Source: Octopus sinensis (Eukaryota). Taken from it: a DNA stretch of 64,000 nucleotides. A program made the translations under genes and the position numbers. Positions within the stretch are counted from its first letter, which is position 1. Each line of letters opens with the position of its first letter. Below the pieces are notes generated by a model that saw only the letters and a program-made list of their open reading frames with translations, had not been told where the DNA came from and ran no database searches. This document shows, piece after piece, positions 1 to 64,000 of this stretch. The stretch is from contig NC_043006.1 of the NCBI RefSeq assembly GCF_006345805.1, positions 83,080,001 through 83,144,000 of the forward strand. Reading direction: 5' to 3'.

Positions 1-164
1 TCTCCCAATTCGCCGCCTTGGTTTGACTCCATGTTGATACATATTTGCATTTGATACAAATACATATTTGTTTGAAAATTATTATTTTAAAACAACCGAA
101 GGAAATCTGAAGTTGGACTATTTTATCAATAAGTTGAGCACTTATTTTATCGAGCTTCAAAGGT

Positions 165-292
165 TGACCCAACTGTTCAACTGGTACTTATTTCACCTAC
201 CCCGAAAGGATGAAAGACAAAAACGACCTCGATGGTAATTGAACTCTAAGTATTTCGCCCGACGTGCTAACGATTTTGCCAGCTCGCCGCTT
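165..292 (-). mobile_element. tRNA-derived SINE family A, decayed copy
   Basis: Reverse complement of head gcggcgagctggcaaaatcgttagcacg and body ctttcatcctttcgggg...aagtaccagttg, shared with more than 15 copies in the window. Confidence 0.75.
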
Positions 293-2243
293 TATGCCGG
301 TATATTATTAATAGATAATAGCGGAGGAGTGTAAAGTGGCATGGACATTGAGGTTTGTGAAAAGAAGGTCATGAGATAGGCAGAGTGTTGTCAGAACTCT
401 AGAATACGAAATTTTCCAAGGGGAAGGAATTCAGAGCTCATAAGAGAAGGTAGCAGGAACCAATGGCTGAAGCTGGGGAGAAAGAGATATTCTTCAAGTC
501 CAGAGAAAACGCGGAAAAAAAACAGAATGTTAAGACAAAGTACGCGTAAACCTAGGCAATGATTCAGAACTATTTTAGTGAAAGGTATCCAAAGAATGGT
601 GAAAGTGTTACATTCAATCGTGTTGCATTCACGATTCTAAGATTGGAGTCTTAATCCCAGAACGGGCAATGCGTTGTGTTCTTGAGTAAAACACTTACTT
701 TTACGTTGCTCCAGTCCACTCAACTGTAAACGAGTTTCAGCAATAGCTAGGAAGTTAACTCTACGATGGTCTAGCGTCCTATTCAGGAAAGGGAGTGTTG
801 TAATGACAATCACTTACACGCCACGCAAACCGGATTAAGCTCCGTTTTATGAATCCTGAGGCTGAAGACAAACATAAGTCTTGTTATATGAGTGAGAAAG
901 AGGTGGCATGAATGAAGGAGAAAAATGCGTAGTGAACGGGGAAAGAAGAAGTTAAGAATAAAAGTAAACGGTAGAGACAGTCGAAGTGTAAACAATGCCA
1001 ATATGGATGTCAAGTAAAGCGGGAAAGTGGAGAACCGGTGGTTGTGGAACGGGAAACAAAGGCTAAGACTGCACCAAGAAAATAATGAGATCCACAAAAT
1101 TAATGAGTAAAACTGGTTAAATATTGGTCAGTATTGTAGATCAATGGCTCTCATAACAGGTAGGGGTCCGTGATGATTGAAAAAGGAGTGTAAAAATTGC
1201 CGTGTTTATTATATTTGAGATGGATTTAAACTTTTAAACCATGTTGAAAAGAAGCAGAATTATATTGATGTAAAATCTATCTTGTCTTCTCTTTAATAAA
1301 AAGGTAGCCGGCTGAAAATGTTCCTTGATTTGTGTGTATGTGTGTGTATATGCATGTGTATATGTCCCTAGAGGTGCACTCGCGACATTTACACAAAATA
1401 GATCTATCAAATTCTTGTCTGAGAGCATCAGATGGCAAAATGACTAACAGTTAACATGTGAAGAAGTGGGCTGGAATTTGAGGCAGATTTCCGTGTATTG
1501 CAGAGCAGATGTTTCATATTGAAAGTGAGATCCTTTTAACTTCTGCCTGAAGTTATCATTATGAACACCACAGACTACAAGTGGTCAGCGAATTTGCTTG
1601 ATATGTTAAATCGTGTGTATCGCGGGAAATGGATTTGAAGGAACCGAGAGTGTTGCTGCGAATATCAGCGAGTTGTACTCAACACCACCTCACCATATTC
1701 AATATACATGCACATAACATTAGGCTAGAATAATTTAGTTCCGGCTACTAGATTGATTAGAGGTGGCAACTTATCACAGTTCTACTCAAATATAAATGAA
1801 TACTATAAGGATAAGCGGTACGTAATTAGTTTCTTATATTTCTTATTCGCGTTTCGATGTCTGCTATTATTGTAGTTGTTGCTATGCTAGTGAGCAACAA
1901 GTAACTCATATTGTGATATTGCGCTAAAATATTTCTAAAAATAAATGTTATATTTTGGGATAGTCATTTTTTTCTTGCTAAATAAACACACACACAATAC
2001 ACTCATTTTTCATTTGTTTATTATTGTTCTTATTTTATCTTATGTCCACTATCTCTACTAAAACATAACGGTACGAAACACGTGGATGGAAGAATTGCTG
2101 AAGAGGTCACAGATGTGTGACGAAAGATTTCCAGACAATGGACATGAGATAAAATAAGAGCAATAAATAAACGAGTGAAGAACGAATATATAGTGCTTGT
2201 TTCTATTTAGCAAGAAAAAAAATAACCATCCTTAAATATAATT

Positions 2244-2604
2244 TCTATATATATAAACGGCAAAATGTCTGTGTGCGTGTCCTTTATACAAATCCACAAT
2301 TTTTCAGTTAGAGGGCTAGCACTTTCTGTTGTCATTCAAAACCGTCCAAGGGTGGTCGTGCACATCTTTACATTTCCCCAGTCACCCCGCAAAGCCATTA
2401 AAAAATCAATAGAAGCGACTTTTTTGTGAATTTTCTATCCAAAACCCAATTAAAATGTCCGAAACTTGATACGCCATTTTATGCCAGCTAGCTGTATGTG
2501 ATTGGTTGGAGATGTGGACAGTACTCGCGTGTATGTGCGCACGCACGCAGCTGTATATGCATGCACTAGCAATATGACCCGGCGTTCCCGGGACATACTG
2601 CTAG
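2244..2604 (+). mobile_element. Non-autonomous Helitron-like element
   Basis: Starts TCTATATATATAAA...tgtctgtgtg and ends with GC hairpin cccggcgttcccggg followed 8 nt later by CTAG|T, the typical Helitron termini. Confidence 0.6.
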
Positions 2605-3373
2605 TATTATCTGTTCCAGCACACAATTTCTCATCAGGAATCTTGCAAAATAAATTCATAAACGTAACTTTTTCAAAGGATCAAAAATTAAATAGTAGAC
2701 AAAAGTTTGAAAAACCTGTAGAGATGAATCTACAGTCACCCTACTGCCCCCTTTTTCTCCAGTACCCCCGTCTTTGGAAACATTGTTCGAGACAGTTACC
2801 CATCTCACCTATATACAAAACATTGCAGGTGCTGGATTGAATCACTCGACTTCTGATCTTGCTCCTCAAACTCGTTAATAATTTAACGTTTCTTAACCAG
2901 CAAACAACACGTTATTCATCTGATATTTCTAATGTCATCATGAGCTTTCTATCTGGTTGTTATCATTTATCACCTTCCTTTCTCGTTCTATTTGTACCTA
3001 TATCAATCGCATCGCAGATGTGGGTTTTTTTTCTTTTTATAATCGAGACTAATAATGCTGTTCTCTTTTGTGAGTGTGTGTGTCTGCTTCCTTGATTTTT
3101 CTTCACTCCAATTCGAAAATTCCATGTTTATTTCTTACTTACTTTGACTATGGTAAGACTGAAATATGCGATCATTGAACTTTGTGTAGTTTTCAGATGT
3201 TCTTTTCTTTTTCTTTCTCGTCAGTATAGTTTATTTCGGGGCTATTTTCGTTGGCGAAACCTACACACAATCACGTCAGCTCTGGCCATCAACGTTATCA
3301 TCTGGCATGCGTTATCTGTCTTTAGACTGTACTTGTTGTTGAGAGCCACTTTTATTACTACTACTACTACTAC

Positions 3374-3423
<50 letters not shown>

Positions 3424-3554
3424 TATAATTACCACCTGCTCTGTTTCACTTGCACAATCTCCTACACCCACTTCTTATCAAGTTTATTTGTCTTTCTCTC
3501 AATTCTCTTTTCCCTTCTTTATCATACTTAATCTCTCCACTTTTGTTCCTCCCT

Positions 3555-3567
3555 CGCTCAGTCACTC

Positions 3568-3612
<45 letters not shown>

Positions 3613-3705
3613 ATATATATATATATATATATATATCAGTATATCTCGATATCAATACCTCTCCCACTCTCACTCGCTCCTCCCTTTTCTCTCTCTCTCC
3701 TCTCT

Positions 3706-3740
<35 letters not shown>

Positions 3741-3830
3741 ATATATATATATATATATATATATCAGTATATCTCGATATCAATACCTCTCCCACTCTCA
3801 CTCGCTCCTCCCTTTTCTCTCTCTCCTCTC
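3555..3830. repeat. 128-bp tandem duplication built on (CT)n and (TA)n
   Basis: cagtatatctcgatatcaatacctctcccactctcactcgctcc occurs at 3637 and again at 3765. Confidence 0.9.
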
Positions 3831-4186
3831 TCTCTTTCTCTCTCTCTACCTACCTACTTACCTATTTACCTGCCTGCCTGCCTACCTACTTATCCATCTT
3901 TCTCTCTATTTATCCCTTTCGCACAATCTTTCGTTGGAATTCCCAAACTCCCTCTGATCTTGCTGATTAAAACATTCAACATCCAATACCACATGTCAAT
4001 ATTTACATGTGGGAGGCGTTGCAATGATGTGTTTACGTTGACACTGCAGTAGTGATTGATTCACAGGAAAACAATGGGCCGACGGGGGCGAGAAATTAAA
4101 AACAAAATGGTGAAAAATGCAACACAAAGAGTTGGCTCATATCCGCCATATAAATGCAACACTGCATAAGAGATAGAACCATTTAA

Positions 4187-4282
<96 letters not shown>

Positions 4283-5557
4283 GTATATGTATATATATCT
4301 GATAAAGCATATTTGATAAAATACGTCTTATGTAAGATATTTTAAAATTAGAATCTAGTCTGTGGTATTAATTTAGTGAAAGCAAATGAAAAATAAAAGA
4401 TAAGAAATGCAAAGCTAATGATGTAAGATAAAATTTGGCATAGCTAAACAAAAGGTGTGTGTAAACAATTATTAAATCGAAAAGACGGGATGTAATGAAT
4501 GAGCGAGAAAAACATTGACCAAGATATGATGAATTTGCAGTTTTAAATAGGTTTTCTGAGAAAGACATGAATATACGTATGAATATCTGTATGGCAGTTT
4601 GCAATATCTATGTAAACACTTCTCACACATATACACAAACACGAATGCGCACATATAAAACACACATACACACACAATATATATATTTTATATTTATATT
4701 TATTTTACATTTATATTTATAAACAATAAACAGCAGAGTGGTTTGTTAAAAGTATATTCGCATATAATAAACTATGAGTAGTGGAATCATTAGAGCGTCG
4801 AGCGTCATACGTAATAAAATTCTTTTCCATGTTTTAGGTTCAAATCCCATCGAAGACACCTTTATCTTTTGCGTACTGGTATTTTAAACTACCAAACAAG
4901 CGCATAGGTAGATTCTTCTCTCTATCTCTTTCTCCCACGCTCGCTCTTTTTCTTCCTTTCATTCTGGAAGAAATCGGCTGAGGATACAGTTGAAGAGGAA
5001 TGGGCTTCGCCAAATTTTAAAATGCACACGGCACACCGTACGTCACGGTGGCATTCCTACCATTTCGTTTGGAGTTTAGAATCCCAAGGCAAGGCTACAA
5101 ATAAACTCAACGAAAAAGGGGTCTAGATTTACTTATCTCTATCTTCACCGTTAATTTACAATTCATATGTGTGTGTATATGTATGTATGTATATTGATAC
5201 CAGATATCTTCTTAAACTATACTATACACACCTATGAGCCTACTTATACTTGTGTACTGTGATGTATATTTCCCATGATGTCGCGTGTCAGCGTGCAAAT
5301 CATTTTAATGTATACATTATCAGAAGTCAAGAAACTTAATAAGTGTGCATGCGTGGGGGACGGGTTTGGCTTAATATTATCCTAATTTGGAAACTTAATA
5401 TCTGTTATATATTTGTCATAGTTTATTATATTATTAGAACACCTATTCCAAATTGAGTGGACCATTTTACTAACCATATATTTCTTCATGCCTCCAGAAT
5501 ATGATACTAAGTATATAAAATTGTAGGAGACACGTGCTATATATACATATATGTGTG

Positions 5558-5900
5558 AAGGCGCTTGGCTTAGGGGTTAGGGCATTCGGCTCACGATCGT
5601 AAGGTCGTGAGTTCAATACCCGAGCAAGGCACTTTATTCCTTGAGCAAGAAATTTTATTCTTTGAGCAAGACACTTTATTTCACGTTGTTCCAGTCCACT
5701 CAGCTGTCAAAAATGAGTAGTACTTGTACTTCAAAGGGCCAGCCTTGTCACACTTTATGTCACGCTGAATCTCTCTGAGAACTACATTAAGGGTAAACGT
5801 GTCTGTGGAATGCTCAACCACTTGCACGTTAATTTCAGGAGCAAGCTGTTCCGTTGATCGTATCAGTTTGGACCCTCGTCGTCGTAACTGACGGAGCGCT
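5558..5900 (+). mobile_element. tRNA-derived SINE family B with tail B1
   Basis: tRNA-like head with B box gagttcaatacc, body ttgagcaagacactttatttcacgttgttccagtccactcagctg (first ~20 bp locally triplicated), tail caaagggccagccttgtcacac...gaactacattaagggt. Related pieces at ~640-790 and 41844-42020. Confidence 0.8.
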
Positions 5901-5921
5901 CCTTTTATACATACATACATA

Positions 5922-5971
<50 letters not shown>

Positions 5972-5989
5972 GTGCGTGGGTGTGCGGGG

Positions 5990-6135
5990 TGATGTCAAAC
6001 GTCTTTCATTTTCCGTCTACCAAATCCGTTAACAAGGCTTTGGTCGACTCGAGTAGAAAACACTTGCGCAAAGTGCCACTGAGTGGGACTAAATCCGGAA
6101 CCATGTGCTTGGGAAGTAAACTTCTTTCCGCACAG
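5990..6135 (-). mobile_element. CORE-type SINE family D, head half
   Basis: Reverse complement of ggttccggatttagtcccactcagtggcactttgcgcaagtgttttctactcgagtcgaccaaagccttg...gatttggtagacggaaa; resembles the MIR/CORE motif ccttgggcaagt. Confidence 0.7.
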
Positions 6136-6278
6136 CCACTTCTGGGCCTAATGAGGGAATGGTAGATTGAAAATTCATGGCCAAGGGTAGTAAACAATAC
6201 AGTTCTATATTTAAGAGATGAGGAATTATGTACATTATTTACATTTGACGGATATTTATACTCATCTTGCTTGTTGTT

Positions 6279-6324
6279 GACACAACGTTTCGGCTGATAT
6301 ACCCTCCAGCCTTCATCAATGTCT
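6279..6324 (-). ncRNA. Minimal hammerhead ribozyme motif, C3U variant (UUGAUGA)
   Basis: Minus strand gacat UUGAUGA a ggcug...cagcc GAAA cg UU guguc; same fold as the plus copy. Confidence 0.55.
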
Positions 6325-6525
6325 TGATGAAATTTCGAACCTGGGTTCTCCTTCCTAAGGTATTTTTCTATGTTGTTGTTGTTTTTATTATTATTATTAT
6401 TATTCGGTGACCTGAATAATGATAATAATAATAATAATAACAATAATAATGATAATGATGATGATGATGATGATAACATCGAAAAATACCATAAGAATGA
6501 GAACTCAGGTTCGAAATTTAATCAA

Positions 6526-6571
6526 GGCACCTGATGAAGGCTGGAGGGTATATCAGCCGAAACGTTGTGTC
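6526..6571 (+). ncRNA. Minimal type I hammerhead ribozyme motif
   Basis: ggcac CUGAUGA a ggcug-gagggtatat-cagcc GAAA cg UU guguc: core boxes, 5-bp stem II, stem I ggcac/guguc, palindromic AACGUU in place of stem III. Confidence 0.65.
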
Positions 6572-8506
6572 AACAACAAACAAGATGGGGACAAATATCC
6601 GTCAATTGTGAATAATGTAAATATTATACATAATTCCTCATCTCTTAAATATAGAGCTGTATTGTTTACTACCCTTGGACAGGAATTTTGCATCTACCAT
6701 TCCAATGGAACACTAGGCAGTAAAAGAATGAGTAGGAGAAAATAATTCAGAAACAACTTAGACTTCACATCTAGATTGTTCTTGTTGAAAAGAGGTGACA
6801 GGTAGGATCAAGACAATGACAATTCGGAGCAGACTTAAGCTTCATTTACCTAGGTCGGTTTTTTTGGATGACAATGTATCCAGGTATTGCTTCTAAAGGT
6901 GACTGGAAAATTTACTGTTTTCCTCAAAATATGTTGCAACCAACTATTCAATGACAATTTAGCTTTAGCGACTACTAACATCATCTATTTATCTGTCTAA
7001 CTATCCAGCTAGCTAGCTATCTACCAGCCTATTTATCTATCTATTTATCTATTTATCTATTTATCTAACTTGCAATCTGCCTGGTTGATCTACAATCCAA
7101 GTGATGAAGCAACTAACCAAAATATCTTGAGTTATCTATCTGTCTGTCCGTTTGTCTTTCTTACACGCCAAGCGAACTGGTTATATACGGCACACCCATC
7201 TTACAACCAAGTAATGAAAACCGTTCTTGCAATATCGTCCTACTGACCCACAAAAGCCACCAATCAAACTTCCAACGGACCATATAATGAGACAACCAAA
7301 TAACAAAATTACCAAAATACCAACACATACCCACCATTATCTTCAACATCGTCATGAAACACGACCACCAACACCAACACCATTACAATATTAAACATTA
7401 ATGAAAACAATTTCTTTTAGAGTTTAGCAGCAAGCATTATTTCAAATTGTGTGACATGAAACAAAATGGCGACCTCCAAAACAACCCGGACTGATATCTT
7501 GGTTGTTTTGTTTGTTTAAGTGATTGTTTTTAATCGTTTTACTTTTAGTTTTTATTTCGTTTTTATTTCTTTTAAACTTTCCTTTACGTCTGTCAAATAG
7601 AATCTGACATAAAAGTAACATTAACGAAAATGAGGGTGGGGTGAAGACATGGGGGACTGGTTGGTGAGGTACGGATTTAATTGAGTTGTTACTGTTGACG
7701 GTGGTAACGTCGCTGTTGTGCTGGTGATGGTGGTTGTCGTTGTCGTAGTTGTGCTAGCAGTGATAATGGTTAGTTTGGTGGTGATGGTGGTGGTGGTAGT
7801 GGTGGTGGTGGTGGTGGTGATGGTGATGATGGTGGTGGTGGAATTAGTATGGATTTGTGATGTATTTGGTACTGAATTCGTTCAGGTGGTGAAAGCAGTG
7901 TTTGGTGATGGTAATAGTTTGTGAACGTGTGTGTGTGTGTGTGTAAGCGTGTGTGTGTGTGTGCGTGTGTGTGTGTGCGTGTGTGTGCGTGTGCGTGTAT
8001 GTGTGTATGTGTGTGTGTATGTGTGTGTGTACGAATTTGGTTTATTCACAGGTTTTGATACGTGGTGATGTATGTTTATGATGTTTGTGTATGTACGTGT
8101 GTTTCCGATATGCATGTATGTTTGTGCATGTGTATGCGTACGTTTCCGTGTGCGTATATACCTATTATACATGTGCATGTTATTTGTACACACATGCGTT
8201 TGATGAAGTGTTTCTGTCCGTATGTATGTGTGTAAATCTGTGTATGCAAATTGCTTGTATGCACGTATATTATTTGTACAAATGTACGTCTGAAGTGTGT
8301 GAGTATTTATATGCCTATCATATGTGTGCGCGTGTATGTATGCATGTGTATGCGTGTGTATATGTGTTATTTGTGTACATGTGCGTCTGATGTATGATCT
8401 CGTTTGTATGTGTGTGCGCGCACGTATTGTCTATGCGTTATGTGTTCGTGATCGTCTGGTATATGTGTTTATTTATATGCGCGTGTGTATATATATATAT
8501 ATATAT

Positions 8507-8546
<40 letters not shown>

Positions 8547-9432
8547 GGTGTGTGCATGTATGTGCACGCGTTTTGTCTGTGTCTGTGTGTTATTTATATG
8601 TGTGTGTGTATATATGAGAGAGTAAGCGAGTATGTGAGTGTGCGCATGCGTGTGTGCATGTGTTATATTTATCTAACCCTGACGGTATATATGTGTAATC
8701 CGGAGATCGTATGTGTATATATACATGTATGTGTGCGTATATTATCTGTGTATATGTGTTTTGTTTATTTGTATATGTATGTGTGTATGTGTATGAAAGT
8801 GAGTGACTGAGTGAGTGTGTGCGTGCGTGCGTGCGTGTGTTCTATCTGTCTATCTCTGATGGTATATATGTGTAAGATGCGTGATCCGGAGAGTTTAATA
8901 ATGGTGTCAATAGCAGCGACGATAGCTGGAGTTAAATTGACGAAAGGGTGGATTGGTGATGTGGGGGTGGGGGGTGGAATGCTGAAGAAAGTATTCAATG
9001 ACGCTGGTGTGTTCAATGTTTTTGTTTTCATTGGTGAGAAGGTCAACCTTGACATTGAATGACACTGAAAAATATATGGAGAAGGAGAGAGAGAGAGAGT
9101 ATGAGTGAGATTGATTACGTCATATAGTGTGACAGTGAGATAGAGTGAGAGTTAAGTAGAGGGAGAGAGGTAAAGAGAGAAAGAAGTATAGAGGGACGGA
9201 GGTAGAGAAGGAGAAAGGCAGCGAAGAAAGAGCCAACTACGATAGAGTTTGGAAGAGAGAGAGAATGTTAAGGAGAGAGGGAGAGAGTTGTGGAGCAGAG
9301 AGTAGAGTTAAGAGGTTAAGGAGAGTGAATGAAGTAGAGTAGAAGAGAGAGTCAGATAGAAAGGAAGAGAGAGTGTAAGGAAGAGAGAAAAGGAAAAGAG
9401 AGATAAAGATACAGAGAAGAGTATATATGTGA

Positions 9433-9524
<92 letters not shown>
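9433..9524. repeat. (GAAA)n tetranucleotide microsatellite
   Basis: Long pure gaaa run. Confidence 0.95.
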
Positions 9525-9650
9525 AGGGGGTCTAGATGACAGAAACGAAGAAAGAAAGATTTAGATAACGAAAGTGCCACAGAGAAAGAGAGAAAGAAAG
9601 AGAGAGGGGCCGAGTGGGCCCCAGAGCTCATGAGGTGGCACATGTATATA

Positions 9651-9834
9651 TATTTCTTTACTACCCATAAGGGGCTAAACATAGAGGGGACAAACAAGGA
9701 CAGACAAACGGATTAAGTCGATTACATCGACCCCAGTGCGAAACTGATACTTTATTTATCGACCCCGAAAGGATGAAAGGCAAAGTCGACCTCGGCGGAA
9801 TTTGAACTCAGAACGTAACGGCAGACGAAATACG
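9651..9834 (-). mobile_element. SINE family A host copy, 3' portion (B box, body, Tx1-like tail)
   Basis: Minus strand cgtatttcgtctgccgttacgttctgagttcaaattccgccgaggtcgactttgcc...tttagccccttatgggtagtaaagaaata; continues the head found at 15154-15210. Confidence 0.92.
9822..9834. repeat. Target-site duplication, left copy (cagacgaaatacg)
   Basis: Identical 13-mer at 15154-15166 flanks the other end of the LINE. Confidence 0.92.
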
Positions 9835-10078
9835 AATTTCTTTATTGCCCACCGGGGGCCAAACATAGATATGGACAGTACAACTGATGGGATCAGTGAA
9901 TCGATATGATTTTACATAAATGTGACATCAAAAATAAAATACAATACATAAAAATCGAATGGAATACACAGTACAAAAACAATACAAATGAAGCGATGAT
10001 CAAGTTACGCTCCGATCCCACAAGCCCCGATCTACCGCTGATACCTTTTTATTTTTCCTTTTTTTTTTCCTCGTCTAT

Positions 10079-13000
10079 TCACACGGTTCCTTGCACGCAC
10101 AACACTCGTGCAACATACTTCCATCTCTTTTGGAACGTACACTCTGACAGACACCTCTTCTCCAGCCACAGTTTCCTTTTCAAATGAAAAGAAAAAAAGG
10201 ATCGTAAATTGTCACCAGAGATAAAGTTGCCTGTCTTAATTCCTTTTATCCTAGTCTTCCATACAGCCTCTTTTGCTATTGCTACAACCGTGAGAAAACA
10301 ATTCTTACCTTCGTTCGTTAGAACTCCCGGTGGGTCAATTTTTATAATTGACTCAGTCGACAGCCGTACTCTTCCTTCGCCGGACAACAGATGTTCAGCA
10401 TAAGCCCACATTTCAGTTATCTCCGGACACTGAACAATAGCGTGAGGGACGGTTTCCCTGTCCCCCCCCCGCATCTTGGACAGGTCGGCGACTGACGTTT
10501 ACCATGTCTTGCGAGCTTATCCCAAACGGGCAAGGCACCTCTGTAGCATTGCCAGGTTAAGGACTTTTGGAAGTTGTCCAACGTTCTCAACCCGAATGTA
10601 CGATGAAACAAGCTGTCCAGTTGAATAAATCCGAGACCTAGAGTCGACCCCAGGCCATCGTCGCATTCAGACTCTACCAACCCACTATATAAAATCCGTG
10701 CGGAACCCCCACCGCTGGCGTTGCCCGAGCGCCGGAACAGCAAGAGGGCCTTACGGCACTCTTTATGCCACTCACTCGACCTCGGTCTACGAGAACACCA
10801 GGCTTCCTGTTCGCAAAAACTCTTGAACTCAGGGAACATTTGTCTGGCCAGCAGAGACCACACCCGTTCACTATCCAGGAGAATCCAGAGGTGCCTCAAC
10901 CTCAACGCATGTCTGCGCATCATTAACCAAGGCATCCCTAAACCTCCATTTAAAGGCTTTTGACAGCAGACAGAGCGTTTCACAAGTGGCGACCTGCCCT
11001 TCCACAAAAAGCGAAAGAGCTGTCTCTCCAACCTGATCAACCACGAATCCGGACAGGGCACGACGGTCAGGCGGTAGGTAATGACCGATGCGATAAACAC
11101 ATTGGCCACTTCCGCCCTCCCTTTCAGGGATAGCCACCGCCAAGACCAGGTCTTGACTACTGCAGCCACCCTGCTCAATACCTCCGTCCAGTTCTTCTCT
11201 ATCTGGAGGCCTGCTCCAAACCAGACTCCCAGCAACTTAACCGGTCCCTCCGTCCAGCGCCTAACAACACTATCTGAAGGCATCGACTTGCCAACCCAGG
11301 TGCCGAGCTGCAAGCCGACCGAGTTTTCCCGGTTAATCTTTGCTCCTGCTACCTCCTCGTAAGCCTCAATAGTCTTACCTACTTCACGTAGGCGTGCCAC
11401 TGTGGTTACACTGATAGTGATATCATCCGCGAAAGCCGTAACAAACTCCTCTAGTCCTGGTTCTCTCGGGATGCCACTCAACCTTTGCAGTAATGGCTCG
11501 AGAGCCATCACATACAAAAGTGGTGAAAGCGGACATCCTTGACGAACCGAGCGTCTGATGCAGAACGGCTTCGAAAGGAAACCGTTCACCCGAACTATCG
11601 AGTCAATGTTGTGGTACAAAGCGATAAACCACCTGAGGAAGCTAAGGCCCAGGCCAAACCGCGCAAGTACAGTCGCTAGGTATCGATGGTCAACCCTATC
11701 AAAAGCTTTAGACTGGTCCAAATGCACCAATGCCCCACCTTTGCCAGATTTATTACCAAACCTCTCTATGGTATAGCGAATAAGATGGAGGGTATCCTGA
11801 ATGGTTCTGCCTGGGATGGCACATGTCTGTGCCTCCCCGACTATACCATTCGCGACACGCGCCAACCTTTTTGCTAGAACATTGGCCAAAATCTTCACTT
11901 CTGCGTTTAACAGAGTGATGGGCCTGAAATTCTCTAGAACGTCCCCCTTGTCCGGGTCCTTTCTGACCAACGTCACTACTCCTCGGCGCACAGATCTGGG
12001 GATAAACCCATTCTGTTTCCAGTTCGCGTACACGTCAGTCAGTAGTTGCCCGAACAAGTCTGCCATACATTTATACAGCTCGTACGGAAGACCATCAAGT
12101 CCCGGTGACTTACCCGCTTTACAATCGGCCAAAGCCTCCATCACCTCCTCAGGTGTGATTGGCCCTTCGCAAGACTCCGCATCCGACCCCGAGAGGCACG
12201 GCAGCCCGGTAAGAAAGTCCCCGAGGGCTCTCCCACCACCAGGACCGCCGTCACCCCCGAACAGCTGGGCGAAGTACTCCTGAGAGACCTCACACATTTT
12301 CTCGGGTTCGTTTATCAAGACACCATTTTGATTCGTCAAAGACCGAATAGAGGAACTATTTCCTTGCCGAGCTTCCACCACTCGGGCCCATCCAGCGGCT
12401 TTGATTCCTTCACTTCTCATTGCACGTAACTTAGCTCTGGTAATACTTCCCATGTGGTGGGCTTCAAGATGCTGGTTTAACTCCAGTCTTTTCACCCTCG
12501 CTTGGTCTGTATTACCAGTCCTCCAGGCTTCTTCTAGTTCCTTAACTAGACCATCTCCTATTTTACGTCCCTTCTTAGCTAAACTTATGCTAAACCTAAT
12601 AGACTCATATTTGATGGCTCTTTTTAGGGCGTACCACCATTTGTTATTAATGATGGTACATGTTAATGCCCTCTGTATTAACATCTTGATCCGCTTTCTG
12701 TACTCCTCAATCGCCAAAAGGGACGTACTGAGTTTCCAGTAGCCAGATCCCTGTCTATGCAACTTATCTACCGTCAGTTTACAGGTAACCATCTTGTGGT
12801 CACTGTAGCTGACTAGAAAAAACTGTGGACACTCAACTATGGACTTACCTTTTTCTCTAATTAAAATCCTATCTAGATATGTTCTGGTAGACCCGTCACT
12901 ATTTGACCACGTCCACTGTGAAGTGTTCGGGTGCTCCAACCTATATGGATCTGCTAGCTGAAATTGACTTAGCAGATCCCGAAAGCCTGGGTTACATTTT

Positions 13001-13447
13001 CTGTTCATGTTCGAGTTTGAGCCAACACAATCTGTGTGTGCTGCACATATTGTATTAGAGTCTCCTAACACTACTAGTGAATGCGACGTGGCTAGGAACT
13101 TTCCTAGGCCACGAAAATATTCAGTTTGCGGGCCAATAATGTTTGGTGCGTAAATAGCCACAACTGAATGTCAAGTCGAGAACGACCAGCCTGCCTTCTG
13201 GGTCAGAAAAACCAACTTTTTCTCGGCTACCCGGTTTCTTTTTAGTAGGACCAACACCCCACCCCCACCTCCCGCCCGACTCAGAGAAACGTATTTCTCG
13301 TAGCCGTTCAGGAGGGGGAGCAGATCTCTTGGCCCCTTCACCCGGGTTTCCGTTGCAACAATTACATCCAAATTTCTCGACCTGATGTCATTGCTTCCAG
13401 CTTGACAACAGGCCGTGAACATTTAAACAACCAATGTGAATAGCCAT
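10079..13447 (-). CDS. LINE ORF2 (APE endonuclease, reverse transcriptase, CCHC finger), disrupted
   Basis: ATG at 13447 (MAIHIGCLNVHG), ATETR, VAIYAPN, VLGDSN, YLDRILI, SDH; RT motifs SPGLDG, RPITLLN, QGCPLSPLLY, FADD in the 914-aa frame 10417-13161; CPRCGG..ETVPHAIVQC split by a shift at the G9 run near 10465. About three shifts in the endonuclease region plus this one. Confidence 0.92.
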
Positions 13448-13458
13448 CACTTACCTGT

Positions 13459-14986
13459 TTAATTAGGATTGTCCGGTGGAGGGGGACCCTCCACCTTTTT
13501 TTGATCCAGGGTCGGAGGTGGACGGTCTTGGGAAATAGATTTGTCAAAATCCCGTCTCACCACCGACACAGAATTATCAGGTGGAGGGGGAATCTCCACC
13601 TTTTCCTTTTCTCGCGGGATCGGAGCTGGTAATCCCTGAAATATCGACTTGTTAAAATCTAATCTCAATGAAGATACAGTCTTTCTGTACTTATTTTGTA
13701 GAATTCTATAAGTCTTATTTGAGACTTCATATATGTCGTAATTGATAAATTCCTCTGAAAGGTTATCAATTTTTTTACAGTCTTTATGAGTTGAATGTCT
13801 CTCATGAGCTCAGTATCTTTAGTGTATACGGCTATTATGCCTTTTTCTTCTTTTTCTCTTCTGGCAGTCTTTTTTGGTCGTTGTTCTGTAGTAGTCGCCG
13901 CTCTCGGCTGGTTGCTGGTTGTATTTTTCTTTTGTTTGTTGTTTTTTTCACATCTGTTTCTTCTTTATCTTCTTCCTCTTTGTCTTTTTTCTCCTCTTCC
14001 TCCTCTTCTTCATTTTCCTTGCAGTTCCTTCGAATGTGGCCTAATTGACCACATAAAAAACATCGAGGTTTTCGGCCCTCAACAAACACCACGAGGTTCT
14101 CCTCCCCTACCTCAATTGTCTCAGGAATTGTTTGAATTATTTTAGGGTCCGCTTGAATGAGAAGATTAATTGTTTGACCATCCCAGCGTGGGTTTTCCGT
14201 AGCGGTAGCCTGGAGGAGAGTAATTTTTTCTACCTCTTTGATTAGGACTGCCGCCAACAACCACATATGTTCGACCTCTGGCGGGACCCTTGTAATTTTT
14301 ATTCGCGACGTCCTCATCCCCCTATAATAGGGGATTAACTCCACGTCGTTTGTTTTCAGCGTTTCAACTGAGTTCTTGTTTGCTATTTCTTTATTGGTGA
14401 ACCTTACTTCCACCGTTCCGAATTTTTTTCCTCTTCTCAGAAATACTACGTCGCCCAATATTGGCTTTAAGCACTTTTCTATTTTCTCTTCTGACATTCT
14501 TTCAATTTTTCTTTTTTGTAGACAATATGTTTTGAAAATTATTGTTTTTTGCTTTTCTTCCTGTAATAACTTTTGCGGAGGTTCAATTTTCACACCGTTG
14601 TCAGTTATTTCCATCATTTTGCTGTATTTCATAATTTCGCTTTTATTCGCCGACAGTATCTGGGTTCCACACCCAGCAGCCAACGCAAAACTTTTTTTTC
14701 CATTTTTTGGTTCTATCTGGATGCTAGGCACATCAATTATTCTCTTCGACACAATGCCTTTGTTCTCTGGCAAAGTCGGAAACTCTTCTGGTGAAAGTTC
14801 TGACGAGCTCTCAGACACATCTCCAAAAATATCAAATATATTATCCTCTCTGCTATCCCTTCTTGTAGCGGGGGAAACCCCTATTTCCTTGTCTGTATTT
14901 GGCTCCTCGCCGGACATGTATTTCCTCCTCTCAACAGGAGAAACAAGTATTTCTGCTCCAACGGTAGGCTCCATGCTAGACGACAT
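13459..14986 (-). CDS. LINE ORF1 (nucleic-acid binding, zinc knuckle), frameshifted near 13835 and 13790
   Basis: First ATG at 14986; CFLCGQLGHIRRNC (CX2CX4HX4C) followed by an acidic/basic tract; reading resumes in other frames (GIIAVYTKD.., KKIDNLSEEF..) and ends in a Pro-rich tail with TAA 11 nt before the ORF2 ATG. Confidence 0.85.
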
Positions 14987-15153
14987 TCTTCCCCCCAAAG
15001 GGGGAATGAACAACGCGTGCTACCACAAGCACTAAGTGTTTTCAATTGAAAACTCCAACAGTTAAGTTATTCAACAGTTTAACAAGAAACAACAGTTGTT
15101 AACAATATTAACACCACGAAACAGCAATTCTTACTTCACGAACACATGTGCGA

Positions 15154-15210
15154 CAGACGAAATACGGCTACGCATTTCAACCGGCGTGCTAACGGTTCTG
15201 CCAGCTCACC
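15154..15210 (-). mobile_element. SINE family A host copy, 5' head (A box), including the right TSD copy at 15154-15166
   Basis: Minus strand ggtgagctggcagaaccgttagcacgccggttgaaatgcgtagccgtatttcgtctg; joins 9651-9834 into one normal SINE when the LINE and one TSD are removed. Confidence 0.92.
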
Positions 15211-15399
15211 AGTCTCGCAATACCGTCCGGCCAAAAGAGGACTGTGCCAATGGTCTATCCGGTAAACAAATTGGTTCCATTTGACACTGAAATATCTCAC
15301 AATGTCCCGGTTATAATGAAGGAATCTCAAATGTACAACATTTCCAAGAACTCTGCAATAGCAACAGTTCTCTAACAAACTTGCCTCATTGTTTGGAAT

Positions 15400-16250
15400 G
15401 AGTGCACTAAGTCACGTCATGGAGCTCTAGAGGTACTTGACCATACCCTCCAAGACATAAAACAATAGCATGCTCATGTGAAGAGTAACAGTTCTTGCAA
15501 AGCACCGTGAGAGCACTTCTACAAGATGATCGTACGAGCTCTTTAAGATTAGTAATGGGATATTAACATTCAACCCAAGACACCAGCTACATGAAAGTAC
15601 ACGCGATCAATTGATACTTTCACTTTGGGATCTTATGGATAAAGTATTTCCTAATTTATCTGTCAAATAAACTGATGTAAACTATGTGAAGGAGCTATAC
15701 TGGCTCCAACTAATGAAATGTTTGATAAACTCAATCATGAACTTTTTCAAAAGTTAAGACACAACAGTCGATCGAGATTGAGTTGTTCGATACTCTGTTG
15801 AATATTTCTGAACACACTTAAACCCACTGGGATGCCACCGCATAACTTGACACTAAAACTGGATGCTTCCATTAGGTTGCTTAGGAATCTTGACTCATGT
15901 CACCTGTGTAATAGAACGTAATTAATTGTTATAGTTCCATGAAGTCTCATTTTCTACAGACAACAATCATAACAGTTAGTCACAAAGGAGAAAATGTCTT
16001 TATTCCAAAAATTACTCTCATGCTTTCAGATGTGCCATTAGTATTTAAAACGCTTCAGTTTCCAGTCAAACTAAGTTTTGGTATTTCAATTAACAAATCT
16101 CAGGGTCAGTTCCTCAAGGTAGTTGGACTTGATCTCTCTAATACATGCCTCTGTCATGGCCAACTCTATGTTGCTTGCTCGCGATTTGTAAGCAGTAACA
16201 ATGTATTCATTTCGACACCAACAAAGAATTACACAAGGTTTTTAGGTTTA
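15400..16250 (+). pseudogene. Helitron RepHel PIF1-type helicase C-terminal remnant
   Basis: Fragments LEVLDHTLQDI, AILAPTNE, LNTLKPTGMPPHNLTLKL..IRLLRNL, and FPVKLSFGISINKSQGQFLKVVGLDL..HGQLYVACSR (helicase motifs V/VI); multiple frameshifts. Confidence 0.85.
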
Positions 16251-17589
16251 AACAAAGAATTGGCCAAAATCGCTCCGAAATGGGATGGCGAGGAATTTCA
16301 AAAATTTCATAAAGAGATGCACCCCATCATTTCGAAGGCTGCGTTTAAATAAAATAAAAACACCCGAAAGACATGGACACAGTGAGATTACTGCCCCAAA
16401 TCTCATCCAAGAGGCTTTGCCATTTTTGTGGCTTACCAACATCACGTTCTCGAACCGGAGCTGAGATTTATATGCATATAACGTTCAAACTATATGCAGA
16501 TATGCCTGGACAATGCATACGTAAGAATGAATTCAAATATAAACTAGACGCAGCGTTAATATAATAAACATTATCAGCCACATATACTTAACCCACAATC
16601 ACCTTGTATTTGCCGGTATACCGCGATTTAGCTTGGCGGAGAATTATTGATCGCATGTACTCAGCGTATGTTTTTTTGTTCAACGAGGTTGCTGCTGTAT
16701 AATGCACAACGTGTTGGGGGAGTAGAGCCCAAGCACTATACTGCAGCGAACCCGGCGAACAAACATGACACATACATTGAGCATGTGCGAGTGATAATGT
16801 TTAGCACTGCTTTTCATTCTTCATTGAAATTTTATACGAGATAGAGATGCACACAAACACAGAAGTGGGGTGTACACATACAATGCATCTTCTTTTACAT
16901 TTAGAATAGGTAGTGTGGTCGTCCGTTTTAACCGATCGAGTTAACCAATGCTATGTATAATTACAATTTAATACCCCTCCTAGAAAATACTGAGTATTTT
17001 CCTTGTGATGCATATTGCTTTATTAAGATTTGCAGCGATACATTTATGAAGGTATTGAACTTAGCTCTATTGGTACAATTTCGTTTTAATGGGGTTTTTT
17101 TGGCAACATATCACACACAGTACTTTTAATTATTATAGTTGAGCAACTCGTTAGTGCACGTTTTATTACTGAATACTTTCAACCTATATCGAAGTATGTT
17201 AAAAGTAAAATCGGTCATTTTTCTTCATCCGTGCCTTTCCAGTTTCAATTGAGTGTAATCCTCATAGAAGAGACAGCAGTAAACTAATGAAAGTGACTAC
17301 GTAAATAGTTCTTTTGTTATTCATTAAACGAGATTATAAATACACACACACACACACACACACACACATTCATATGAATATCAATCTGAGCATTCGATAC
17401 ACAAGAGCTTCCCGCTCAGAATTCTCGAAAAAAAAAAAAATAACTTCCTCAAACGCTAACTTTGGTGCAAATTGAAACTCATCTGCTAGTTGATCGATAC
17501 GATTATTTAACTGAGTCTGCGTTCAAGGAAGTTTAAACAGAATGAATGCTGGCATACTTTAATACTCTTTTCTACTATACCTAGTATTT

Positions 17590-17930
17590 TCGGAGAGTCT
17601 AGTAGACTACATTGACACTACTTCCTCCAATGCTCAACTGGTACTTATTTCATCGACTCCTTAAGGATGCAAGACAAAGTCAGCCTCGGTGGAATTTAAG
17701 CTCAACTCAAAACATAAAGACGAACAAAATGCCGCTAAGCATTTTGTCCGGCGCGGTAACAATTTTAAATGATTCCTTCGACACCAATGTTCAAGTCGTA
17801 CTGACTTCAATGACCCTGAAAAGACGATAGACAATGTCGACCTCGGCGGAATTCCAACTCAGAATGTAAAGGCGGACAAAATGCCGCTAAGCATTTTGTT
17901 CGCTTGCTAACAATTCTGCCAGGTTTCCGC
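17590..17930 (-). mobile_element. Two adjacent decayed SINE family A copies
   Basis: Two repeats of gacctcggcggaatt(t/c)..aactcagaa..aaatgccgctaagcattttg. Confidence 0.75.
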
Positions 17931-18574
17931 CTTACTTACTCTAATCAATCACTATGTTCTACAATGGAAGCAACTCTCTTCCCACAGTAAATTGAAGCCT
18001 TTATCCATTACATAATATGAATTGATCGAATCAAACGCCATTCTTAACCTTCAACTTTTTCTATCCAAATTCTTTTGTAATCGAATATTTACACGCTATT
18101 TATAGCTTCATGTTCTTCGAGGTGTCCCATAAAGAAAAAGAAACATACAACAAAAAATACAACACCCTGTGAAAAATGTATGAACTTCCACAACTGAAAT
18201 GAAAGTTGAATTCAGTTTTTCTTTCCATTTTACTCCAGCATCAAGAGGTCGTCTAAAATAACCGGTACATACTTCTATTTTTCCATGATAAAGCATTTTA
18301 GTCTTTTTTCTTTCGTTTATATATAACACTAACACCTATAGTTTACTATCTGAATACCGTAAACAAAAAAGAGAGAAAAAAAACCAACGCAACTATCATT
18401 CATTGCATCGACAACCACCGAATTTCTTTTGTACTTTCGCTTCTAACCTTGTTTATTTTAACATTCATTAACTAGATTCGGCTGCTTTTCTATAAAGCAA
18501 AATAGAGGTAGGTATGTGTGCGTGTGTATAATAACACCCTTAACATTCGATGGCTAAAGTTATTGGTACTATAC

Positions 18575-19145
18575 TTTTCTACTCTAGGTACAAGGCTCGA
18601 AATTTTGGGGAGGGAGCCAGTACGCAACTGGTACTTAATTTATCGACCCCGAAATGATGAAAGGCAAAATCGACCTCGGTGGAATCTGAACTCAGAATGT
18701 AAAGACAGAAGAAAAACCGTTAAACATTTCGCCCGGCGTGCTAACGTTTTTGCTAGCTCATTGCATTAATTATTGGTATCATAGAACAACTTATTTTCTC
18801 CCTTAAGTTTCTGCGAATGTCGACTTTGCCTTTCATCTTTTTCGGGGTCGATAAATATAAGTACCACTTGATCATTGGTGCCAATGTAGTCGACTATCCC
18901 GCCCTCGGTCATAATTTCAGATCTTGTGCCTATAGTAGAAAGAATTGTTCAAGGCGGAGAGCCTGGAGACTTGTAACTGCACCGGACAAAATGCTTAACA
19001 TCTTCATCTCTACGCTGTAAGTTCAATCACCACCGAGGTCGGCTGTCGTTCAGGGCTGATGAAATAAGTACCAGTTGAGCCTACTGGGGTTGATCTAATC
19101 GACTTACCCATCCCTTCAGACTTTCTGGCCTTACACCAAAATTAC
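18575..19145. mobile_element. Cluster of SINE family A copies (18575-18770 minus; 18820-18950 and 18990-19145 plus)
   Basis: Body motifs atttatcgaccccgaa, ttcggggtcgataaa, aagtaccagttgagc. Confidence 0.75.
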
Positions 19146-19504
19146 TAGTAGCGTTGACTAACAAAATTTGTTCTTTCCATCTAGATACTTGATTTTATTC
19201 ATTAGCCATGCGACTGCTTCACATACGGAGGCAGAATCTGGTCATGAATTAAGATGAGAAAAATATCTGATTTGAATGTAATAACGGTTTGATAATATTT
19301 AAAAACTTCGAAAAATTTTTGAAGTGAATTATTTCCAATATGCAACAAAAACAGGAATACAATGCGATTTCAGTATTTCAAGAAGTATGGCATGGTGCCA
19401 AAATTTAAAATCACTATTTCGGAAAGTAATTGCGTAGTTTAATATTGGAGCAATATATCCTCACACGTCTGTGTACATGCATATCACCCCATTTGTAATA
19501 AGAT

Positions 19505-21265
19505 TTAGTATTCTTCGATCTCTTCTTCCCCATCAGTTGTGTCAATACCAACTTTTTCATAATCTTTCTCCAGAGCAGCCAAATCTTCCTGCGCTTCAGA
19601 GAACTTTCCTTCATCCACATAATAGTCAACAAGATCTAGCTTGGCATACATTAAGTAAAATTTGTAATTTCGACGTGCCCAAGCTTCAGCAAAAGTTGTC
19701 GAATTGCTCAGGATACGGTCAGCCTGCTGGACCTTGGCCAGGTCTCCTCCAGGGACAACGATTAGAAATTGGTAATTGATACCAATTTTAAACCCTGTTA
19801 GGCACCAATTTAAAAACTGAATGGATTTTGTGTTTTCGTTTTAATTGTTGCAATAGCAGCATTAACCTCTTCCGAGACGACATCACCTCGGTTCAACAGA
19901 CAAGCCATGTACTTCCGACGGCGAGGGTCACATTTACATGTGATTACAGGGTTCAAAACAAAAATTTTGTTATTTTACGTTTAACTGCTAATGCAACACT
20001 TTCTTAACTGATATTGTAGGTGCATACGTAAGTATTGGGAAATGAATCCGTGGACAAGCTAACAAATTGGTTTGAAACTCAGTTAAATCAACATGAAGAG
20101 ACACATCAAACCTTAAAGAAGCAGTAACGGAGCTCACTATTTGAGCAACTGGACGATTCAAATTCTTGTACGTTGAGTAGACAACATATTAACGTCTTCA
20201 AGAATAAGAGTTAATATAGAATTGTACGGTTCTACAACAGCTGCAGAAATTCGTAGTGCTGGACTGACTGAAAATTTAAGTTCCTTTTTTGTTTTTTCCC
20301 CCCAAGTCAAAATCTCCATTAAAAGAGATGTAAAACCAGAACTAGTGCCACCATCGAAACTATAAAATCCAGAAACCTCGGAGGCCGGAGAATTTCAGGA
20401 TTGGCTCACATACCAAACCACTTTCGATATTGTATATCGACTCCTGGCATAGTCATTTGCTGCATCTTACCACTGATGGTTTGATTCGAGTAAAATTTTC
20501 CAACAGGTACTTCATCTGAAAAATAAGATATTGAGCAACAATTACACCATATCAATTAAAAGGTTGTTCTTTTATCAGAAGAAAAAAAGATGTAGAGATT
20601 ACTAAATATTTTTAAGCATAACTCGCTTTATTCAGTTCGATCTAATAACAGTTCTAACTTCCCCAGTATTTTGGTTGACATAATTTCACAGAATATATTG
20701 CTATCATTACTTACAAATAACGGAAAAAATTTACAACAGAATTTTGCTAATCAACACATTTAACTGATTTTGAAGTCAACTTATTTTACTATAGTTATCT
20801 GTTCTATTGTGCAAAAATTTTGAAATATTTTCCAATATTTAAAAAAAATATTTATCTAGCGATGTTTGGGAATATGACAAAGAAAAAAAAGAGCCACTGC
20901 TTCACCTCGGCACAAGATTGAACTCTCTTTCCAACAGAAAAGCTAATACAGAAGATTGATTTAACAAAACATTAAATGCGTGGGTTGTCAATTCGTTGTT
21001 TAATTTAATCCTGTAATGAAAAATATATGAAACGTTTATACTTACTAATAACCGTGGGTCCTAAATAGATGAGTATGGATCTGGGGATACGTTTCCTAGT
21101 GCCTAAGTCAAGGAAGAACTTGCTTGTCGAAACAGTAACACCAGTAGATCCTGCAAATGATAACTCGCCATTTGGCTGGATATCATGCTCCAAACAATAC
21201 AGCTCCCAGTACGTGTCACCAATCTGGACTTCGGCCTGACCAGTGTGGGTATTGATGCATTTTGT
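19505..21265 (-). pseudogene. TUBA: Alpha-tubulin unprocessed pseudogene (exon 21046-21265, intron 20516-21045, exon 19505-20515)
   Basis: Translates to TKCINTHTGQAEVQIGDTYWELYCLEHDIQPNG..LGPTVI|[111 protein letters not shown] intron; many deletions, frameshifts and stops. Confidence 0.93.
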
Positions 21266-21308
21266 CTGAAAAAAATTGTATAATAGATTTACTCTACTAG
21301 AAGCTGAG

Positions 21309-21721
21309 GGATCTTTTCTGTTTGACCGGCAGTTTTTACCATAATTTCTAGGTAACTAAAAAAAATTTAAACTTCGTATACTGCTAGAATGTGTTTATAA
21401 AACATCTTTTTCTCTTGGCTTTGAGAAAATTTTATAGTTTGTAAGATATTTGTTGTTTTTCTTCAATTTCTACAATTTCAACCAATCAGTGACGTCTATT
21501 GAGGTAAAAAACATTGTGCCGTATGAATATGTCCCTCGTTTAAGAAACAGATTGGGTTTATTTACATTTGTGAAGAAAAAAAGATACCCTTCCCCCACCC
21601 CTAACCGTAACTAATCCTAATACAGATTGAAATGCAATAGATCGATACTAGGGTCATAATTATAGGTGACAAGTTCATATGACACCGCTAGAAAAAACTG
21701 CCGTTCAAACCGAAAAGATCC
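21309..21721. mobile_element. MITE with ~29-bp terminal inverted repeats
   Basis: ggatcttttctgtttgaccggcagttttt ... aaaaactgccgttcaaaccgaaaagatcc; lies 43 bp upstream of the tubulin codon-2 acceptor. Confidence 0.85.
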
Positions 21722-24700
21722 GAAACTAAAGCTATCGGACAAAAGTGGCAATCCAATCAAGCCAAAGAGGGAGCCTTGTCTGATAGAAATACCAACCGAG
21801 TTCCTTCATATCTTACTCTGTCGATTTACAAAAATGTTTCACTATAGCAAGCAATGTTTAAATTTAGAAAACGAAAGGATAACTGGAACGCCATTGAACA
21901 TAAGCTTTGGAAAACAAGTATTCTGAGGGTTAAACGACAAGCATACAAAAGTACAGAAAGAAAAAAGAACATTTGCACAATAACTGAAACAAGTCGCTTT
22001 CCAGGAGCTAAAAAATAGCAACACAAAAACGTAAATCCAATTGAATTATTCTGCACAGACAAATGTTTTAGACGGTTTACATGGATAGCAGTGTTTAAGT
22101 TTGCTGTTCAATTTCATTTTTAATACCTCTTTAAAGATATTTTGAGCAAGTATCTTTTAGCATAGCTGTGTCAACCTTGTAGATGAAAATAGCTTTAGTG
22201 GACGTCAGTCAAACTATATCCCAAATTTGAGAGCCCAAGCTGGTTATAAAGGTTACCCATTGGACCTGCTGGAGATTACCTAAAGAGGCTCAAAAGATTC
22301 CGAAATAATCAGCAACCTACTCGTTAAGTTAAATATTTAGATTTTGGTACCGTGAGAACCCCGGGTCTATTAAGATGTGCGGTGAACATGGAAAACTTAT
22401 ACCCAGTACATATTGAAGTTATATAATAAAAATACTATATTAAATAACTGAAGAATATTAATAAAATCTGACAAACGAATTATTTAAATTCGAAAATGAA
22501 TTTAAGATTTCTCTTTAAATTAGGTAGTTCTGAATACAATTTTATGACTAGAAAATGGGTGTTATTAATGTAGACAGAATTAAAATTAAAGACCGTTCTA
22601 TAATACAAAATATTTTGTAGGTTAAATGTGAGCACGAGATTTGAGTAAAGAGGCAATAATATTTTCAGTAGGAGAACATCTCTTTGTTATAAGGTTCGAA
22701 ACTCTTTCGGAAAGGTTTCCCAGTCGTTGTCGTCGTGTATCTCCGGATCAAAATGCTTTAACGTCCTTAAGAAACGACACACCTACTAGAATCATATAGC
22801 TTGTTTTCTAATATTTTTAGAGTTGTCTATAAACTTCGGTGTTTCTCACGTAATACAGTAGACTGTTATGATTATTTTTGTCTATATTTCACAAGTCGCT
22901 TTACGACCTAGAAAAGAATTCAATTTTAAAAACACTTAGAAACATTTACTGAAAAAAAAAAACAACACGAATAAATTTGAATAAAACATTTTCTAAATGT
23001 TATTGTATTCAAAAAGCGACTCCCTATAATCATGTAGAATAACAGATTAGAATAAAATGATAGCAAACCATTATTATAGCGCCGCTTGTCTGTCTTTTGA
23101 AAGAGTAAAAAATAGCAAGAGGGTTGCTGTAATTTCTCAGTAAATTCACTTATTTGCAGTATAATCGAGAAATACTGTTGGCCTTGATCTTGCTATAGAA
23201 ACTAATATTTGTTATTTTCCCCTTACTCTTATGCTACTCCTGATTAATAAATGGTGATAGCATGTTCGAAGGTCATTCTCAAACCGCAGTGTGATTTTGA
23301 GGGGGTAATCGGTCATTTTTTATTTAATGAGGGGTTTCTTTTTACAAGTTTAACACCCCCATAGCTACAAAACTAAACGGAATGTTTCATATATATACAT
23401 ATATATATATATGAGTAATTTCATTAACGAATAAAGAGAAAGAACTGAGATTTAATGGCTGTAAATAATGAAATAAGGGTAAAAATAATATTTTGGCCAT
23501 AAATTCTCAATTCAATAATTTTCGGCGTTGTTGAAAATATTAACATTCTTCAAGTTTTAATCGAGAAATTATTATTTATTCCCTGTTTTAATTTATTCAG
23601 TATTACGGTAGGTTATACTTTTAACCTTCATAAGTCCCTGCTAACGGAGCATCTCTCAAATTTAAATCTATAAAAGAACAAGGGAAATGCTATCTAAACG
23701 CAAATATATTTCAAATGAATTTGAATTACCTTACTTTTAGTTTTCAATTGTGAAATATGTGTTTTGAAGATGAATTAATTTCCCAAACTGAGAATGACGT
23801 TTTAGTTTCAATCTCCAGCAAGAATCGCTTTAATTCATTTAGTTTACTGATGTCAATGATAGACATTACAACCGCCTATTTTTTTATATTCCTCCTACAA
23901 AATTAATTTGAGTCTGGTATATATGTCTAGCATTTTAAAAGAGTTTAACCTTAAATACAGAAGCAAGCAGAATCATACAACTCGGCATACATAATGGTTT
24001 TTGGTATTTTCCCACATCCCTACACATCTAGTATGAAATCCTATGATAGTTATACCTTCTGTCCGTCTGAATCATTAAGATATAATCATTCACGAAGCAC
24101 GGGGGATCATTTAATTTTGGGGCCTGTTAAAATATTAGAAATTAATATTTTTAAAATACATATTAGTTTACATTTGTTCTATGAGAATTTTGATCTGAAG
24201 CCAATGTGGACAGAGACAAACTGCATAGGATCATCTTGGTTCGTATCTAGATACAGTATTCTGTAGGGCAGTAGATAGGGATAGCATAGGTTGACCACAT
24301 TTCAACATCACCGTCTACACAGAAAGCAAATTTGTCATCTATACGGTCGACCTAGATAAACGTCGTAAACAGTAAGCCGGTTTTCGTAAAATGAACGCTT
24401 CATTCCAGGCGCGAAAAGCTTATACAGGCCGGATTAGTGAATTGCAGGTGGCGGCAGAATTACTAAGAGCGACGGAAAAAATACCCCAAATTTTGAAAAT
24501 TTTAGAAAACATTACATGGAAGTGTTAAGCGAAGAGATTTTAACCTCTTCTCACTTAAGCTGGAACCGTCTAAGGACCGACTGAGACCTGGATCTCTGTG
24601 CTCCGAGTTCAAATCCTACACAGGTCAATTTGCCTTTCATCTTTCAAGGTCGATAAATTAAATAATAGCCTGATTGTATAATGTAGATAATTCTCATGAA

Positions 24701-24769
24701 CACTCGTATGTAGCTCTTTCTAGAGCGTCTTCACTTCTTGACATACAGGTGAACTTTGCAGAATGCAGT

Positions 24770-24991
24770 TGGATAGAAACGTTAGCACGCCGAGCGAATT
24801 GTTTAGCAGGATTTCATCTGCCGCTACGTTCTGAGTTCAAATTCCGCCGAGGTCGACTTTGCCTTTCATCCTTTCGGGGTTGATAAATTAAGTACCAGTT
24901 ACGCACTGGGGTCAATATAATCGGCTTAATCCGTTTGTCTGTCCCTGTTTGTCCTCTCTGTGTTTAGCCCCTTGTGGGTATTAAAGAAATA
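24770..24991 (+). mobile_element. SINE family A with Tx1-like tail
   Basis: Head remnant, B box, body, tail gtttagccccttgtgggtattaaagaaata followed by ggtat. Confidence 0.85.
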
Positions 24992-26049
24992 GGTATATTG
25001 GTTGTTGTTATTGTTTTTGCCAAGGTCCAATATTAGCTATGCTTAGTCAAACCGATGATCAGAGGTATTCCAGCCTATATGTTTAAGGAATATGTTTAAG
25101 GAATAAGATGTGGTCTATGGAAATTTAACTGCTATTTCTAGAAAAAGAAAACGATCCACTTACAAATTCCCTCTGTTTATTCTGCGACGATTACAGCAAA
25201 AGGCAGTCTTGGTCGTCGTCGCCGACATCGCTGCTGCTGCTGCTGTTTAGCTCCAAGTGATCTCCGAATGAGCTAACCTATGATCAAAGGCATACCATCC
25301 GTAACGAATCTGTCTTTATTTCAAGCACAATATCTCTTCGGATTATAATATCAATATGCCCTATCTTCTTTTTTTATCCTTTTAAGATTGATGGAATGTT
25401 ATATGTGGAAAGCTTGAGTGCTATTTCTAATAGGTCGAGTGAAACACAGAACCACTCTCGTTTGATCTTAGGCAATGCCGTTTCAGTCAGAATGTAGCTA
25501 ACAGCTGCTGCGCCTCTGCACCTATTAACATATTTATTCAGACAAGGGCAGCGGGTTTACAGAAACAGTGAATAGTAATGTCCATTTACGTACTGAACTC
25601 AAAGTCGAGTCGGGGTCAGATTAGGGGCCAAATGAGCCTTTCATCTCTGCCCCCCAAAAAATTACATACCAGTAATGTAGTGCAACGGATTCTATTGGTT
25701 TGTGTCAACATTATCGGAATCGGTTAGGTTTATCAATCGGTAGTAACTGTTGATGTCGCACCGAATAACTTGTGGCTAAAAATGAAAAAAGAAAAAAATG
25801 GAGTGTCTTACTACCGATGTGATATATATATATATTTATATATATATGTGTGTGTGTGTGTGTGTGGAGGGTGCGTATGTGTGTGTGTATTAATTCATCT
25901 CCTCCATCTAAAACTACTGACCTCAACTTTGCTTTTCATCATTTCGGGAACGACGGAATAAGTACCACTTCAACACTGGGGTCGATGTAATTGACTTAGC
26001 CCCTCCCTGTAAATTGCTGGCCTTGTGCCAGCATTTGAAGCAATCGTTG

Positions 26050-26096
<47 letters not shown>

Positions 26097-26249
26097 GTTG
26101 TTGTTGTTGTTGTTGTTGTTATTATCATCATCATCATCATCATTATTATTATTGTTAAGGCGCCGAGTTGACTTTACCTTTCATTCTTTCGGGGTTGATA
26201 AAATAATTAGTAGTTGAGCAGGCCTTATACCTGTATTAAAAAGAATATT

Positions 26250-26287
<38 letters not shown>

Positions 26288-26464
26288 TATTTATGTGTAC
26301 GTATATATACAGATATATATATATATATACGCATATAATAATAATTACTATTGTGTGTACTCGTGTGTAGGTGTATATATATATATATTTTTTTTTTATC
26401 TATATATATATACATACATACATAAATGTTACACGCACTCACAATACGCTCACGCTCACACATG

Positions 26465-26568
<104 letters not shown>

Positions 26569-27047
26569 GTGTACAAGAGTTAAGAAATGGAGTAGATAAG
26601 ATCCGAGCAACATATACTTCATAGCGAACAGAAACTCAGAAGTGGTAGATATCCAAGCGAAGTGTATATTGCAGGTTACTTGTCAGGCCAAAGGTATCTT
26701 GATTGAATGAAAATCAAAATACCCTTGACCTGACTTTCTGTCTCAATAATCCACTATTGTCCCAGAAAGATGGGTTTTTTTTAATATTTACTACGGATTG
26801 CTTGAAGCTAACTTTCTTCTTACACCTCGTTCCTTGGAAATATATATCCTGACCACTTCCCAGACCCACATTTTCACACCTACACATACGCACATGCACA
26901 CGTTAAGGTCACCAGCCCTCTTCAACACGCACATACAAACTCTCTTATACACACGCACACACACCTTCATTTTGGAATCACCACCACTTTGTTATCTCCC
27001 CTTCTCCCTAACTCTCCTGTGTGACCCTTCTGTCCGGCCTTCGCCAT

Positions 27048-27225
27048 GATAGATCGCTAGCCACTACACATTCTTTATTTTCTCTCCTTGTTTCTTTCTG
27101 TGTCCCTGTCTGTGGAAGAGCTTAGGCTCGAAACGTTAAAAACTTTTTCACTTCCCGAGCGTTATGCTAATACATCTGTTTGTTATCTACACCACCTTTC
27201 TTTTGTTTTATTTTTTGTGAATTCT
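27048..27225 (+). mobile_element. Penelope-like terminal repeat with variant hammerhead motif (27105-27140)
   Basis: CUGUGGA a gagc uuag gcuc GAAA cg UU; homologous to 42235-42395. Confidence 0.6.
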
Positions 27226-27251
27226 CCCTATATACATATATATATATATAT

Positions 27252-27311
<60 letters not shown>

Positions 27312-27330
27312 GAATATATATATATATTCA

Positions 27331-27372
<42 letters not shown>

Positions 27373-27433
27373 TATTAAAATTGATAAAATCGTTATTATG
27401 TTTTAAATTAACGATCTTATCCTTATTTATATA

Positions 27434-27472
<39 letters not shown>

Positions 27473-27483
27473 TATATATATGT

Positions 27484-27652
27484 TTGAATAAAAGAAGGGT
27501 AAAAATACCGCTTGCCAAAGATGAAAGCGAGAGCTTCAAAAACCACAAATACTACGATAAATACGTGTATTCATCGTAGTATATGTGGTTTTTGAAGCTC
27601 TCGCTTTCATCTTTAGCAAGCGGAATCTTTTACCCTTCTTTTATTCAAATAT
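27484..27652. repeat. ~165-bp imperfect palindrome (fold-back element)
   Basis: tttgaataaaagaagggtaaaa..gatgaaagcgagagcttcaaaaccac mirrored by gtggtttttgaagctctcgctttcatc..ttttacccttcttttattcaaa; centre near 27563. Confidence 0.9.
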
Positions 27653-27729
27653 TTCATACTATACCTGCTTAGGTAGAAGTCTTGCTAGCCACCTCATTAT
27701 AATTGGTTTATCACTAATAAGAATTTTAT

Positions 27730-28272
27730 ATATTGCATTCCATATTGCTTAAGACGTTTTCAGGACAGACATTTAATCAATTCCAAAGTCCAAAACTCTA
27801 GTCTTCTTCAAAGTAGGATCCTCTGATTTCAATGCATTTGTCGCGCTCCAATCACTTTGTGATGACTCCATGAAAATGAAGGTGTCCAGGACCCTTGTCA
27901 TAGGCTCTCTCTTCTCAACGTTTTCAAAACGACTGCCCCAGACGTTCTCCTTTAGCTTGGGAAACAACCAAAAATCACAGGAAGCCAGGACTAGACTATA
28001 GGGAGAATGAGGGAGAGTTTTTGACGTCCATCTCTGTCAAGCAGTTGGTTACCGGGATGGAATGGTTTCAAGAAGTGTTTTGTAGGCCGTAACAAGCAGT
28101 GTTTAGCAGGGCTTGTGCAAAGTGATGTTACAGCCGTCTCCTTCAGTCTGGAATACAAAAAATGTTGGGAGATCAGTTTATTAGTTGTTTATTAAAGACA
28201 TACTAAAACTAAAACAGTTATAGCTGACTCGCGTAAAAAAAAAGTCTCAAAAGTTCTGGAACGCACCACGTA
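27730..28272 (-). mobile_element. Internally deleted mariner remnant
   Basis: LPHSPYSLVLASCDFWLFPKLKE (YSPDLAPxD-type motif); TIR-like tacgtggtgcgttccagaacttttgagact near 28243-28272. Confidence 0.7.
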
Positions 28273-28327
28273 CTTGTTATATATAGGTGAGTATTCGTGC
28301 TGGTGAGGTTGAATGGGTAGTGTGTCA

Positions 28328-28367
<40 letters not shown>

Positions 28368-28740
28368 GTGTGTGCGTGTGCGTGTGTGTGTGCGGCTGGA
28401 TGTATCTTAAGTATTTGGTAAATGTTGATCAAAATAGACCACATACAATGCAACTAATCAAATCACTGAGCCAGGCTTTCTAAACTTTTTAATAGCCTAT
28501 AACGCACAGTCTTCTAATTCACGGCCATAATTAGATATTGATGTCCAAGCTGTGAGAATCCAGTATGCAAAAGTCAGAATAAAGAATGGCTATTCCCCAG
28601 AGGTTTAACGTTTCTGAACATATCACTGGATAATACAAAAGAGATTAGACAATAGACGTTGCTGAAGGTATTGAATATCCGATGGTATTATTTAATTCCC
28701 TACTGGTTCATTTATTATCATAAAGGCTATACATACATGT

Positions 28741-28820
<80 letters not shown>

Positions 28821-28914
28821 GTTCACCAGTCAGTAACAGTAGACGGTGCCCGGCATAATAGATTAGGAGCTTTATTTGCATATTCAAAACGTTTCCCATT
28901 AATGAATTCAAAAG

Positions 28915-28945
<31 letters not shown>

Positions 28946-29059
28946 TGTATGTATGTATGTATGTACAGTGTATTAGAACTAAATTTAATAATTAGTATAT
29001 GTGGAAAAGAGAACACAATAACTCATACAAAAATAGAAGTATTTTTTAAAAAATTAACT

Positions 29060-29490
29060 AGATGATGGTTGAGAAATAACAGTTTACTCAAAGCAGCCGC
29101 CCTCCACTCCCTTCACAGCCTCAAGAGACCTTCGGGATGTGGTGCATGCGTTCCTTAGTGAGTCCCTAGGAATTTCTTCGAATAGCTCCTTGATGGTGGT
29201 CACCAACTCGGCCTTTGTGTTGCAACCTTGCACCACACATAGTAATCCGTGGGATTACAATCGGGAAGGTTGGGAAGTCGAGGAGTTGAGGAAGCCAGAC
29301 ATTGTGGCTGGTGAAGTCGTAGGAATTTTCCGACAACCAATTCTGACTTTACCCTTATCTATAGAAATGAGCTGTATTTGATCTTCCAGCTGCCACATTT
29401 GACATTCCAGCATCTTCACATAACCGCCTGAATTGAGTCCCTTTTCAAAGATGTAGGGCGGCATGATATCACCCACAATGGGGACACACC
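29060..29490 (-). mobile_element. Tc1/mariner superfamily transposase remnant, probably maT (DD37D) type
   Basis: [50 protein letters not shown]; frameshifted. Subfamily call is from memory of motifs. Confidence 0.65.
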
Positions 29491-29495
29491 CAAAG

Positions 29496-29595
<100 letters not shown>

Positions 29596-29597
29596 GT

Positions 29598-29900
29598 GGA
29601 GGCGCAATGGCCCAGTGGTTAGAGCAGCGGACTAGCGGTCGTAGGATCGCAGTGTCGATTTCCAGACCGGGTGTTGTGGGTGTTTATTGAGCGAAAACAC
29701 CTAAAAGCTCCACGAATCTCCGGCAGGGCGTGGTGATCCCTGCTGTACTCTTTCACCACTCTTTCTCCCACTCTTTCTTCTGTTGGCCTGCTCGCTTAGC
29801 CAGCGGGGTGGCGTCATTCGAAAGCAAAACAATGCGAACGCATTGTGACCAGCGATGTGTAACAACATCTGATGGTCTGGTCGGTCACGTGATCACGTGA
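29598..29900 (+). mobile_element. tRNA-derived SINE family C with tail C1
   Basis: A box tggcccagtgg, B-box-like gtgtcgatttcc, tail gcttagccagcggggtggcgtcattcg..gtgaccagcgatgtg..ggtcggtcacgtga. A near-identical copy lies at 46376-46675 and a tail-only copy at 37400-37525 (minus). Confidence 0.85.
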
Positions 29901-29909
29901 TATATAATA

Positions 29910-29949
<40 letters not shown>

Positions 29950-30646
29950 CACACACATACATACATACATACATACATACATGTATGTATGTATATATGC
30001 TGTATATATGCATATATGCATAGGCATATGTACAATCACATATACATACGCAAATATATATATATATCTTTCAACATGAGGCACAGTATTCGGGCAGCCC
30101 AACCAGGATTTATCAATACCCTGCCAGTGTCGAGTTAGCACTACCTCAAGCAGTAGTTCTTCCAGGGCTCACACCTGATCTACCCACCACCTTATAGATA
30201 CCTCTACTACCAACATAACCGACATGATGCCTTTCCACCTATTCTTATGCTTAGCTTCTAGTAGACTTTGCAGAGGGATAGTCCAGCGGACACTCTGCGT
30301 CCTATTTGAATGGGGTCATCTCTTGACCTTTGTTCAGCAACATTTTTTCTATGGTGGTAGGGTAGTGGGAGATTTAACTTCACCAACTCACCCGCTTCTA
30401 ACCTTTTCCTTTCGTTTGCTTCCATACTACAGTCTTGTATGTCTATGAGCGAGCCCATGTGTGTGTATGTGTGTGTGCGCGTGCAACGCGAGTGCATACA
30501 CACACATATATATATATGTATGTTCGTAGAGTGATGAATATATGCGTATGTACATTTTTCAAAATGGTGAAATTAATTCGCGCACTATATTATTACCCTA
30601 CCTATTCTGGTACTAGTGCCACTTACATTCAAAAACATAGGACTCT

Positions 30647-30678
<32 letters not shown>

Positions 30679-31177
30679 CTGTGTGTACGTTTATAGAGAT
30701 AGTCCTCACGTTAGAGGCATACAACTTACGAACATCCATAGTTAGAAAAAACTTCGTAAATCCTATTAAATTAATTATATTGGTTTCAAGTTTTGGCATA
30801 GAACCACCAATTTCGATCGCATTGCTTGACTGGCACTGATTTAATTGACCTCCAAAGGATTAAAAAAAAAGTAATGCCGACCTCGGATGAATTCGAACAC
30901 AGATAGTAAAGACTAACGAAATGCCGTTATATATTTTTATCCAACGAGCTAACGATGTTGCCAGCTCGCCGCCATGTTAGATTTGTTACATTAGAAACAC
31001 TAGAAGGTTGCCATTTGACGTTTCACGTTGGGAATATACTATTGCAAGTCTGAGTAGTGTGTAGTAACGCTGTATGGCTACAACATTTATAAATCTAGTT
31101 TTTTTTTAATTACATGATACTAACACGAAATGAAACGATTACTAATTTTCAAAAAACAAAAATTAAATCATAATTGG

Positions 31178-31400
31178 GATCTTTACCTTTAGACCGGCAG
31201 ATCGAAAAATTAATTTTTTGTAACTAAACACTTTCAAACTTCGTATACTGGTAGAATGTGTCATATAAAACATATTTTACTCTTAGCGTTTTTAAGAAAA
31301 GTTTATATTTACGAAGTTATCCCGTGTTCAAGTTGTCGTATTTCGGTAATTTCAACCAATCAATGACGTGTATTCAGCTGAATAAAATTACTGTCAAAAA
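31178..31400 (+). mobile_element. Truncated MITE related to 21309-21721
   Basis: gggatctttacctttagaccggcag start; shared aaacttcgtatactg.tagaatgtg and aatttcaaccaatca.tgacgt. Confidence 0.7.
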
Positions 31401-32180
31401 CAACTATCATAAAGAGTCTTAAGGTTGCTTTTGACAGCATCCCTAAAACGTTTCTTAGGATTATGTCTCGGACGCTGCAACTCCCCGTAAAACAACTGCT
31501 TCCGCAACCTGCCATCCTGCATCCTAGCAAGGTATCCAACCCAACGCATATGATTGTGTATGCGGATCATTTCAATACTGGATGTGTTAGGTTGCTGAAG
31601 AACAACGGTGCCTGGTGTTAAAGACTTCTATTTGAAATCTAGTATCTTCCTTAGGCAAGTCTGATGGAATCTTTCTAATGCCTTAATGTGGCGCCGATAT
31701 GTCGTCCAGGTCTCAGAAGAGTACAGGTGGACCGTTAAAATGCAAGATTCATAGATACTAAGCTTGGTTTTGAAGTTGATACCTCTATCAAACCACAAGC
31801 GATTTTTAAGCCTTCCAAATGCTTTGCTGGCTTTTTCAATTCTTAGGTTTATTTCAGAATCAAGGGATCCATCTCTAGAGAGAGTGCTGCGATGGTAGAT
31901 GAAGGAGTCGACCACATCTAATCTTGTACCTTGGGCGAATATGTTTGGTTCCACATAAGGGTGGAATGGTGACTGAGAGAACACGATCTTTATTTTCTGT
32001 GGACTGATGGAAAGTCCAAAAGCAATACAACCGCTAGAGAAGAGATCCAATATAGCCTGCTTGTCCTCCTCGGTGTGAGCAACGAGAACTACATCATCAG
32101 CAAAAAGGAACAACAATGGCCGGGAGGGTCTTCGACTTCATATTAAGCCTTTTAACATCAAAAACCTTACCTGCGGTTCT
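31400..32180 (-). pseudogene. RTE-clade LINE reverse transcriptase fragment
   Basis: FLFADDVVLVAH..RIEKASKAFGRL..LYSSETWTTYRRHIKALERFHQTCLRKI, then MRWVGYLARMQDGRLRKQLFYGEL..PKKRFRDAVKSNLK. Confidence 0.85.
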
Positions 32181-32500
32181 GAAGTGGTAAGTAGCTTGCT
32201 TACCAAACACATGGTCCTAGTTTCAGTCCCACTGCGTGGCACTTTGGGCAAGTGTCATCTACTATAGCTTCGGGTCTACCAAAGACCTGTGAGTGGATTT
32301 GGTAGACGGAAACTGAAAGAAGCCCGTCGTATATATATTTATGTGTGTGTGTTTACATCCCCGTAACTTAGCGGTTCGGCAAAAGAGGCCGATAGAATAA
32401 GTACTGGGCTTACAAAGAATAAGTCATGGGGTCGGTTTTTTCGTTTAAATCCAGTGCTCCAGCATGGCCGCAGTCAAATGACTGAAACAAATAAAAAGAA
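32180..32500 (+). mobile_element. CORE-type SINE family D, head plus internal (TA)(TG) plus tail
   Basis: gtggtaagtagcttgc..cccactgcgtggcactttgggcaagtg..ggaaactgaaagaagcccgtcg(ta)n(tg)n..ccccgtaacttagcggttcggc..gcatggccgcagtcaaatgactgaaac. A second full copy lies at 55328-55730. Confidence 0.8.
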
Positions 32501-32541
32501 TATATATATTCATAGATAGACGGATAGATAGATTATTAGAC

Positions 32542-32625
<84 letters not shown>

Positions 32626-32850
32626 AATAGATAGATATGTGGGATTATGCCCGTGTTCTTGTGTTTGTCCCCTACACAACTTGTCAGCCGGTGATGGCTT
32701 CATTTCGAGTGTATTTGTGCACGTGTGTGTGTGTACAGATGTATGTACGCGTCTATGTATGTAAGCATCTATGTATGTATGTATGTATGTATGTATGTAT
32801 GTATGTATGTATGTATGTATGTATCTCACATATCTATCTATTTATCTATC

Positions 32851-32882
<32 letters not shown>

Positions 32883-33884
32883 GTGTGTGTGTATGTATGT
32901 ATGTATGTATGTATGTATGTATATATGTATGTATGTATGTTTGTGTGTAAGTATGTGTGCATGTATACATGTATGCAAATGTGTTCTCCTACACAATAAC
33001 CACATCGGCAACAACAGTAGATGATATAGCAACGATAACAACAAAAAGTTCAACAACACCGGCAACAAAGTAGACTTTAATTGTCAATTATTAACAAAGC
33101 AAGCAAGATAATTTTGAATCGTCTGACCTGGAAGAGATTTTCTAGCTTCCGGAACATTTAGGGCTCCCCCCATTTCCAGTGCCCAACAACAACAGAAAAT
33201 AAGGTCAAATAACAGAGAGTGTGTTGTTAACTGAAAAACAAAATAATTGTTTTGGGAATATTTATTCGATTGTCTTATAATGACTGGTAGAAAATGGTTT
33301 TTGATTCGCTATTGGAACTAGACGAAAGGATTAGCCGGCGCGAATTGGTAACAAGTGAAGGAAATAAACGTTAGCAGGTCAGACAAAAATCAAAATGGCG
33401 TGACCGACACGGGACAAAATGGTAGACATGTAGGTGCCGTGCGAAAGACAGGCCGGATAGGATGAAAATTTAGACGGACTGGTGCCTGTTCGTGAAGGAA
33501 AAAAAGTTAAATTGCTTCTGATAAGAGATATAATATTGTATTCTAAATGGATTTTGAAATACGTAAAATGAAAATAATTATAAAGAGTTGTGGCAGAGTT
33601 AATAATTTTCAAAGACCGGGTGAGAGGGATAGATGGATAGATAAAGACAAACACAGAGAAAAGGGAACGAGTGTCAGCGAAAGTGTAAGAGAGAGAGACG
33701 GAAAGAGAAAAAAAGGAAAGAGAGAGCGTGAGAGAAGGGGTGTTAGGTATTGGTTTTTCTGAGCAAATATCTGGTACTGAATTATATATAGTTCCGGTCA
33801 AAATTCTAAATACATTGTGTGGCAAAAGACCCTCCTATTTGCCAATCTCAACTGTAAACACTTGGTATGTACCGGCTCAAACTA

Positions 33885-35164
33885 TTAGGCTGAGTAAAAA
33901 GTAAGCAGCGTTTTGAAACATGAAATTCATCACAATATATTTTAACAATGCGGACATTTTATTCATCAATATAAGTATCATTACAATCAATACATTTTTG
34001 CCAACGAGTTACAAGTTTGCTTATTCCGATAACATAAAAATCTGGAGTTCTGGAGCTGATGAACTCTTTGAACGCACTTTCAGCATCGGTTTGATTTTTA
34101 AATTCCTTCTCTCGCAGGAAATCATCAAGGTGCTTGAAAAAGTGGTAGTCGGTAGGAGAAAGTTCTGGGGAATAAGTTGAGTGGGGAAGAACCTCATAGC
34201 CAAGTTCCATCAACTTCTGGAGCGACATTAGTGAAATGTGTGGTCGAGCATTGTCGGGAAGAATGATTGGCTCTCTTCTGGTGACCAGTCTGGGATGGAG
34301 GAGTAACAGTTTTTCGTTCATTTTGGCAATTTCATGGCAATATGTTTCCACAATAATGGCTTTTCCAGGTTTTAAGAAGTTATAGTGGATGATTTCATCA
34401 GTATACCATTAAACAGTCACCATAACTTTCGTTTTTAAGAGCTCGGGTTTAGGGAAAGTTTTCGGTGATTCATTTTGGTCCAACCACAGCAAAGAACGTT
34501 TTCTATTATTGTACAGAATCCACTTTTCATCGTAAGTTACAATACGGTCGAGAAATGGTTCTGCCTGGTTACGGAGAAGAAGCGACGATAAATTTCATAT
34601 TTGCACGTTTCTGATTTTCATTCAAATTATGTGGTACCCATTTGTCGAGATTTTTTGATTTTCCAATCGCATGCAAATGGTTCCATGCAGTTTTCTGGCT
34701 AACTTAAAGTTCTTTTGCCAGTTCACAAGTGATTTTACGTAGACCTTTCTCAATGACGGTCTTTATTTAACCGTCATTGATGACAGATGGTCGTCCACTA
34801 CCCTCACGATCTTCAAGACTCAGGTATCCACTGTGAAATCGTTTAAACCATTTTCGAGCTGACCATTCACCGGTCATTACCTCATCACACGTTTCGTTGA
34901 TATCGCGAGCAGTTTCAGCTGCTTTACGTCCTTTTTTGAAGTTGAATAGCAAAATTGCTCGAATATCGCACTTTGACAGTTCTATCTCAGATGATTGTGG
35001 CAACAGTGTAAAAAAATCAACGTTAATTTATTGATGCATTTCTGCAAATCTTATTATCAGACAATTGCAAAAAAAAAAATTGTTTTAAAAAATACAAGAC
35101 TCTGCAAAAATCAGATATGAATTCTTCATGGTTCAAAATGTTGCTTACCTTTTACTCAACATGA
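33885..35164 (-). mobile_element. Full-length (1280 bp) decayed mariner DNA transposon
   Basis: 32-bp TIRs ttaggctgagtaaaaagtaagcagcgttttga / tcaaaatgttgcttaccttttactcaacatga, with TA on both sides. Confidence 0.9.
33959..35003 (-). pseudogene. Mariner DD34D transposase, disrupted
   Basis: HTH IRAILLFNFKKGRKAAETARDIN, GRPS, IVTYDEKWI, ILPDNARPH, YSPELSPTDYHFFK; 34 residues between the second and third Asp; stops and shifts in the middle. Confidence 0.9.
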
Positions 35165-35339
35165 TATGATAGTAGCTAAAAATAAAATTTCAAGAAAAAC
35201 GATAAAACATTAGCTACACGGTAACAAAATTACCAACTATCTAAATTCACGACTGCTACATCAAAAGCCGGGTAAAATATTCCATTCCACACTGTGTCGT
35301 TTCTTTCATTCTATAATGCATATTTTGAATCATTCATAT

Positions 35340-35575
35340 GGGTTTTAAATTTGGGCACAAAGCCAGCAGTTTCGTGGGTTAAGGGGCTACGTCGGTTACT
35401 TACACTGGGTTCGATGTAACCAATCCCAGTGCTGAGCTGGTAGTTATTTTATCAATTCCGAAGGGATGAAGGGCAAAGTCTACCTCGGCAGAATTTGAAC
35501 CCCGAACTTGCAGACGGATGATGCGTCGCTAAGCACTTTGCCTGGCGTGCTAACGATTCTGCCTGCTCACCGCCT
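35340..35575 (-). mobile_element. SINE family A with the non-Tx1 tail
   Basis: Body plus tail ending ..aactgctggctttgtgcccaaatttaaaac. Confidence 0.75.
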
Positions 35576-35639
35576 TTTTCAGTCATTCATATTTCTTACA
35601 AAAAATTGGCATTCCCGCATTCTTCCATTTCTAGCATTA

Positions 35640-35950
35640 GGAGGCGCAATGGCCCAGTGGTTAGGGCAGCGGACTCGCGGTCGGAGGATCGTAGTTTTGA
35701 TTCCCAGACTGGGCGTTGTGTGCGCTTATTGAGCGAAAACACCTAAAGCTCCACGCGGCTCCGGCAGAGGGTGGTGGCGATCCCTGCTATACTCTTTCGC
35801 CCCAACTTTCTCTCACTCTTTCTTTCTGTTTCTTGGGTAACGCTGCGATGGACTGGCGTCCCGTCCAGCTGGAGGGAACACATACGCCACAGAAACCGGG
35901 AAACCGGGCCCATGAGCCTGGCTAGGATTGAAAAGGGCGCATAAATAAAA
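35640..35950 (+). mobile_element. SINE family C head with tail C2
   Basis: Same head as 29598, but continues gctgcgatggactggcgtcccgtccagctgg..accgggaaaccgggcccatgagcctggctagg. Confidence 0.8.
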
Positions 35951-36264
35951 TAATATTTCTTGCATTATCATCTTTTAGTCGCAGTCATTGACTCAGGTGA
36001 ACTTCAAAGACTCAGGTGATGACGAAAAAGAAGAAGAAGAAAAAGATGATGATGATGATGATGATGATAAAATTTACTAGACAAGTAGAAGAGAAGGTGA
36101 TGCCAACGTAATAAATTAAAAGAGTTGTTAGTCACAATACAAGCCCTAATAATAAATTAGTCTCAATCGTATAGACATTCTGTCTACTGTCAAACATATT
36201 TTCTTTTCATTTCTTGTTTATATAGGTGTGTGTGTGTGTGTATGTGTGCATAGATATATGTATG

Positions 36265-36309
<45 letters not shown>

Positions 36310-36324
36310 TATATATAAATAAAT

Positions 36325-36362
<38 letters not shown>

Positions 36363-37263
36363 TATATATATATATATATATACATACATACATGCATGCA
36401 TACATAAATACATATATACATACATTTATAGATACATACACACACTCACACACACACACTCACACCACACACACACATACACACACACACACACACACAA
36501 TTCTTCACATGCTAGGTTTGGCAAATGTCCAAGATTTTCTTTTTCTTCACCCATTTCACTAAAAAGGGGTACGAATTAGGAAATATAACCTAATTAACTT
36601 ATACATGTAATGTAATTAAATACTAAATCGCCGCATCTCTTTATACGGACCGGTAAATAAATAAACATACAGACGATATCAGTAAATGATATTTCAAAAA
36701 TATTGTTCTTGAATATTCTTGGGGGAGAATGAAAAAAAAATGCTGTTGGTTGGGGAGAAAAATATTGATTTCTATTACTGGGGCAATGTGAGTGTTGACG
36801 AGTGAAGATGTGAAGTTGCTTCATACGACTCGAGCATATGCACACCAGCTATTTATACTATCGACCCCAGAGAAATGAAAGTTAGAGTCAACTTCGGTAC
36901 CTTGGAATTGCCACCCACTCACTCACGTTTCATGAATATTAATTCCAAACATGAAAGACTTACTAAATTATCTTCATAGTTTGTAGCGACTTTCTTCCAC
37001 TAGACACACGCACTGGCACACACACACGCACACACACATGCACACACACATCCATACATGAAGTGATATATAACGTCAGAGGATTTCAGCAGTAAGATGA
37101 AACTATTACTAATATATTAAATATTTACTAGATGTATAAGACTAATTTATTTTCCCGTTCTACGAAAAATTACCGTTTGCAAACACGCTACTGACCACTT
37201 ACTTACCCGTGCGCGTGGCTATGTGGTAAAAATCTTTTTTCCTAACAGCACTGTTCCGAGTTC

Positions 37264-37378
<115 letters not shown>

Positions 37379-37536
37379 TGTGTGTGTGTGGTGTGTGTGT
37401 ATGTATGTATCACCGTGACCGACCAGGCCTTCAGATGTTGCTACACATCGCTGGTCACAATGCGCTTCACATGTTTTAGCCTTCAAATGACGCCACCCGC
37501 TGGCTAAGCGAGCAGGCCAGGCCATTATATATATAA

Positions 37537-37581
<45 letters not shown>

Positions 37582-37681
37582 TATATATATATTATATAAT
37601 AATAATAATAATAATAATAAATAAGAAGAAGAAGAGAAGAAGAAGAAGAAGAAGAAGAAGAAGAAGAAGAGAAGAGAAAGA

Positions 37682-38290
37682 GAAGAAGGAATATATTCAC
37701 AGACATGACAGAGTTGGAACCTACATACACTGGAAGCTATGCCAACATTATGAATAACAACAGAAAAAGATGGTATAGGCACACACCAGAAAAGGTCACA
37801 GAAAACGAGAAAGCAACCATACTCTGGGATATGCCGATACACATAGATAGAGAAATTAAGGCCAACAGACCAGATATAGTTGTCAGAGATCATGAAGAAA
37901 AAAAATGCTTTCTAATTGTTGTATCAATACCGGCAGATGACAACGTGTCTCTAAAAGAAATGGAGAAACTTTCAAAATACAAAGACCTGGAAATAGAGGT
38001 AAACAGAATGTGGAATCTAAAAACAGAAACAATTCCTATCATAGTAGGTGCATTAGGCATGATAAAAAAATATTCAGACAAATACATAACAAAAACACCA
38101 GGACTTACAAACACAAACACAAACACAACATACAGAAAATTGCACTACTAGGCACTGCACACATCCTACGCAGAACACTTTCCATACAATAACCATCAGA
38201 GCATCACAACAAATCACAGCACATACCCAAGGCACACAGAGCTGCGCTCGGTAGTGAAGTGAAAGCACGCTATAAAAATAAAACTACTGA
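37682..38290 (+). mobile_element. 5'-truncated R4/Dong-type RLE non-LTR retrotransposon
   Basis: EYIHRHDRVG..IHWKLC, WYRHTPEKV, ILWDMPIHIDREIKANRPDIVV (PD-D/ExK), KLSKYKDLEIE, IPIIVGALG, LLGTAHILRRTL, stop 38190-38192, ~100-nt 3' UTR; (TAA)n on both sides. Confidence 0.85.
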
Positions 38291-38316
38291 ATAATAATAA
38301 TGATAATAATAAAATA

Positions 38317-38361
<45 letters not shown>

Positions 38362-64000: not shown

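What the first reader, a model, noticed from the sequence alone, without database searches (positions are those of the whole stretch)
9651..9877. The LINE's 3' end matches the tail of the SINE subfamily it inserts into: a candidate self-targeting LINE/SINE pair
Seen: LINE terminus TGTCCATATCTATGTTTGGCCCCCGGTGGGCAATAAAGAAAT (9836-9877 minus) aligns 33/42 by hand with the host SINE tail TGTCCCCTCTATGTTTAGCCCCTTATGGGTAGTAAAGAAAT. The same tail is at 24950-24991, 45870-45912 and 46050-46095, and a small GCCC/GGGY hairpin is kept in both. Known: SINEs borrow the 3' end of their partner LINE so its RT recognises them. Inference: this SINE subfamily is mobilised by the Tx1 element while also carrying its target site, so each new SINE makes a new landing pad for both. 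I do not recall this closed loop being described, but cannot check the literature here.
Basis: partly seen in the sequence, partly recalled or inferred. Interest (0 to 1): 0.9.

Follow-up and report, generated by a model that had tools for sequence, protein, structure and literature searches.

The report
Site-specific LINE that targets its partner SINE
A young 5.3-kb jumping gene (a LINE) in this octopus-like genome lands almost only at one 13-14-bp site inside an abundant short repeat (a SINE) that carries the LINE's own 3' tail, and that SINE often lands at the same site in other SINE copies, so parasite and hyper-parasite share one landing pad.

Summary
The LINE's 3' end (9836-9877, minus strand) matches the host SINE's tail at 33/42 positions. 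The best local match is 28/34 and ends at both termini (score 43; shuffles 18.7±2.6).

**The LINE.** It is an L1-superfamily element of about 5.35 kb. ORF1 has a CCHC knuckle; ORF2 has endonuclease, RT and zf-RVT domains. All 30 sampled 3' junctions and all 20 full-length copies sit at one SINE-head site, [C/G]GTATTTCGTCTG(C). They carry a 13-14-bp target-site duplication that shares rare variants on both sides. Genome-wide, 111 of 161 exact LINE tails are followed by the exact site.

**The SINE.** Of 97,289 exact SINE tails of this type, 23,346 (24%) abut the same site in another SINE copy. For a control SINE tail the figure is 7 of 11,627 (0.06%). One nested copy has a 15-bp duplication with rare variants. 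Five incoming units sit beside much older, independently diverged SINE bodies.

**Caveats.**
- Trans-mobilisation is inferred, not shown.
- The sampled LINE copies are far younger and rarer than the SINE.
- More than 99% of SINE-into-SINE joins lack a duplicated head, giving 184-bp arrays that partly grow by local duplication.
- The LINE uses only head-preceded sites.
- Tx1-clade placement was not tested by phylogeny.

I judge it a new variant of a known kind; the closest precedent is Tx1-Mar/SINEU.

The parts
9835..15153 (-). Degenerate full-length copy (5,319 bp) of a ~5.35-kb L1-superfamily (Tx1-like) LINE. The 5' end reads TCGCACATGTG; the 3' end reads ...GGGCAATAAAGAAAT-T.
   Evidence: 97.0-98.4% identical over its full length to 19 other genomic copies. 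ORFs are broken here but intact elsewhere.
9836..9877 (-). LINE 3' terminal 42 nt that matches the SINE tail.
10079..13170 (-). ORF2 remnants: a 917-aa open stretch with RVT_1 at 10417-13170, plus a frameshifted C-terminal piece at 10079-10498. The N-terminal endonuclease part is disrupted in this copy.
   Evidence: The intact 1,134-aa ORF2 of copy L031 has Exo_endo_phos + RVT_1 + zf-RVT.
13459..15019 (-). ORF1 remnants: 394 aa with a CCHC zinc knuckle at 13835-15019, plus a frameshifted continuation at 13459-13809.
   Evidence: An intact 520-aa ORF1 is in copy L044.
15154..15166 (-). Upstream copy of the 13-bp target-site duplication CGTATTTCGTCTG.
9822..9834 (-). Downstream copy of the 13-bp target-site duplication CGTATTTCGTCTG.
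15154..15213 (-). Head of the host SINE (consensus positions 1-63), split from its body by the LINE. It contains the left arm and loop of the stem-loop whose right arm is the target.
9652..9834 (-). Body and tail of the host SINE (consensus positions 48-230, 97.8% to consensus). The tail is 9652-9692, followed by ATATATA.
24775..24990 (+). Solo SINE copy of the same subfamily (positions 15-230), followed by AGGTAT and unrelated DNA.
45716..45911 (+). SINE unit 1 of a pair. Its head has a ~30-nt internal deletion that removes the target; body and LINE-like tail follow.
45914..46093 (+). SINE unit 2, starting exactly at the target site (GTATTTCGTC...) directly after unit 1's tail plus AG. This is a tail|site junction like 23,346 others in the genome.
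   Evidence: (I5).

Best explanation
A two-ORF, APE-type, L1-superfamily (probably Tx1-clade) LINE integrates by target-primed reverse transcription at one site in the head of an abundant SINE subfamily. The first nick lies just 5' of [C/G]GTATTTCGTCTG and the second 13-14 nt downstream. The duplicated segment is exactly the 3' arm of a conserved 13-bp stem-loop in the SINE head. That SINE subfamily ends in a 34-42-nt tail copied from, or shared with, the LINE's 3' end. The LINE's proteins, or those of close or older relatives with the same tail, therefore likely recognise SINE RNA and insert it with the same endonuclease preference. The result is that SINE copies land both at the site in other SINE copies and at other A/T-rich or AGGTA-like sites. 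When a SINE lands in a SINE, the homologous heads let the 5' end be resolved by annealing. The incoming head then merges with or replaces the resident head instead of being duplicated. This yields head-(site-body-tail)n arrays with a 184-bp period, some of which then grow by local duplication. Shown: site specificity, target-site duplications, the tail match, and the tail-specific enrichment of tail|site junctions. Inferred: trans-mobilisation, homology-mediated 5' resolution, and any pairing of a post-tail AGGUAU extension of the SINE RNA with the nicked target.
For: LINE specificity: 30/30 3' junctions read AAAGAAAT-T-[C/G]GTATTTCG... followed by SINE body. In 19/19 other full-length copies plus the window copy, a SINE head ends in the same 13-14 bp upstream. 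The first duplicated base (C or G) agrees on both sides in 20/20, and rare variants are shared (L039 CTTC, L040 CGAC). Genome-wide, 111/161 exact LINE tails are followed by the exact 10-mer. At least 27/30 host SINEs are of the LINE-tailed subfamily, although that subfamily is a minority of SINE copies in the window (4 of ~26).
Tail.
SINE at the same site: 23,346/97,289 exact tails are followed by NN+GYATTTCGTC, and 47,127 by AGGTA. The control tail gives 7/11,627 within 0-30 nt.
Nested SINE in L044...GGCATTTCGTCCGTC|5'-truncated head ... tail-C|GGCATTTCGTCCGTC..., a 15-bp duplication with rare variants.
Independent arrivals: in five cases the unit downstream of the tail is an old SINE of another subfamily. 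Pairwise identity among those old units is 0.77, against 0.92 among the incoming units. There are 322 exact junctions to the older 'CCGTCTTTA' type, scattered over chromosomes.
5' resolution: 179 site|head junctions exist, including 5'-truncated heads and 65-66-bp head arrays.
Protein: ORF2 has APE+RT+zf-RVT. The best solved relative is human L1 ORF2p at 2e-63. A coral homologue is named after Xenopus Tx1.
Stem-loop. The two variable bases closing the loop can pair in 96/100 listed copies, with a T..G to G..C double change between subfamilies.
Against: No functional test was done. The sampled LINE copies are young (97-98% alike) and rare (161 exact tails; 381 first-look candidates), whereas SINE units are about 89% alike and number about 10^5. 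The SINE tail variant closest to the LINE's (GGGCAA...) is almost never followed by AGGTA or the site (about 1/100 against about 17/100 of all tails, lists). The base after the tail differs: T for the LINE, A for the SINE. The next base is G in about 88% of SINE junctions, although unoccupied sites carry C in 55%. This hints that part of the junction is inherited with the unit rather than taken from each target. More than 99% of tail|site junctions lack a matching site|head junction. Units within the L039 array are up to 99.4% alike, so many junctions may be copies of earlier junctions. Outer duplications of 16-17 bp flank whole two-unit structures (L032, L041). Many SINE copies lie at non-SINE sites.
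Confidence: 0.68

Rival explanations
1. The shared tail and shared site are real, but the SINE was amplified mainly by an older or different Tx1-like family with a similar tail. The young LINE family in the window is a later relative that inherited the tail and the site preference. The loop would then hold for the lineage, not for this LINE family.
For: Age and copy-number mismatch. The tail identity is only 28/34. A third tail variant (GTCGCCCCTAGTGGGTAATAAAGAAAT) exists. A published Octopus vulgaris annotation lists 13 recently active L1-Tx1 families (PMC13282606).
Against: The nick position matches to within one base and the duplication lengths are similar (13-14 against ~15 bp) for this LINE and the SINE. 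Intact ORFs exist in this family. Very young SINE arrays exist.
Confidence: 0.2
2. SINE copies are not aimed at the site. A few founding dimers or multimers arose once and then spread. They spread either by retrotransposition of multi-unit RNAs or by tandem duplication and unequal crossing-over of a 184-bp unit, giving most of the 23,346 junctions.
For: Exact 184-185-bp spacing in many arrays (lists). L039 units are 93-99% alike. The 'AG' at the junction is nearly constant. Head duplication is almost absent. Outer duplications flank whole two-unit structures. Other SINE parts also form satellites (window 50957-51497; 115-bp arrays).
Against: Five of about 14 sampled junctions join a young unit to an old, independently diverged SINE of another subfamily. 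There are 322 exact such junctions, dispersed. A nested copy has its own truncated head and a 15-bp duplication. Several adjacent pairs are no more alike than random pairs (0.855-0.892 against 0.89). This rival likely explains part of the count, not the phenomenon.
Confidence: 0.1
3. The borrowing ran the other way. A LINE sitting in a SINE read through into the SINE's body and tail, and a deletion or recombination gave the LINE the SINE's tail. The LINE need not recognise the tail at all.
For: Every LINE copy is followed by a SINE body and tail about 185 bp downstream, so read-through transcripts ending in the SINE tail are easy to imagine. The similarity is confined to the last 34-42 nt.
Against: It does not explain why only SINEs with this tail abut the site. 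It is compatible with, rather than opposed to, shared recognition afterwards. No LINE copy with intermediate structure was seen among 20.
Confidence: 0.02

Closest known systems
Tx1-Mar LINEs and SINEU SINEs of crocodilians (Kojima 2015, PMC4494074)
   Same: A Tx1-type LINE group and its presumed partner SINEs share a target preference for one repeated element. Tandem SINE insertions sandwich a target-site duplication. Partnership is inferred from the shared target.
   Different: There the target is an unrelated DNA transposon (Mariner-N4_AMi) and the SINE heads are snRNA-derived. Here the target lies inside the partner SINE itself, so the pair is self-targeting and builds 184-bp arrays. Kojima's figure of Tx1 families with known targets lists transposons, microsatellites, satellites, U2, U5 and 5S, but no SINE.
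Xenopus Tx1L inserting into Tx1D; Keno (U2 snRNA), Kibi/Koshi (microsatellites) (cited in PMC4494074)
   Same: L1-related APE-type LINEs with sequence-specific integration into a multicopy target.
   Different: Their targets are not elements that the LINE itself would mobilise.
R2/R1 elements and their short internally deleted derivatives in rDNA (my own knowledge, not checked here)
   Same: Autonomous and non-autonomous elements share one exact site. Annealing of cDNA to homologous upstream target sequence is proposed for 5' junction formation.
   Different: Different endonuclease type (R2). The target is a host gene, and the non-autonomous elements are deletion derivatives, not SINEs with a Pol III-type head.
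Alu/L1: Alu insertions into A-rich regions of older Alus (my own knowledge)
   Same: A SINE offers sites favoured by its LINE's endonuclease, giving SINE-in-SINE clusters.
   Different: That is a loose TTTT/AA preference with relaxed poly(A) recognition, not a 13-14-bp specific site with a shared specific tail.

Membership tests
Tx1 clade (L1 superfamily) non-LTR retrotransposons | ORF2 with N-terminal APE-type endonuclease, reverse transcriptase and C-terminal zinc-binding region | tested here: met
   Exo_endo_phos 2.3e-10, RVT_1 2.3e-29, zf-RVT 2.3e-7 in the intact 1,134-aa ORF2 (L031); human L1 ORF2p 2e-63 over residues 6-868.
Tx1 clade (L1 superfamily) non-LTR retrotransposons | RT phylogeny groups it with reference Tx1 elements rather than other L1 lineages | not tested
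   No reference Tx1/L1 set was available. Only indirect hints: a coral homologue carries an automatic 'Transposon TX1' name (321 bits), against 217 bits to human L1.
Tx1 clade (L1 superfamily) non-LTR retrotransposons | Target-sequence-specific integration with a target-site duplication | tested here: met
   one site, 13-14-bp duplication, 30/30 and 20/20 junctions; 111/161 genome-wide by exact match.
Stringent LINE/SINE partner pair (common 3' tail) | SINE 3' end similar to the LINE 3' end, at the terminus of both | tested here: met
   28/34 local, 33/42 with one gap; the only similarity between the two elements.
Stringent LINE/SINE partner pair (common 3' tail) | Same integration signature (site or duplication) for LINE and SINE | tested here: met
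   same site to within 1 nt. 24% of SINE tails and 69% of LINE tails abut it, against 0.06% of a control tail.
Stringent LINE/SINE partner pair (common 3' tail) | LINE proteins mobilise the SINE RNA in trans, dependent on the tail | not testable with these tools
   Needs a retrotransposition assay.
Stringent LINE/SINE partner pair (common 3' tail) | Overlapping periods of activity | tested here: inconclusive
   LINE copies are 97-98.4% identical to the window copy. SINE units are 0.89±0.04 pairwise, with some at 0.99.
tRNA-derived SINE (SINE2) | Head recognisably derived from a tRNA, with A and B boxes | tested here: inconclusive
   ARAGORN finds nothing and Rfam gives no tRNA match. By eye there is a B-box-like GTTCAAATTCC and an A-box-like TTAGCACGCCGG. 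The head folds as one long hairpin.
tRNA-derived SINE (SINE2) | Short, non-coding, very high copy number, dispersed, flanked by target-site duplications | tested here: met
   About 230 bp. 97,289 exact tails. Outer duplications of 11-17 bp at six non-SINE sites.

The most novel reading that the evidence does not exclude
A sequence-specific LINE has made its own non-autonomous SINE into its landing pad. The SINE supplies tens of thousands of harmless target sites, each a conserved stem-loop in its head. The LINE in turn supplies the machinery that spreads the SINE. SINE-into-SINE integration, resolved through head homology, is a retrotransposition route by which a dispersed repeat turns itself into 184-bp tandem arrays, that is, a way satellites are born. 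I found no description of such a self-targeting LINE/SINE pair in the searchable literature. Repbase and Dfam could not be checked.
Probability: 0.5. Interest if true: 0.75.

Novelty: new variant of a known kind. Interest (0 to 1): 0.62.

Why it matters
Site-specific LINEs are thought to persist by choosing multicopy 'safe' targets such as rDNA, snRNA genes, microsatellites or other transposons. Here the safe target appears to be the LINE's own dependent SINE. That couples the fates of parasite and hyper-parasite.

- SINE spread creates LINE targets.
- A LINE hit splits the SINE head from its body, between the putative A and B boxes, and probably silences that copy.
- SINE hits convert dispersed copies into tandem arrays.

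The system offers a natural way to study three things: how APE-type endonucleases acquire long-site specificity, how homology guides 5' junction formation in target-primed reverse transcription, and how SINE-derived satellites arise. It may also explain part of the large SINE load of octopus genomes.

Tried and rejected
1. Hairpin in the tail as evidence. It is predicted, but no better than shuffles, so I do not use it as support.

2. The SINE head next to each LINE is carried along in the LINE transcript. I suspected this because 15/19 heads have the GCGTAGCC variant. I rejected it because that variant is also the commonest among unoccupied sites (55/100).

3. The whole head-LINE-body-tail is one mobile unit inserted at random. 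I rejected this because the host bodies differ in subfamily, deletions and truncations. The inner duplications share locus-specific variants. The outer duplications belong to the SINE.

4. All tail|site junctions descend from one dimeric master. I rejected this for junctions to old, independently diverged SINEs. It remains a partial contributor.

5. tRNA origin of the head. ARAGORN and Rfam found nothing.

6. A random-sample census of the genome. I used whole-genome exact pattern counts instead and did not try to read flanks by other routes.

7. Species identity. The size (2.72 Gb, 13,516 contigs) and the repeats suggest an Octopus assembly, but no tool confirmed it.

Full report
**What is at the locus.** On the minus strand, the window holds a SINE head (15213-15154) ending in CGTATTTCGTCTG. 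A 5,319-bp LINE follows (15153-9835). Then comes the same 13 bp again (9834-9822), and the rest of the SINE runs to its tail (9692-9652). The LINE has an ORF1 with a CCHC knuckle and an ORF2 with RVT_1. Both are broken in this copy. The window is G000:C10:83080001-83144000 of a 2.72-Gb eukaryotic assembly. Its repeats and size suggest an octopus, but no tool confirmed this.

**Check of the observation.** A local alignment of the entire LINE against a SINE consensus finds just one similarity. It is 28/34 and ends at the last base of both elements, AAAGAAAT. It scores 43, against 18.7±2.6 (maximum 32) for 300 shuffles. The small hairpin is predicted but is not better than shuffles.

**The LINE family.** A search of the genome with the last 300 bp gave 381 first-look candidates, and the 40 scored were 98-100% identical.
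- Of 20 loci fetched with 8 kb, 19 hold full-length copies of about 5.35 kb, 97.0-98.4% identical to the window copy.
- Intact reading frames exist: a 1,134-aa ORF2 in L031, L033 and L045, and a 520-aa ORF1 in L044.
- ORF2 has Exo_endo_phos, RVT_1 and zf-RVT. Its best solved relative is human L1 ORF2p at 2e-63.
- Its homologues share this architecture, and one is auto-named after Xenopus Tx1.

So it belongs to the L1 superfamily. Tx1-clade membership is likely but I did not test it by phylogeny.

**Site specificity of the LINE.** All 30 3' junctions read ...AAAGAAAT-T-[C/G]GTATTTCG... followed by the SINE body. All 19 other full-length copies and the window copy have a SINE head upstream that ends in the same 13-14 bp.
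- The first duplicated base (C or G) agrees on both sides in 20/20.
- Rare variants are duplicated too (L039 ...CTTC, L040 ...CGAC).
- Genome-wide, 161 exact LINE tails exist, and 111 are followed by NN plus the exact 10-mer GYATTTCGTC. In the sample, 5 of 30 true sites fail the exact 10-mer, so real occupancy is higher.
- The host SINE is of the LINE-tailed subfamily in at least 27/30 cases. Yet only 4 of about 26 SINE-superfamily hits in the window carry that tail.
- All 20 occupied sites are preceded by a SINE head, never by a SINE tail, although tail-preceded sites are at least as numerous (23,346 against 15,914 by exact patterns of similar length).

**The target is a structure.** The SINE head folds into a 13-bp stem with a UAGC loop (z = -2.0). 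The right arm of that stem is exactly the 13-bp duplicated segment. The two bases that close the loop differ between subfamilies in a compensatory way (T..G against G..C). They can pair in 96 of 100 listed unoccupied copies, against 54% expected if independent. Relatedness of copies inflates that figure. The need for the left arm would explain why the LINE uses only head-preceded sites; this is inference.

**Does the SINE land at the same site?** Whole-genome exact counts follow; the reversed-pattern control was always 0.

| Pattern | Count | Share |
|---|---|---|
| SINE tail CCCCTTGTGGGYARTAAAGAAAT | 97,289 | - |
| same tail + NN + GYATTTCGTC | 23,346 | 24% |
| same tail + AGGTA | 47,127 | 48% |
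| control tail of another SINE subfamily, GGCCTTGTGCCAAAATTTGAA | 11,627 | - |
| control tail with the 10-mer within 0-30 nt | 7 | 0.06% |

The junction is therefore specific to the LINE-like tail, by about 400-fold.

Locus L044 shows a textbook nested insertion. An old SINE head ends in GGCATTTCGTCCGTC. A 5'-truncated young SINE follows. After its tail plus one C comes GGCATTTCGTCCGTC again, and then the old body. That is a 15-bp duplication with rare variants.

In five sampled junctions the downstream unit is an old SINE of another subfamily. These old units are only 0.77 alike among themselves, while the incoming units are 0.92 alike. They are therefore independent arrivals, not copies of one dimer. 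Genome-wide, 322 exact junctions to the older 'CCGTCTTTA' type are scattered over the chromosomes. This is a lower bound, because old sites rarely stay exact.

**What complicates the picture.** Junctions of the opposite kind (site followed by a SINE head) number only 179. They include 5'-truncated heads and 65-66-bp head arrays, which are what fully nested insertions predict. More than 99% of arrivals therefore do not duplicate the head.

In the heterologous cases the resident old head is gone, and the head present is of the young type. The simplest reading is that cDNA and target anneal through their homologous heads, so one head results. This is inferred. It gives head-(site-body-tail)n arrays, and many tails are indeed spaced 184-189 bp apart (lists).

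- Part of the array growth is local. Units in L039 are 93-99% alike, against 0.89±0.04 between loci, while other adjacent pairs are no more alike than random pairs.
- The dinucleotide between tail and site is AG in about 88% of SINE junctions, although unoccupied sites have C at the second position in 55%.
- The heterologous junctions mostly read AGGTAT even before old-type sites.

This suggests that the SINE template carries AGGUAU after its tail, as expected if source copies themselves sit in a site. That extension could pair with the nicked target; this too is inference.

The SINE also inserts outside SINEs. Six host SINEs have outer duplications of 11-17 bp in unrelated DNA, two of them enclosing two-unit structures. 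The tail variant closest to the LINE's (GGGCAA...) is rarely followed by AGGTA (lists).

**Ages.** The sampled LINE copies are much younger and about 600-fold rarer than the SINE tails. The LINE clearly lands in pre-existing SINEs. Whether this family or an older relative with the same tail drove the SINE's main expansion is open. A published annotation of Octopus vulgaris lists 13 recently active L1-Tx1 families with 421 insertions averaging about 5.4 kb, and does not mention site specificity (PMC13282606).

**Comparison with what is known.** The nearest precedent is Kojima 2015 (PMC4494074). Crocodilian Tx1-Mar LINEs and SINEU SINEs both prefer one Mariner transposon, with tandem SINE insertions sandwiching a duplication, and partnership is inferred from the shared target. 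Tx1 families with known targets in that paper hit transposons, microsatellites, satellites, U2, U5 and 5S, not SINEs. Here the target lies in the partner SINE itself. Seven full-text searches found no description of such a pair. Repbase and Dfam could not be searched.

**Verdict.** The core of the interpretation, a LINE and a SINE that share a tail and share a landing site inside that SINE, is well supported by sequence evidence. Trans-mobilisation and the 'every new SINE is a new pad for both' loop are only partly supported. I rate it a new variant of a known kind, of real interest to transposon biologists.

Noticed in passing
SINE head, e.g. window 15154-15185 (minus); consensus positions ~30-62: The target is the 3' arm of a 13-bp stem with a UAGC loop. 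The two loop-closing bases show a compensatory T..G to G..C change between subfamilies (96/100 pairable).
   Followed up: partly
window 50957-51497: A 135-bp tandem array (4 units, up to 99% alike) built from the 3' part of another SINE subfamily. The genome also has 115-bp arrays of that tail (e.g. C1:41263074-41263897 in the list).
   Followed up: no
window 45716-45745 (+) and 51745-51811 (-): SINE copies with a ~30-nt internal deletion that removes the target site and the right arm of the stem. Such copies would be immune to the LINE.
   Followed up: no
L042:6823-6900 and L046:6849-6925 (minus strand of each locus): Two LINE copies on different chromosomes sit in the same composite repeat. 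It consists of a third tail variant (GTCGCCCCTAGTGGGTAATAAAGAAAT), then A, then a SINE starting at position 15. Many SINE copies start at position 15 right after a tail (AAAGAAATAAGAAACGTTAGCAC), suggesting dimer families or template switching at AGAAA microhomology.
   Followed up: partly
genome C1:195358941-195359245 and C7:15322770-15323079 (list): Arrays of SINE head plus site with a 65-66-bp period. They mirror the 184-bp body-tail arrays, as expected from repeated fully nested insertions or their duplication.
   Followed up: no
L005 and L011 (C8982:10280 and C16:16483115): Identical LINE flank, identical SINE deletion and identical downstream DNA. An unplaced contig probably duplicates a chromosome segment (haplotig).
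   Followed up: no
window 9420-9530 and throughout: Very dense microsatellites: (AAAG)n right next to the host SINE, and many (TA)n, (CA)n and (GATA)n tracts. Several SINE tails of this subfamily run straight into (AT)n.
   Followed up: no
L048 (=L015) and L028, downstream of the LINE: Host SINE bodies cut off after about 60-90 nt and followed by unrelated DNA. These may be later deletions or insertions, or LINE hits into already truncated SINEs.
   Followed up: no
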